A stretch of DNA of 63,053 nucleotides, taken from assembly GCA_977018835.1 (NCBI GenBank), contig OZ361259.1, positions 4,526,001-4,589,053 on the forward strand, in the 5' to 3' direction. This stretch comes from Minutocellus sp. GHC0000111. Taxonomy: Eukaryota. Positions 1 to 63,053 of the stretch are shown here, in pieces. Every line of letters begins with the position of its first letter. Position 1 is the first letter of the stretch. The translations under genes and the position numbers were made by a program. The notes beneath the pieces are model-generated. The model had not been told where the DNA came from. It saw nothing but the letters and a program-made list of their open reading frames with translations, and did no database searches.

Positions 1-393
1 CACAATAATACCAAAGGCTGACCTCTCTCTCGCTCTCGTGACTCTCGGTTTTGAGCTTGGCGCTTGCTGGACAAGCAATTTGCTTACTTGCCAGGAGCAG
101 CGGCAGCAGCAGCAGCAGCAGCAGGCAGGCAGGCTCTCGTCCTTCAAAAACTAGCTCCGTGCGTCGTCTTTCCACCGTTCGACAAGCAAAATCGCAAAGA
201 TCGCACCAGCCATCAGATCACTGCTCATGGTCGCTTGCAATCCCTAGCTAGGGATTGCAAGCATCTCAGGTAGACTCTGAAAGATAGACTGAATTAATTG
301 ATTGAGCGCACACGCACGCATGATCAAAGCAGGAAGAGCCTTTTCCCGAAACAGAACACAACCGAACCGAACCTCCGCCCAGCCATCCATCCA

Positions 394-2271
394 ATGAGAC
401 CGATTGCATCGGCGGTGCTGCGAGAAAAGATGGTATCGTCGGCAGCTTCGACTTCTTCTGCGACACCCTTGCCACTGGTCAGTGCCGCTAGCAGTGCAAC
501 CAGCACCGCCACCACAACTTCTTCCATCCTTTCGACAATTCTGTCCTACCTTACCGACCACAAATGGGCAGTGTTCGGGATCGGCCTGGCAGCGACACCT
601 CTAATGGCGTTGTTGCAGGGGACGTACTTTTTGATACGCTATCGGCTCCAATTTGGCAGCGACGTGCCGGTGCCCGTGTTGCCGGCACATGGTGTGGTGC
701 TCGTGGTCGACAGGGAGGAGGAGGAGACAGATGGCAGTGGCACATCTCAATGTATCCGAAATGTGGACATCACCTACCGAGATGATGGCGATAGCAGCAC
801 CGATGCCGATGAGAACAAAATGAGGACATGGGGAACAATAGCAACCGCAACACCGCAATCCTCCCGCCCAAACACAAAGCAAGCCCCCCTCCGCCTGCTG
901 GTCATCGGTGATTCCCTCGCCGCGGGAGTGGGCGTCCTATCTCCCTCGTCACCGGCACCGCTCCTTCCCGAAATTGTGGCCCGATCGCTGTCCAGAGCGT
1001 TGGGTGGAAAGCCAATCTTTTGGACCTGTGTGGCAGAGCCCGGTGCCAGTTCGGGCTGGATCTTCCGTGAGTTGGCCAGTCGAAGCTTCCTGCAGGATGG
1101 TTAAGAAGGGAGCATGCAAATGGATTGCCGCGAAGCAAGTGAATTTGCAGACGAAAACAAGGTTTCAACTGCTCAAAATGTGTCTTCTGCGCCATCCTCA
1201 GTCATTCAAAAAGCACTGGCACTGTCGGCGGGGGGTGATACAATCATAAGCAACATTGATGAAGCCGATAGAGAACTGGCTGAATGGTGCAGAATGCTGC
1301 AAGTGCATAGCAAGCGGTTGCACACCGACGTGATGGGGGAATATGATGTAGCAGTAGTCATGACTGGTCTCAACGATCTAAAAGGTGCGATACTTCTTAC
1401 CGGGGATGAGATTGAATTTAGAAGACAAGCGCATGCTAGGGGTGGTGACTACACGGCGGAGCTGAAGAGAGTTGTCGATGCCTTGAGCGATAAGATGAAG
1501 CAGGGATTTACTGAATACGTTCAAAATGTACGATTGCGTGTTGGGTCGATGACTTCATCCCGCAAAGAAACCACTGCGGCAAGTACTGATGTTGATGAAA
1601 TGCAACAGAGCGAGTCGTCGAGGCACCCCTTGCTGCCTACTGATGAATTATCCTCGACTCAATAAGGCGCCGCAGGCGAATTTGCCGAGGAGAAGAAGGC
1701 CCATAGTGTCGAAAGCAAGGGGGGCGGAGAACAATACCCGCTCGTGGTTCTGACAGCATTGCCATCCAACTTGCCAGTGCTGCAGTGCCCACCCTTTATT
1801 TGGCTGTTGAAACCTCTGATTAGATGGACAGATCGGATTAAGCGGAAACTTGCTGGGCGATTTCCGCATGCAATGCTTTTTGTGGAAGCTCCCAAACGCT
1901 CGGAAATGAAAAACTATGAACAGAAACGGGGAATATTTTGGTTGGAGCATGAAAAGGAAGAACTTCTCCTATCTCTCAAGCTGGCGCCAGAGTGTGAATG
2001 TCGACACACTGAAATTGCTATGAAATCATACCATGACAAGCACGTTAGAGGGAGGCAAAGGATTCACGGTAGAGATTGCGCACCGTCCTGCGAGGAGGAT
2101 GACTTTGGAAATCTTTTTGACGGTGAAGACAATATCATTTTTCCAGCGAGTGTGCACCCCCGAGCCCCTGGGGCATCACTTCTCTCGGAGGATGGAATCC
2201 ACCCAAATAACGATGGCTACGATTGTTGGGGTAGAATTATTGCTGGCGAGATCCTCAGAAAGTGGCGCTAA
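394..2271 (+). pseudogene. SGNH/GDSL hydrolase-family protein with N-terminal TM helix, interrupted by two in-frame TAA stops
   Basis: ORFs 298-1104, 1114-1665 and 1744-2271 are all in one frame. Block I LVIGDSLAAGVG, block III VMTGLNDL and block V DGIHPN fall in different pieces. TAA at 1102-1104 and 1663-1665, with no obvious introns removing them. Confidence 0.7.
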
Positions 2272-2522
2272 CTTTTTCACTGCAGTCATATTGAGAGAGC
2301 CATTTGACATGTATTCTTTTCTTTTACGTTAACCGAATATATTATGCGAGGTGCAGCTCGCTAGAGATCTGCATTTCAACGAAAATATTATGCTTTCTTG
2401 AGTTGGTCTGTTGCCATCGCTCGTCTTCGATCGATGTATGTAAATTATGGGACATCAATGTATTGACAAAAATATAAAATGTATAAAGAAACAAAAATAT
2501 GGTGGATCTGTGCATTGGGTCA

Positions 2523-5419
2523 TTACTTGGGAACCGGAAGATTCAGCCTCTCGGCAATGAGAGCGGCCTCGGGTTGTGATACTTCGGCGTCGACCTGGCC
2601 GTTCATTAGCCGCCACGTTTTCTTTCTATCGGCGCTCATGCAACGCCCTCGCCTTTGCGTTGGTCGTCTTCGTAGATGCCGCAGTCGGCATCGCCCTCCG
2701 GCCATAGGTAGGTGCCTCGCCCATGCCGTACATTATAACGGAACTCTCCTTCATATCGACCTCCCATGGCATCGAGCATGGTGCCCCACCCTTCTCTCAT
2801 GTCTTCTTTCCAGAGCCCCTTGTATTGGGACCCATCGGAACTTCGAAGGGTGCCACGGCCATCTTTCATGCCGACATGGAAGTCGCCGTCGTAGACATCG
2901 CCATCGGCGTAGCGGAGGATACCGCGACCATGGAACTTGCCCGCGCGAAAATCACCTTCGTATTGGTTACCGAAGGCATCAACGTAGTGTCCTCGGCCCT
3001 CCATAGAGTCTTGACGCCAGCTACCAACGTAACGCGATCCATTGACATCGGTATACACACCGTGTCCGTCGCACTGGTCGTTGTGCCATTCGCCTTCGTA
3101 GGTATTGTCGGAGGCATACTGGTAGGTTCCCTGACCGCTGAAGGATCCAGCTTTGAAGTTGCCTTCGTACTTGTCACTGTGATATGGAAAGAATAAAAAC
3201 AATGGGAGAAAACAAAAGGTTCGAACGTTAGCAAAGTCATAAGAAAAAACATAGAATCACAATGTAGAAAGCCACGATGGCAGACAAACTTACCCATCGC
3301 TGTATTCCATTCTACCCATGCCGTCCATGACGTCGTCGTTCCACCATCCGGCGTACTTATCGCCGTCGACAAAGTGCATCACGCCATAGCCATGACGCCG
3401 ACCGTCGCCGACAATCTGACCCTCGTACTCTCCGTCGTGGAAAGTCCTTCGGACCGATGGAGGGCCGGTGGGACTATGACGCAGGTCGTCGGCAAGCGAT
3501 CTGCTTCCTCCTCTGGAATCCATCAGGAGACTTCGGGGAGAGGCTTGCGGATTGAGGCCCGGAGCACCAATACCGCGGGACGAGCGAGACCGACGAGCAG
3601 ACCCAGAAGCATGCGGGCCCTTCTTGGCAACATTGCCGGTGGGTAGGGCATACTTGCGATTCGCCTTGGTCTTTCTCTTCTTGGCGGTTGCTGTGGCTGA
3701 GGCGGTGCTGTCCTTCCGGGGCCGTCCCCTCCTCTTGGAGCCGACGGAACCGGACAGGCTGTTCAGGCTGCTACCGCCCTCGCCGGCATGACGAGGATCG
3801 GCCGTAGTACCAAACAAAGCGTCCGAGGCATGGAGGAGGGATTGGAAGGCCTCACTCTCCGACGGGCAGGCGCTGTCCTGCGATCCCATCCGGTGGATGC
3901 TTCGGTGGTCCTTCGGAGTACCGGCGTGGAATGGGCTGAGGGCCGCGTTGGGGAACAGGCCAGAACCGAAGGAATCGTTCCGACGATGATGAGCGGCCTG
4001 CGGACCGGGACTGTTGATGGCGGCGAGGTTGCGAGCAAAGGTGACGCTGCCCTCGTCCCGGTATTGGCCCCGCGGGGTGAGGCCCGAGAAGTCAAAGACG
4101 CGGGGAGTGCGGAGGTTGTCGCCGCGGGGAGTGGCCAGCCCCGCCGGCGGTGCAGCGGTCCTGTCCTTGGCCAGGTACGACGTCCACGGACTGAAGGGCG
4201 GGTGATTCGGCGGAGCGGAATGCGCACCACCGTCGTGTCCTGCAGTTCCATCGGTCTGCTGGGCGAGCAGCTCGTTCGTGGGAGTCTGAACACGCTTCTT
4301 CTGGTCCTCGGCGGAGGCATCGCTGGCGGCAGACTCGTCCGCCGAACCGGCGTTGGCACCCTGGTCGTTCTTGGAAGCATCCTTCGGCTCCTTCCTTTTC
4401 GAAATGGCTTGTACTTGCGATGCCAACACCGCGGCCGCGGACGATTCGGAGTCGCTGTTGCCCTCCCCGCTGGGGGTAATGACGTGCTTCCCCCGCTTGC
4501 CCTTGGTGCCGTGGGGACTTGGACTGATGGGACGGTGCCTGTCCTCCTGACGGCGCTGCTGGTCCTGATCCTGTTGCTGATGGGCTCCTGCCGCCGCCAC
4601 GTTGGAGCTGGAGTTGGCGTTGGTGCTTGGGCTGGCATTGGCAGTAGCGGAGTTGTTGTTGTTGTTGTTGTTGTTGTTGGCCGAGGAGCTACTGGTAGAT
4701 CCATTGGGCGTATCAAACTTGGGCCGGAGGAGGGCGGCAACCTTGGGCGGGGGGCTGCCACTGGGACTGCCCAGGCGGTTGACCTTGGCCGCGCTGGGAG
4801 AGCGGCGGATGCCGTTGGGGCTGCGGCTGGCGGCCATGCCACCCGCTCCGGTGCCGGTGCCGGCATCGGCGGAGGCCCCGCCCCCTTCCTTGGGTTGGGA
4901 CGAGGCGCTATCGGCACCGCCACCACCACCGTCGGCGTCGTTGACGATCCTGCTCTCGGCATCGGTCATGCTGACCGACCGGAGGCTGCCAGCAGCACCA
5001 CCAGCAGCACCGGTGCCATTGACCGACGCCGACGCGCTCAGGTGGCGCATGTGGCCGAGGGGCAGAGGCTTGGGAGCGATGGGGGGCTTCCTGTACCCTC
5101 CGTTGCCGCTACCACCGGCACCCTCGTCGTTGGCCTGGTCGGCGGAGGGATCGTACGACAGCTTCCTCCTCTTGAGGTTGGGGCTGGTGTCCTTCTTCTT
5201 CTTCTGGGACTTGTTCTGCTTGCCCGTGTCGTTGTCGTTGTTCTTGCTACTATTGGTTTCGTTGGACGATGATGCCCCGGTCTTGTCGTCGGTGTCGGTG
5301 GTGGCATCTGTCTGATTCTTGTTGTGTTGCTGTTGGTGGTGTTGATCGTCCTCGTCCTTGCTGGAACCCGCCGAGGAGGTCCCGTCCAGCTGGGGCAGGT
5401 AGATGTTGTTGGTTGTGGT

Positions 5420-5450
<31 letters not shown>

Positions 5451-6403
5451 CCAGTCGTCTCTTGGTTCTTTTGGGGGTTGGCGTTGGAGGAAGATGCCTG
5501 TGCTCCGGAGGAGGCCGAGTTGGCAGGCCTGCCGTCCTGCAACTGCCGCCCCTCCCGATGGTCGGCGGCGACGACGTCGCTGTACGCGGCCCCGTCCTCC
5601 TTTCCGCCTACCGTCGGGCTGTGCCCATTGCCACCACCACCGCCGCCGCCGCCCATGGTCCCGTACCGGCTGGAATCCAACGGGGTCAGGGCCAGCGGCC
5701 TGAGGTGGGCATCGTCCAAAGTCCCCAGGGGCGTCTTGGGCATGGACTTGCCCCCGGCCGATCGGGATGAGGTCGGACAGCTGGGCTGAGGGTGGGCTTG
5801 GGCATATCCCGACGGAGGGTAGGCTGATGAGGAGGACGGGGTCCGCGCGCTGTTGCCGTGGCCGCTGCTGCTGGGATGCGGCTGCCGCGGCACGGGGGGA
5901 CGGTACGCCGGGGGGCTGGCCAAATTGAGCGGATGGGGGGGACGGATCAAACCCCGCCGGACCGAGAGGGGGGTGCCGCTCGCGCTCAGACCGCCGAGGC
6001 CAGCGCCACCGCTGTGGTTGCGCCGGTGGTGAGGGGACAGTAGTGTTCCCCCGCTCCCAGACGAAGCCGCCGACGGGTCATTGCTGTGGTTGCAGTCGGC
6101 CCGGCCGCGCTTCCGGCCGCTGCTGCCGCCGCTGCCGCTGTGCACGCCCCGGCCGGAGGTGGCGCCGCCGCCGGCACCATCGCTGCTGCCGCTGCTTCGG
6201 CTGCCGCTCCGACCCCGGCCGCCGCCGTTCGGATTCTGCGTCCGCGACCGCTGGAGGTCCTGCCGCATCTGCCGGGCCGCGGCCCGGCGGCGGTCGGCGG
6301 CTGCTGCCTCCGACGATGCCGACGACGACGACGACAGGTTGTCCGCCGCAGCCGAAGCCGAAGCCGAATCCGACGCTCGCCAGGGCGGGGAGGACGGGGC
6401 CAT
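2523..6403 (-). CDS. MORN-repeat protein with ~1000-aa low-complexity N-terminus; apparent -1 frameshift near the C-terminus
   Basis: Repeated YEGxW/F...GxG MORN units. GT-AG intron 3177-3293 joins SDG|DKYEG. The C-terminal MSADRKKTWRLMNG...LPVPK lies in another frame after GEGV (~2641). Confidence 0.8.
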
Positions 6404-7522
6404 TTACGTTGCTATTCCGCTTCCAAGCCGACCACCCCTTCCTTTATTATTCCGATATTGGTCTCAATCGGTCGGTCGGTCGGTCGGTGGGAGGTGGGTT
6501 GTGCCGTTCGGTTTCGAGTCGGAGGACGTGCACTGCTCTGGCTGTTCTGATTCGATTCTACGACTCGATTCGATTCGTTTGTGCATGCACCTCCCACGTA
6601 CCCAAGGCAGGGCCGAGCCAGGAGGCGAGGAATACGGAACCGCCCGATGCCGAGGTTGCTGAAACTATCGCCCTTCGGTGCACTAACTGCCGATATCGAG
6701 CACGTCCTTTGTATGGGCTCCCCAACCCAATATTGGCAGCACGATGCAACGATGGCTCTGCCCAGGTCGTAAGCCAAGCACAGCAGGCTGCGCTTATCGC
6801 TCAAAATTTGCTCTTCTCCCACCGATGTACAAACGAGGAAGGAGTGAGGGGAACAAAGGAACCAAGTGTATCCCAAACGGGCTGTGACAATCGCTGCCGT
6901 TGCGTTGGGAGGGCTGTACAAACAAACGGGCTCCGAATGGAAATTTGGGCACGGCCACAGAGGGCAAATCGCCGTGCGAGTAATTCCAAGGAAATCAGGG
7001 GCGAGGAACGCGGAGATGATGAAGATCAGATGTTATCCGAAACTTTCCCAGATGCTTACGGGATAGGCCGGCGGCGATGGCAATTGGTTGCAATTGGTGG
7101 GCGTTGAATTTTCCACAGCTTTCTCGCTTGTTTGAGCGAGCTCCGGCCGGCAATGCCGGCGCGAACTGCGTGGAATTCCATTGTTTTCAATTGATTGGGG
7201 GGTTTTGAGTGGGTTGAACTTGGCTTTCGGTGGCAAATTTTCGCGACCAGCCGTTTAGCCGTTGACGTACACGTACGTACGTGCAATCATGAATGTTCGG
7301 AAACTGCCGATCGATCGATGCTGTCATTGCCGGTTTTGTCACCGCTATGCTATTGCACCCCTCGTGTGAGTAAATTACCAAGTAGATTGGCACATGTGAG
7401 TGGATTGGCAGAGGCAGAAGGAGAGGCAGCGGACAGCGACGTGTGGCACGTGCTCATCGTCGTAGCTTGAAGCTGGACCTACTCAAAATCCCAGCAGCCC
7501 ATGTGAGCCACAAAAACAACAA

Positions 7523-9160
7523 ATGAGCACGAGCGGACGGTACTCACATCTCGACGGCCGTGAGGAAGACGACGACGACACTACAATCAATGACATCGGC
7601 AACGAAAACAACAACAAAGGGGTGCGATTTGTCGAGATCGAGGATCAGCAGCAGGATGAATTTGCGGACGAAGCATTCGTGGAGCACGAAGACCGGCGTG
7701 GTGCCAATGCCGACAACGGCGACGACCGTCCCTCGACCAACAGCACCAACACCAGCACCAGCACATTGTACCTTGGCATCGTCACGTCGCTCGGCTTCTG
7801 CGCCACGTACTTTTGGAGATATCCCATCTTTATGCTCCCGCCCGACATACTGTCCACACCCGTCGTAACCGTGCCCAACATCTTTGGCAATGCCTCTACT
7901 ACATCCACCATCACCCTCGACCTCCAATCCAGCTTCTCCCTCGCCTACATTGGTGGCATGGGATCGGCCAAATTTATGGGCATGCGCTTAATCGCCTCGG
8001 ACTTCTTCTTCCGCCATCGGCTGGCCGTCATCTGCGCCCTGGCGATCTTTACCATGCTGACGGAATGCGTCGGTGTTTGGGCCTTTGCATCGATCCCGCC
8101 GCTGCAGGTGGCGTCGGTGTTCGCTTCGTCCTTCGTCAACAGCTGGACCTACGGTGCCGTCCTTACCTACATTGAGGGCCGAGAGGCGACGGAAACTCTG
8201 TTGGCCATTATGGGATTGTTTTTCATTGATGCCGGCGGGGCATCCAGGGGTGCTGCAACGATGGCACTGAATGCGGGCGTGCCACCCCTCCTCATGCCGC
8301 TGACGCTGGGGATGATTGCATGTCCCATCAGCTGTTTCATGATGTACCTCACGGATCGATGTCCGAAGCCATCGGCTGCCGATTTGGCATCGCGATGCGA
8401 GAGGTCGCCTATTTCCCCGTCCGATCAGCGCAAGTTCCTTTCCACGTATGCCATTGGGATGGCTACGATCTACATATCTTATGCAATATTGACGGGTTTG
8501 AGATCGTTCCGTGATTTTTATGCCGAACAAATCTACACGGCTGCCCTTCAGGACGAACCGGCCGCCTGGATATTTTTGGTTGCCGACCTACCTGGAGCCA
8601 TTTTGGCATCGGCCGTGCTGTACTCGTTCAAGTCACACCAGGAACACGGAGCAGCTCTTCAGGCCATGCTCTGCACATGCGTTGGTGCTGGTGCTCTCAT
8701 TCTTGTGGCCACCAGCATGTTTGCCGCGAATCTAATCGGGGGACTACTGTGGCAGATGACACTGGGAGTGGGCCTATATGTTGCATACAATATCCTCACC
8801 AGCGCCGTTTATGACAGAATTGTTGCGGCGACGAATACGGAAGGTACCTGCACATTCCTGGTGTTCCTTGGCGACTGCTTTGGATACGTCGTTACTTTTG
8901 CGATTCTACTTTTGCGAGATTTTGGTTCTAGCAGTAGTGACAGTGATGGTGATGATGACGGAACGTCCGATAAAGAGACTATTCTTAGCGTCTTCTTTAC
9001 CTTTGTTTACTTGGGAATTGGAGTATCAGTTGGTTGTCTTCTTGCAGCACGTTGTTACTTTTGGAAACGATTGCGAGAAGACGACAATGCATCAGAGCTC
9101 GAAGTTGTGCGCTTGGCAGAGCAATCTGAATTGGATTTGGACGGCCATGTGATGACATGA
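7523..9160 (+). CDS. Multi-pass MFS-like membrane protein, DUF5690-like
   Basis: 545-aa intronless ORF with ~11-12 hydrophobic segments. Motifs YIEGREATE, RSFRDFYAEQI and FLVFLGDCFGY resemble the bacterial DUF5690 family (recognised from memory). Confidence 0.6.
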   Translation: MSTSGRYSHLDGREEDDDDTTINDIGNENNNKGVRFVEIEDQQQDEFADEAFVEHEDRRGANADNGDDRPSTNSTNTSTSTLYLGIVTSLGFCATYFWRYPIFMLPPDILSTPVVTVPNIFGNASTTSTITLDLQSSFSLAYIGGMGSAKFMGMRLIASDFFFRHRLAVICALAIFTMLTECVGVWAFASIPPLQVASVFASSFVNSWTYGAVLTYIEGREATETLLAIMGLFFIDAGGASRGAATMALNAGVPPLLMPLTLGMIACPISCFMMYLTDRCPKPSAADLASRCERSPISPSDQRKFLSTYAIGMATIYISYAILTGLRSFRDFYAEQIYTAALQDEPAAWIFLVADLPGAILASAVLYSFKSHQEHGAALQAMLCTCVGAGALILVATSMFAANLIGGLLWQMTLGVGLYVAYNILTSAVYDRIVAATNTEGTCTFLVFLGDCFGYVVTFAILLLRDFGSSSSDSDGDDDGTSDKETILSVFFTFVYLGIGVSVGCLLAARCYFWKRLREDDNASELEVVRLAEQSELDLDGHVMT

Positions 9161-9344
9161 CAATAAACAATACATAAACTTTTTTAGACGCAACCAGTAA
9201 ATTGGCATGTCGGGGAGGCACATTCCCTTTGACCTACATTCTCCTACATGTATATAAAGTCTTACCGGTACATATGGGCCTCCATTTCTCAGATTTCTCA
9301 AAAAAAAAATTAACATCAGAATTATTTTCATTTAGCTCTCCTTT

Positions 9345-9695
9345 CTACATGTACTTGGTCCTCTGTGGGGAGATTCGCCCCCGCAGATATTGCTCAAGAT
9401 ATTGCTCAATTTCTGCGTGTCCTTCGCGGATAGCATCATCCAAGGCGGTGTTACCAAAGCGATCCATTCCATTGACCGTAGCCCCATTGGAAAAGAGCCA
9501 TTTCAACGCCCGGAAGTTGCCATTGCTTGCCGCGAGATGCGCGGCGGTACGGCCGTCATAGTCACAAGCATTTGAAGACACCCCGTCTTGTAGCATTTCT
9601 TGTAGCTTGGGTATGATACCTAATGCGGCAGCCTTGCAGAGAAGTCCCTTCGAGCCTATCTGACCCATGAGAATAGACCATGAGCCACCGACAAT
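9345..9695 (-). pseudogene. Ankyrin-repeat fragment (glutaminase/K+-channel C-terminal type), probably an orphan last exon
   Basis: DYDGRTAAHLAASNG...DRFGNTALDDAIREGH. The frame is open right up to the TAA TAG ending Ctf8, leaving no room for a promoter. Confidence 0.55.
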
Positions 9696-9698
9696 CTA

Positions 9699-10394
9699 TT
9701 AACGCATGATGCTCTTCGGGTAGTTATCGAAGAGCATCTTCTTCGTTACGATTCCCGCCACCTCGTACGAGACTGATTCACCCGACTTAGCCAACGCCCC
9801 TTCGTCCGTTGAATCGATATCCATCTTTGAGAAAGAATCTCCGCCATCGCCGCCTTCCCCGCTTTCGTCGCGCTTGCGCTTCTTCTTCTTCATGACAACA
9901 AAGGGCTGTTTCAACTTCTCTACCTTGCCCTTTAGCTCGTGGCTTCCCAGTGTCATTATTGGCGTGCCCTGTTGTATCCGACGTACGTGCCGATTAGAGC
10001 GGAGTGGAACGAGGGGCATGGTGAGATATGTGATATTAATACGTGTGCGAATCAAAACTTCCTTGCGCCTGGCGTTGCATCGACGAAAAAGATAATTTAT
10101 TTACACAATATTTATTTATTACAACGAGATTCATTTATGATAGATAATCACGTTCCGCTCATGTGCGTGCACAGAGTATAATTATAATGAAACACTTACG
10201 TCGGAGGAAAAGCGGACGGAGCCCAATTCCATTCTGGTGCCGGCTTGGCCTTGGGTTGTGACGGTGCCGCCGGACAAAGAAGCAGCCGGTCCGACCGAAG
10301 GGGGGACAAGCTCGCCGTTCAATTCGAGAAGCGACCACTCCTGCGGAGTATCGTCGTCATCGTCGGCGGCGCCAGACCGGATGGGGATGAGCAT
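9699..10394 (-). CDS. CTF8: Chromosome transmission fidelity protein 8 (Ctf18-RFC subunit)
   Basis: Exon 1 MLIPI..EWSLLELNGEL..ELGSVRF, intron 9969-10199 (GTAAGT..CAG), exon 2 LGSHELKGKVEKLKQPFVVM..GIVTKKMLFDNYPK. Confidence 0.85.
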
Positions 10395-10979
10395 GGTAGC
10401 GCTCTGGGGCGGATGAGGCTCGAGGCGAGTGCGGTTGTGCGTTGTGCGGCGGCGGCGCGGCGGTGTTACATGTGAGGAGCGCCTCGAGGAGACTCGGTTT
10501 TGAGAAATCGAACGACAGACGGACGAAAACGATCTCAAATAAGTACAAATAAATGATTTTCCAAAAATCTCAATGTGGCGAGCCCGTGGCAATGATGCAC
10601 CCACCGGCGGGAAGATGCCTCCGCGATAGTTCCCCACCATTTGACCTCTGTGCGTCGCAAGAGAAAGGACGGTTGATGCCGTTTTAGTTGCACTCTCTGA
10701 TAGCGGCCAGCCATTGCAAGGGATATTGCATTCGCTTTTGCGCCTTGCGTATCTTTGGAGCGAATCGCAACTCCATCGCTTCGCTTGATCGAAGCGATAT
10801 TGAGAATCCAAAAGCAATCCTCGGGATACCATTTTCATTGCCTTGTGTGGTCGTTTGAGGCACCCTCCATCATTGCCCCATTGCGTCCGAACGGCGGAAC
10901 CTCTCGCTGTCAAATTCCCAACCAGCCCAGATATCAATCTGGAGAACATTGTTCTTGAACCGCAAGTAAGTGCAAATAA

Positions 10980-13900
10980 ATGTTCGGCGACGCAGATACG
11001 CACTGGCCGCCGCTGACGCCGACGACGGTCGCCGTTCATGACGACGGCAACGGCCCCAGCCATCTGACCAAAAAGCAGAAGCAGCGGGTGAAGGAGCAGC
11101 AGCGTCTCAAGCTCAAGAAGGCGCAGGAGGCGGCCGGTCCTGTGCGGAAGAGCTGGTACGACATTTCGGAGGAACCCAGCCGCGACTATGACGACGACGA
11201 CGAAGACGTCCAGTCCAGCGTATCTTCTTCCGCGTCGGCGGGAGATGGGGCCGATGGAAATGCAAACGGCACCTCCTCGGCCGCACCGGCCGGCCCTCAG
11301 GAAATGATGCGATCGGAACTGATGAAAACCTACGGATATCCGCCGGAGGAGATCGATGCGGCCATGGAAAAAATGTTCGAGCTGGGCCTCCCGTACGACG
11401 ACGCCGAGGAGGTCGATGCCTTCCTCCGGTTGGAGAAGGTGAAGGAACTTAGCGCAGCCAGCGCCGGACGCGAGGCAGTGTCGGCAGGAACCGAGTCTCA
11501 GTCTCGCGACAAGGAATCCCAAACTCCGACCCTGCCATCCACGCCGCCCGATGACAATGGCAGCCGATTGGAGGAGGCCGTCGAGGAGACCCAGGAGGAG
11601 GTTGAGGAACCGGCCATGACCGGAGTTGACGACGTGGGAGACGATGCAGCCACGGCAGGAGCTGACGACGATGAGATTTCCGACAAGGGCACGGTGCAGG
11701 CCACTGCGCCTGCTGCCGCCGTCAAGGCCAGACAAGTCAGCATCGAGCCCAAGAACGTCACGACCGCGAGCAACGCTGCTGGCGGCAACGGCAGCAGCGG
11801 GGACGTGGTCGTTGGCGTCCTTGCCAGGCTGGACATGGTGTCCAAGGCCAACAACCTCGATGATGCCATCTTCGCTCTTACCGAGTGGGTGGACAAGGTG
11901 GCGACGCCGACCGAGGTGAGTATGATGAGAGACGTGAGGTATCTTTGTCCCAATTTCTGTTGTTGCGCAATACACCATCTCACTCTCAACCTTTATGTTC
12001 CATACCCCATACATCATATTTTCTTCTAATAACTTAATATTCAGATCGTCGAATTGTGCGACACACGCAAGTGCCAGGCCTTCCTCACCATCCTCAGGAG
12101 GACCATTCAGCAGCCTAGATCTTCGTTCGACAAGAAAGTCCTCGCCCTAATCTCGGAGGTTCTCCGTGGAGTTGCTGGCGACCAGGATCGGCCCACTGGA
12201 ACAGTCACCACGGCGATTGGGAACTCCATCAAGAGTGCACGGGCCGTCGTCAAGTCCAGCAAGACCTACGGCTCCGCCATGGAGGCTTGTGCCGATACGG
12301 TGTCCAAGAGGGTGGCCTCAGAACTGCACCGGGCCGTCCTCAAGCTGCGACGGGACAACCTCGCCCTCTCGGCCGCCAACCCGGCCAGCAAGGCAGACAC
12401 CATCCGCGCGCTCGAGGCTGAGATCGAGGCCATGGCATCCTCCCTGGCCACAACCGATGGAGGACTGCTGGGCCTAATGACCAAGCGCGATTGTCACCGG
12501 TCGGCTGCGGACATGTCTTCCACCATTGTGGGCCTTTCCATCTCTCCCTCGGTGCCCTCTGAGGAGGAGGTCGACATGAGTGGTGAATCTTCCGACTCTG
12601 ATAACAGCGGAGATGATTCCGACGCCGCGGCGTCCATGGCCAACCCCAAGAATGTCATGACGTCCCTCCTTGGCAAAGACTACGATGCCAACATCTCCGC
12701 CAAGTCCGAATATGACCAGCTCCGTTCCGAACTTGACGCAGCTCTTTCGTCGATGGCCTCGAATAGAACTGAACTTATCAAGGAGAGAGATGGGTACAAA
12801 GCTGAAAGGGAGGTCGTTAATAGTCAAATTGATGATCTTCGGAAGCAGCTCGAGGAACTGGAAAAGAAGGGCAGTAAGCTCGATGCCAGTGCCAACGCCG
12901 TTGAAAGCAGATTGGAAGAGCTTGATGCTGAACTCGATGATGAAGTGAAGACCGTCAAGGTTGGCCTCTCGGTTCGCTCGGCTGCCCACCAGGTGGAAGA
13001 GGCGGCTAGAGGCGTCGCTGACGAACTAGACTCGCTCCGCAACGCACTCGATGACACCACCGTCGTGGAAGGAACAGGTCCCCATCGTCGCCTTCCTACT
13101 CGCCAGAGAAGGTCAGCACCAAAATGGGCATTTACTTTTGTCAGGATACGCAACTACTTCAGGGCCGAGGCCGATTGCATTGAGTTCATTGCAAACAGAG
13201 CCAACGGTCTCGAGAAGGGCCTCGCGGATCTCGAACGTGAGATTGATGAATGTGCCATGCTGGGAATGACAACCAATGTCATGCTCATGACGAATAGTCT
13301 CGGCGAAACTCAGCAAAACATCACCGAAGATAGGGGCGTTGTGGTCATGCTGACCTCCGAGGCAGAGAAGGTTCAGGTTGACTTTATGAAGCGCCTCGGT
13401 GAATATAAATCGGCGACGAGCTGCCCGACAATGACTCCCAGCCAGGCCTTGTCCTCGCTTCAAGTGTCGGTCCTCTCTGATATCCGAGACGCCATGAAAA
13501 GAATTGGCCTGAAGGATAAGGGTCTCTCTGATTACATCACAGGCGTCGCATCGACGCTAAATACGCCTTCCACCACCAACAGCATCAAGAGCGTCACCAA
13601 AGCCTACGATAACGATACAAACAAGGCAGAACCACCAACCAGCAAAGACAAGACAGGCAGTGAAGCACTTCCCTCGGAGGGAGACATCCTCAAGGCTGCA
13701 GATGAATTCTTTGCAGCAGCAGACAAGGATACAGTCACAGTTATTGATATCTGCATCTCCATCGAGAACAAATTTGGAGTGAATCTCGACAAGTCGACCA
13801 GAAATTCCATCAAAGACCGCTTCCTCAAATTGCTCGACGAAGCGGAGAGCGACGAACCAGCACCCGAGAAGGATCAGACTACCAACCAGGCCGCCGAGAA

Positions 13901-14138
13901 CTGCGATGCCGTGTCCACCCTCTCTCCTGCCTCTCAGTCCACCCTGCATAGTCATTCATCAGTGGTCAGGCCCGTCCTACCACCGCCGCCTCCACCGCCC
14001 GTGTCCGCGAGCAAGATGCCCCGCCTAAGCTGGGCCAAGAGTCCTACGACTCCGGGTGGGAGACCTCCGAGGGGCAAGTCCCTGCTCGAGATCCAGCAGG
14101 AAGGAAGAAATGTCTGCGAAGAAGGCTTCCCAAAATAG
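10980..14138 (+). CDS. Coiled-coil protein with DEK-C-like domain; probable internal frameshifts
   Basis: Exon ending GAG|GTGAGT at ~11915, acceptor TCAG at ~12044. Heptad-rich region; DEK-C-like ILKAADEFF..TVTVIDICISIENKFGVNL; C-terminal SWAK..KSLLEIQQE motif. Confidence 0.55.
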
Positions 14139-14287
14139 ATAGTCTACTAGCCGGGCAGGCGGGGCGTGCACATGCAGTTGATCCATACGGGTAGCACATG
14201 ACATATAAGTATACTAGTAATAGACCAAATAGTTAGATTTCATCAGACATTTTGCTTCTTTACCAGCTCTACTAGAATTCTACACAG

Positions 14288-17200
14288 CTAGATGTTGAGG
14301 CTGGATCTACTTGAGTAGCCCTGAACACCCTGCTCACATGCCATCGCGGCGGCGACAATGAGATCGATAGCGGCTTCCGCTGAAAGCGGTCCACCTTTCC
14401 CAGTGTACCCATTATCGTCCACAGTAACCTCGACCGATGCTTTCCCCTCGGCACAACCATAAATCCCTTCGAAGCAGGTGAAATACAAAGTACCAAGTGC
14501 ATGGTTTACATCTTTCAGCTGGCCCATGAATACAAGAAAATGGTTGGAAACACCATTGCCTCTTAGGAATGACAGTCCGTCGTTTGACTGCAGGGACACC
14601 GTGCCTGCGCTCGCCCTTAGCACGACGGTGAGTAGCCCCGCGTTGTCCCGCAGAAGAGGGTCGACAATCATGCCGTCTGCGAGGTCGGGGTCGTCGATGA
14701 CAATGGATGCGATGGGCACCTCTTTGCTATTGAGCGAAACCTTGAGAGGTTGTTCCTGTTCGTCGCTGACGGTGGGTTATTGAAAGGCTCGACGTAAATT
14801 TTGATTGTGCCTTCGACACATCCTCGTGATGGGGAACGAACACTGGTCCACCCACAGCTGCCCTCGCAGATAGTTAAGTTCATAGACGTGTAGCCGCTCT
14901 CTTGAGTATCAGCCTCAAACAGAATGTGACGGGCCGCCACATTCAAATCGTCAATATTGCCGATGAATTGCAAAGCGTTTTCGTCAGATGAAGCCTCTGC
15001 CGCCAAGTTTGTGTGATTATCCAGCGATATGGAACCAATGCCTACCTGCATCTCGGCACAAAATGACGATGACAATGCTGCTTCCTCCTTATCAATCAAT
15101 GCAAAGGCTTGTGGAGTTTCGAGGTATTCATTTTGGGAAAGTGAGGAGATAATCCGAGATCGTCCATCGACAGAGTCCTGGGAAAGCGAATGCAAAGCCA
15201 GAAGGAAGTGTGGATGGTACCATGTGGCGCCAATGAGCATCTGTTCGCCTTCTGCAATCTCCACCTCGGGCACGAACCCCGAGGAAGCGCTGGCGGGCAT
15301 CCACCAAAGTTCGAATGAATCATACGTGGGAATAACCGTGATGAGTTGCTCAGCGCTATCCCTTGCGCCATGGTCATCCGCTACCAAGATACGGAGCGAT
15401 GCTTCGCCAGAGTAGTCTTCATCCGGTATAAACTGAATGTCATCAAGCTTACTGTTCAGAGAGTCGATTGTCCCCTCCATCTTGATCATTCGCCCATCCT
15501 CTGCGGTGTCAACGAGAACATCGTCGAGGTCGTCACAAGAGAAACAGGTTTTGGTCCTCTTGAAGACTCGCATAGATCCGTTATTGGACATGAGGTTGAC
15601 GGAAAGCTTCTTGTCGTCAACATCAGACACCTTGGCCTCGAGATTCAGGTAAGTATTTTCCAATATCGACACAGCGGTGTGGTTGCTGTAGGAAATCATG
15701 TCGGGGCCAATCGATACAAGTGGTGTGTCATTGACGGCACCCACTCTAATGAAATACTCAGCAAAGTCAATTCGATACGAATCACTGAATAGGACCATGC
15801 TGACAGATGCAAAGCCGCTACTCTCGGTATTGAGGTCAATATCTGGGCTAAAGACGAGTGATTTTGCCACAAGGTTGAGATCCTTTACCTCTCCGCGGAT
15901 TACTACCGACGAGTACCAGCTGTGAGCTGTTGCCGTGTCTCTCTCGGCAACGGTACCGTTCACGTCTAACTCGTCTTCCTGGTTGGAGACATCAATGCCA
16001 ATGACGCCATACTTGGTTGAAATTTCGAGATCGATTGGCCCCAATGCACTACCGTCCACATCCGTTAGCTTCACGGCGACAGCAACAAAGCCGTCTTCTT
16101 CGACATGCAGTACATCATCGGGGCCAGTGATCTTGTGGCGGTCGTCAATCGAGGCAATGTTGATCGGAATAACCACACTGTCCATTTGTGAGCTGTGGCC
16201 ATGGTCGTCGGTAACTGTAATGACGAGGCTATCCACACCATTGTAGTTGCGCTTAGCTTTGTAGGAAAGAGCGGAAAGAGCTTTGTTGATGTACTCTTGG
16301 ACCCCCTTGATTACAAGAGTGTAGGACGATGCGGAGAAACGTCCAGCATAAATTGTAAGGCCAGCCCGAGAATCCTCAGGAATGTGCAAAGCGCCATGCG
16401 ACACTGCCATCTGCACTCGAAGGACATCTGAATCGGCGTCAACAACAAGGATGCCGGAGAGATGGCACAATTGGTCCTCAGCACAGACAAATGGTTCCGT
16501 CTCGACAAGTCGATTGCACATTCCTTCGTCGATGAGAGGAGATGTAACGTTCGTTGAAGAAATCGAGGCATTTTCTGGGGAATGGCCCGCCCTAGTAATC
16601 GCACTGCAACTGGCGTCATCGCGATAAATTGCTGCGTCATACTCAATGCTTGGTCCGTTGTTTGCAGTGTCTGTGAGCAATATATTGATCGTTGCGCTTG
16701 CCAAGGGCATACCAATCGTTTCCTCCTCTCCCACGTTCCTGTCGTCGGCCTCAAAGAAGTGGAGGCTGATGGTGTCAACTCGAGAGTGCGTCCCACCAAT
16801 GCCGTGATACGATAGGGCGGCTAGCATCTTGTTCACATCGACGAAGGTTCCTTCGACCATCAGAGAACGGCCATCGGAATTCTCCAGCGATACTGATGAT
16901 GGAATCCCAGTCCTCATCACGTCGATCCGACCAAGCCCGAACGAGTCACTCGATGCGTCTGGATCTTGTACTTGAACGCCCAGAATTGTGCAAAGGGTCT
17001 CCTCTCCGCAGACCACATAGCTCGAGGGGATTGAAATCATGGGAGGGTCGTCAACCGAGAGGACCAAAATAGGCAATACCACTGTTTCAAACAACTCGCC
17101 GCCCCGCCCGGCGTTTCCCTTGTCCCACACTTAGACTGTCAAGGTCACATTACCGTAGTAGTCCTTGGCGCCAATAAAATGCAGCCCGCGAAGAGCCTTG

Positions 17201-17955
17201 TTGATGGAAGAGAGGGTGCCACGAAATTTCATGGCATTGCTCGAGTCAGCCCCATGCGAAAAATACAGGCCGGTTGTCCCACGTAGTTTGATACTGCTGC
17301 CATGGGATACCTTGAGGTCGACGGTAAAGAAGGAGGTATCCGCTGGATCGTGTGGGTGGATGTCAATGTCGGAGATGAACATATCGATTGAGAGTGGCTC
17401 GTCCTCCTCAACAGTCAGAGTGTCAATCCTCTCAACAGTGTAGCCGCCCCTGTCTTGAAGGATTCGATGGACAACGCCTGGAACTATGATTGTGGGAGGA
17501 TCATTTATGGGCAGGATGTCTACGAAGAAGGTGTTTTTGTCCGTCGCCCGATACCCGCCATCGTCACTAGTTGATTCCTCTACAACTACTCTGCAGACCT
17601 GAAGATTGTGGCTTTCTGCGTGCGACAACGAAACAAAGTTGCCCTGGGCAGAAGTGTAGGTGGCCTGAGCTAAAGCCTCGTTCAACGCATCGATGGTGCC
17701 GTTCGCTTGCAGAGCATGAATCGCGTCTGGGGGGGTTACGCCAAGCTTGGGTGAATGAGGAAGGCTGACAAATCCGCCCGTGCAACTAATTGCTAGGCCG
17801 AGTTGAACGCTGGCGTCGTCTTCATTGACGATCTCAATCGCGGGACGAATTCTCTTTGCCGTATCCTCCTCTACCTCAATGAAATGGGGCGCGTCAATGA
17901 ATAGCTCTGCTGAAACCTTGCGCAGCAAGAGTAGTGGTAGGAGGGGTAAAATCAT
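14288..17955 (-). pseudogene. Secreted cadherin-like/tandem Ig-fold repeat adhesin, disrupted
   Basis: Signal-like MILPLLPLLLL. Repeats with (V/I)NDPPxI, DxD, GTxxxINxALxxLxY/F and xxGxDxLxITVxD. In-frame TAA at 17131-17133 and a frameshift at ~14775. Confidence 0.6.
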
Positions 17956-18015
17956 CGATCTCGTTGACGATATGTTGGCAATGACCAAATCAGTTTAAAG
18001 CTAAAAAAAATATTC

Positions 18016-18114
18016 CCTCGTTTCAAAATTTGATCCAATTCAAGCAAGCGAGCCAATGACCTATCAGTTTAACCTCGTTTCAAACTTTGATCCAACTCAA
18101 GCAAGCGAGCCAAT
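18016..18114. repeat. Direct duplication of a 42-bp segment (18016-18057 and 18073-18114)
   Basis: CCTCGTTTCAAAaTTTGATCCAAtTCAAGCAAGCGAGCCAAT vs CCTCGTTTCAAAcTTTGATCCAAcTCAAGCAAGCGAGCCAAT; copies the last codons of the aminotransferase ORF. Confidence 0.85.
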
Positions 18115-19670
18115 AGTGTCTTTAGATACGCTGTATCTAGATCGTCAAAAAAAGATTGTTGACTTGCCAAGATCACCTGTCGATATAACTTTCCTGTCCT
18201 CCCTTGCTCACTACTACTAGTACTAGTATTGTAACGCTCATCCTCATGCAGCCGTTGGATTAATTCAATCTTTCGACCACCAACTTTGAGCCCACGTCTT
18301 CGTAGCTCATCTTTGAGCTTCGGAACAGTCAAAGTTGCCCAATCGATGGTATAGACTTCACCTTGCTCATCAATGGAGGCAGCATCGTCACTGCTATTCG
18401 TTGCATCCCAAATTTTGCGGAACGACCGAATCTTGGCCTCATCATTCCCCCCTTTCTCGTACTCTGGAACACTGAGCGTAGTAACCGGCACCACCAAACG
18501 GATAGCAGAAGTGACGAAGACCTCGGACCATAATCCATCGATAGCATCTTGCAACAATACGGGTTCGGTCTCGTCGTACGGAAGTCCCAGTTTCTCTGCA
18601 GACTCGAGCACACAATGACGAGCACATCCCGAAAGGACATTGCCCTCGGCCGCCGCTGTTCGGAGCGTACCATCTCTATAAACCACAAATAAATTGCTTG
18701 TGAGTCCTTCGAGCAATTCAATGCCGTGAAATTCACCAATGCCATTTGTATCGACTGACCGAGCAAGGATGACCTCGCCAATATCAGCGCCTTTGAACAT
18801 TTCTTCCAGGGGTCGCCTTTCTCTGCACCAGGAGCTGTCCTTGGCATCAGGTCCGTGCTCATGCCGATTGGGCAGCGACGACCAGTCTCTCAGATGTGAC
18901 GCCGACTCACCAACGACTGGTGGCAAAGCAATCGAAGCCTGAATTGCGGCTGGGAGCTTCACAATTCCAGCTCGCCATGGCGAGGGGACAATGGCAATTG
19001 ATCCACGAGCCCGTACTCGTATGGGGCTTTGCTCTTCACCATTATTTTTGCTGCCGTCCTTCGTCTTCTTCGTCCAAAGGATTGTCACCATAAGAACCGG
19101 AATGGTACCGGCGTCGTCAAGTACTGCTCTCAAAGTTTTGAATTGCATTTCATCCTTCGCTTCGTCCAGCATTTTGGAAATAGATAGATGGCTTTCGAGT
19201 TCCGCCTTCAAATAGTTAGCCACGCTACATGCGCCCTCCCTACTTCTGTCCCCTTCTTCTTCTTGAGCATACTTGATTTCGTAGGAGGTCCGCAGTCTCT
19301 TCAAATGAAAGTCGAAATCCCGCGTCTTCCAAATGTATCGATCCTCATTGAGATCGGTGCTGCCAAGATTTTTCACGATTTCACATCGCACGACGGTGTA
19401 GGCCCCACCACAGCCCTCGGTTTCCTCAATGTCCTCCATCCATAGCCTCGGCGAGGGGCTGCTGACGTCTTTGCCGGAAGTTGTGATTATGCCCTCGTAC
19501 TCGTAGGGCCTGGATTCGGTCGACCAGCACGACGTGGACGCCAGTGCAGTTGGTGATGAACATGATTGTCTCCGATGGTGGCCAGGTGCTGATGTTGGAA
19601 GGTGGCGGTAAGAATGAGGGGCATTGTTGCACGATGACGCGAGCGACGGCGGCACCTTTGTCGCACCCAC
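18069..19670 (-). CDS. Class IV (D-amino-acid/BCAT-like) PLP aminotransferase-fold protein with C-terminal SAP domain; true start uncertain
   Basis: GAYTVVR, FHLKRL, PDAKDSSW, LLEGLTSNLFVV, VLSG.AR, EVFVTSAIRLVVPV; SAP motif LTVPKLKDELRRRGLKVGGRKIELIQRL. Confidence 0.75.
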   Translation of the reverse strand: MGATKVPPSLASSCNNAPHSYRHLPTSAPGHHRRQSCSSPTALASTSCWSTESRPYEYEGIITTSGKDVSSPSPRLWMEDIEETEGCGGAYTVVRCEIVKNLGSTDLNEDRYIWKTRDFDFHLKRLRTSYEIKYAQEEEGDRSREGACSVANYLKAELESHLSISKMLDEAKDEMQFKTLRAVLDDAGTIPVLMVTILWTKKTKDGSKNNGEEQSPIRVRARGSIAIVPSPWRAGIVKLPAAIQASIALPPVVGESASHLRDWSSLPNRHEHGPDAKDSSWCRERRPLEEMFKGADIGEVILARSVDTNGIGEFHGIELLEGLTSNLFVVYRDGTLRTAAAEGNVLSGCARHCVLESAEKLGLPYDETEPVLLQDAIDGLWSEVFVTSAIRLVVPVTTLSVPEYEKGGNDEAKIRSFRKIWDATNSSDDAASIDEQGEVYTIDWATLTVPKLKDELRRRGLKVGGRKIELIQRLHEDERYNTSTSSSEQGRTGKLYRQVILASQQSFFDDLDTAYLKTLLARLLELDQSLKRG

Positions 19671-20040
19671 GCCAGCGCTGCAACTTGCACCATCGCCAAC
19701 AACAAAGGCTTGAGTAGATGTGCACCATATAGATAAGCGCGAGCGGTAATAATCGCAGCGGCAACATCCTGCCTCTCGCCGTTATGGTTCCGACTTTCCG
19801 ACTGCCGTTCCGTTCACTTTTTTGCTGCTGCTGCCTGACTGCTTTGCTGCTTTTTTCCCGCAATTTTTCGTCTGTCCGTCCGTCATTTTCCTCCGGGTTT
19901 CCAAAGTCGGGCATAAGATGTGCTCAAATTTTTCATCACTCTCCCGGGCGTATCTTCAACCCGAAGGAACGTCCGTACCAGTACGCTGTATATCAACCAG
20001 AAGCTACAACAGATACATCAATCCCAATCTGCATTGCACG

Positions 20041-23000
20041 ATGGACGGCGCAGGCGGCGGTGGAGCCAGGTCGTCGCCCCGTGGGGCGTCGCGCGCCAAG
20101 AGCGAAGCCGAGCAAGCCGGCCCCGCCACCGCCACGACGACGACGGAGGTGAGCGGTGGTGGGCGAAAAGATACGCCCGATGGGACCGCAGTCGCTGATG
20201 GCATTAATGCCACCGTTTCACCTGTCAATTCTGGTGCCAAGGAGGTAGCTGGCGGTGCTCCGCAGTCGCAGCTGGGTGACGAGGCAGAGGCTGCAAAGGC
20301 GGGAGGCGATGGGAGGGATTTAGTTGCGCCACCAAGCCAACCTGTTCGATCGACCTCCGCCGATGCCTGCTACATTGATGGGTGTGATATGCCCAAGGAG
20401 GCAGACATGGAAACATGCGAGGAGCATAGTGAATTGCATCCAGGCAAGCGCAGGAGCAAAGCCAGCAGTGACAGTAGCAATGGTAGACGCAAGCGCAAGT
20501 ATACCAAGAAGTCACAAAAGTGGTCGCGTGGTTGGTCGAGGTCGGCTCATGAAGACGACGAAGAGGATGAGGAGGTCCGGTCGGAAGTCGAGTCCGAAGA
20601 GTCCGATGAAAGCGAGAACGAAGGAGAAGAAAGTAACGAGAGCGAGGTTGAAGCTGTAACAGCCACTGGCACGGGATCTACTATTTTGTCCAAGAGGGGA
20701 CCAACTGGCCTACTGAAGAACTTGTGTCGCGTCGAGGGATGCCCCAAGTACCTACAAGCCGGCCGCGACGGAATGTGCGTTGCGCACTTCAACGCTGCCA
20801 AGGTGTATGGCGTCGACGCTGTTCTTGCCGAAGGCATGGAGGTCGGTGCCAGTACAAAGCCTGATTATAATGCTCGCGGTGCACGCAAAAAGCACACCAA
20901 TGAAAAGAAGCCGAGAGGAAGCCCGAGGGAGAGTTCTCGCAAGGCGCGGGCGAAAAGGTCTGAGCAAGACATGGAAAAGCCACCAACGTCAGCACGCGAA
21001 CCCACCCCGAAGAGGAAGAAATCGGAAGAATCTACCAAGCCACTGCCACCTGCGAGAAAACTTGAGAAGGAGCTTGGCCTTCCCAAATACGACGAAAAAG
21101 GCAATTGGAATACATGCGTTGTCGGCGCCTGTGAACTCGGTATTCAGATCCCACGCGAATACAGAATGTGTCGCAGTCATTATCGTGAGCTCGTGGAAAA
21201 CGAGACGAAGGGCAAACAAGAAAAGTATGCCCAATATGCCGCACTAATGAGACCACCAAAATCTTCTACGAAATCGTCGCCCATGAAGAAGATACCTAAG
21301 GTCAAGGCCAAGACGAAGGCAACGCCAAGTAAACGAAAAATGTCCACTGGTGATGCCGATGAGGTTGCGGGCAAGGCGAAGCGCCGTACCACGAAGGAAA
21401 TGCCTACTGTCGTTGACGACCGAATGGCTCCCGATGCTACTGAAGAAGCCGTCGCTTTCGCCAGTGCTCAGGTGTGTGATATCTGGAAGTCGCTTCCATC
21501 GGATATCGATCTCGACAGCCTTCCTCCAATCCCAAAATCAGTTTTCTTTGGAGACATTGATCAAGATTCTAACTCCGACGGCAAACCAGTCGCAGATGAA
21601 AATGCTGAAGAAGGGAAAGGGGCAACGAAGAAAGATGATCTCAAGCCTCCCCTGATTGCGTCCATCAACGTCAATCCCAAGATGAACTACAACGTCATCC
21701 ATCTAGCGGTGAAAGCCAGGCTGGCTGCGAAAAATTACAGTGCCGCTCTTTCACTGTGCCAGAAGGCTCTGCTTGATTGGTATGACCAGGCCGAGAAGTG
21801 TGCTCGTTTTCACCGAAGATCACCAAACAGGACGTCACTTGACCCGGATATCCCGTCTCTGGAGGCTGTCTGTGATAGTCTGGCTGGACTCTGGTGCGTC
21901 TACGCATGGCTGCTGCAGCAGCTCGTAACGTCAAGTCCCTCAAGAAGTCTCATCGATGCAGACGCCGAAGTCTCCGAGACAAATTTACCCCCTCCGCGAC
22001 CTGCTTTTTCGACTCCGAGCATTGATAGAAAGTTTCTCTCCGGGGCCGTCATTCCGGAAAATCTTTTTAGTCTGTCACACGAGCACATCCGATGGAGTGA
22101 CATACTTGCAGCCTTGAAGGTAGCGACAAACTGTCATCTTGCAGGTCGGCGTGCCTGGCCCTGGTTGGCTAGAGCAAGGGCAACCGTTCTAGCGGCCGAG
22201 GCAGCTGAGAAAGCGAAGACAACGCCGTCATCTGCAACTCCAGGGGAAAGGAGCGACCAGACCAAAGGTCCAGACATCCTCCTCAAGAGCTACGGGGACG
22301 CAGTCAGTATCTGTCGTGAAGGAATTAGCCGCGTCTCCGTCCTCTCATCCGCCCACTTGGCAAAATCGAGAAAGCTACTGGTACCTACATCCATTCAAGG
22401 TATTGCTCTTCCGTTCTTTGGCCAAGACAACGCTCGGACTCTTTGCACAGAGATCAATCACATGTGCGATATGAAGCAACGCGTGGAGAAGGCCATGACG
22501 ATGCAAAACGGCAGTGCTTTGGACACCGGGGCTGTCATGAATGGAGGAACTGCCTGTGGAGCCAAGTCTCAAGATGTAGCCAACCAATTGCAGGAAAATA
22601 ATGATCAACCTGCCCCATCCTCGGCCACCTCGGCTGTCCGTTCCGTTGAATGGGTATGCAGTGGCTGTGCCGAACACTTTTTGAATAGAGATGCCCTCCT
22701 TAGTCACAAGAAAGAATGCCCCAACGAAACACCGGGCGGTAAAGGAGGAAGAGGCCTGATTGACCAGGAGAAACACACTGCCAACGAAATGTTCAACACT
22801 TTTCCTGTCTCCTGCGCTTCATTGTTCAGCGAGGCCGATACGACAGACGTCCTCGACTATCTCGTCGAAATTTTCCCCGCGACAAATGGCGATATTGGAA
22901 GAAAGACGGCCCGCCCGGCCAAGGTAGAGACTGACGGCGACGACCACAACACCACAAATTGTGACCATACGGGGATGTTGGCCAATAGTCCTGTCTTCGA

Positions 23001-23355
23001 GGGTCAAGTCGGCCTACGTTGCATCCATTGTCGCGATGTCGAAGGTACTACTGGCATCGTGTATCCCCCAACCATCAGCGACCTCCCTCGCGCCATGTGG
23101 AGGTTGAGGGTTTCGCATTTTGAACGGTGCAAACACCTTCCAGACGATTGCCGGGCACGATATGAGGTATTGAGAAACTCCGTTGCAGCAGAAAGCATTC
23201 TCTCTCAGCGTTATTGGAATGAAGCAGCCAGTGGACTGCGTCTTCAAGATGTTTCCAAGGGCATAATGTGGCCTAGCACCTCTAGTAGTGGCGGTGGAAA
23301 TACTGTGGCAAACGCTGTTGTTCGATTTGATGGCTCCGCAGGAGCTCCCAATTGA
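20041..23355 (+). CDS. Large putative nuclear zinc-finger protein
   Basis: Several CxxxGC..CxxH knuckles (CRVEGCPKYLQAGRDGMCVAH), C2H2-like CSGCAEHF..HKKEC, C-terminal GQVGLRCIHC..HFERC module and basic NLS-like tracts. Confidence 0.65.
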   Translation: MDGAGGGGARSSPRGASRAKSEAEQAGPATATTTTEVSGGGRKDTPDGTAVADGINATVSPVNSGAKEVAGGAPQSQLGDEAEAAKAGGDGRDLVAPPSQPVRSTSADACYIDGCDMPKEADMETCEEHSELHPGKRRSKASSDSSNGRRKRKYTKKSQKWSRGWSRSAHEDDEEDEEVRSEVESEESDESENEGEESNESEVEAVTATGTGSTILSKRGPTGLLKNLCRVEGCPKYLQAGRDGMCVAHFNAAKVYGVDAVLAEGMEVGASTKPDYNARGARKKHTNEKKPRGSPRESSRKARAKRSEQDMEKPPTSAREPTPKRKKSEESTKPLPPARKLEKELGLPKYDEKGNWNTCVVGACELGIQIPREYRMCRSHYRELVENETKGKQEKYAQYAALMRPPKSSTKSSPMKKIPKVKAKTKATPSKRKMSTGDADEVAGKAKRRTTKEMPTVVDDRMAPDATEEAVAFASAQVCDIWKSLPSDIDLDSLPPIPKSVFFGDIDQDSNSDGKPVADENAEEGKGATKKDDLKPPLIASINVNPKMNYNVIHLAVKARLAAKNYSAALSLCQKALLDWYDQAEKCARFHRRSPNRTSLDPDIPSLEAVCDSLAGLWCVYAWLLQQLVTSSPSRSLIDADAEVSETNLPPPRPAFSTPSIDRKFLSGAVIPENLFSLSHEHIRWSDILAALKVATNCHLAGRRAWPWLARARATVLAAEAAEKAKTTPSSATPGERSDQTKGPDILLKSYGDAVSICREGISRVSVLSSAHLAKSRKLLVPTSIQGIALPFFGQDNARTLCTEINHMCDMKQRVEKAMTMQNGSALDTGAVMNGGTACGAKSQDVANQLQENNDQPAPSSATSAVRSVEWVCSGCAEHFLNRDALLSHKKECPNETPGGKGGRGLIDQEKHTANEMFNTFPVSCASLFSEADTTDVLDYLVEIFPATNGDIGRKTARPAKVETDGDDHNTTNCDHTGMLANSPVFEGQVGLRCIHCRDVEGTTGIVYPPTISDLPRAMWRLRVSHFERCKHLPDDCRARYEVLRNSVAAESILSQRYWNEAASGLRLQDVSKGIMWPSTSSSGGGNTVANAVVRFDGSAGAPN

Positions 23356-23534
23356 AAGGCTGCCCCACTCGTTCGACAAACAAATGCAGCAACCAAGTAA
23401 CATATAATATTGTTCTGAATTACTTTCTACTGTGCCAAACGGATCTCCATATACTCCCTTGTACCTAGGTACAGGTTCCTACATGCCAATCCATTTAGAG
23501 GCGACCTAGGTACTTTCACAACGAAATCATTTAA

Positions 23535-26500
23535 TCAAGCTGTGCCCATCGCAGCAACGCCAGCTGTCCCGACATTTGACACTGGAGGCGCAGCAGGAGC
23601 ACCATGGAATTGGTTCTTGCGGACGAAGCCATAGTTGCTAATGTGCAAAGTTCGGAGACCACCGAAGAATCGAGCAAAGCAAGATTTCTTGGTCTCAACA
23701 ATTTCAACGGTATGATATCTATCCTCGGGGGCGAGGATGGATTCAACATGGATGCCATACCTTTTGCGCTTTTCCATGTGCATCTTGGCTTCGGTCATTT
23801 CCTCAGCTTGGATAAGACCGTCGCCGACAATAATTGGGCCCGGCGCGTCGTGAATAATCTCACTCTTGAACAAGACCTTTGCAGCATCAACAATTATGAA
23901 AGCCACAATATTCATCAACCACACCCATCCAATGTTGGAACCGGGAACTTCGTACGAAAGCGAAGCAATCAGACTACCAATCACTGCCGTTCCAAGAACA
24001 GACGCAACCAGATACTTCGAGGGGGCTGATTCCCAGAAGAACGATCCGGTGCGGGCGGAAAATATCATGAATTCCGTGGCCAAAATAAGGTAGAACCAGA
24101 TAAAGCCTCGGGTGGCGCGGGTGCACATTTCGAGAGAGAAATTGCCCGAAAGATGGTCGTTACGTTCAATGACAAAGAATACAATAAGTGCCAGCGACGT
24201 GTGGACGACGCCAAAGAAAAAGCTAACCATGACAAGCTTCGACGCCTTGGGAAGTTGAGGCTTGGCAGCGGCCTGCGCGTTGTCATGGCAACCGGTATCA
24301 TGCTGTGTTATCATTTACGAAGGAAACGAGATGAAATACAAGGTGAGAAACAAAATATTTGATACGATCGTATGGAATCTCGAGAGAAGAATCATTGCTT
24401 TTCCATTGACCAAGGGAACATACCTAATGTCGTTGAGCAGAGCCAGAACAATGACTAGAAGCGAATCGACGGCACATCCTGTAACAAAGATGACGATGGA
24501 GAGAGTAAGGACGAGGAGAATAGATGCTGCAATCCGGTAGACAACGTAACTCTTGACGCGGGCAAAGATACGACGAGACTCGAGGACGGCACCATAGATA
24601 GGGCTGAGGCCGGCTTCGGTCAGGATCAAATCAGCAGCATTTTTGGCGGCGTCGGTGGCGCCCTCAACTGCGATACCAACCTGGGCTGCACTCAGAGCAG
24701 GCGCATCGTTGACACCGTCTCCTGTCATTCCCGTAACAACACCGTATTCGTTCCTAAGGGTAAGCACGACCTCTCGCTTGTCACTAGGAAGCACTGCAGC
24801 AAATCCGTCTGCCTGCCAGATCATCTCCTTCTTTTGCTGCTCGTTGGCGGTCGTGCGAATCTCTTCTCCGGGATGGATGTTCTGTCCAAGTCCGATGAGT
24901 CGGGCCGTCTCTTTAGCCACGTTCTGATGGTCTCCAGTAATCATTTTGACTGATATATTGGCGTGGTGGAGCGAATTGATTGTGAGGGCGGTATCTGTTT
25001 GAATTAGAGAGAGAGAGAAAAAGAGAGAGAGTTTGCAGAAGATGCAGCAGAAATGGTAAGGTTATAATATTGGAAAAATCCTCAATGATAAAATGGCAGA
25101 TGATAACTCAACAGACTGGCATACCTTCACGAGGAGGATCAATCATTGGGAGCAGGCCAACAAACTTAAAGACCGGAGCGTCAGCCTCTCGGGCATCGCC
25201 CTCGTAAATGGCAATTGCGATAGTCTTGTACACAGCCTTGCTGAGATCTTTTCCCTTTTCTTCCAGAGCAGCCACGAAGGCTTTCTCACCGGCTTTCTCG
25301 CATTTCCACTGGATTTCACCAGAATCAAGACCCCCCGCGGACGTGTCTACAATCTTGGCGGGCAATCCTTTTGCGACTGTCATGATATTCCCGTCCTTCT
25401 TCCGGACGAAGCCGATGGTTCGTTTGACTTCAGGATTGAAGCCGATAACAGACTCTTGCTTATATCCAATCTCCTCCAATTTCTTTTTCCGGCCTCATCC
25501 TTCTCAAACGCTTGGAGGGTCGCTCGATCAATTGGATCATCCTTCTTATCTGGATTCGAACAGAGGGACGCAAAAAGCAAAACGTCCTCCTTCTCAAATC
25601 CCTCTGCTGCGTGAATAGAATCGGGGATAATGCTCATCTTAGCTGTTGTGAGGGTACCCGTCTTGTCAGAACACAAAATCGACATCGAGGCGATATCCTG
25701 AAGCGCAGGGATGGAAGTAACAATGGCGTTGTTGTGCTTGGCAAGGAAGGCAGCTCCCAAGGCCATGTTGACCTGTAAGACGAGTGGCAAGGCTATTGGT
25801 ATGGCTGCAATCATGATGGATAGTGCTGAGAGGACAGTTTCCTTGGCGTCGACAGTGAAGCCATCGTATGCCAACCCAAGAACTAGGAGATAATTTTGAC
25901 AAGAATAAAGGCCGTAAGGTTAGATTGCCATACACATATATATAAGAAATACGAGCAGAGAATTGATTCGCAGCAGATCACTCACCTAGAAGGACTGCAA
26001 TCACAATGAAAAGCGAAACCAAGATGACTGCCTGGACTACGAACATGATCTTCTGATAGAATACACTCTCGACTTTGACCGCCTTATCTTTCATAACATC
26101 TGCCTGCGCCTGCCCAATCTCGGTATTGGTACCGGTAGCGGTGACCTGCCCATAACACTCGCCGGCCTTGACCGTTGTGCCGGAGAGCAAGACATCACCA
26201 TACTCTTCACTGGGATACTTGCGCGGTATCGGCTCGCCCGTCAGAGCTGCCGTATCAATCGACATTTCATCACCTCTCAACCATTTAATGTCGGCTGGAA
26301 TGATAGTGCCGCCTACCAAAAACGCAATATCACCAGGGACCAGTTCGGTAGTGGGAATTTCAATCGCCTTGCCTCCATCGCGAAGGACGGTGATGGTGGC
26401 TTCAATGGAATTGGCCAACTCGTCCAAGCTTTTCTTGGCATGGTATTCCTCTCGGAAGCCGAGGCATCCGTTCACCAAGAGCATACCACATACAATGGCA

Positions 26501-26920
26501 AAGTCAACGTAGTCCTGAGTTTGAAGCGATGGCATAAGTAGGGTGAAAAATATGTTTTGATGACAAGTATGCAAGGATCACCAACTCACTTGAACCGCAA
26601 GGTTCATAAGTAAGTAGGATGAGACAATTGATTGTATTATGAGTATGAATCCAACTCACCTGAACCGCAAGCGAAATGATGGCAGCCAGCTCGATTAGAA
26701 ATGGCATGAAGCCAGTGAACTGACGGAGGAAGAGCACGTAAAGTGGCGTAACTTCCACCTCGATTTCGTTCCGTCCCCATGCCTCGAGTGATTTCTCAAC
26801 CTCGGCGGTCGAAAGACCCTTGGTCGAGTCGGTCTCCCAGCCCTTCCCACCGATCTCAGATGGTGGAGGAGTCGGCGCCTCCTCATCGACGAATGCCTTG
26901 TCAATCTTCGTATCGGACAT
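23535..26920 (-). CDS. P-type plasma-membrane H+-ATPase (P3A), 5 exons, two apparent frameshifts
   Basis: TGEP, IPIALP, CSDKTGTLT, DDPID, DPPR, MITGDH and MTGDGVNDAPAL. Introns at about 26516-26660, 25884-25985, 24995-25123 and 24302-24423. Frameshifts at ~25486 and ~24286. Confidence 0.9.
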
Positions 26921-27219
26921 GCTTGCGAAATGTTTGTAAATTCTTTGATCTAATTTGTGACAGACCGAGCGGATCTTTCAAAGGGGCGGAAAAGTCGGCA
27001 GAACTTTGTGACTTTCTCGCCCTACGTGTACGATCTGGCGTATCTTTCTGGCCAATTTGATTGACCAAAATTAAATTATCCGGATACCCAACACAAAATG
27101 TGCGGTGATGTGCTGGAAACAATTGGCTTTGCAATCTCTCAAAAGCTTGTTACTTCTTATCTCTCGTCTCTATTTGCGTCGGAAATGAAGCATATCGATA
27201 TCTTCGATGTCTCTCGTCT

Positions 27220-27263
27220 GTCCGTCCGTCCGTCCGTCCGTCCGTCCGTCCGTCCGTCCGTCC
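27220..27263. repeat. (TCCG)n microsatellite in a divergent promoter region
   Basis: About 11 tandem TCCG units read directly from the sequence. Confidence 0.9.
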
Positions 27264-27451
27264 AAAGACTCGGCCTGTCCGTCGCTTTTGCTTCTGACCT
27301 GCTTCGGTCGAGCTCTCGCTATTGCTCGATTGGCCGGCTGCGCGGCTGACTGCTGCTCTGCTGAATTGCATGCTGATCAGAGATACGGGAAAGGGCGGCC
27401 TGTGGGATAACGTCACCAATGCATCATCCTCCGACAATCGGAGAGGGCGGT

Positions 27452-28460
27452 ATGTCGGTGCTGGCACGTGGCCTGGCCTTTGCGCCTCCGTTCGTTCGCA
27501 ATCGGCATCAAGCACGGAGCCTGTTGGAACCCTTCATTTCCACTGCACCATTGCCCTCAGCATCCACCTGCCGATCGTCTGTTCCAATAATAGCCTCTGC
27601 TAGTCCATTCTCAGCGCTTGCCTCAAGCAACATCAATGACTTAACTGATTTGGTCAGCGCTGATGGTGCAAACACCGCGGTTACTGATGATATAAGAAAT
27701 GGCAACAACTCGGATTTGGACGAAGATGTTATCGACGAGACGACATTGCATGCTCTTATTCACGGAGACGACGACAAAGACTCGGGGGAAACTGGCACCG
27801 ATACTGACGCCCAACCACCAGCTGGTCTTATCGATGGCTTCTACGTCGTCAAACAATACCAAACGCCTCAAACATTCGACCTGTCATCTCCAGCACTCGT
27901 TGCAATAGATGGAAAGCGAGTATCACTTTCTTCGACCAATGTGACTCTTCCCGTTGCCCTCATGCTGATAGATCCCGAGGAATACCCATCTCTATCTCGC
28001 GCACGAAAGGCGATACGGCAAAAGAGCATTGTCGTGCATAGAGGGGAGTTCAATGGCAGCAATGTCAATCAGCAATCATTTCCATTGAGCGCATTTGAGC
28101 GACCTCAAGCTTCCTGCTTCCATTGGCAAGGCGAGCGATCGCATCGTACCTGGTGATGTCATTGGGAAGCAAGTGCGTTTGTCGCATGGTCATTACAGCA
28201 AATTCATCGGCCTTTCCAAGCCACCGTTTGATCTACCAGTGCTGTATGAAGACGACCATATTGCTGTGGTGAATAAGCCAGCGGGCGTGGCCGTCTATGA
28301 TGGGAGGGAGAGAAGCCATGGTCGGAACACCATTCGATATGCCTTGCCTCATGTGCTCCAGCCACCGTCAATGACGACCAGCGTCAGTAGCGGTGATACC
28401 AATGGACCTCAACCGCTGAACCGACCGATCACGTGCCATCGGCTCGACATGCCAACGAGC
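27452..28460 (+). pseudogene. RluA/RluD-family pseudouridine synthase, frameshifted and 3'-truncated
   Basis: S4-like SLSRARKAIR, VLYEDDHIAVVNKPAG and CHRLDMPTS, after which homology stops. A 10-nt insertion at 28091-28100 shifts the frame. Confidence 0.75.
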
Positions 28461-30784
28461 CTAGGAAGCCCAACTCGGTCAAGCCGTTTCAGCTCACCCA
28501 GCTCCAAAAGACGCTGAACCGGCGGAAGCAGCATCTGGACAGACTGAGTGAGGAGGAATTGCAGACGGTGCTTGACTTGGTCATTGAGACGCTGTACGGC
28601 GGTGACGGTGGGGGCAAGAGACCCGCGGCAGGTAGCAACGGCGGCGGCAGTGGCGGCGGCAGGCTGGCGGACGCCATTGAGAGTCTCCCATACGCCAACG
28701 ACGAGCTACGAAACAACAGCCGCAACGACACGGCTGCATCAGCAACAGCAGTCCACAGCAAGCTCAAGGAGAACGTGGTATTCGGTCTGACGGCGGCATT
28801 CTACGCCAGCATCAACGACGAATTGACCAAGGGACAGCGCAACGCGGCACTGCGCTCGGTCAAGACGATTCTGGGGGGTATCGACGCATCGCGGAAGGAC
28901 GCGGTCGAGCGCAATTTGCGAAAGGAGAAGGAACGGAGAGACCAGGAGCAGGCCAACGAGAAGGCGGCCAAGGAGACGGAAAGGGCTCAGCAGAAGGAGA
29001 AGGAAAGAGAGAAACAAGCAAGAGATAATACTGCCGAGACCAGTGCCGCTTCTGCAGGTTCCAGTAGCGCCAACACAGAACCCACCAGCGGCTCGAAAGA
29101 TAAGAAAAGCGACAGTGGCAAGATGGGGTCATTGCTTTCTACGGGCCGTGATGCCAATGCCAATGACGACGACGATAGCGATGATGAAGTGGTCATTCTG
29201 GACGGACCACCTTCTCCACCTCCTGCTGGCCGAAAGGACAGGCCACTTCCCAAGCCCAAGCAGGAAGCGGATGGCAACAACGATGCCACGAGCAATGGTG
29301 CTCCCCCCGCCCCCGCCGCCCCTGTCCCTCCAGAAGTTCCAACCAGACCTCGGCACCGACAGGACAAGTCTGCTGCGGCGATCCCACAAGCAATGGCATT
29401 GCTGCCCGATACGAATAAGCCGCGCCATTCCGCCTCGATCCATCCCCGGCCAAAGGCTAAGCTGACCTTCGATGGCTCGATTGATCCTCAACGAGGCACC
29501 GTCATCGATGAGGTCACGCTCGACGACGTTCGGTCGAGATTGGCCAAGTGGGATCCCTACTGGGACGTTGTTCACGAATTTAGCTCTGGGTCGTCGAATG
29601 GTCTTGTTCCGACTGACTTTGAGTGGGGGAGGCGGACAGGCCCAGTGTCTGCCTACAAAGAGCTGGGCAAGCGCTCCAGTGAACTAAAAAATGCCGAAAA
29701 GTATGAGATTGTAACAGCGGGCGCAGTGAAAGTGCACGTCGATCCCAATGACGTTGGTCTGAGGGCCAAGCTCAATTCTGGAAAGAATGGAGTTATGAAG
29801 TGGGGCAAGTCGGCCAGTCCAGCACCCAGCAGATACAGCACCGGCGATCGGCGCTGCATTCTCCGCATGTTGCCCTTGTATGCCACCGATGCCGAGCGAG
29901 CCAAGCAGCGGAAGAAGAGAGCCGATACGCATCTTTGGCCTATCGGCACCTTTATTCAATACAATAATCGTGCTGTGACTATCGTTCAACGAAAGCAGCA
30001 GTCACATGACCATACAGAGTGGAAGGGGATGTCACATGCCCTTGATGTGACAGATTTAGTGTCCGACGTATACTCTACTACCCTTCCCAATATGGTCGAG
30101 ATTGCCACCAGAGAGGCGACGCCATATGCCATTCACTTGGCCGTTTGTGATTATGTCGGCCCCGATACTCTCTACGACCGCCTCATGGCAAGAAACGGGC
30201 CGCACTCTATCCTCAAATATGACTACGACGAGGCTCTCAAGGTGGCATTGGACTATGTCAAGAACCAGATGGTTGTCCTTGATAGCGATTCTGAGGATGA
30301 TGACGATGATCCTGACCACGAGGGATCGTCGCAGCAGTACTCGCTATTGTGTCCCCTATCAATGTCGGCTATGCAGACGCCAGTCCGAGGGAAGGACTGT
30401 CGTCACATTGCCTGCTTTGACCTGCGCAATTGGCTTCACAATAATGTCACCGTGGGCGGTACCCGGTGGAGATGTGGCCATTGTGAGAACTTCCTCGCAC
30501 CGTCCGATCTGCTCGTAGATGGTATGTTTTGTCGCTTCCTCGAGCAGACCCAGGGACAGATCAGCAGTGCCCGCGACAAGGTTCAGCTCAACTCCGATGG
30601 TACATGGGAACTGATGGATGCCAACAAACTCCGATACCAAAACAACAAGAGAGGTAGCGGTGAACTGGGAGACAGCAACGGTAATGCCCTGAAGAGAAGC
30701 AAGATCGAGCCAGGAGCTCCGTCGCCGGTACCTAATGGCGGTGGTGGAGAACGTGAGATTATTGAGCTGGACGATTCGGATTGA
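28460..30784 (+). CDS. SP-RING/zf-MIZ (PIAS/Siz-like SUMO E3 ligase) protein, 5' end apparently missing
   Basis: SLLCPLS..PVRGKDCRHIACFD..WRCGHC; SIM-like EVVILD, VVLDSDSEDD and IIELDDSD; no in-frame ATG near the 5' end of the ORF. Confidence 0.8.
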   Translation, partial: PRKPNSVKPFQLTQLQKTLNRRKQHLDRLSEEELQTVLDLVIETLYGGDGGGKRPAAGSNGGGSGGGRLADAIESLPYANDELRNNSRNDTAASATAVHSKLKENVVFGLTAAFYASINDELTKGQRNAALRSVKTILGGIDASRKDAVERNLRKEKERRDQEQANEKAAKETERAQQKEKEREKQARDNTAETSAASAGSSSANTEPTSGSKDKKSDSGKMGSLLSTGRDANANDDDDSDDEVVILDGPPSPPPAGRKDRPLPKPKQEADGNNDATSNGAPPAPAAPVPPEVPTRPRHRQDKSAAAIPQAMALLPDTNKPRHSASIHPRPKAKLTFDGSIDPQRGTVIDEVTLDDVRSRLAKWDPYWDVVHEFSSGSSNGLVPTDFEWGRRTGPVSAYKELGKRSSELKNAEKYEIVTAGAVKVHVDPNDVGLRAKLNSGKNGVMKWGKSASPAPSRYSTGDRRCILRMLPLYATDAERAKQRKKRADTHLWPIGTFIQYNNRAVTIVQRKQQSHDHTEWKGMSHALDVTDLVSDVYSTTLPNMVEIATREATPYAIHLAVCDYVGPDTLYDRLMARNGPHSILKYDYDEALKVALDYVKNQMVVLDSDSEDDDDDPDHEGSSQQYSLLCPLSMSAMQTPVRGKDCRHIACFDLRNWLHNNVTVGGTRWRCGHCENFLAPSDLLVDGMFCRFLEQTQGQISSARDKVQLNSDGTWELMDANKLRYQNNKRGSGELGDSNGNALKRSKIEPGAPSPVPNGGGGEREIIELDDSD

Positions 30785-31200
30785 GTTGGTCGTGGGTCTA
30801 GTTCTAGAAAAGATAGATGGTGCTTCTTCTAACTTTTGACTTTGAACGCTTTTAGATGGGCCAGTGACCCAAGCTGCCAACTTTTGAAGTTGCCGTTTTT
30901 TGTTGAACGGGATGGCCTTTAATTCTTACATGTATGAAAATTCGACGTCATCATGAATTTGACTTGTTCGACTCGCACCACGCACGAAGAGAAGCCAAGC
31001 CATCGCCAGCCAAGTTGCAAAGTGATGTGCTCATTCGTCTTCGAAGATCGTTATGCTTGGATACCGGTCAATTGATTGACCTCCAGCTGTCCACACCTTG
31101 ATCCCATTCCCTTACAAAGACATTGATCATTTCCTCCAATCTTCGCTCTGCACGATCGATTGATACTTCTTCCACAGCGCACTCAACCCAACCAAGCAAG

Positions 31201-34200
31201 ATGACCATCCGCTTCAGCCCTCTCGTGCTGACGCTGGTGATGGCCTCGTCCATCACCGCACCCACGGCCGCGTTTCATGCTCCCAATGCCGCCCAGCTGT
31301 CACGAGCGGCTACAGGACTGTCGCCATTCATGGGTCAGCGATTTGTTCCCAATGGCGTGACTACTCGCAACGTCAACAACAATAACGTGAAGGTATCTGC
31401 TGCACCTCAGGCACGCCGGTCCAAGCGCCGCTCCGCCACCACGGCCCTGCGAATGTCCTCCAACGACTACTTCAACGAACAGACGTACACGGAGGCGGCA
31501 TGGTCGGCCATGATCTCACTGCAATCGGCCGCGGAGAGCTACCAGGCCACCCAAGTCGAGGCTCCCATGCTCCTCGACACGCTCCTCAACCCCTCCAAAT
31601 ACAGCGGCAAGGATTCCGCCGACAGCGCCCGGCAGGTGGCCGAGGGTGTCCTGACCAAGGCCGGGGTGAACATGGACACCCTCCGGTCGGAGCTGGAGGG
31701 TTATTTCAAGAAGCAGCCCAAGGTGTCCGGTGGGTCGGGGCAGATCACCATGGGGCGCAATCTAAACGCCGTCCTGCGCAAGGCGACCGATGCCAAGAAG
31801 CAGCTGCGCGATTCGTTCATTTCGGTCGAGGCCCTGGTGCTGGCGCTGGTGCAGGAGGACACGCTGTTTACGAGGGATGCCCTGACGAGACAGGGCGTCA
31901 AGTATACCGAGGTGCAGTGGGCCGCCGAGCAGCTGAGGGAGGAGAAGGGACCGGCCAACTCCCGCAGTGCGGAAAACATGTACGATGCTCTGGACAAGTA
32001 TGGGATTGACTTTTCCGAGCGGGCCCGGCAGGGCAAGTTGGTAAGTGAAAGGATCGTGGAGTAGGATATTGCTGGCATACGAAGGCAATGTGTATTCGTA
32101 TTCTAGTGCATTGGATTCGAACTCTCAATTCACTAACCACGTTTCTTCCCTTTCATGCCTGTAGGATCCTGTGATTGGTCGTGATGATGAGATTCGCCGA
32201 GCCATTCAAATCTTGTCTCGTCGTACGAAAAACAATCCGGTTCTCATCGGCGATCCTGGCGTAGGTAAGACTGCGATTGCCGAGGGCATTGCCCAACGAA
32301 TGATCGATGGAGACGTTCCCGATAGCATGAAGCCCCCGTGCCGCTTGATCGGCCTTGATCTTGGTGCACTGGTCGCCGGTGCGACGATGCGTGGCGAATT
32401 CGAGGAGCGGCTCAAGTGTGTTTTGGAGGAGGTGACCAAGAGCGAGGGCGAGATTATTCTCTTCATCGATGAGATGCACACTGTGGTCGGCGCCGGTGCC
32501 GCCGGTGGCTCCATGGATGCTTCGAATCTGCTAAAGCCTGCTCTGGCCCGTGGCGAGATCCGATGCATCGGTGCCACGACCAACGATGAGTACCGCAAGT
32601 ACATTGAAAAGGACAAGGCTCTCGAGCGTCGATTTCAGCAAGTTGTGATTGATCAGCCATCGCCGGAGGACACCGTTAGTATTCTCCGTGGATTGAAGCC
32701 AAGATATGAGATTCACCACGGCGTCCGTATCCGAGATGAAGCACTGCTCGCTGCTGCCAAGCTTTCTCATCGCTACATCCCGGATAGATTTTTACCTGAT
32801 AAGGCCATTGACCTTGTGGACGAGGCATGTGCCAAGTTGAAGAATGAGCTTTCGTCCAAGCCTGTCATTCTCGACGAGATTGACCGACAGGTCATTCAGC
32901 TCGAGATGGAGCGTTTGTCGCTACAGTCCGACTACGAGAAGACCGAAGAGGGAACGCGGGAGAACATGGAATCTGGTCAGAGATTGGCAAAAATCAACAA
33001 CAAGCTTGCGCAACTGGTGACTCAGCAAGAGGAATTGACCACGAAATGGCAGGCCGAGAGAGGCGGCGTTGGCAAGATTTCCGAGCTGAAGGAGCAAATT
33101 GTCGACGTTGATCTGCAAATTGAGCAGGCCGAGCGTGACTTTGATCTGAATAGAGCAGCCGAGTTGAAGTACTCTGTCCTCCCCAAACTGAAGGAGGAAT
33201 TGGAGGCAATCGAGAAGGCTTCTGCAGAGGTTGGTCAAGATGTTGATGGGGGCAAAATGTTGCGAGATGAAGTCACTGCCGATGACATTGCGGAAGTGAT
33301 TGCAGTTGCCACCGGTATTCCGCCTGAGCGTATGGTGGAGACCGAGCGGGAGAGACTTTTGTCGATGGAAGACAAGCTCCGAGAGCGTGTCAAGGGCCAG
33401 GATGAGGCCATCGAGGTAGTGACCGAAGCCATTCAGAGATCTCGTGCCGGCCTCAACGACCCCAGTAGACCGATCGCAAGCCTCATCTTTCTAGGACCAA
33501 CTGGAGTCGGAAAGACAGAATTATGCAAGGCCCTGTCGGAGTTTATGTTTGATTCTGAGGAGGTAAGTGTTTGTACACATTGTGGATGCCATGGTTTATC
33601 AGCCATGCTTGGACGGGTCATTTTCTTATTTGAATTGGTCCCGCTTTGTTTGCATCGATCAGACAAATATTAATATAGTTCTCATTCCTTCTTTTCCACA
33701 TCTCACCCCTCTATTATCTACGATTTCAGAACATGATTCGCATAGACATGTCTGAATTTATGGAGAAACACACCGTCAGTCGATTGGTCGGTGCACCTCC
33801 CGGCTATGTAGGCTATGATGAAGGTGGCCAGCTCACCGATGCCGTTCGGAGAAAGCCATATTCCGTTGTCCTCTTTGATGAAATGGAGAAGGCTCACCCC
33901 GATGTTTTCAATATCATGCTCCAGATGCTCGACGATGGCCGTGTCACCGATAGCAAGGGCCACGTCGTCAATTTCCGTAACTGCATCTGTATCTTTACAT
34001 CCAACGTAGGCTCGCAAGATATCTTGGAGTTGAATGGTATCGATGATGAACAGATGCGAGAACGAGTCACGAACGCCATGAAGGAGAAGTTCAAGCCCGA
34101 GTTCTTGAATCGCATCGACGAGTATGTGATCTTCAACTCTCTTGACAAGTCCAATCTCCGTGAGATTGTCAAGATTGAGGCCAGGCGTTTGGAAGGTAGA

Positions 34201-34509
34201 TTGCAAGAGCGCTCAATGAAATTGGCCATATCCGAGGCAGCTCTGGACCATTTGAGTGATGTTGGATTTGACCCTGTGTATGGAGCAAGGCCACTCAAGA
34301 GAACCATCCAGCGAGAGGTGGAGACTGCCATCTCCATCAAAATTTTGGAAGGTACGTTCAACGATGGCGACACTATCGTTGTTGATGTATCGGACGACGA
34401 CGACATCGTTATCCAGAAAGCAATTGGAGAGGTGGACTCTTTTCCAAGCGACGGCCGTGTCCGTGAGCCGGCAGACAAGAAAAAGAAGAAGAGAACTTAT
34501 GACGAGTAG
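31201..34509 (+). CDS. clpB: Plastid-targeted ClpB/Hsp100 chaperone
   Basis: Signal peptide + AAF motif; GDPGVGKT, middle coiled-coil domain, [26 protein letters not shown]. Introns 32041-32164 and 33563-33729. Confidence 0.95.
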
Positions 34510-34704
34510 GCCAAGAAACTTCTATAAGTATAAACGCTAATTTAAACATGAATCAGGTAGATATATATAACAATCAAAGAGTTGGCCTTTTGCAACAATA
34601 ATCTAACACCTACTACGTAGCTAGCGCATTCTTTTCCTCATTTGTAATATATATAAATCGAACTACGTAATACGAAAGTGTGGATGGTCTCGCCATCCAA
34701 TAAC

Positions 34705-35796
34705 TCATTTCGACAAACTCATGATTCCTCCAGCGACCAAATTTCCCAGCGGAAGTATCACCGCCTTTACCAAGATAGCTAGGAATCCAACCAACACTGT
34801 CGCTCCAAGACGGGCTGCCTTCTTGTGCTCCGACAGCAAGGTCTCTGGGAACTCCCGACTATCGGGCTTGACCTTGGCGAGTAGTGGTGCATAGGTTTCC
34901 TCTCCCTCACCCTCCTCAACATTCATTGCAGTAAGGGTAGTACGAGCGCAATTCTCGTAGTCAAGGGATTGGACGCAAAGGCTAGCAATGTCCTCATACC
35001 GAACTGCCGAGACCTTCATATCGCCACCATTGTCGGCCAGGGCAAGGACCTTGCCAGTCGGGATGTTTTCAGGTCCCATAACGCCAGGTCTCACGATAGT
35101 ATAGTCAATGTCCTTGCACTTTCTCAGCAGCTGTTCACCCTCGTAATTCCATGCCTTGGCCATGCTGCCCAGCATGTTGATCAAGATTGAGAAGATGCCA
35201 AAGGGATCCTCGCCCTTCCCCGTGATCCGAACGATTCGCTTGCAGGTTCTGGATTTGATGCATGCGTCCATCAGATTCTGCACTCCCACATAGTTGATAG
35301 AACGGGCGTGATTGGGTTCGGTTTCGGGGTTTAGCGGCGGGCAGAGCGACTTGAGCCCGGTGGGTCGCGCTCCATGCAGAGCTAGGACGGCAGTGCAGTC
35401 CTTGACCAGCGTTTCGAGGCTGTCCTTGTCGTTGATATCTCCCAGCACCAACTCGACGTTTGGTAGAGCCGCAAGATATGCTGCCACCTGTGCTCCTGTC
35501 GCATCCTTGGCAATTGATGGTGTGATGGACTTGTCGGCAATATCCACAGGCTTTCTGATAAGCGCCTTTGTTGGAATGTCCTTGTTGTTGAGGTCAATGA
35601 TGGCTTGTCGGCCAAGGCGGCCCGTTGTGCCCACAACAGCAACCTTCTTCGGGGCCAAGCCCGAGTCGGATGATGAGCCAGCCATTGCTAATAGTTGGAT
35701 AGAAATATGGTGAGATCCTCTTGCGAATGCGCTAGAACTCGTCGCCAGCGACAAAAGGACGACGGCGAAGAATAGCTTCAACAGCAGGGACGCCAT
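34705..35796 (-). CDS. NAD(P)-binding Rossmann protein (atypical SDR, NAD_binding_10-like), probably plastid-targeted
   Basis: VAVVGTTGRLG, INYVGVQNL, GEQLLR..DYTIVRPG; presequence SSSAFAR; C-terminal TM segment. Confidence 0.8.
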   Translation of the reverse strand: MASLLLKLFFAVVLLSLATSSSAFARGSHHISIQLLAMAGSSSDSGLAPKKVAVVGTTGRLGRQAIIDLNNKDIPTKALIRKPVDIADKSITPSIAKDATGAQVAAYLAALPNVELVLGDINDKDSLETLVKDCTAVLALHGARPTGLKSLCPPLNPETEPNHARSINYVGVQNLMDACIKSRTCKRIVRITGKGEDPFGIFSILINMLGSMAKAWNYEGEQLLRKCKDIDYTIVRPGVMGPENIPTGKVLALADNGGDMKVSAVRYEDIASLCVQSLDYENCARTTLTAMNVEEGEGEETYAPLLAKVKPDSREFPETLLSEHKKAARLGATVLVGFLAILVKAVILPLGNLVAGGIMSLSK

Positions 35797-35991
35797 CTTG
35801 CTGCGGGAAGTGTGATGTGACTTTTTCACGTCTTCACGCACATCACGCTTTTTAGAGATAGATCGAGAAAATACCAATGACCCAATTTTTAGATGTCAAC
35901 TGCCTGCCTGGCGTCTTGCCACGAAGCTGAAGATACGGCACGATGACTTGCCGCCACCTTCTTCCTTCACGCCTTTGCCTTCATTACGACC

Positions 35992-36579
35992 ATGCCCAAC
36001 GAGAACACCCCCTCCGCCTCCATATTTATCGCCACCTCGACCGATGGTTTCATTGCTGATAAAGACGGCAACGTCGACTGGTTGAACGACCTCCAAACAA
36101 GCCATCCTCTTCCTGAAGGCTATGATGGAGGATTCGGTGATTTCGTATCATCGGTCGATGCAATAGTCATGGGGCGAACGACCTACGATACTGTCTTGGG
36201 ATTTCTGGAATCTGGCATCGAATGGCCATATGAAACTTTGCCCGTGTTTGTATATACCAGTAACGCAGGTAATGTCAAGATTCCGGACACGTTGTCGAAA
36301 TATGTCAGGGCAGCAACTGGAAGCCCCAAAGAAGTGCTGCAGCTCGTTGCCTCTGCAGTGGATGGAGCAAAAGATGCATACGTGGATGGAGGGCGTACCA
36401 TTCGAACCTTTATGGACGAAGGCTTGGTCGGTAGAGCAATAATAACAGTTGTGCCCGTTTCCCTGGGCGACGGAATTCCTCTGCTTGAGCAGAAGCATAA
36501 AGACAAGCTCAAGGAAATATCGCGAGAGAAGATGCCGAACGGATTCATCCAGGTTGTTTATGATATTTCTGATAAGTAG
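35992..36579 (+). CDS. Dihydrofolate-reductase-like / RibD C-terminal domain protein
   Basis: FIATSTDGFIADKDGNVDWL, DAIVMGRTTYD, YVDGGRTIRTF, VPVSLGDGIPL. Confidence 0.85.
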   Translation: MPNENTPSASIFIATSTDGFIADKDGNVDWLNDLQTSHPLPEGYDGGFGDFVSSVDAIVMGRTTYDTVLGFLESGIEWPYETLPVFVYTSNAGNVKIPDTLSKYVRAATGSPKEVLQLVASAVDGAKDAYVDGGRTIRTFMDEGLVGRAIITVVPVSLGDGIPLLEQKHKDKLKEISREKMPNGFIQVVYDISDK

Positions 36580-36849
36580 ATTGGTGGTAATAAAATTGAA
36601 AATGCTATAAGTTGCTTGGCGGAGAAATACGGTAAATGCCATGCGTATGCTAGTGGATAAAACAGCACACCTGACTGGCTAACTGGGCCGGTGATACAAG
36701 TAGTAGTACATGTAGTATATATTCCTGTACGAGTTCGTAGATGCATAAGAATTGTACCCACAGATTACATAGTACCAATGGTACTACATGAAGTAACAAC
36801 AAAAGACTACAAACTTCATGTACATCTCTAGCCAGCATACATGTAGTAC

Positions 36850-37388
36850 AGTCCTGTACTATTTGATCTTCATCAACACGAAAAGCTCCGTTTCTATTTA
36901 TTTGATCTCTGGCCACTGCATGTTCTATTGGCATTTTCGTTGTTTCTTCATGTACCAATCTCAAGGGGGCTCTGGGAGAAGGATACGAGGGAACTGGGTT
37001 AACGGGCCGATGGTGCATGTAATCTCCATCGCGAAGATAGCCATAAGCGGCATCTGCCGGTACAACATCGGTGGCAAAAAAAGCCGATTGCCAAACGTCT
37101 AGCCTTGATTTGCTTGTCAAGGAGCCACCTTTGAACACCACGGTCGGATTTTAGTGGTATTGTAGGTAACCATGCCCTGCGACAAATCGTTCAGTGATGG
37201 CAGAATCCATCTCCGAGAAGAAGAGATACGGGGAAGCTTGCTTCGATGGCAGCGGCACTCGTTGAAGCTCTCTCGGAAGAAGTAGTTGATACAGAAAGTA
37301 GAGAGGCATCTTCATCAGAATGTTCCCCGATGCTGGAAGAATCATTGCGCCGTCCTCTACGTGGTGTGTGCGCGCTTGCATTCATCAT
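36850..37388 (-). pseudogene. Orphan small protein, disrupted paralogue of 37933-38508 (3' end uncertain)
   Basis: Shares PRRGRR, ASPYLFFSEMDSA, SAFFATDV and MPI..NRN.AF with its neighbour. Frameshift ~37240 and in-frame TAA 37151-37153. Confidence 0.5.
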
Positions 37389-37932
37389 TGAAACCTGCTC
37401 GTTGTTTTGTGAATGATCATTTGGAACGAACGAAACCACATCCCGAGAGAGAAGCTGCGTACTACGTAGTACCTAGCTACAGTACGTAGCTAGCTAGCTA
37501 GCAGCATGCATGTGCTGTGATTTCTGCATGGTAGCTAGGTTATTTCTGCCTTCTCAAAGAAAGTGCCTGGGAGACCACACACTTACTTTATTTTTAGCTT
37601 CGCTACGTCTTAGCTAGCTAGATATTCTGACGGGCGAAAGAGTAGTCTAACGCGAATGATCAATCAATACGACCGTGAGATCACCGATCGCTATCGACCA
37701 TGAATTCATTTGTTCCATAAAAAAATAAGATGCATGTAAGATTAAAAGATCTACATACTATGTAGATCTACATGTGCCTAGGTACACTGTATACAGCAGC
37801 ATATTTGTCACATGCTTGCGTGGGTAGTGTAAATTGTTTGCAATGTAATCTACAACCTCTATTAATACTATCGTATGTTATGCGATACCCTCCAATTATA
37901 TACAATTCAATCTTATTTTTAACTGTTTTCTT

Positions 37933-38508
37933 TTACTTTTGAAGTAGAGCAAGGCCAGATGCCGCGGCGGCTGTCTTGGCCCTCTTGCGTGCTGCTAGAT
38001 TATCAGCACCAATGACAGGAAAGGATTCATTTCGATTAGTCATTGATTGGATGGGCATGTCCGTAGAAGAGTGATCGTGAATGTTACTATTGAAAGTAAA
38101 GGTAGAATTAAGACGGCGTTGGATGTTGGATCCACTGCCGCCAAGCTGATGCCTGCGCTCGGCATTGTGGTTTTTCACGTCAATGGTTGAGAAGGCCGAA
38201 ACAAGTCGGCCAGACTTAATGTGCTTCTGAAGTAGGCGGCTCTGAACACGGTCGACAACAAGATCGGTGGTGTCGTAGGAAATGACTTCTGACGACGAAT
38301 CATTCAGGTTGACCGCAGACTCAATCTCTGAAAAGTAGAGATGTGGCGATGCCTCGAAGGAGATGGCATTCGATGAAGTGTCGGAGGAAGACGAATTGTT
38401 GGTCGAAGAGTGGTGATATCCCAAATTTGAAGGACGCCTTCCTCGCCGAGGCTTGTTTATTCCTACTGCAGAAAGTGACACGCGCGTATCATCGATGGTA
38501 AGCTTCAT
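37933..38508 (-). CDS. Orphan small protein (~190 aa)
   Basis: Open frame from MKLTIDD; PRRGRR, FEASPHLYFSEIESA, SAFSTIDV, MPIQSMTNRNESF; basic C-terminus RKRAK. Confidence 0.55.
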   Translation of the reverse strand: MKLTIDDTRVSLSAVGINKPRRGRRPSNLGYHHSSTNNSSSSDTSSNAISFEASPHLYFSEIESAVNLNDSSSEVISYDTTDLVVDRVQSRLLQKHIKSGRLVSAFSTIDVKNHNAERRHQLGGSGSNIQRRLNSTFTFNSNIHDHSSTDMPIQSMTNRNESFPVIGADNLAARKRAKTAAAASGLALLQK

Positions 38509-39481
38509 CGCAAGTGTGATGTCGGCTTCGGTGCGAGAGACTACGTAGTTCAGAGCAATTTTTTTGCAAAATGTGCAAAATATATGAGCGCAGAGGCCAA
38601 GCAGGTGTGCAAGTGCGCTCCTGCGCGCCGGTAGTTGGCTTTGTGTGAGATGTACAGACATCTAACTAAGGAGATGCCGCTTGACTTGGCGGCCGCGTGC
38701 CGCCAACAGGCCGCCAATCCCTCGCCGTCAGAATGAATCAACGTCATCGACGTCGGCCATCCCGTACTCTTATGCAGGTCTCTTGTAATATTATTTGATC
38801 AAGGCCTACAAAGTTCCCAGGAGCGGAAAAAGGCCTGCTCGAAAGAGAACACGCAAAAACAGCCAACCGATCCCTGCTCAATATTTCGAAACGAGGCATA
38901 CACATCAGGACCATGACCGAACATGGCCTGAGCTGACCAACTCACGGCCTCAAGGCTCCCGGCAAGCAACGAGCAAGAGAGTCATTTTCAAAAAGTCCGG
39001 TACAATGAGTCACCTCAATTACCGTATCGATCACAGTATCAATTTCTGAAAAGAAACTGAAGATTGGGAGGCAAGATTGGCCACACACAGCAAAGTGCTC
39101 GTTCTCAATAGAAACGCACCCTGCCCCCGCACCCGCATTCCCCGCAAAGAGCAAGGAATTAACGAAGTTGTTACGATCCGAGGCCAAGAAATGGTATCAG
39201 CAGAATGGGAGGAAATGACACAGCCTGTGTGATGTAACCATCCGTATCCGCATGCGATCGTATCGGAATTCGCGATAATTGATCTTATGCGGCGGGAGCG
39301 CAAATGGCATGAGTCAGTTTCAAACATACACAACCAAAAGTGCCCGTACCAGCGCCCATAATCTCGCCATAATCCTCCAACTATTCATTCTCAAGAACAC
39401 TGCACGCACTTTCCTTTCTTCGCACACTCCTTGCTTTCCTCAGCCTTCCTACCTTTGCCCAAGCAAACTCTCACAGCGATC

Positions 39482-39886
39482 ATGTCTACCAGCAACAAAT
39501 ATCGTATTTCGCATGAAATTCACCCATATGCTTACTACAGCCAATTTTTCATCGATGGCGAATTTTCAGATCGATGGCAACTATTCGAGTCATCCATATC
39601 AAGGGGTAGCATTTCTGACATCTCTACTTGTTCCATCGATACAATGCAAGTAGATGTAGCTACGACCACCGATGCTGACATGAATCTCAAGAATCATAAT
39701 CAACAGAATTCTCCTCGCCGAGAGATTAGTACTAGTAGCAATATTTTTGCCACAGATAATTACTACCCAGAAAAACTCGAGCATTCATCAAGAACCATGC
39801 CCAAAATCATCGCTCGTAAAACGAAGAATTTCCCACCAAAAAGAAATATGCGGCAGCCTAATTCTCACATTGCACATTGCTCATAG
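39482..39886 (+). CDS. Orphan small protein, possibly a distant member of the same family
   Basis: ISHEIHPYAYYSQF resembles ISFEASPHLYFSE; 134-aa ORF. Confidence 0.35.
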   Translation: MSTSNKYRISHEIHPYAYYSQFFIDGEFSDRWQLFESSISRGSISDISTCSIDTMQVDVATTTDADMNLKNHNQQNSPRREISTSSNIFATDNYYPEKLEHSSRTMPKIIARKTKNFPPKRNMRQPNSHIAHCS

Positions 39887-40204
39887 AACACGTGCTTGAA
39901 GGATCTTCATTATATATCTACAAAAACTGATGTGAAGATAATACATGTTTTAAAAACTAGGAAATTGAACTCAAACGTCATTCCATGGTTATTCGCTTCT
40001 ATGTCAAAGTCGTCTAAGCCCACTGCAACCGTATTCCTTGTTGTATTTGTTGTGTGTATGACCAGCACATCTTGATAAGCCATTGTATGTGACTTCTTTT
40101 CTCTTCTGACAACGAGTGCATAACATTTATATAACTACAACGTAGCGAAGGCCAAGCCAGAAAGATCAGATATTCTTCGCGACTCAGTCCGCATCAACGG
40201 CACT

Positions 40205-41287
40205 TCAGTCAAACTCGAGGTGTTTCAAGGGATCTCGAACCCAACAGAGCCTCGCTCTATCCTCAGCACTTTCATACTGGTCCAAAGTTGCAATTTGCTT
40301 CATATCTTCTTCATCCAAGCCACCATCCTTCCACCCATCCTCAACGACGGCCGCGATGTTGTCTCTCATGTGATCAATATTTCCGGTTTTGGGAATGACC
40401 GCGTAATTCTGCTGTGTCGCCCATCGTAGCAACACTTGAGATGGACTCTTACTATGTTTCTCGGCAATGGTGCGAACTTCTTCCCTATCGATCAATTTGC
40501 CTCCAAGCTTATTCCATGTCTTCTTTCCACTATCCTGCCCACCCAGGGAAGCGTACGCTTCCACAACAATGCCATGCTTTTGGCAGTACTGGACAATGTC
40601 GCTTTGTGGATTATACGGGTGTAACTCAATCTGATTGACTGCCGGGGGCCATATCCTCGCCGTCTTTCGCAGTGCCTCCAAATAATTGACAGTAAAGTTG
40701 GACACACCGATTGCTCTACATTTTCCCTCAAAAACGGAATCCTCCATGGCGCGGTATGTTTCTGCACGAAGGGCAACCATGTCCGCCTCCGAATGCCCGT
40801 CCTTTGCATAAACAAATGGTCCCTCAGGAGACTTCTGCATCACCTCGTTGCTCCGCGACATGGTATTATATGCAGGGCCTGGCCAGTGTATCAGCCACAG
40901 ATCCAGATATTTTGTTTGCAATCGCTTGAGGCTGAGATCAAGGCATTTCTTCGTGAGTTCATATCCATGGTAGGCCCGCCACTGCTTGCTGGTCAAAAAT
41001 ATGTCCTCTCTTGGCACATCGGTGCATTCCGACAAAGCCTCACCGATCTCGCGTTCTGTGCGTTCGCCACCGAAAATGAAGGCAGTGTCAATGTGACGGA
41101 TTCCGACGGATAGAGCATCCAATACGGCTTGCTTTGCTTGGCCGGAATCCTTCTTGAATTTGTACGTGCCAAGTCCTAAAATAGGGAGGCCAATTGTGGT
41201 CTTTTTGTTACTCTCGTCAACTGTATGCAAGGTAATCGTTGGGATGGTTGGTGCCGAGCTGTCTTCAGAGCTCTTTGATGATGCCAT
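40205..41287 (-). CDS. Aldo/keto reductase
   Basis: LGLGTY, RHIDTA, IFLTSK, YLDLWLIHWP, IGVSNF, NQIELHP, VIPKT. The usual catalytic Tyr after DTA reads FIFGGE, so activity is uncertain. Confidence 0.9.
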   Translation of the reverse strand: MASSKSSEDSSAPTIPTITLHTVDESNKKTTIGLPILGLGTYKFKKDSGQAKQAVLDALSVGIRHIDTAFIFGGERTEREIGEALSECTDVPREDIFLTSKQWRAYHGYELTKKCLDLSLKRLQTKYLDLWLIHWPGPAYNTMSRSNEVMQKSPEGPFVYAKDGHSEADMVALRAETYRAMEDSVFEGKCRAIGVSNFTVNYLEALRKTARIWPPAVNQIELHPYNPQSDIVQYCQKHGIVVEAYASLGGQDSGKKTWNKLGGKLIDREEVRTIAEKHSKSPSQVLLRWATQQNYAVIPKTGNIDHMRDNIAAVVEDGWKDGGLDEEDMKQIATLDQYESAEDRARLCWVRDPLKHLEFD

Positions 41288-41374
41288 GCAGGAACAAAGG
41301 AAGTAATCGCCGGAGATGCGACTGGGACCGCTGCGCGAGAAAGTAGAAAAGGGCTGTTCAGGAGGAATGCCGAC

Positions 41375-41458
41375 GATGTTATGTACCAACTCTTCATAAA
41401 AAGAACGTTGTAGCGCGATATTATTGACCAACTTTTCATAAAAAGAACGTTGTAGCGT
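41375..41458. repeat. 42-bp tandem duplication in the AKR/POP5 divergent promoter
   Basis: GATgTTATgtACCAACTcTTCATAAAAAGAACGTTGTAGCGc followed by GATaTTATtgACCAACTtTTCATAAAAAGAACGTTGTAGCGt. Confidence 0.85.
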
Positions 41459-41639
41459 GGCGAGTGGATGCAGCGGGATCGGGATGGACAGATATTTCAA
41501 TATGGCTCATATCCTGTCGCGGCACGGGATCACGAGATCGGGACCAGGATAATCCGCTCGGCCATGAATTTTCAAACAGTCGGCCATCATCTCGGCGTTG
41601 CTATCTCTACTACGTATCTGAAGCTAAAGCACCATCGCA

Positions 41640-42239
41640 ATGGTCCGCCAGAAGAACCGCTTCCTTATTGTGACTCTCGACTTTGACGAGCAGCTCATGC
41701 CAGCATCGATCGAGCGGAAGCAGCGCGAACGAGACAGTAAGAAGCGACGACGACCAGCCGCGGCTACAGACCCAACGTCAGTCCCAGACGATGGATCACC
41801 GCCGCTGATAGAATCCAAGGACATTCACCGCGTCCTCCGAACGACCATGGAGTCCAATTTCGGCATTGTCGGGGCAGGGATGGTCCATACCATGCGTGTG
41901 CTGCTGTACGACGAGACGGATCGGATGGCAATTATCAAGGTTCCGCGAGAGTACAGTCCCATGGTCCGTGCGGCCCTGACGTTCATCACATCCATCAACG
42001 ATGCCAATGCTGTGCTTTCGACTATCGGCGTTCATGGTTCCGCACGCACGACGAAAATGGCAGCACTGGATTTGATGCGGAAGAATTTCAACGAGACCAC
42101 TTCCATTGGCAGCAGCGATATGACGAAAGACAACAAGAAGCAAAAAAGAAGTGCAGGGGATGGGACACTGACCAAGGCCGAGGAGAAGGCGCTGCTTCGA
42201 TTAGAGGATCGGATGGACAAGATCCGTGAAATGGATTGA
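41640..42239 (+). CDS. POP5: RNase P/MRP subunit Pop5 (Rpp14/Pop5 family)
   Basis: MVRQKNRFL, NFGIVGAG, AIIKVPRE..VRAALTFI, VHGSART. Confidence 0.85.
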   Translation: MVRQKNRFLIVTLDFDEQLMPASIERKQRERDSKKRRRPAAATDPTSVPDDGSPPLIESKDIHRVLRTTMESNFGIVGAGMVHTMRVLLYDETDRMAIIKVPREYSPMVRAALTFITSINDANAVLSTIGVHGSARTTKMAALDLMRKNFNETTSIGSSDMTKDNKKQKRSAGDGTLTKAEEKALLRLEDRMDKIREMD

Positions 42240-42379
42240 TGCATATATTTTGGTGATTCTTTGACCGAGCCGAGCATTCATTCCCGGTATGTAGCTGGCA
42301 GGACGAAGCCCAAAGGATGTGTCTTGAAGCAAAATTTCTATCCTTAATTTTAGTAAACGTAGTGTTAACTCAGATCAAA

Positions 42380-43216
42380 TTAAATCAGACCAGCGATAGT
42401 AACAAGCCCAGCAGCGCCAGCAGAGATAACTCTGCGACTGATACGTTTTGAAGTAGAGGATGTTGTCATTTCATCCTCTACTGCCATATCATCCTTGTGG
42501 TGGTCGTCGTGGTGATCCCCCGTGTGATGATCAGAGTGATCACCATCGGAATGGTGACCTTCGGAATGCATGTAATCGTCTTCACTTGAGCCAACCTCCG
42601 GGAATGTGCCAAGACGCACACCCTCCTTGGAATAAGATGAGGCGCATGCAGGATGCGTCGAGCCTACCATGACCATCTCTCCCATGGAGTGGCTGCCAGA
42701 GCAACCGCGAGCGACCGCGGAAAGTTCGGCGTCGTCCTTGCTCATGTACATACCGTCCATCATGTCCGTCCGAGGAAAGCAAATCGTGCCATCGTCGGTC
42801 ACCGTAGAAGTGGGTAGCGATCCGTCTTCGGGGGCGGACATGGTGCCGCAGGACGCGGCACATACCTCGTGGCTGCAACCCAGGAAAGCGTCGGGGACTG
42901 CAGTGCCATTGACCCCGAATGCAGCTGGGTCCTTCAAAGATACAGGAGTGCAGAATCCGCTCTGCCCCATGCCATCGCCGCAGGGATCAACATCGGTGAT
43001 GCTCGTACCGCAACTGACACCAACGCAGGGGCGGGCACAGTAGGCTACAATGCTGGCGTCGCTCTCGTCCATCCATGCGTGATCGTCCGCCATGTGGTGG
43101 TCACCGCCGTTGTGCATGCTGGACCCTTCGGCCGCCACGGCAGCCGATGCATTCTCTCCGATGAGATCCGAGAGGGAGAGGGCAACAAGGCAGGCGGCAG
43201 CGGTAGAGAATCTCAT
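42380..43216 (-). CDS. Secreted/GPI-like Cys-, His- and Met-rich surface protein with DUF3721-like motif
   Basis: Signal peptide; Cys-rich core; ARGCSGSHSMGEMVMVGSTH; HHSDGDHSDHHTGDHHDDHH; hydrophobic C-terminal tail. Confidence 0.6.
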   Translation of the reverse strand: MRFSTAAACLVALSLSDLIGENASAAVAAEGSSMHNGGDHHMADDHAWMDESDASIVAYCARPCVGVSCGTSITDVDPCGDGMGQSGFCTPVSLKDPAAFGVNGTAVPDAFLGCSHEVCAASCGTMSAPEDGSLPTSTVTDDGTICFPRTDMMDGMYMSKDDAELSAVARGCSGSHSMGEMVMVGSTHPACASSYSKEGVRLGTFPEVGSSEDDYMHSEGHHSDGDHSDHHTGDHHDDHHKDDMAVEDEMTTSSTSKRISRRVISAGAAGLVTIAGLI

Positions 43217-43476
43217 GGTGCTTCAATGCGAACGTACTGAGAATTATGTGGCGACGTGGTGCTCGAGTTGAGGAATAATATTGGGTCGGGTTTGCTCTGT
43301 GCAGTTTCGGCAATGTTCTAAAGTACACGCGCCGTGGACGAATGTGTAAGGGTCGGTCACGTCGTCCGGATGACGGACTGACGATTTTTGCATGCTGGCT
43401 CATTTTTTCGTTGTTCGCCATGGTGCAGGTATCGGCAAGCAAAAGAGCAAGCAATCAACATCACACCGCCACATTT

Positions 43477-44514
43477 ATGCAACACTACGCATTCCTTGCC
43501 GGCATCCTCTTCATTACGGCGTCAATTATTGCATTCAAAATTTTGCCATCATCCGACAACAGTTCTGATTCCAATAGCGTTCGGGGAAGCGAATCCGTCA
43601 AGGGCGAAATCAGTACCACTTCAAGCATGAGGGTCGGCACCATGCTCTCGGCACAATCCATCTTGTCGAGCGGTCGTCCGTATCTGATTTATGGGACGGC
43701 TTGGAAGGAAGATCAGACATCTCTATTGGTGTCGGAGGCTGTCAAGTCGGGTTTTCGATTTATCGATACAGCCTGCCAGCCCAAGCATTATCAGGAACAG
43801 TTGGTAGGCGAAGGCTGGACCAAGGCAGCAGCAGAGCTCGGTCTCAAGCGAGAAGATATATCTCTGCAGACAAAGTTTACCAGTCTCAATGGCCAGGACC
43901 CCAAGCGGATTCCCTACGACAAAATCGCTCCATTGAAAATGCAGGTCGAACAAAGCTTGGCCAAGTCGCTTGAAAATTTAAAATCGTCGTATCTAGACTC
44001 GCTGGTGTTGCATTCGCCAATGTCATCATTCGATGATACAATGGTTGTTTGGCGGACATTCGAGAGCTTTGTTGACGATGGCAAAGTGAAGCAATTGGGC
44101 ATTAGCAATTGCTATGATTACAAGCAATTCACCAAGATCTACGATCAGGCCCGAATCAAACCGTCCGTGCTTCAGAACAGATTCTATTCCAAGTCCTCTT
44201 TCGATGTCGAGCTTCGTCAGTTCTGTAAGGAAAAGGACATCAGATACCAGTCGTTCTGGACACTGACTGCAAATCGTCAAGCACTGGCTTCTCCTAAAAT
44301 CAAAGCCTTGGCTTCGGAAAAGGGACTGAGTCCACAGACGCTCATGTATGCGTTCATGCTATCACAAGGTCATACGCCACTTGATGGAACGACCGACTCA
44401 AAGCACATGGCGGAAGATGTGGCGATTATGCAAAGAATACTTGATGGAGAAGAAATGTTGGATTCAAATGAAATTGCAACAATGGCTGATATCCTTGGCG
44501 TGCCTCGTGGTTGA
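43477..44514 (+). CDS. Aldo/keto reductase with N-terminal signal/TM segment
   Basis: IYGTAWK, FIDTACQPKHY, LQTKFT, YLDSLVLHSP, LGISNCY, LQNRFY, YQSFWTL. Confidence 0.9.
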   Translation: MQHYAFLAGILFITASIIAFKILPSSDNSSDSNSVRGSESVKGEISTTSSMRVGTMLSAQSILSSGRPYLIYGTAWKEDQTSLLVSEAVKSGFRFIDTACQPKHYQEQLVGEGWTKAAAELGLKREDISLQTKFTSLNGQDPKRIPYDKIAPLKMQVEQSLAKSLENLKSSYLDSLVLHSPMSSFDDTMVVWRTFESFVDDGKVKQLGISNCYDYKQFTKIYDQARIKPSVLQNRFYSKSSFDVELRQFCKEKDIRYQSFWTLTANRQALASPKIKALASEKGLSPQTLMYAFMLSQGHTPLDGTTDSKHMAEDVAIMQRILDGEEMLDSNEIATMADILGVPRG

Positions 44515-44928
44515 ACATTGTAAATTCTCGTTAATGTATATGTTAGTCCCAAAATGCGCACTGTCCCAGTTCGCGAACTGGGATCCCAGTTTGCGAACTA
44601 GGATTTATTTATCCCAGTTTGGAAACTGGGATCATAGGCACAATCTCAGTTTGCAAACTGGGATCAATCGAGAAATAATGAATATTTAGCATGGATGATA
44701 TCGCCTTTGCTTCTCCTCGCTTCATTTTTTCATAGCGAAGCAACACAGCCCAAACCTGGTCCAGACGTCCAGACGACATTAGTGCCGGAGCTGATACTCA
44801 ATAAATTGGCATTAGCTGATACTAAATACATATAGTGAATAAATAATAATATCTAGCTAGCTGCTTCTGGCAAATATAAGTCATGAACTGTACATGCATC
44901 TGTGCTATGCCGGCATCATGTTGCTACT

Positions 44929-45124
44929 TGATAAGAGGTCCTAAAGCTAAGCTAGATAGATATAGCTAGTAGAGGTAAATAGGACCTACGTAGATGAAAA
45001 ATGGGCCATCGGAGATGTCGTTGGCCCATGGATCAACGGTCAGGAGAGGGCACTGAGTCAGTGGTCTGATCACCGTACGTACCGTACGTATGTATACGTA
45101 CGTACGTATCCCACGGCATCAACA
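44929..45124 (-). repeat. 3' LTR (196 bp)
   Basis: Matches 50925-51112 apart from an 8-bp indel and a few substitutions. Confidence 0.9.
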
Positions 45125-45179
45125 CACCCTCGCAGATCAATGACTAGTGCCATTGAATCTACATGTAGAGTCCTAATTG

Positions 45180-48100
45180 GAATCAACATGTAAGTAGACT
45201 GGTCGCATGTCGACATGGTAGCGGGCGGGATGGTGCTTTGTAAAATAATCGACCAAATTTTGCGCTCCTTTCCGCCAGTGCACACCTGGAATTGTCGTCG
45301 TTGCTCTGTGCGATCTTGGACCCAGTGGAATCTCACGTCCACAGCCTTAGACCGTCTTTGCTTGACGGTTTTATTGGAGATTCTGTAGAGTTGTCAACGA
45401 CGATAGCAGTAGGGGGCTGCGGGTGACCCATTTCTTCTAGTGCTGCCCGGATTGGTGCTGCATCTTTCATGATGAGAAACAATCCTCCCAATTCGGCTTC
45501 AGCGGCTGAGGACATCACATGCTTGATGATGTTGGCATTGACGAGGATGGCTCCACTCATTGGTGGCATGGGATCACTTGAGTCAGGCTGGCGGTGCGGG
45601 TCCTTAGGGCGGGAGCTTAGGCAGAAGCACCCTCCGAGCTTGCTTCTTGATTTCGTGGGGCTGACAAGCAGGAGGCGTCGCTGTGTGCATGTGGGATCAT
45701 GTCTGACTTGACGCATCGAATGACTGCGTCGGGATGGGTTGCAAGGTAATCTAGAAGCTTCTTGGCATCTTGTCGAGTGCGCTCGGCAGCTTTGGATTGT
45801 TCCGCTGAGATGCTGTTGAGCGCCGGTAAAATTGTTGAGTCAATTGCTCGACCACATGGCACAAGGAGCTGCCCACCACCTGTTGAATTTCGTTGATGTC
45901 TTTGGCGTCGAGTGGTGGTGAGTCGTCTTCCGGTTCTGGCAGCTGGGGTCCCGGGCCATGCGTCGGACGATTCCATCGACATGGCGCATGCTCGGGCCGT
46001 GAGGGGCGGTCGTGTTGGAACTTGTGGCGCATCTCCTTGACGTAGTTAGGCACAGATAGATCCACCCATTTGGCCTCGTAGTTCCACTCGAGTTGAACAC
46101 CACAACAAAGTCGGCCTTCCCAATCGGCAGTGATCTTGCACTTGGAGTTGAGGGCCTGAATGAGATGGTCTGCATGCTCTTTCCCGACATGCTTCACTCC
46201 AAAATCGTCAATGGTTAGGCAAAAGGTAGTTGGGCGGGTTTTGTGCCTCCAAAGGCCGGCAGGACGCTTGCAAGGGAAACAGCCATGGGGTTTGAGATGC
46301 TTGACAAGTTGATCGTAGGCTAGGCGCCCTGCCTGGGGTAATCCATGCATTCCGCCATCGATTCTGACCAACACTCGACCACTCTTTACTTTGTCGTGGA
46401 GGTCGCAGGCTTCCATGACTTCGTCGGGGATGAGAGCTGCTGGCGCCCACATCCATTCTGGCTCTGGCATGGTGCTATTGAGATAGAAGTCACTGACATC
46501 AATTCCCATGAAACGAGCGTTGTCTGTAGAGATGACGCTGTTGAAAAGCAACTTTGCAGTCAACATTTCAGCGGTCGGGGTCGAGACTGTGCCAGGGTAA
46601 TGAATTTTGTCGCCTCCTGCAGTCCATCGAACTCGATTGGGATTTGGTTTATGGGAGCGACAGTCGGCGACAATGCGGAGGCATGTGGCTTTCCCCCCCC
46701 GAGGCAGTTCGGACCAGTGGACGAAAGCCATTGTGTTGGAGGGAATGCTAGCACTGTTTCCAACTCGGCCGTCCGTTAGCCGTCCAATTTCATCGATGTT
46801 TGCTTGAATGAATTGGTCCCTCATGTTCGTTTTGAGGAGGTCGCGGTGTTCAAGCATTGCACCAGCATCGGGATGGACGACGGCGTTAGCAAAGTGTTGG
46901 AGGTTTGGTAAAGGCGAGAAAGCTGCCATGTTGGCCACGTGGTGGGCACTACGACGAGATGATGGCCGTGGGGGAGGGTTCCGATGTGGAATGTGCCCTC
47001 GCTGACGGCATGATCGTCGTCGAGGTGGTTTGGCGGTCGATGGTTTGGACTTGCTTGTCGATTTTGCTGGAGCTGGTGATGTTGGAGTGGCATCGATCGT
47101 TGGAGACTTGCGTTTACGTTGCCGACGGGAGGTGGGGGCATTGGAACTTTGATTGGATGTTACGACGGTTGCATCGTCGTCATGATTATCATCATCGTCG
47201 CCGTTGGGCTCGTCTGCTGCAGCCAAAGGATTGCAGCAGTTGGAAGAAACTGACGAGCGAGGTGGCGCGTTGGATCGACGTGATCGACGGCTTCTAGTGG
47301 TGGCTGCATCACATGTGGAGGATTTTGCCACCCTCGGAGGTTGCTGGGGCTGAGGCAACGGAGCGTTGGGGTTGGAGACAAGGTGACGGCATACTTCAGT
47401 CTCGTTCATCTCTTCTACGTCGTCGTCCTCGTATTTGATTTTGTAGTGCTTATGCTTCTTGTCAAATGCAACGACTCTACCCTTGTAATTGCGATCTCCA
47501 AACACTTTGGCGACGATGGTGCCGAGGCGGAATCGTTGGGAGTCGTCATCGTTCTCCAGCACCCTCGGAGCTGCGGTTGTCTGCATCGTCTCATCAGAGG
47601 CGGAGGTGGCAGATTCTGCTGGGGTCACGCTGTTGAAAATCTCGGAGAGCTTTTCTAAAGCTTGACGATGCTCGTCTCGAAGGGGAGCAAGGGGTGCCGC
47701 TGGATGTGGATTCTGTAGAGCGTGCAGGAGTTCATGAGCTGCGACTGTTGCTGCATCGGCCGACGACGTTTTGGGTACCGGAATCATTTTGGGGAGCCAG
47801 ACGAGTGTGTTACCAGTGCGTTCCGCCCGAGTTTCCTCAATCCAAACCTTGTGACACCGGTAGTGTTCCATGGCTGGACCGACATAGTACCCATCAACGC
47901 CATGCGGGGACCAAGAGCCGCGTGCCGAGGGCATCTCGTGAAAGATGACCTTGCATCCGAGGGGGCCGAGAGGCGTGCGATTGAAATCAAAGCCGCCATT
48001 GAGTTGCTCGTACGCTGATAGTCGAGGGTTGACTCGGGATGCTCTCAGGAAATTGAGGGTCATTACCGCCTGCTCCAGCAATTTATCCCACAAGATGAGG

Positions 48101-49351
48101 GGAAAGTCGGGATCGGTACCACAGAGAATCGCAATGAAATGATTCTTAAAGGTTCGAATGGCTCGTTCGGCCGCATTTCGGCGGTGGGAGTGCGTTGGGG
48201 TCAATTGAAAATCTACATCCTTTTCTTCCATGAACTCCTTCAGCTCTCGACTCACTTCATTATCCAATCGTTGCAATTTTGGGCGAAATCCTCGCTTGGA
48301 GAGGTATTCGAAAATAGTTTGGTACGCTCAGCGCATTTCCGTTCCCGATCGGCTTTTCATTGGTTCGGCCAAGATGCTGTTGGAGTCATAGTCATAGACG
48401 ACCATTATGTACTGGTGGCCAGAAATAGACGATACCAAGAAACGGCTGATCTGAGAAGATCTGGCCCGTTATGTCATGACAATCAGCAAAGACATAGTTG
48501 GTGCGCTGTTGGTGTTGTGCCGGGTGGAGATCCTGCTCGGTTTCGTCCACCCCAGGGAGAGATTTTGGCGTAGCCATCGACCGTTTGGGCTTGGTCGACC
48601 TGATGTTCTTGCGCTGCTGGTCTAAGTGACCTTTAATCATCGGTGTCGACTGTGGCATGTGCTTACGTACAAGCTTTGATGTGAGGCCTGGCCAAGATCT
48701 ATAAAATCCCGCATCGATTGCTTTGCACCAGGCAGATAGCTGAGGATTGCCAGCGCACCAATGTAAAAAGGCTACACGTTCCGGAACCGTCTCCTGGGCA
48801 ATTGCGGCGTTGGCAGCATGTTGGATGACGTTGGGGCCGGGGAGCGGCGACATGGTGGGCGAGCAATTAAGATCTACCATCCACAATTTCGTTGAGGGGT
48901 CTCGTTTACCTTGCAAAATGACGGTATTGTCCTTGGCGATGACTACCGAATCCTTATCGAAAGTGGCAATGCATCCATCGTCACACAGCTGCCCAATCGA
49001 TAGGAGCGATGATGCCATGTTATTGAAAACATAGGCCTTGCTAGCCAATGGGGAAACCCCAGGGAGGCGAAGCGTGGCCTCGTGGGTGTTCGTCATTGTG
49101 CTATTATCCGGAAGGGTGACGCTGATAGGAATTGCTGTCTGTTGGACGTTGAAAATAGGGCCATCGTACGATAGGTGTTGGGGCTTCTGGACAAAATGTC
49201 CCGTCGTTCCAGTATCTGCTGCGAGGACGATTGGCTCTTGAGTTGGAGGTTTGCTTTTTGACGTAAGAAAAGCTAACGAAAGCGGGGAGGAGGTGGATTC
49301 AGATGCACTGTCCTCTATTTTATGCTGATTAACATCCACCGTCCCTCCCGC
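45180..49351 (-). pseudogene. pol (protease, GAG-pre-integrase, integrase, Tudor-like, RT, RNase H), disrupted
   Basis: AADTGTTGHF; WPGLT; RLDNE..HRRNAAERAIRTFKNHF; GGMHGLPQAG; TIDDFG; HSDASCL; SSAAEAELG; DYFTKHH. Several frameshifts and a stop. Confidence 0.9.
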
Positions 49352-50632
49352 TCAGTTACGACGCGAGCTACCACCGCAAGGATTGTGCTTGGTGGCATTG
49401 TCAACGTGGTTGGGCCCTTTGCAAGTGCATTCAAAGCTGGGGTGGTTGGACGAATAGCCGCACGTGTGGCAACAATGGCCTCTGGGGAGGATCGACTGCA
49501 GTTCCCGCTTCTCCTGGCGGTTGAGGTTAGGACCTTGGCCTGGGAAGTGGCCGGCGCCGTTCTGCTGGCCACCGCCGCGGCAGCCTCCACTGCCACCAGC
49601 ATGGTTGCGTCCCTCACGCAGAACGCGGTTCTCGGCCTTGAGTGAAGCTATTTCTTGGCGAAGTTTGGCAATGGTGTCATCCTTCTCGTTGCTCTTTTTG
49701 GCGAGGTTCGCCATCATGGCTTGGTTGGTCTTGAGGGCTTCGGTGGTGTCAGCCAAAAGGAGATCGGCTCGAGAAAGAAATGGATCGTCCGAGGCCGATG
49801 AGGCCAAATTCGCGCCATGATGTCCTGCCGCTTCGGTGGTGGTGTTGGCCATCTTCTTATCATGCCAATCGCGGAAGTCCGACTGCATGTTGGCCCACGT
49901 GCGTTCGGCCTCCGGTCTGTCGTCCCAGTCCTCGCATGCCTTCTTTGCCAATGAGAACCTGCGCACGGAGCGGCAGAACTTGGAGACCTTTTGCTTGTTG
50001 GTGAAGGGTTCGCCGGCCGTTTCAAACGCCTTGAAGACTTTGTTGAACATGGCGATGTGGGTGTCGATGGGTCCCCCGTCGTGCTGCTTCTCGAGCTGCT
50101 TCTCTAATTCCTCCTTCTGAGTCTCGTTGAATTTCAAGTAGCGATCGGCAACGCTGTCGATGATTTGGCGGATGGTGACTGGCTGGAAACCGAGCATGTC
50201 ATCTTCGAGATGATTGATGTAGACGGCGTCGATCGAGTCGAGGAGGAGATTCTTGAGCGCCGTGTTGACTTGCTCGTACAAGTTGCAGTGGCCCTTTTCG
50301 ATGCAATGTCCCCGGATTGCACGATCGCGTTGGTCTAGATTGGCCACGGCGGGAATGGTGGGGCTGGGGCCAGGATTTGCCGGAGGCACATGTGGTCGGC
50401 CGTTACTTTTGGTGGTGTGTTCGGCATCGCTGACGACGAGGCCCAAATGGCCGAGGTTGTGGTCATTGCACCCTGCTGGAACGCTGGCCGCCGCTTGTTG
50501 AAGTTCCTTGAGCGCTTTGGCAACACGCTCGCGTTGGGGAGGTTGTCCTGGGTCATTCATGCGTGTGATTAACTTGGTGGGGAGAATCGGCGCTGCGCCG
50601 AGAGGTTGGCAAAAAACTGCGTCGGGATCCAT
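49352..50632 (-). CDS. Retrotransposon gag
   Basis: GHLGLVV, RTWANMQSDF and zinc knuckle CHTCGYSSNHPSFEC; ends in a TGA that is in frame with pol. Confidence 0.85.
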   Translation of the reverse strand: MDPDAVFCQPLGAAPILPTKLITRMNDPGQPPQRERVAKALKELQQAAASVPAGCNDHNLGHLGLVVSDAEHTTKSNGRPHVPPANPGPSPTIPAVANLDQRDRAIRGHCIEKGHCNLYEQVNTALKNLLLDSIDAVYINHLEDDMLGFQPVTIRQIIDSVADRYLKFNETQKEELEKQLEKQHDGGPIDTHIAMFNKVFKAFETAGEPFTNKQKVSKFCRSVRRFSLAKKACEDWDDRPEAERTWANMQSDFRDWHDKKMANTTTEAAGHHGANLASSASDDPFLSRADLLLADTTEALKTNQAMMANLAKKSNEKDDTIAKLRQEIASLKAENRVLREGRNHAGGSGGCRGGGQQNGAGHFPGQGPNLNRQEKRELQSILPRGHCCHTCGYSSNHPSFECTCKGPNHVDNATKHNPCGGSSRRN

Positions 50633-50924
50633 GCTGGTGTTTCAGTCAGAGCGAAGACACGCAGCACGGCGGCGTTGCTGCGAGACGTGTGATCGACAGA
50701 AGGTTCGATCCAGAGAAGTGTGATCGATTGGATGGGTCGATCTGGTCAGGACTTTCGGAAAAGGGATTGGATCGTCGTTCCAATGTTGTCGAAAGAAACG
50801 GTCGTTTTGGCCGATTGAAGATGTGTCGGTTTTTCTTGCGTGACGAGTGAGAACCCAAGACAAACCGGTGAGGTGCGAACCGAAATGGGGCGAGCACGGG
50901 TGGAAAAGATGTATCACGTAGGTC

Positions 50925-51112
50925 TGCTAAAAGGTCCTAAAGCTAAGCTAGATAGATATAGCTAGTAGAGGACCTACGTAGATGAAAAATGGGCCATCGG
51001 AGATGTCGTTGGCCCATGGATCAACGGTCAGGAGAGGGCACTGAGTCAGTGGTCTGATCACCGTACGTACCGTACGTACGTATACGTACGTACGTATCCC
51101 ACGGTATCAACA
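50925..51112 (-). repeat. 5' LTR (188 bp)
   Basis: Begins TGTTGAT and ends CA on the minus strand; contains (TACG)n and TAGC-rich tracts. Confidence 0.9.
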
Positions 51113-51522
51113 CTACTGTACCAGTACATGTAGCTTGCAAATTCAAGATATGATGCACAGTGCAACTTGTATTGTAGATAGATCTACCAGTACATAATCA
51201 TTGTGCATGAGCCAACACCGGCAGTTACCATTCTGACACTTGCCGAGAATGCCAGTTTCCAAACTGGTATTCATTTTTGTTCCAGTTCGCGAACTCGTCT
51301 GGTTCCCAAATTCGGATTGGCGTGTTCATCTCAGTTTCCATTCTGGTAGTATCAGTGCGCAAACTGAGATCCTAGTTTGGGAACTGGGGCCCAGTGCGCA
51401 AACTGGGATAAATGAATCTCAGTTCGCAAACTGGGATCCCAGTTCGCGAACTGGGACAGTGCGCATTTTGGGACTAACATATATTTATTTTTACAGGCTC
51501 TTGAGTTTGTCGAATATCCTGA

Positions 51523-52200
51523 TCAACGAACATACGGATTGTACTTCTTTTCATCGCCGATTGAAGTATGCTCACCATGGCCAGATACAACCACAGTCTC
51601 ATCTGGAAGATCAAACAATTTATATTTGATAGATCCGAGCAATTCCTGAGCATCGCTTGTTCCTTGCAACGAAGGTATGCCTGCCCAACTCGTTCGGCCG
51701 ACGGATCCACAGAAGAGAGTGTCTCCAGGGCAGACGAGTTTTGCTTCAGGAAAGTAGTAGCTCGTACTGCCAGGAGTGTGGCCTGGGCAGTGAATACATT
51801 TCAAAGAAAAGCTTGGCGCCCATTGCACCACATCGCCATGAACGCATCGGGCTTCGGAAGGGATTCGCCCTGCTTGACCAAACTCGCCACACCAAAATCT
51901 CGACACTGGGCGTCCACCTTTTCGTAGAGACCGAGGTCATGCTGATTCATGATGATTTCGCAGTTGGTCTTCTCCTTCAACTCCTTTCCGCCCATGATAT
52001 GATCGAGGTGACCATGCGTGATGAGCACTCGTTTGAGAGTTAGGCCATGCGATTCGATCTTGGCTAGAAGCTTGGAAACATCTCCACCAGGGTCAACGAT
52101 GCATGCTTCCTTCGAATCCGGATCCCCTATAATCGTGCAATTACAACCGAGGGGCGGCACAGCGAAGGACTCAACAATTGCAACAACATTTGGTGGTTCT
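51523..52200 (-). pseudogene. Metallo-beta-lactamase-fold hydrolase (glyoxalase II/YcbL-like), frameshifted; 5' end uncertain
   Basis: CIVDPGG and THGHLDH in one frame; CPGHTPG, GDTLF, GSVGRT, GHG..T and EKKYNPY in another; break at ~51838. Confidence 0.75.
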
Positions 52201-52399
52201 TTGATCTTTGATTATACAATGATCAGCATAGGAGGGTATTGCAGAGGCCGGGCAAAACAGTGTCAAGGGGCTGTAAGATCTCTTTGCGCGGCCTTGACGG
52301 CCAGACGATTAGCCCCCGTATTCTGGTTTATGGTCCACACCCCGAAATTTGACGACCGCTCATAATTTATTTGCTACGAAGCCATTTCCATCCACCAAC

Positions 52400-53956
52400 A
52401 TGCTGTCTGCCACCAACGCACCCCGCTCCACCGTGGCTGGAAGATGCATAGCTACCCTATTTCGACATTCTTGCGTATATAGCAGTGCATCCGAAGCAGC
52501 GCCATTGATCTACCATCGCCTCTTCACATCATCAGCACCTACCAATAGCAGCGCTGCAGCATCAAAATTCAAACAGGCGGCACATCCGAAACAACAAGCC
52601 CAACAAAACGAGTTCGTGCCATCCCAGCGAAGCAAGAGAGGGCGTCGTCAACAGGATAAGAAACTGGGTGCAAATGATAGGAGAAAATCTCGCCGTCGTG
52701 GTAATGCAGGGAAAAGGAAGAAACGCTACTCGGAGGAAACTGCGGCATTTGCCCAAAAGCTGAACCAGGTTGCTCGGGGCAATTCCAAGAATGCCCCCCA
52801 ACAAGCACAGGACATGCTCAACGACCTCATCCGAAGCATTGATAATGGAAAGGATGCGAGAGGCGTATCCCTCAACGCGGTTCTGTACACCACGGTGATT
52901 AATGCGTGGGCCCGCAAGGGCAAGGGCGAGGAGGCCGAGGCTCTGCTCAATGCACTGGACGAACGGTATGCCCAGACGCGCGATGGCAGTATCCGACCCG
53001 ACACCTACCTTATCAATTGCTGCATCACTGCCTGGTCGCGGTGCAAGCGTCGAGGAAGTGCCGAGCGTGCCGAGCTATTGCTGGAGCGGCTCATCAATGA
53101 TCAGCAGCTGGTACCAGATGTCTTCAGTTTTGCCAGTGCCATTACCGCCTGGAGTAGGTCCAAGGAGAGAGGAAGTGCCTCCCGAGCATTGCGGTTGTTG
53201 GATCAAATGGAAGATCAAGACTTGGAACCCAACAACATTGTGCTCAGTTCAGTCATTCACGCACTGACCAGCAGTAGGGAGGAAGGGAACGCCGAGCAGG
53301 CCATCCGTTTACTGGATCGCATGGACGATCCAGATTCGGTCGCATTTAATAGTGTCCTCCATTGTCTAGCAAATTGTGGAGAGGAAGGATCTGCTGAGGG
53401 TGCAGAAGCCCTACTGGAACGGATGGAAAGATTGTGCCGACGGGGCAAGGAACGGGTTTGTCCAACAGTACAAAGCTACACATCTGTCATTGTGGCTTGG
53501 TCAAGGGCGAAAGAGCCGGAGATGGCAGAAAGAGTTCTGCAGAGGTTGGAACGGTCAGATACAGGGATCAAACCAGACACGGCGGTCTACACGAGTGTCA
53601 TTGACGCTTACATTAAGAGTGAGAAAGAAGGCAGCCTAGAAAGAGCAAGTGAATTGCTGAGCAAGATGGAAGACCTACGTCTAAGTGGAGATGGCGAAGT
53701 TGAGCTTGCTCCTCCCATCTATCACGCACTCATGACAGCATATGCTCGCAATCAGAAAAGGGAGGGAGCCGAAAAGGCCCAGGTACTACTGAAGCGAATG
53801 GAAGAGCTCCGCGACATGGGGTATATTGAGTGTGCACCCACGCCTGTTAGTTATCGAATTGTCATGCGGGCTTGGAATGAGAATCGTCATGAAGGATACG
53901 GTGACAAGGTAAAGGCATTGCATGAACGGATGATCGAGGCACTTGCACGAAACTGA
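52400..53956 (+). CDS. Pentatricopeptide-repeat protein, probably mitochondrial
   Basis: ~35-aa repeats YTTVINAWAR..AEALL, PDVFSFASAITAW, PTVQSYTSVIVAW; Arg/Ser-rich presequence. Confidence 0.9.
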   Translation: MLSATNAPRSTVAGRCIATLFRHSCVYSSASEAAPLIYHRLFTSSAPTNSSAAASKFKQAAHPKQQAQQNEFVPSQRSKRGRRQQDKKLGANDRRKSRRRGNAGKRKKRYSEETAAFAQKLNQVARGNSKNAPQQAQDMLNDLIRSIDNGKDARGVSLNAVLYTTVINAWARKGKGEEAEALLNALDERYAQTRDGSIRPDTYLINCCITAWSRCKRRGSAERAELLLERLINDQQLVPDVFSFASAITAWSRSKERGSASRALRLLDQMEDQDLEPNNIVLSSVIHALTSSREEGNAEQAIRLLDRMDDPDSVAFNSVLHCLANCGEEGSAEGAEALLERMERLCRRGKERVCPTVQSYTSVIVAWSRAKEPEMAERVLQRLERSDTGIKPDTAVYTSVIDAYIKSEKEGSLERASELLSKMEDLRLSGDGEVELAPPIYHALMTAYARNQKREGAEKAQVLLKRMEELRDMGYIECAPTPVSYRIVMRAWNENRHEGYGDKVKALHERMIEALARN

Positions 53957-54118
53957 GTGGCCATGGACGTAATTCCTCCACGCAGATTGTTGAAAATTTT
54001 CCTAGAGCAAGTTTTCTACTGTTTCTTCTATTGATTCTATACAGGTGTTATTAGTATACTAGCGTAATAGATCGCTGATGATCCCAACGAAAGTTCTTAA
54101 TCAGATGAGACAAATAAT

Positions 54119-55265
54119 TTATATTGCCTCAAGCTCAGGAAGGCCCTGGAACGGAAGCTCCTCGCGCTGCTTGTCCTCGCCAATAATCTTGAACTCAGCG
54201 GTCTTGGAACCGAATTCAACAATCATCATCTGGAATTCCTCGGCTGATACAACCTCCTGGTCAACAAGGGTCTTGGCCAGATGGTCGAGGAGGTTTCGGT
54301 TCTCTTCAATGATCTGCTTGGCCTTGAGGTATGAGTTGTTCACAAGACGCTCGACCTCCATGTCGACGGTGCCCATAATCTTGCTTCCCCACCTGGTCTG
54401 CTGCTGGCCCATGGATCGGCCCATGAAGGGTCCCCCGGACTGAGGAGTCTCAAGAGCTATGAGACCGACCTCAGGGCTCATGCCCCACTCCTTGACCATG
54501 CGCTTGGCGATGTTGGCAACCTGCTGAAAATCGTTGGAGGCACCGGTGGTGACTCCGTCCTCGCCGTAGATGATCTCCTCGGCGAGACGTCCGCCGAGGG
54601 CGACGGCAAGCTGAGACTCGAGGTACTGACGGCTGTACATGCCAGACTCGAGACGGGCCTCCTGGGGGGCGAAGAAGGTAAGTCCACCGGCACCGTTGGA
54701 GCGGGGGATGATGGAAATCTTCTGGACCTGGTCGTAGTCGGGGATGAGAGCACCGACGACGGCGTGGCCGGCCTCGTGGTAGGCAACGAGCTCGTTCTGA
54801 CGGGCGGCGAGGGTGGCGGTACCGCCCTTCTTCTCCAGGCCGACCATGATGCGGTCGACGGCGCCGTCGATCTGCTCCCAGCCGATGGTGGACTTGCCGT
54901 TGCGGGCGGCAGAGATGGCGGCCTCGTTCATGAGGTTCTCGAGCTGTGCGCCGGAAAAGCCGGGAGTACGGCGGGCGATGGCCTCAAGGTCGACATCGGG
55001 CTCGAGGGGCTTGCCACGGGCGTGGACGCCAAGGATGCGCTCACGGCCCTTGAAGTCGGGAAGGTCGACGGTGATCTTGCGATCGAAACGGCCGGGACGA
55101 AGGAGGGCCTGATCAAGGACATCGACACGGTTGGTGGCGGCAATGGTAATGATGCCGGGGTTTCCATCGAAACCGTCCATCTCAACAAGGATCTGGTTGA
55201 TGGTCTGCTCACGCTCGTCGTTGCCACCGGCGAAACCGGCACCACGCTGACGACCGACGGCGTCG

Positions 55266-55299
<34 letters not shown>

Positions 55300-56370
55300 T
55301 CTTGGCCTGGCCGAAGATGTCACGGACACGGGAGGCACCGACACCAACGAACATCTCGACGAACTCGGAACCCGAGATGAAGATGAAGGGAACGCCGGCC
55401 TCACCAGCGACGGCCTTGGCCAGGAGGGTCTTACCGGTACCGGGAGGTCCGTCCAGGATGACACCGCGGGGGATGCGGCATCCGTTGGCACTGTAAACCT
55501 CGGGCTGCTTGAGGAAATCGACAACCTCGGCAAGCTCGAGCTTGGCACCGTCGCAACCGGCGACTTCCTCGAAGGTGACGCCGGTGTCGGGGATCATCTG
55601 GATCTGGGCCTTGGACTTGCCAAATCCCATGGGGTTGCCGGGTCCACCGCCGGGCATGCCGGTGTTGCCGCCGCCGGAGTTGCGCGAGAGGAAGAAGAGG
55701 CCGGCGAAGAGGGCGGCGGGAAGGATGAGGGACTGGGCCAGCTCGCCGAGTCCTCCGGCGTTCTCGGTGGAGGGGAGGACGGTGACGTCAACCTGTTGTA
55801 TTGTTATTTATTGAAGGCAAATGCATAGATGAGATTTGAGTGAGTCAGAGCATCAGATAATTGCGCGGAATGCAAAGGAAGAAGACATGATGTCTGCACC
55901 AAAGCATACGATAAGATAATGCATTCCAAAATGCGAAAAAGGAACACAACAAAGGCACCCACCTTGTGGCTGGTAAGCTCGGTGAGGAGATCGGGATCGT
56001 TGGGGAGGGCCTCAATCTTGAGCCGAGTGCCGTCGGTATCGACGCCAAGGAGCTGGGTACCATCCGCCGAGAAGGTGACCTTCTCGATGCGGTCGGCCTT
56101 GACGAGGCGGAGGAAATCCGAATACCGGACGGCACCGGGAGCACCGCCGCGGCTCTGGATGACGGGGAGGTTGTCAGCAGAGTTGGAGACGACGGTGGTC
56201 TCGAGGGTGGCGGCGGGGGGCATGTCCATGTCCATGGCCATGAAGCGACCGCTGCCGCGCGCGCGGCTATTGGCACCGGCGTTCAGACGGGCGGCGGGCT
56301 GGAAGGCGACGGCATCGCCGAAGAGGTGGGTGGCGGCCAGAACGAGGACGGTGGAGGTGGAGAACTTCAT
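54119..56370 (-). CDS. ftsH: Nuclear-encoded plastid FtsH metalloprotease
   Basis: Signal + AVAFQP presequence; [30 protein letters not shown]; intron 55793-55962; strong C-ending codon bias. Confidence 0.95.
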
Positions 56371-56976
56371 TGTGTTATTATTGGTATGTTGTGATGGAAT
56401 TGGAATTATGCAACTTTGGTGTGTTCGATCGACTGACGATTGTAGCGATGCGATGTGGTTTGGTTTGTGGAAATTGAGACACGAGATGTGCTGGAATTGA
56501 ACGAATGAGTTGGGCTGGTATGTGCAGATTATGCAGTGATACGTGCAGTAAAGTTATGGTGATGTGATGGTCTTCGAGCTGAGTCGATCGATCACAGTCA
56601 GCAGAATGTTCTCGAACCAGTCAGGTCCAGGCGATGATGTGTCGGGCACTTCGCTTCGATGGCGCAAAACGTTGACGCAGACGGCGGAAAATCGGGGCGA
56701 TGACTCAGCGTTTTGAGGGGAAACTGACTTATATTTTTGGGAAACAACTAAAATATTTTTCATCAGGAAAACCTCGCCGATAAGTAACTGGCATTATCAA
56801 AAGAGGACGTGATAAATAATACTACTTGGTGTGCTAGAAAAGGGGGTAGAGGTGTATGGGGGCTGTTGCTTTTCTTCGTGCTTCTTCCCGCTTCTGCATC
56901 GTCATCTCGTTGCTGTACCAGCATTTGTTCGAGAGTAGCGGGTATTACTGCACATACTGCACATACCAAAGACAAC

Positions 56977-58314
56977 ATGTCAGGTAGTCAACACGCTGCC
57001 AAGAGGCCGCTGACTCGCACCGCCGCCGTGGTCGGGTCGCTTGTCGTCCTGGCCTCGACGACGGCTCGCTGCTCGGCATTCAACCCAACAACGAAGCAGT
57101 CGGCGAAGTTGCCGCCCATGGTTGGCACAAGCAGCGCCAGCGGTAGTAATGGAAGTAGCGGTAGCATAAGCCGAGCCCAGCTCTCTTCTCGCGCTATTGA
57201 GGTCGATATAGTCTCGTCCAATTTGGAGGCCGATGCGATATCCGATACAAAGCAGGAGGATCTCGATCTCATGCTCCAATACGGCAGCACATCAGATATC
57301 AACACGTCTGCCAACAGCGACGGCACCAATGCCGACACCGCCAATCCGTATCAAATGGCCGCCAGAGCAACGGTTGCTCTCACTGCCATTTCGTACGTCA
57401 TTGACCCAGAACCCCTAGATGGGCTCACTGCCTCGCTCTGGTCGGCCGTGTACAACTGGGGACCGGCCAATGCCCCCCTGTTCGAGGCCGAGGTGGCCTC
57501 CTTCGCCTTCTTCGCTTGGATCGCGGCATTCAGCGGGCTGCACCTGGTCCTCGGAAGGCAAAAGACGATGGAATCGCGATTCGACGGACAGATGCCCACC
57601 AAACCATTTGAGTGGGCCGTGCCCGAAAACTTTCATCTGTGGTTCAATCCCCTTGGAAGCTACCTGGGTTCCATCTGGATATATCACCAATTCCTTCACG
57701 AGAAGCCCCCCTTGCCCGAGCTGGCACCGACCTTTGGTGTGTTCGCCGTCGAACTGCTCTTTGGTGTTTTCCTCTATGATTTGTGCTTCTTTCCCATTCA
57801 CTGGCTGATGCACAAATCATCCTGGGGCCAAATGCGCAAGGTTCACGGGTACCATCATCGTTTGTCGTCTCATACTCTCAACAGTTTGGAGACCGTGCAG
57901 CATTCCTACATCGATGGATTCCTTCAGGTGTTCGTCAATATTCTGGTGCAGCAGATTACGCCTTTTGGTGTAATTGGCGAAAAGCATGTGATGAGCCGAT
58001 TGGCGCACAATGTTCTGGTGACATACCTGTTGAGCGAGGCGCACAGTGGATACGATCTGCCGTGGATGTCGCACTGGCTCTTTCCGGAGTTTTTGGGCGG
58101 TGCTCCGAGACATGAGAAGCATCACCACGATGGACGGGTGTACTATCAGCAGTACTTTAAGTATTTGGATGACTTCTTTGGCTTTACCGAGAAGAGTCTG
58201 CGCATTGGTGATTGGAGGAAGACCAATAATAATAACAATGTTGTCGTTGCTGATGCTGCAAATGGAGAGATGGTGATCAAGAAGGACGACGTTCAGGTTT
58301 CTCCGGTGCAATAA
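56977..58314 (+). CDS. Fatty-acid hydroxylase / sterol desaturase family protein, possibly plastid-targeted
   Basis: His boxes HWLMH, HGYHH, EAHSG and HEKHH; presequence CSAFNP. Confidence 0.8.
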   Translation: MSGSQHAAKRPLTRTAAVVGSLVVLASTTARCSAFNPTTKQSAKLPPMVGTSSASGSNGSSGSISRAQLSSRAIEVDIVSSNLEADAISDTKQEDLDLMLQYGSTSDINTSANSDGTNADTANPYQMAARATVALTAISYVIDPEPLDGLTASLWSAVYNWGPANAPLFEAEVASFAFFAWIAAFSGLHLVLGRQKTMESRFDGQMPTKPFEWAVPENFHLWFNPLGSYLGSIWIYHQFLHEKPPLPELAPTFGVFAVELLFGVFLYDLCFFPIHWLMHKSSWGQMRKVHGYHHRLSSHTLNSLETVQHSYIDGFLQVFVNILVQQITPFGVIGEKHVMSRLAHNVLVTYLLSEAHSGYDLPWMSHWLFPEFLGGAPRHEKHHHDGRVYYQQYFKYLDDFFGFTEKSLRIGDWRKTNNNNNVVVADAANGEMVIKKDDVQVSPVQ

Positions 58315-58697
58315 TTCTGAGAAACAATTTTGACTTTAAATAAGAATTTTGTTTTGCTAAGAACCCGCCAATCATCTCACCTTCTCAAGTTACATGTATG
58401 ATGGATCGAATCAATCGATCGATTTGGTTCGTCCGTCGTCCTCCGGTACATTTGACTCGCTCGACTATATTCCCGAAAAATTGCGCCACCCGACCGGTCA
58501 GACCCGGCAGGCTCGCGAATGAGCTAAACCACTACAATACAATGCTCAACGACGACCAAAGTGTTCGAAGTGGAGGTGCTACGGCCATAAAACCGCGGTA
58601 GACGAGAGAATCAGGTAGATAGCCGCTGGGGGGCTTGAGGATTCAGCGGTGTTATTGCACACATACTTGTATTTCAGCCGCCAACGCTACAAGAGTC

Positions 58698-61516
58698 ATG
58701 ACCACCCAGCTTGGCATCGGCAGCCGAAAACGACTTGCCGTCGTCCTTTCGTTGGCTGCATCATCCTCGTTGCAAGCCGCATATGCAAAGGACCTTGAGT
58801 ACCTCGGCAACAAAGGTCCCTTTGGTCTCTGTCAGGGAGACTGGTGAGTTATTATCCATACGCGTCTTGCCACAATTTGCCGACTGGCGGATTGTTTCTT
58901 TGCTCTTGTTGTCTTTGTTCTATTCCACTCCATGCGTACTTTTTGCCTCATCTTCGACCTTCTTCGTACGATTGCCAATGCCTAATCGACCGTCCTTGTT
59001 GGTTTGCATCGCAGTGATGATGACGATGACTGTGAGGGCAAGCTGGTCTGCTTCCAACGCTCTGGTGACAAAAATGATGTCCCAGGATGTGATGATGGAG
59101 CCGAGGGGGTCTTCGCGGATGTTGATTATTGCATCTCTCTTGACCCGATAGTCTCTGACGAGCCAGATGAGGATGAGGATGGGCAATTGCAAGGTGCAAT
59201 GCAGCAGCCTGTACAGACCAATCCTAATCTCATTGGAGTCGTGGGAGAAACCTCTACATGCGTCGAAGGATTTGGATGCCTTGAATATATCGCTCTGGGC
59301 AAGGAGGATAATTCTGGAAAAACATTCGGTCACTGCCAGGGCCACTGCTTTTCTGGATCGGACTGCTCTGGCGAATTAAAATGCGTTCTCCGCGAGACCA
59401 ATGGAGAGAAGTTTGAGTCGGTCCTTCGCAAGTTTGGATGCGCTGGTGATTTGCACGCCGGATCGAATTACTGTGTTGACTCGTCCAAAAAGCTTGAGGG
59501 GTTCGATCTGGTTACGTTTGAGGAAGCAACCGCTCCCACGACGGCAAGACCCACTTGGGCTCCTACTCGAATGCCAGTTGTGCCAACTGTGGCGCCATCT
59601 GCACGGCCCACGCCAAGAGGTCCCACGCTGAAGCCGACGGTTAGGCCAACTGAAGCTCCAACACGAGCTGCCGATGCTCGTAATTTTGCTCGTCGTTGGA
59701 CGGACGTCATGACTACTGACGTCCTTGACCAAACGGTTGAACAAGATATCACGAGGCAGCCCGTCAAAGTCAATCAAATGTATTTTGCTGCGCAAGTCGC
59801 TGGTGAGACAAATCCATTCCGTTTCACAGAATCTCCTACTGGGGTGCCAACGACGTCTCCCACGATGGCTCCCTACAATCCGTATCCTTACAATCTTCCT
59901 CCGGAAATGCCAGAGCCAGGGTACTTTGACTATTCCGTCGGTGATGGGTCCGAATACGACTCTGGAAGAGGGCCCGATATGTGGGGCCGACTGCCCGATG
60001 GCATTGCAACTCAAGAGGGTGCCTACTGGTCACAATTCGATGCCTACATCAAACATGACATTGTTACGAACAGATGCGCTAGCAAGTCCAATCGTCAGTC
60101 TCCTATTGACGTAACAAACAAGATTGCTACAAAGCAATGCTTTGAGTTCCATCAGATCCGTCATAAGGATGGCAATTTCCCTGCCTCTGATCCCAAGTTG
60201 GAAAAGCAGATTCTGCCCAGCAAGTTGAGGTTGCATTTCCCTCGGGATGGCTTTACTGATGGCGATGAAAGTTTCCGCGACCAGAGCGGATGGGACAAGG
60301 GCCAATTCGGACCCTCCGCAGATATGCCAAAGCGTTGGGGTGAGTGGTATTTATGCGCGGATATATAACAAATCGTCAAAAGAACGCGCTAGAATGTGTT
60401 TGGTGATGGTTGCATAAAAGCAAAGGTCAAATCTCGCAGCGACTCACGATGGTGCTCTATATCTCTCTGATTTGTCCCGTTCTTGTCCTAATGCTTCTTC
60501 TTGTTCTACACGATTCTCAAATGCGCAGGCTACCAGCTTCCCGTAACCCACGTTGATATCAAGTTCCCCTCAGAGCATTATATGGATGGAAAGCAATACC
60601 CAATGGAGTATCAAATCAACCTTATTCAAAATCGAATTGAGAAGCGACGCGGTGCCCCGGTGGTTTCTGTGTTGTTTGATTTCCATCCCGAGGACAAGCC
60701 GAATAATCACATGGAGATCTTGATCAAGGAATTCGAGAAGGTTTACGAGAAGGATTTGAAGGAATGCGAGGCAACTCAGCGTAGGCAGAGGAAATTAGAA
60801 GCAAAGATGTTTGATATGCTCGCCAAGGATGAAGACAAGGCTGCGTTCAGCACTTTGTTGGACGAGCCAGAAGAAGTCGGAAACATCTTTGAGTCCAATC
60901 TCCGAGCTGCCCGACGACGTGCCCAGGAGGGCCGTACGTGGGATCCCTGGCACGAATCTATCTTGAAGTCATTCTGGTTTTATGGATACGAAGGTTCCCT
61001 GACTGAACCCCCTTGCTCTGAATTCGGTAAGTAGAATTCATTGGAAACCTGAGGTCTCTTTTGATATTTGAAGATTTTTTTGTACTGAAGGCCTTTGTCG
61101 AGAATTCCTCTAACTTACTTATTTCAATGCATTTTATTCTTAATACAATTGCAGTCGAGTGGCGAATCATGTTGGAGCCTGCTCTTATGAGCAAGGGCCA
61201 ACTCGAACGATTGAAAAATGTTTTGTTCAACCACGTCGATGAAAATTGCAAACGCACATCGGTCCATTCCGAAGAGCACGGAGTTGCCCGGCCTCTGCAG
61301 GAGTTCAATGACCACAGCGTATACACTTGTACTTGCCTGGACTTTATGGACGACCATTCCAAGGATGCGGGTTATAAGAAGTGTCGCTTCCGCGATAGAG
61401 CCGAGTATGGCTTCGACGAAGATATCTATACTTACGAGTGGTACCAAGCTACTCATCAGTGGGAGAGCATTGAAGCATACTGGGCAGCCAATGGCGGTGA
61501 ACCTTGGTGGGCGTAG
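58698..61516 (+). CDS. Secreted protein: frustulin-type acidic Cys-rich domains + Pro/Thr linker + alpha-carbonic-anhydrase-like domain
   Basis: CQGDCDDDDDCEGKLVCFQR..VPGC; QSPID, PSEH and YEGSLTEPPCSEFVEW. Introns 58844-59013, 60340-60528 and 61027-61154. Confidence 0.8.
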
Positions 61517-61619
61517 AGAGGCCATGGCGATATTATCAATAGGTTAGCTACGTAGATCAAATAACTCTATTAATTAGAATTACGCCAAAGCCGCTTCATG
61601 AATGAAATGCACTTTAGAT

Positions 61620-63053
61620 CTATTTCCTTTGTTTGCCCCACTGCGCCCCACTCATTTCCGCTAGGCGCGACTCTGCCCTCTTGAACGCAAAAGCAACTTC
61701 GCGAACGGCTGACAATTGTGCCAACGACACACCAATGTGCCCCGTGGCAGACCATTCTATGTCACCATCCTTTGTTCTAATCATTGTCGTCGAAGAAGAA
61801 CTGGAGCTACCTCCTTCTCCTATAATGAGGCTTTCTTCGTCTCCTTTTGGATGCTGGATTGGCTGCTCCTGAATGGCGATTTCTTCATCTCCATCAGCCG
61901 ATTCTAGTTCAGCATCGAAACCAACAAACAAACCTTCCTTGTCAACATCAGACGAAATAACAAGACGAGTTCGAGCTTCGTACAGTGCGTCGATGAGTGT
62001 AACAAACCGACGTGCTTCGTTATAAGTATCACCACAAAGCTGAGGAACATTTTCGCATATAATTGTATCAATTTTTTGAGCTACCGCAATGTAATCTGCC
62101 GCATGTCTCGGTTGCTTGCATAGCTCATCAAAGTGCATCCATGCACATGTATCGTTTGCTCGTTTGATATCAATTGATCGCCCCATGGCAACAGGAATTG
62201 TCACTTGTCTGGTCTCACCTTCGCCAAAAGCAAACCACTCTTCAAGCACATCCTTGTCTTTTGATTTGACAAAAGTTGGGAGACCGCCGCTCGCAAACTC
62301 GAGGGCCCTATCTCTGCGATAGTCGTGCTGGGAAGTCATCTCAACCACAGTCATCCTCTGATTCAGTACATCGATAAACGGAAGGAATCGTTCCCTGTTG
62401 ATCCCGCCCTCATACAAACTTTCCGTTGGACGATTCGATGTAGCAACCACTACGACGCCCAGATCAAGAAGTATGGTGAACAATCTCCTCATTATCATGG
62501 CATCAGCTATATCGGTGATTTGCATCTCGTCGAATGCCAACAACCGAGCTTCCTTGGCAAAAGATGCTGCCACAGGTGGGATTGGGTCTGACTTTGGATA
62601 CTGTTGCTTATACGCGTGAATTCTCTGATGCACTAGAAGCATAAACTCATGAAAGTGACATCTCAACCGACGCCGGCGTATGCGCTCTGCACTGCTATTG
62701 CACACATCGTAAAAGGTATCCATGAGCATTGATTTGCCGACGCCAACTGATCCGTGGATGTAGAAACCGTTTGGGTTGGTGTTGGAAAGAAATAGGCGTT
62801 GTGCCGTGGCAAAGGCAGCTCCAGCCAAGCCACCTGATACGAGAGATGGGGATGGAGCTGCCGAATGCGAATTGTTGCTTGCAATACGATCAAGTAGCGA
62901 TGAAACATGCAAAGACATATTTTGTTTCACGGTAGTTGAACTGCCAAGGAATTGTGCGGCCGATTCCAGATGATCATCATGCAATAGGAACCGATCATTC
63001 TTGAGGTCACTGTGGAGGTCGTCGAGCCGCGATGCCAAAGAGAGCTATTCCTC
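61620..63053 (-). CDS. AFG1: AFG1/LACE1/ZapE-like ATPase, 5'-partial
   Basis: GFYIHGSVGVGKSMLMD, HFHEFM, FDEMQ, TSNRP, DYRR, ARRFVTLIDALYE, RAESRLAEM. Confidence 0.9.

Follow-up and report, generated by a model that had tools for sequence, protein, structure and literature searches.

Both-strand hypermutation of tyrosine codons at TpA in a copia retrotransposon from the diatom Minutocellus

The element and its setting

The window, meaning the whole stretch of 63,053 nt analysed here (Minutocellus sp. GHC0000111, contig OZ361259.1), holds a copia element of the CoDi type nested within a MITE, as recognised from an LTR pair, a TSD and the joined, empty MITE. The features, with positions counted from the first letter of the window, are as follows.

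44537-44928, no strand: left MITE part, with its TIR at 44537-44630; spared
44924-44928, no strand: left TSD copy, CTACT, placed by sequence and by a joint with 5 shared letters
44929-51112, minus strand: the copia element
44929-45124, minus strand: 3' LTR, TG...CA, with many intact RTAY sites and a sole hit at 45117
45125-49351, minus strand: pol (protease, integrase, Tudor-like insert, RT, RNase H); hypermutated and broken
47860-48640, minus strand: integrase core; local dip in hypermutation
49352-50632, minus strand: gag ORF, ending in TGA; hypermutated, with listed TpA changes spanning 49400-50561
50633-50924, minus strand: 5' untranslated leader; one TAY hit, at 50785
50925-51112, minus strand: 5' LTR; no TpA hit seen
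51113-51483, no strand: right TSD (51113-51117) and right MITE part; no RTAY hit, the only TpA change (51327) being in the cold orientation

The inverted arms of the MITE are 94 nt long and 94% complementary (right TIR at 51390-51483), and contigs from four runs join 44923 directly to 51113, representing the uninterrupted MITE. The Ty1/copia CoDi-type hallmarks are present, and the TG...CA LTRs, the TSD, the separate gag ORF upstream of pol and the PR-IN-RT-RH order are common to this element and to CoDi (PMC2806351), which has kin of this element in Phaeodactylum and Fragilaria; the CoDi assignment is by features and relatives. The closest relatives bear RVT_2 (PF07727) and the named ones are diatom elements. 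Relatives examined from Phaeodactylum and Fragilaria retain their tyrosines, unlike this copy, in which pol aligns to the intact P0002 as six tblastn segments (79-85%) and is disrupted by indels near 48443, 45855, 45655, 45382 and 45281 and by a stop at 48328-48330. No tRNA gene was found within the window.

Hypermutation in this copy and across the family

The preliminary description had proposed that tyrosine codons of this element were converted to Cys or His by hypermutation at TpA on both strands, and this observation is confirmed. All of the Cys and His codons that it cited were found where it had placed them, and at 51 mapped Tyr columns, with the intact relatives P0001-P0003 and P0139 as reference, the window reads Tyr at 23, Cys at 14, His at 13 and Phe at 1. 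In gag, His or Cys stands at four of the five tyrosines of the relative L001, which also carries Tyr where AGHHGAN had been read as a Tyr loss. One cited case was not a mutation: all 26 sequences covering the His of PHGC (46285-87) have it, which makes it a family trait. Among the 40 listed of the 149 window-family differences, 27 run from A/T in the family to G/C in the window, and 22 of these lie at TpA (12 T>C, 10 A>G), as expected for A>G on both strands. The LTR-pair difference is likewise real (C at 45117, T at 51105).

Several of the counts below, marked (a), come from a first column table whose rates are low, since columns lacking a clear majority were left out of it and the polarity of the hottest Tyr columns was wrong; the 49-column and RTAY-context tables were redone with outgroup polarity. 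A>G or T>C at TpA accounts for 34 of 56 (a) amino-acid differences of pol from the family. The earlier wording that TpA is erased was too strong, since about 30% of TAY is changed in this copy (31/103 (a) non-synonymous strand-sites). The bulk TpA observed/expected ratio, suggested as a check, gives the element no distinct signal, its per-kb values (0.36-0.57) lying within the span seen elsewhere in the window (0.31-0.96). The changes are uneven along pol: in the integrase region (pol amino acids 301-500) none of 22 (a) TAY sites is changed in the window, and in five copies spanning both domains RTAY Tyr columns are altered at 11/25 in integrase vs 26/30 in RT. Conserved RT/RNase H tyrosines are lost in hypermutated copies. 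Additionally, two 2-base insertions fall at TAY sites, near 45281 and 45855. For the idea that a staggered double lesion would turn TA into TGCA or CATG, 0 of 17 family proteins crossing 45855 share the insertion, and the window also contains short duplications located away from TA.

Across 49 Tyr columns in 37 family sequences, Tyr was read 406 times, Cys 165, His 159, Phe 12 and Asn 2, totals that include non-hits at a fixed His (pol column 1018, 26 H) and a fixed Phe (column 284, 11 F). Cys and His are both found at 29 of the 49 columns, showing that copies were struck independently and on both strands; Arg, and with it the double-hit product CG, is absent from the same columns and sequences. 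Tyr was changed in 119/355 (a) observations vs 0-9% for other residues, the commonest changes all being A>G/T>C, and transversions were rare in the family comparison. Rates at TpA were similar on the two strands (sense 109/782, antisense 73/689 (a)), and the sharing of hits between copies reached a lowest P of 0.02 among 80 pairs. No strand coordination was seen between adjacent hits (95/182 (a) on the same strand vs 91 expected), and no spatial clustering was detected in family copies. The TAY load per copy ranges from 5 to 49% (a) and is overdispersed (P 6e-11), with no correlation to the other changes per copy (rho -0.14, P 0.6, 16 copies); the load therefore offers no clock evidence for build-up after insertion. 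P0147 and P0151, considered as a second family, were rejected as such because both fall in this copia family. Metagenome loci, which carry little weight because they are collapsed short-read contigs selected by conserved peptides, gave 1 of 78 scored (of 80) with at least two Cys/His at core Tyr.

It is highly improbable that the changes are an artefact of long-read basecalling or consensus building over modified bases in element bodies. The short-read check called for in the preliminary description succeeded in part: Illumina RNA contigs from two studies hold nine family variants in 47860-48640, eight at TpA and seven at TAY, those at TAY running in both directions (P 5e-7), and the alleles of this copy itself are unconfirmed. 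X1 contributes just two variants of this kind there, and the X1 and X2 contigs carry only the family base at many derived sites of this copy. The separate cluster P0046 and P0492-P0495, drawn from two collections (ENA and Logan), likewise has 18 Y>C and 8 Y>H changes out of 131, and core Tyr never reads Cys/His in 16 further CoDi proteins from long contigs, both of which argue against an artefact. In its favour, no sequencing platform is recorded for the assembly or for runs X1, X2 and X5, frameshifts are numerous in family proteins, both 2-base insertions fall on TAY sites, and contig k-mer depth did not follow predicted TAY load (Spearman -0.2 in X1, n=9; 0.6 in X2, n=5).

Sequence context and spared DNA

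The changes are enriched at TpA, as first described, but the context proper is tighter than TpA: with flanking bases taken only at unmutated window positions, RTAY was changed at 32/173 (18.5%), YTAY at 29/394 (7.4%), RTAR at 6/510 (1.2%) and YTAR at 1/197 (0.5%), an order of RTAY > YTAY >> TAR. The other contexts gave 42/3676 for CpA, 16/3099 for ApA, 4/4110 (0.1%) for GpA and 21/3248 for CpG decay. Tyr>His was found at 103/302 with a preceding purine vs 9/346 with a preceding pyrimidine (P 1e-28), and Tyr>Cys at 83/302 with a purine at -2 vs 53/346 with a pyrimidine; an A>G at TAY is indistinguishable from a T>C at RTA on the opposite strand. Eukaryotic ADAT2/3 substrates are mostly U-A-purine, a mismatch with TAY. 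Engineered TadA favours a 5' pyrimidine, according to the available excerpts of 10.1101/2024.11.19.623682.

The hits are confined within the element. In this copy, the one for which LTR and MITE sparing is known, RTAY was hit at 1/22 sites in the LTRs vs 16/23 in pol (P 7e-6), the single LTR hit (45117) lying 8 bases from the element body, and in the MITE at 0/13, with 0/42 TAY strand-sites changed in the covered parts. A family contig over 44932-45076 (3' LTR) and a contig over 44701-44923 (MITE) each have one difference from the window, non-TpA in both cases. MITE read depth exceeds that of the copia body. The statement that neighbouring host genes keep their tyrosines stands for one gene, AFG1, at 7/7 columns where orthologues have Tyr, and host ORFs retain RTAY sites. 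The proposal of a repeat-targeted, reverse-RIP process is not supported, as the LTR pair and the higher-copy MITE are spared and the hits are unclustered and uncoordinated between strands. The spared repeats are short, with LTRs below 200 bases and the split MITE below 400, and the RIP length limit lies near these sizes.

Known systems and candidate mechanisms

APOBEC3 and ADAR edit retroelements before integration, and each leaves a single type of change on the sense strand. The present element resembles their targets in that context-dependent, deamination-type changes are fixed in retroelement copies, and differs in having both A>G and T>C at similar rates. As the preliminary description had argued, sense-RNA editing, APOBEC, RIP and 5mC decay cannot yield A>G at TpA on both strands, which here is private to each copy and confined to the element. 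RIP in Neurospora crassa, in the available excerpts of PMC7296669, causes clustered C>T in duplicated DNA with about 90% on one strand per cluster; both processes inactivate transposon copies through transition hypermutation at preferred dinucleotides, whereas here the change is A>G, unclustered, with strands interleaved and two repeat kinds spared, G>A/C>T is at background, and same-strand neighbours are near expectation.

No named system had been known to the preliminary description, but the same spectrum has been reported for Bigelowiella natans, as TpA>TpG/CpA hypermutation of integrated NCLDV and virophage DNA (Mettrop et al. 2026 preprint, bioRxiv 10.64898/2026.01.13.699255). According to that preprint, the process occurs de novo in mitotic lines on single-copy silent DNA with only some lines active, RT and DDE domains are enriched in TpA-poor genes, and an A-deaminase (ADAT2/3 candidate) is proposed, not demonstrated. 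Both cases show A>G and T>C only, or almost exclusively here, at TpA, on both strands of foreign or mobile DNA and unevenly among lineages, with the host side represented here by one gene, AFG1. The hosts and targets differ (a rhizarian with single-copy viral inserts; a diatom with a multicopy LTR retrotransposon), as does the evidence, which was de novo there and comes from comparing copies here, and the main text of the preprint gives no context wider than TpA and reports no spared LTRs or MITEs. A search of open PubMed Central and bioRxiv found no diatom report of such hypermutation.

The favoured reading, held at roughly even odds, is that a candidate host enzyme deaminates adenine after insertion, acting on the chromosomal DNA of the element body once this is silenced. 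The copia element would insert and its internal body be silenced; the enzyme would then deaminate adenine on either strand, mainly at RTAY, and the resulting inosine would be read as G at copying, giving A>G. Hits may add up singly and in episodes, which is consistent with the uneven load between copies. Chromosomal timing is suggested by the one LTR-to-LTR difference, the lack of strand-coordinated runs and the B. natans likeness; targeting would follow how the internal region is packaged in chromatin or transcribed, not repeat pairing; deamination is the presumed chemistry, and host defence is the likely function.

Among the alternatives, a writer enzyme might mark palindromic RTAY in double-stranded DNA, by adenine methylation or thymine oxidation, with the marked base then mispairing or being converted. 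Chloroviruses have GTAC adenine methylases, the favoured context is self-complementary, the sense-strand rate is doubled by a purine at -2, as expected for duplex recognition, and A and the opposite T cannot be told apart in the data; no CG double-hit product occurs at Tyr columns, however, and no diatom example is among the literature matches listed. This route, two-step and RIP-like, with 5-hydroxymethyl- or formyl-uracil as the thymine product, is unlikely. Error-prone gap filling when methylated or silenced element DNA is repaired, placing G opposite template T, would suit the spectrum, since Pol eta-like synthesis favours TA and yields A>G on either strand. It would also suit the CG methylation and repressive marks that the available excerpts of PMC9998398 describe for diatom elements. 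We regard it as distinctly unlikely, as ApA is at background (16/3099 vs 44/9513 for G>A), hits are neither clustered nor strand-coordinated and transversions are rare. A pre-integration origin, with the changes arising in the RNA genome and minus-strand cDNA or introduced by the reverse transcriptase that the element encodes, would accommodate a load that differs widely among copies independently of other divergence, a spared MITE that has no RNA stage, and an integrase dip resembling the mutation gradients around a central polypurine tract. Such an origin is nonetheless very unlikely: the LTR sequence shares the same intermediate, yet 21/22 of its RTAY sites are kept, its sole hit is not common to both LTRs, strand-specific runs are absent, and in B. 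natans hits appear in chromosomal DNA (bioRxiv 10.64898/2026.01.13.699255).

Wider still, and somewhat doubtful, is the idea of a SAR-wide A-to-G genome defence present in diatoms, which would share its origin with the Bigelowiella system and use a natural DNA adenine deaminase acting on duplex chromosomal DNA at the RTAY palindrome, directed at the coding parts of silenced retrotransposons while sparing LTR promoters and MITEs. The sole printed precedent found is the 2026 preprint on viral inserts of one rhizarian alga, with an enzyme proposed only, and a diatom copia family caught part-way mutated brings in a second SAR lineage and adds retrotransposons to the targets. A natural A-to-G enzyme on genomic DNA, if true, would bear on mutation biology and base editing. 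RTAY provides a four-base fingerprint for assaying candidate enzymes, and the contrast between the hit body and the spared LTRs and MITE an internal control for locating the targeting signal. The dating and annotation of diatom elements would also be affected: the mutated RT of this copy no longer scores a Pfam hit.

Structure of the copia element and its host

Thalassiosira and Cyclotella hold the best named relatives of the AFG1 neighbour gene (~60%), and Phaeodactylum and Fragilaria proteins occur among the relatives of the copia element; the host is therefore a diatom. The element is arranged as follows:

51112-50925, minus strand, 5' LTR
50632-49352, minus strand, gag
between gag and the 3' LTR, minus strand, pol (broken)
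45124-44929, minus strand, 3' LTR
flanking the element, target-site duplication CTACT

The insertion split a MITE (44537-51483) with 94-base inverted ends, and the joint 44923-51113, corresponding to the unbroken MITE, was present in 4/4 sequencing runs compared. The MITE has a very high copy number, with about twice the total depth of the copia body in run X1, and its arms hold internal 20-base repeats of the CCCAGTTYGCRAACTGGG type. At the primer-binding position, the 9 bases directly inside the 5' LTR (50916-50924) are complementary to 50971-50979 within the LTR, with which they are predicted to pair in a modelled RNA fold; this primer-site/LTR complementarity resembles that of self-priming elements such as Tf1. 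The TGA at 49352-49354 ends gag, and pol carries on in the same frame. Between integrase and RT, pol contains a Tudor-like domain (PF21743, 47390-47530), likewise found in relatives P0001-P0003, which could be a candidate chromatin-targeting module.

Tyrosine loss and its sequence context

The Cys and His codons cited at Tyr positions in the preliminary description are present, and intact relatives P0001-P0003 (63-78% identical in RT) keep Tyr at the cited positions. The His at 46285-87, also presented as a mutation, is fixed across the family, and TpA, described as erased, is only reduced in the element. Comparing the window with family contigs of four runs gave 149 differing places; among the 40 shown, 27 are A/T in the family and G/C in the window, 22 of these 27 (12 T>C, 10 A>G) lie in TpA context, and 20 of the 22 have T-A-pyrimidine (TAY) on the A-bearing strand. 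Two-base insertions are found at TAY sites 45281 and 45855 (TA to TGCA and TA to CATG), and unplaced 2-base insertions are also present in Illumina contigs. Two long ORFs elsewhere in the window (10182-12146 and 54335-55828) have a low Tyr share and no Pfam match.

The family comparison comprised 36 proteins with 90-96% identity to the window, nearly all from long contigs; the main cluster has 113 members, of which 15 are among the matches listed. In the first 15 proteins, Tyr is changed in 119/355 observations (Cys 72, His 45); V>A, T>A, I>V, S>G, K>E and I>T, which follow in frequency, likewise correspond to A>G or T>C. Across all 36 proteins and the window, the 49 Tyr columns read Y 406, C 165, H 159, F 12 and N 2; one of these columns is fixed for His and another for Phe. 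Because a single substitution turns TAY into either TGY or CAY, the coexistence of Cys and His in columns (29/49) points to repeated independent hits. Hit-sharing between copies reached a lowest P of 0.02 among 80 pairs tested. The load, the share of TAY sites changed, ranges from 5% to 49% per copy and shows no relation to other divergence across copies; hits on both strands are interleaved, with no spatial clustering.

Context rates were calculated from columns in which the window retains the ancestral amino acid, with context taken directly from the DNA and counts given as copy-by-site pairs. Changes were found at 32/173 RTAY, 29/394 YTAY, 6/510 RTAR and 1/197 YTAR; by distinct sites, 14/20 RTAY and 1/17 YTAR were changed. 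Rates were 42/3676 at CpA, 16/3099 at ApA and 4/4110 at GpA, and C>T at CpG was 21/3248; the CpA excess may represent TpA sites already mutated in the window. Tyr>His nearly requires a purine before the codon (103/302 vs. 9/346 after a pyrimidine) and Tyr>Cys is doubled by one (83/302 vs. 53/346), making the palindrome RTAY the preferred site.

Support from short reads

Within 47860-48640, every one of the 12 variable positions is an A>G or T>C exchange. One of them is a window-private G>A; the remaining 11 include nine at TpA and eight at TAY. The Illumina RNA runs X6 and X7, from two studies, show nine of the 11, including seven at TAY, an enrichment (P 5e-7) given that TAY accounts for 29/381 A/T bases, which argues against a long-read artefact. 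Such an artefact would be favoured by the unrecorded sequencing platform of runs X1, X2 and X5, by the presence of just two of these variants in X1, by contig depth that does not track the predicted load, and by the window copy's own alleles being mostly missing from the X1/X2 contigs, which drop rare variants. The A>G process is real in the family, with the load, as read from the assembly, provisional. Transcript A-to-I editing cannot yield the five variants that read U>C in the sense orientation.

Spared repeats, mechanism and breadth

The LTRs are dense in RTAY sites, yet their sole change (45117) lies 8 bases from the body: 1/22 RTAY sites are changed vs. 16/23 RTAY Tyr columns of pol (P 7e-6), and 1/56 TAY strand-sites vs. 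31/103. Over 44932-45076, a family contig and the window disagree at a single base, which is not at TpA, and this near-identity excludes shared earlier LTR hits there, the comparison stopping short of 45077-45124. The MITE, present for at least as long as the copia insertion, has 0/13 RTAY and 0/42 TAY strand-sites changed where it is covered; it shows one TpA change, which lies in the cold orientation. Within the body, the integrase core falls below RT (11/25 vs. 26/30 in five copies). Read from one copy's LTRs and MITE, both short, the sparing may be delay rather than immunity. With these repeats spared in the window copy and the hits unclustered and interleaved between strands, a mirror of repeat-induced point mutation, as in the earlier reverse-RIP reading, is not supported.

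Adenine deamination in DNA is the simplest chemistry for both-strand A>G with a 5' T: adenines in element DNA would be deaminated on either strand after a 5' T and read as A>G. Editing of an RNA/cDNA intermediate before integration would have exposed the LTRs together with the body, and the LTRs are intact; because of this shared stage, the difference between the two LTRs and the lack of strand runs, the process probably acts after insertion. Error-prone repair could also introduce such changes, but ApA is not elevated. Because the repeats are spared, targeting would be steered by the state of the internal region. Diatom CoDi (Copia-like) elements carry CG methylation and H3K9/H3K27 marks (PMC9998398). 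A mark-then-mutate path acting on RTAY duplex is an alternative to direct deamination.

A search of open PubMed Central and bioRxiv found no paper describing TpA hypermutation in diatoms. In a preprint on Bigelowiella natans, the same spectrum as in the diatom copia family arises de novo in viral inserts, with ADAT proposed (10.64898/2026.01.13.699255); there the targets are viral inserts, whereas here they are a retrotransposon family. The A>G hypermutation of this diatom family is real and partly advanced, and is of the type reported for B. natans. To this the present locus adds a ranking of contexts headed by RTAY across many independent copies, support from short reads at the family level and the contrast between a changed body and spared LTRs and MITE.

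In a distant cluster (P0046, P0492-P0495), 18 Y>C and 8 Y>H were found among 131, and 14/197 proteins scored have at least two Cys/His at core Tyr columns. The pattern is absent in three Phaeodactylum proteins, a Fragilaria protein and 16 further long-contig CoDi proteins, so that not all diatom elements are affected. Besides P0046 and P0492-P0495, the CoDi proteins P0295, P0331 and P0312 carry Cys/His at core Tyr columns; one protein of this set is named Ditylum brightwellii (2/10). The related element loci L005 and L016 have strong CpG depletion (observed/expected 0.22) yet mostly retain Tyr, so that CpG decay and TAY loss are separable.
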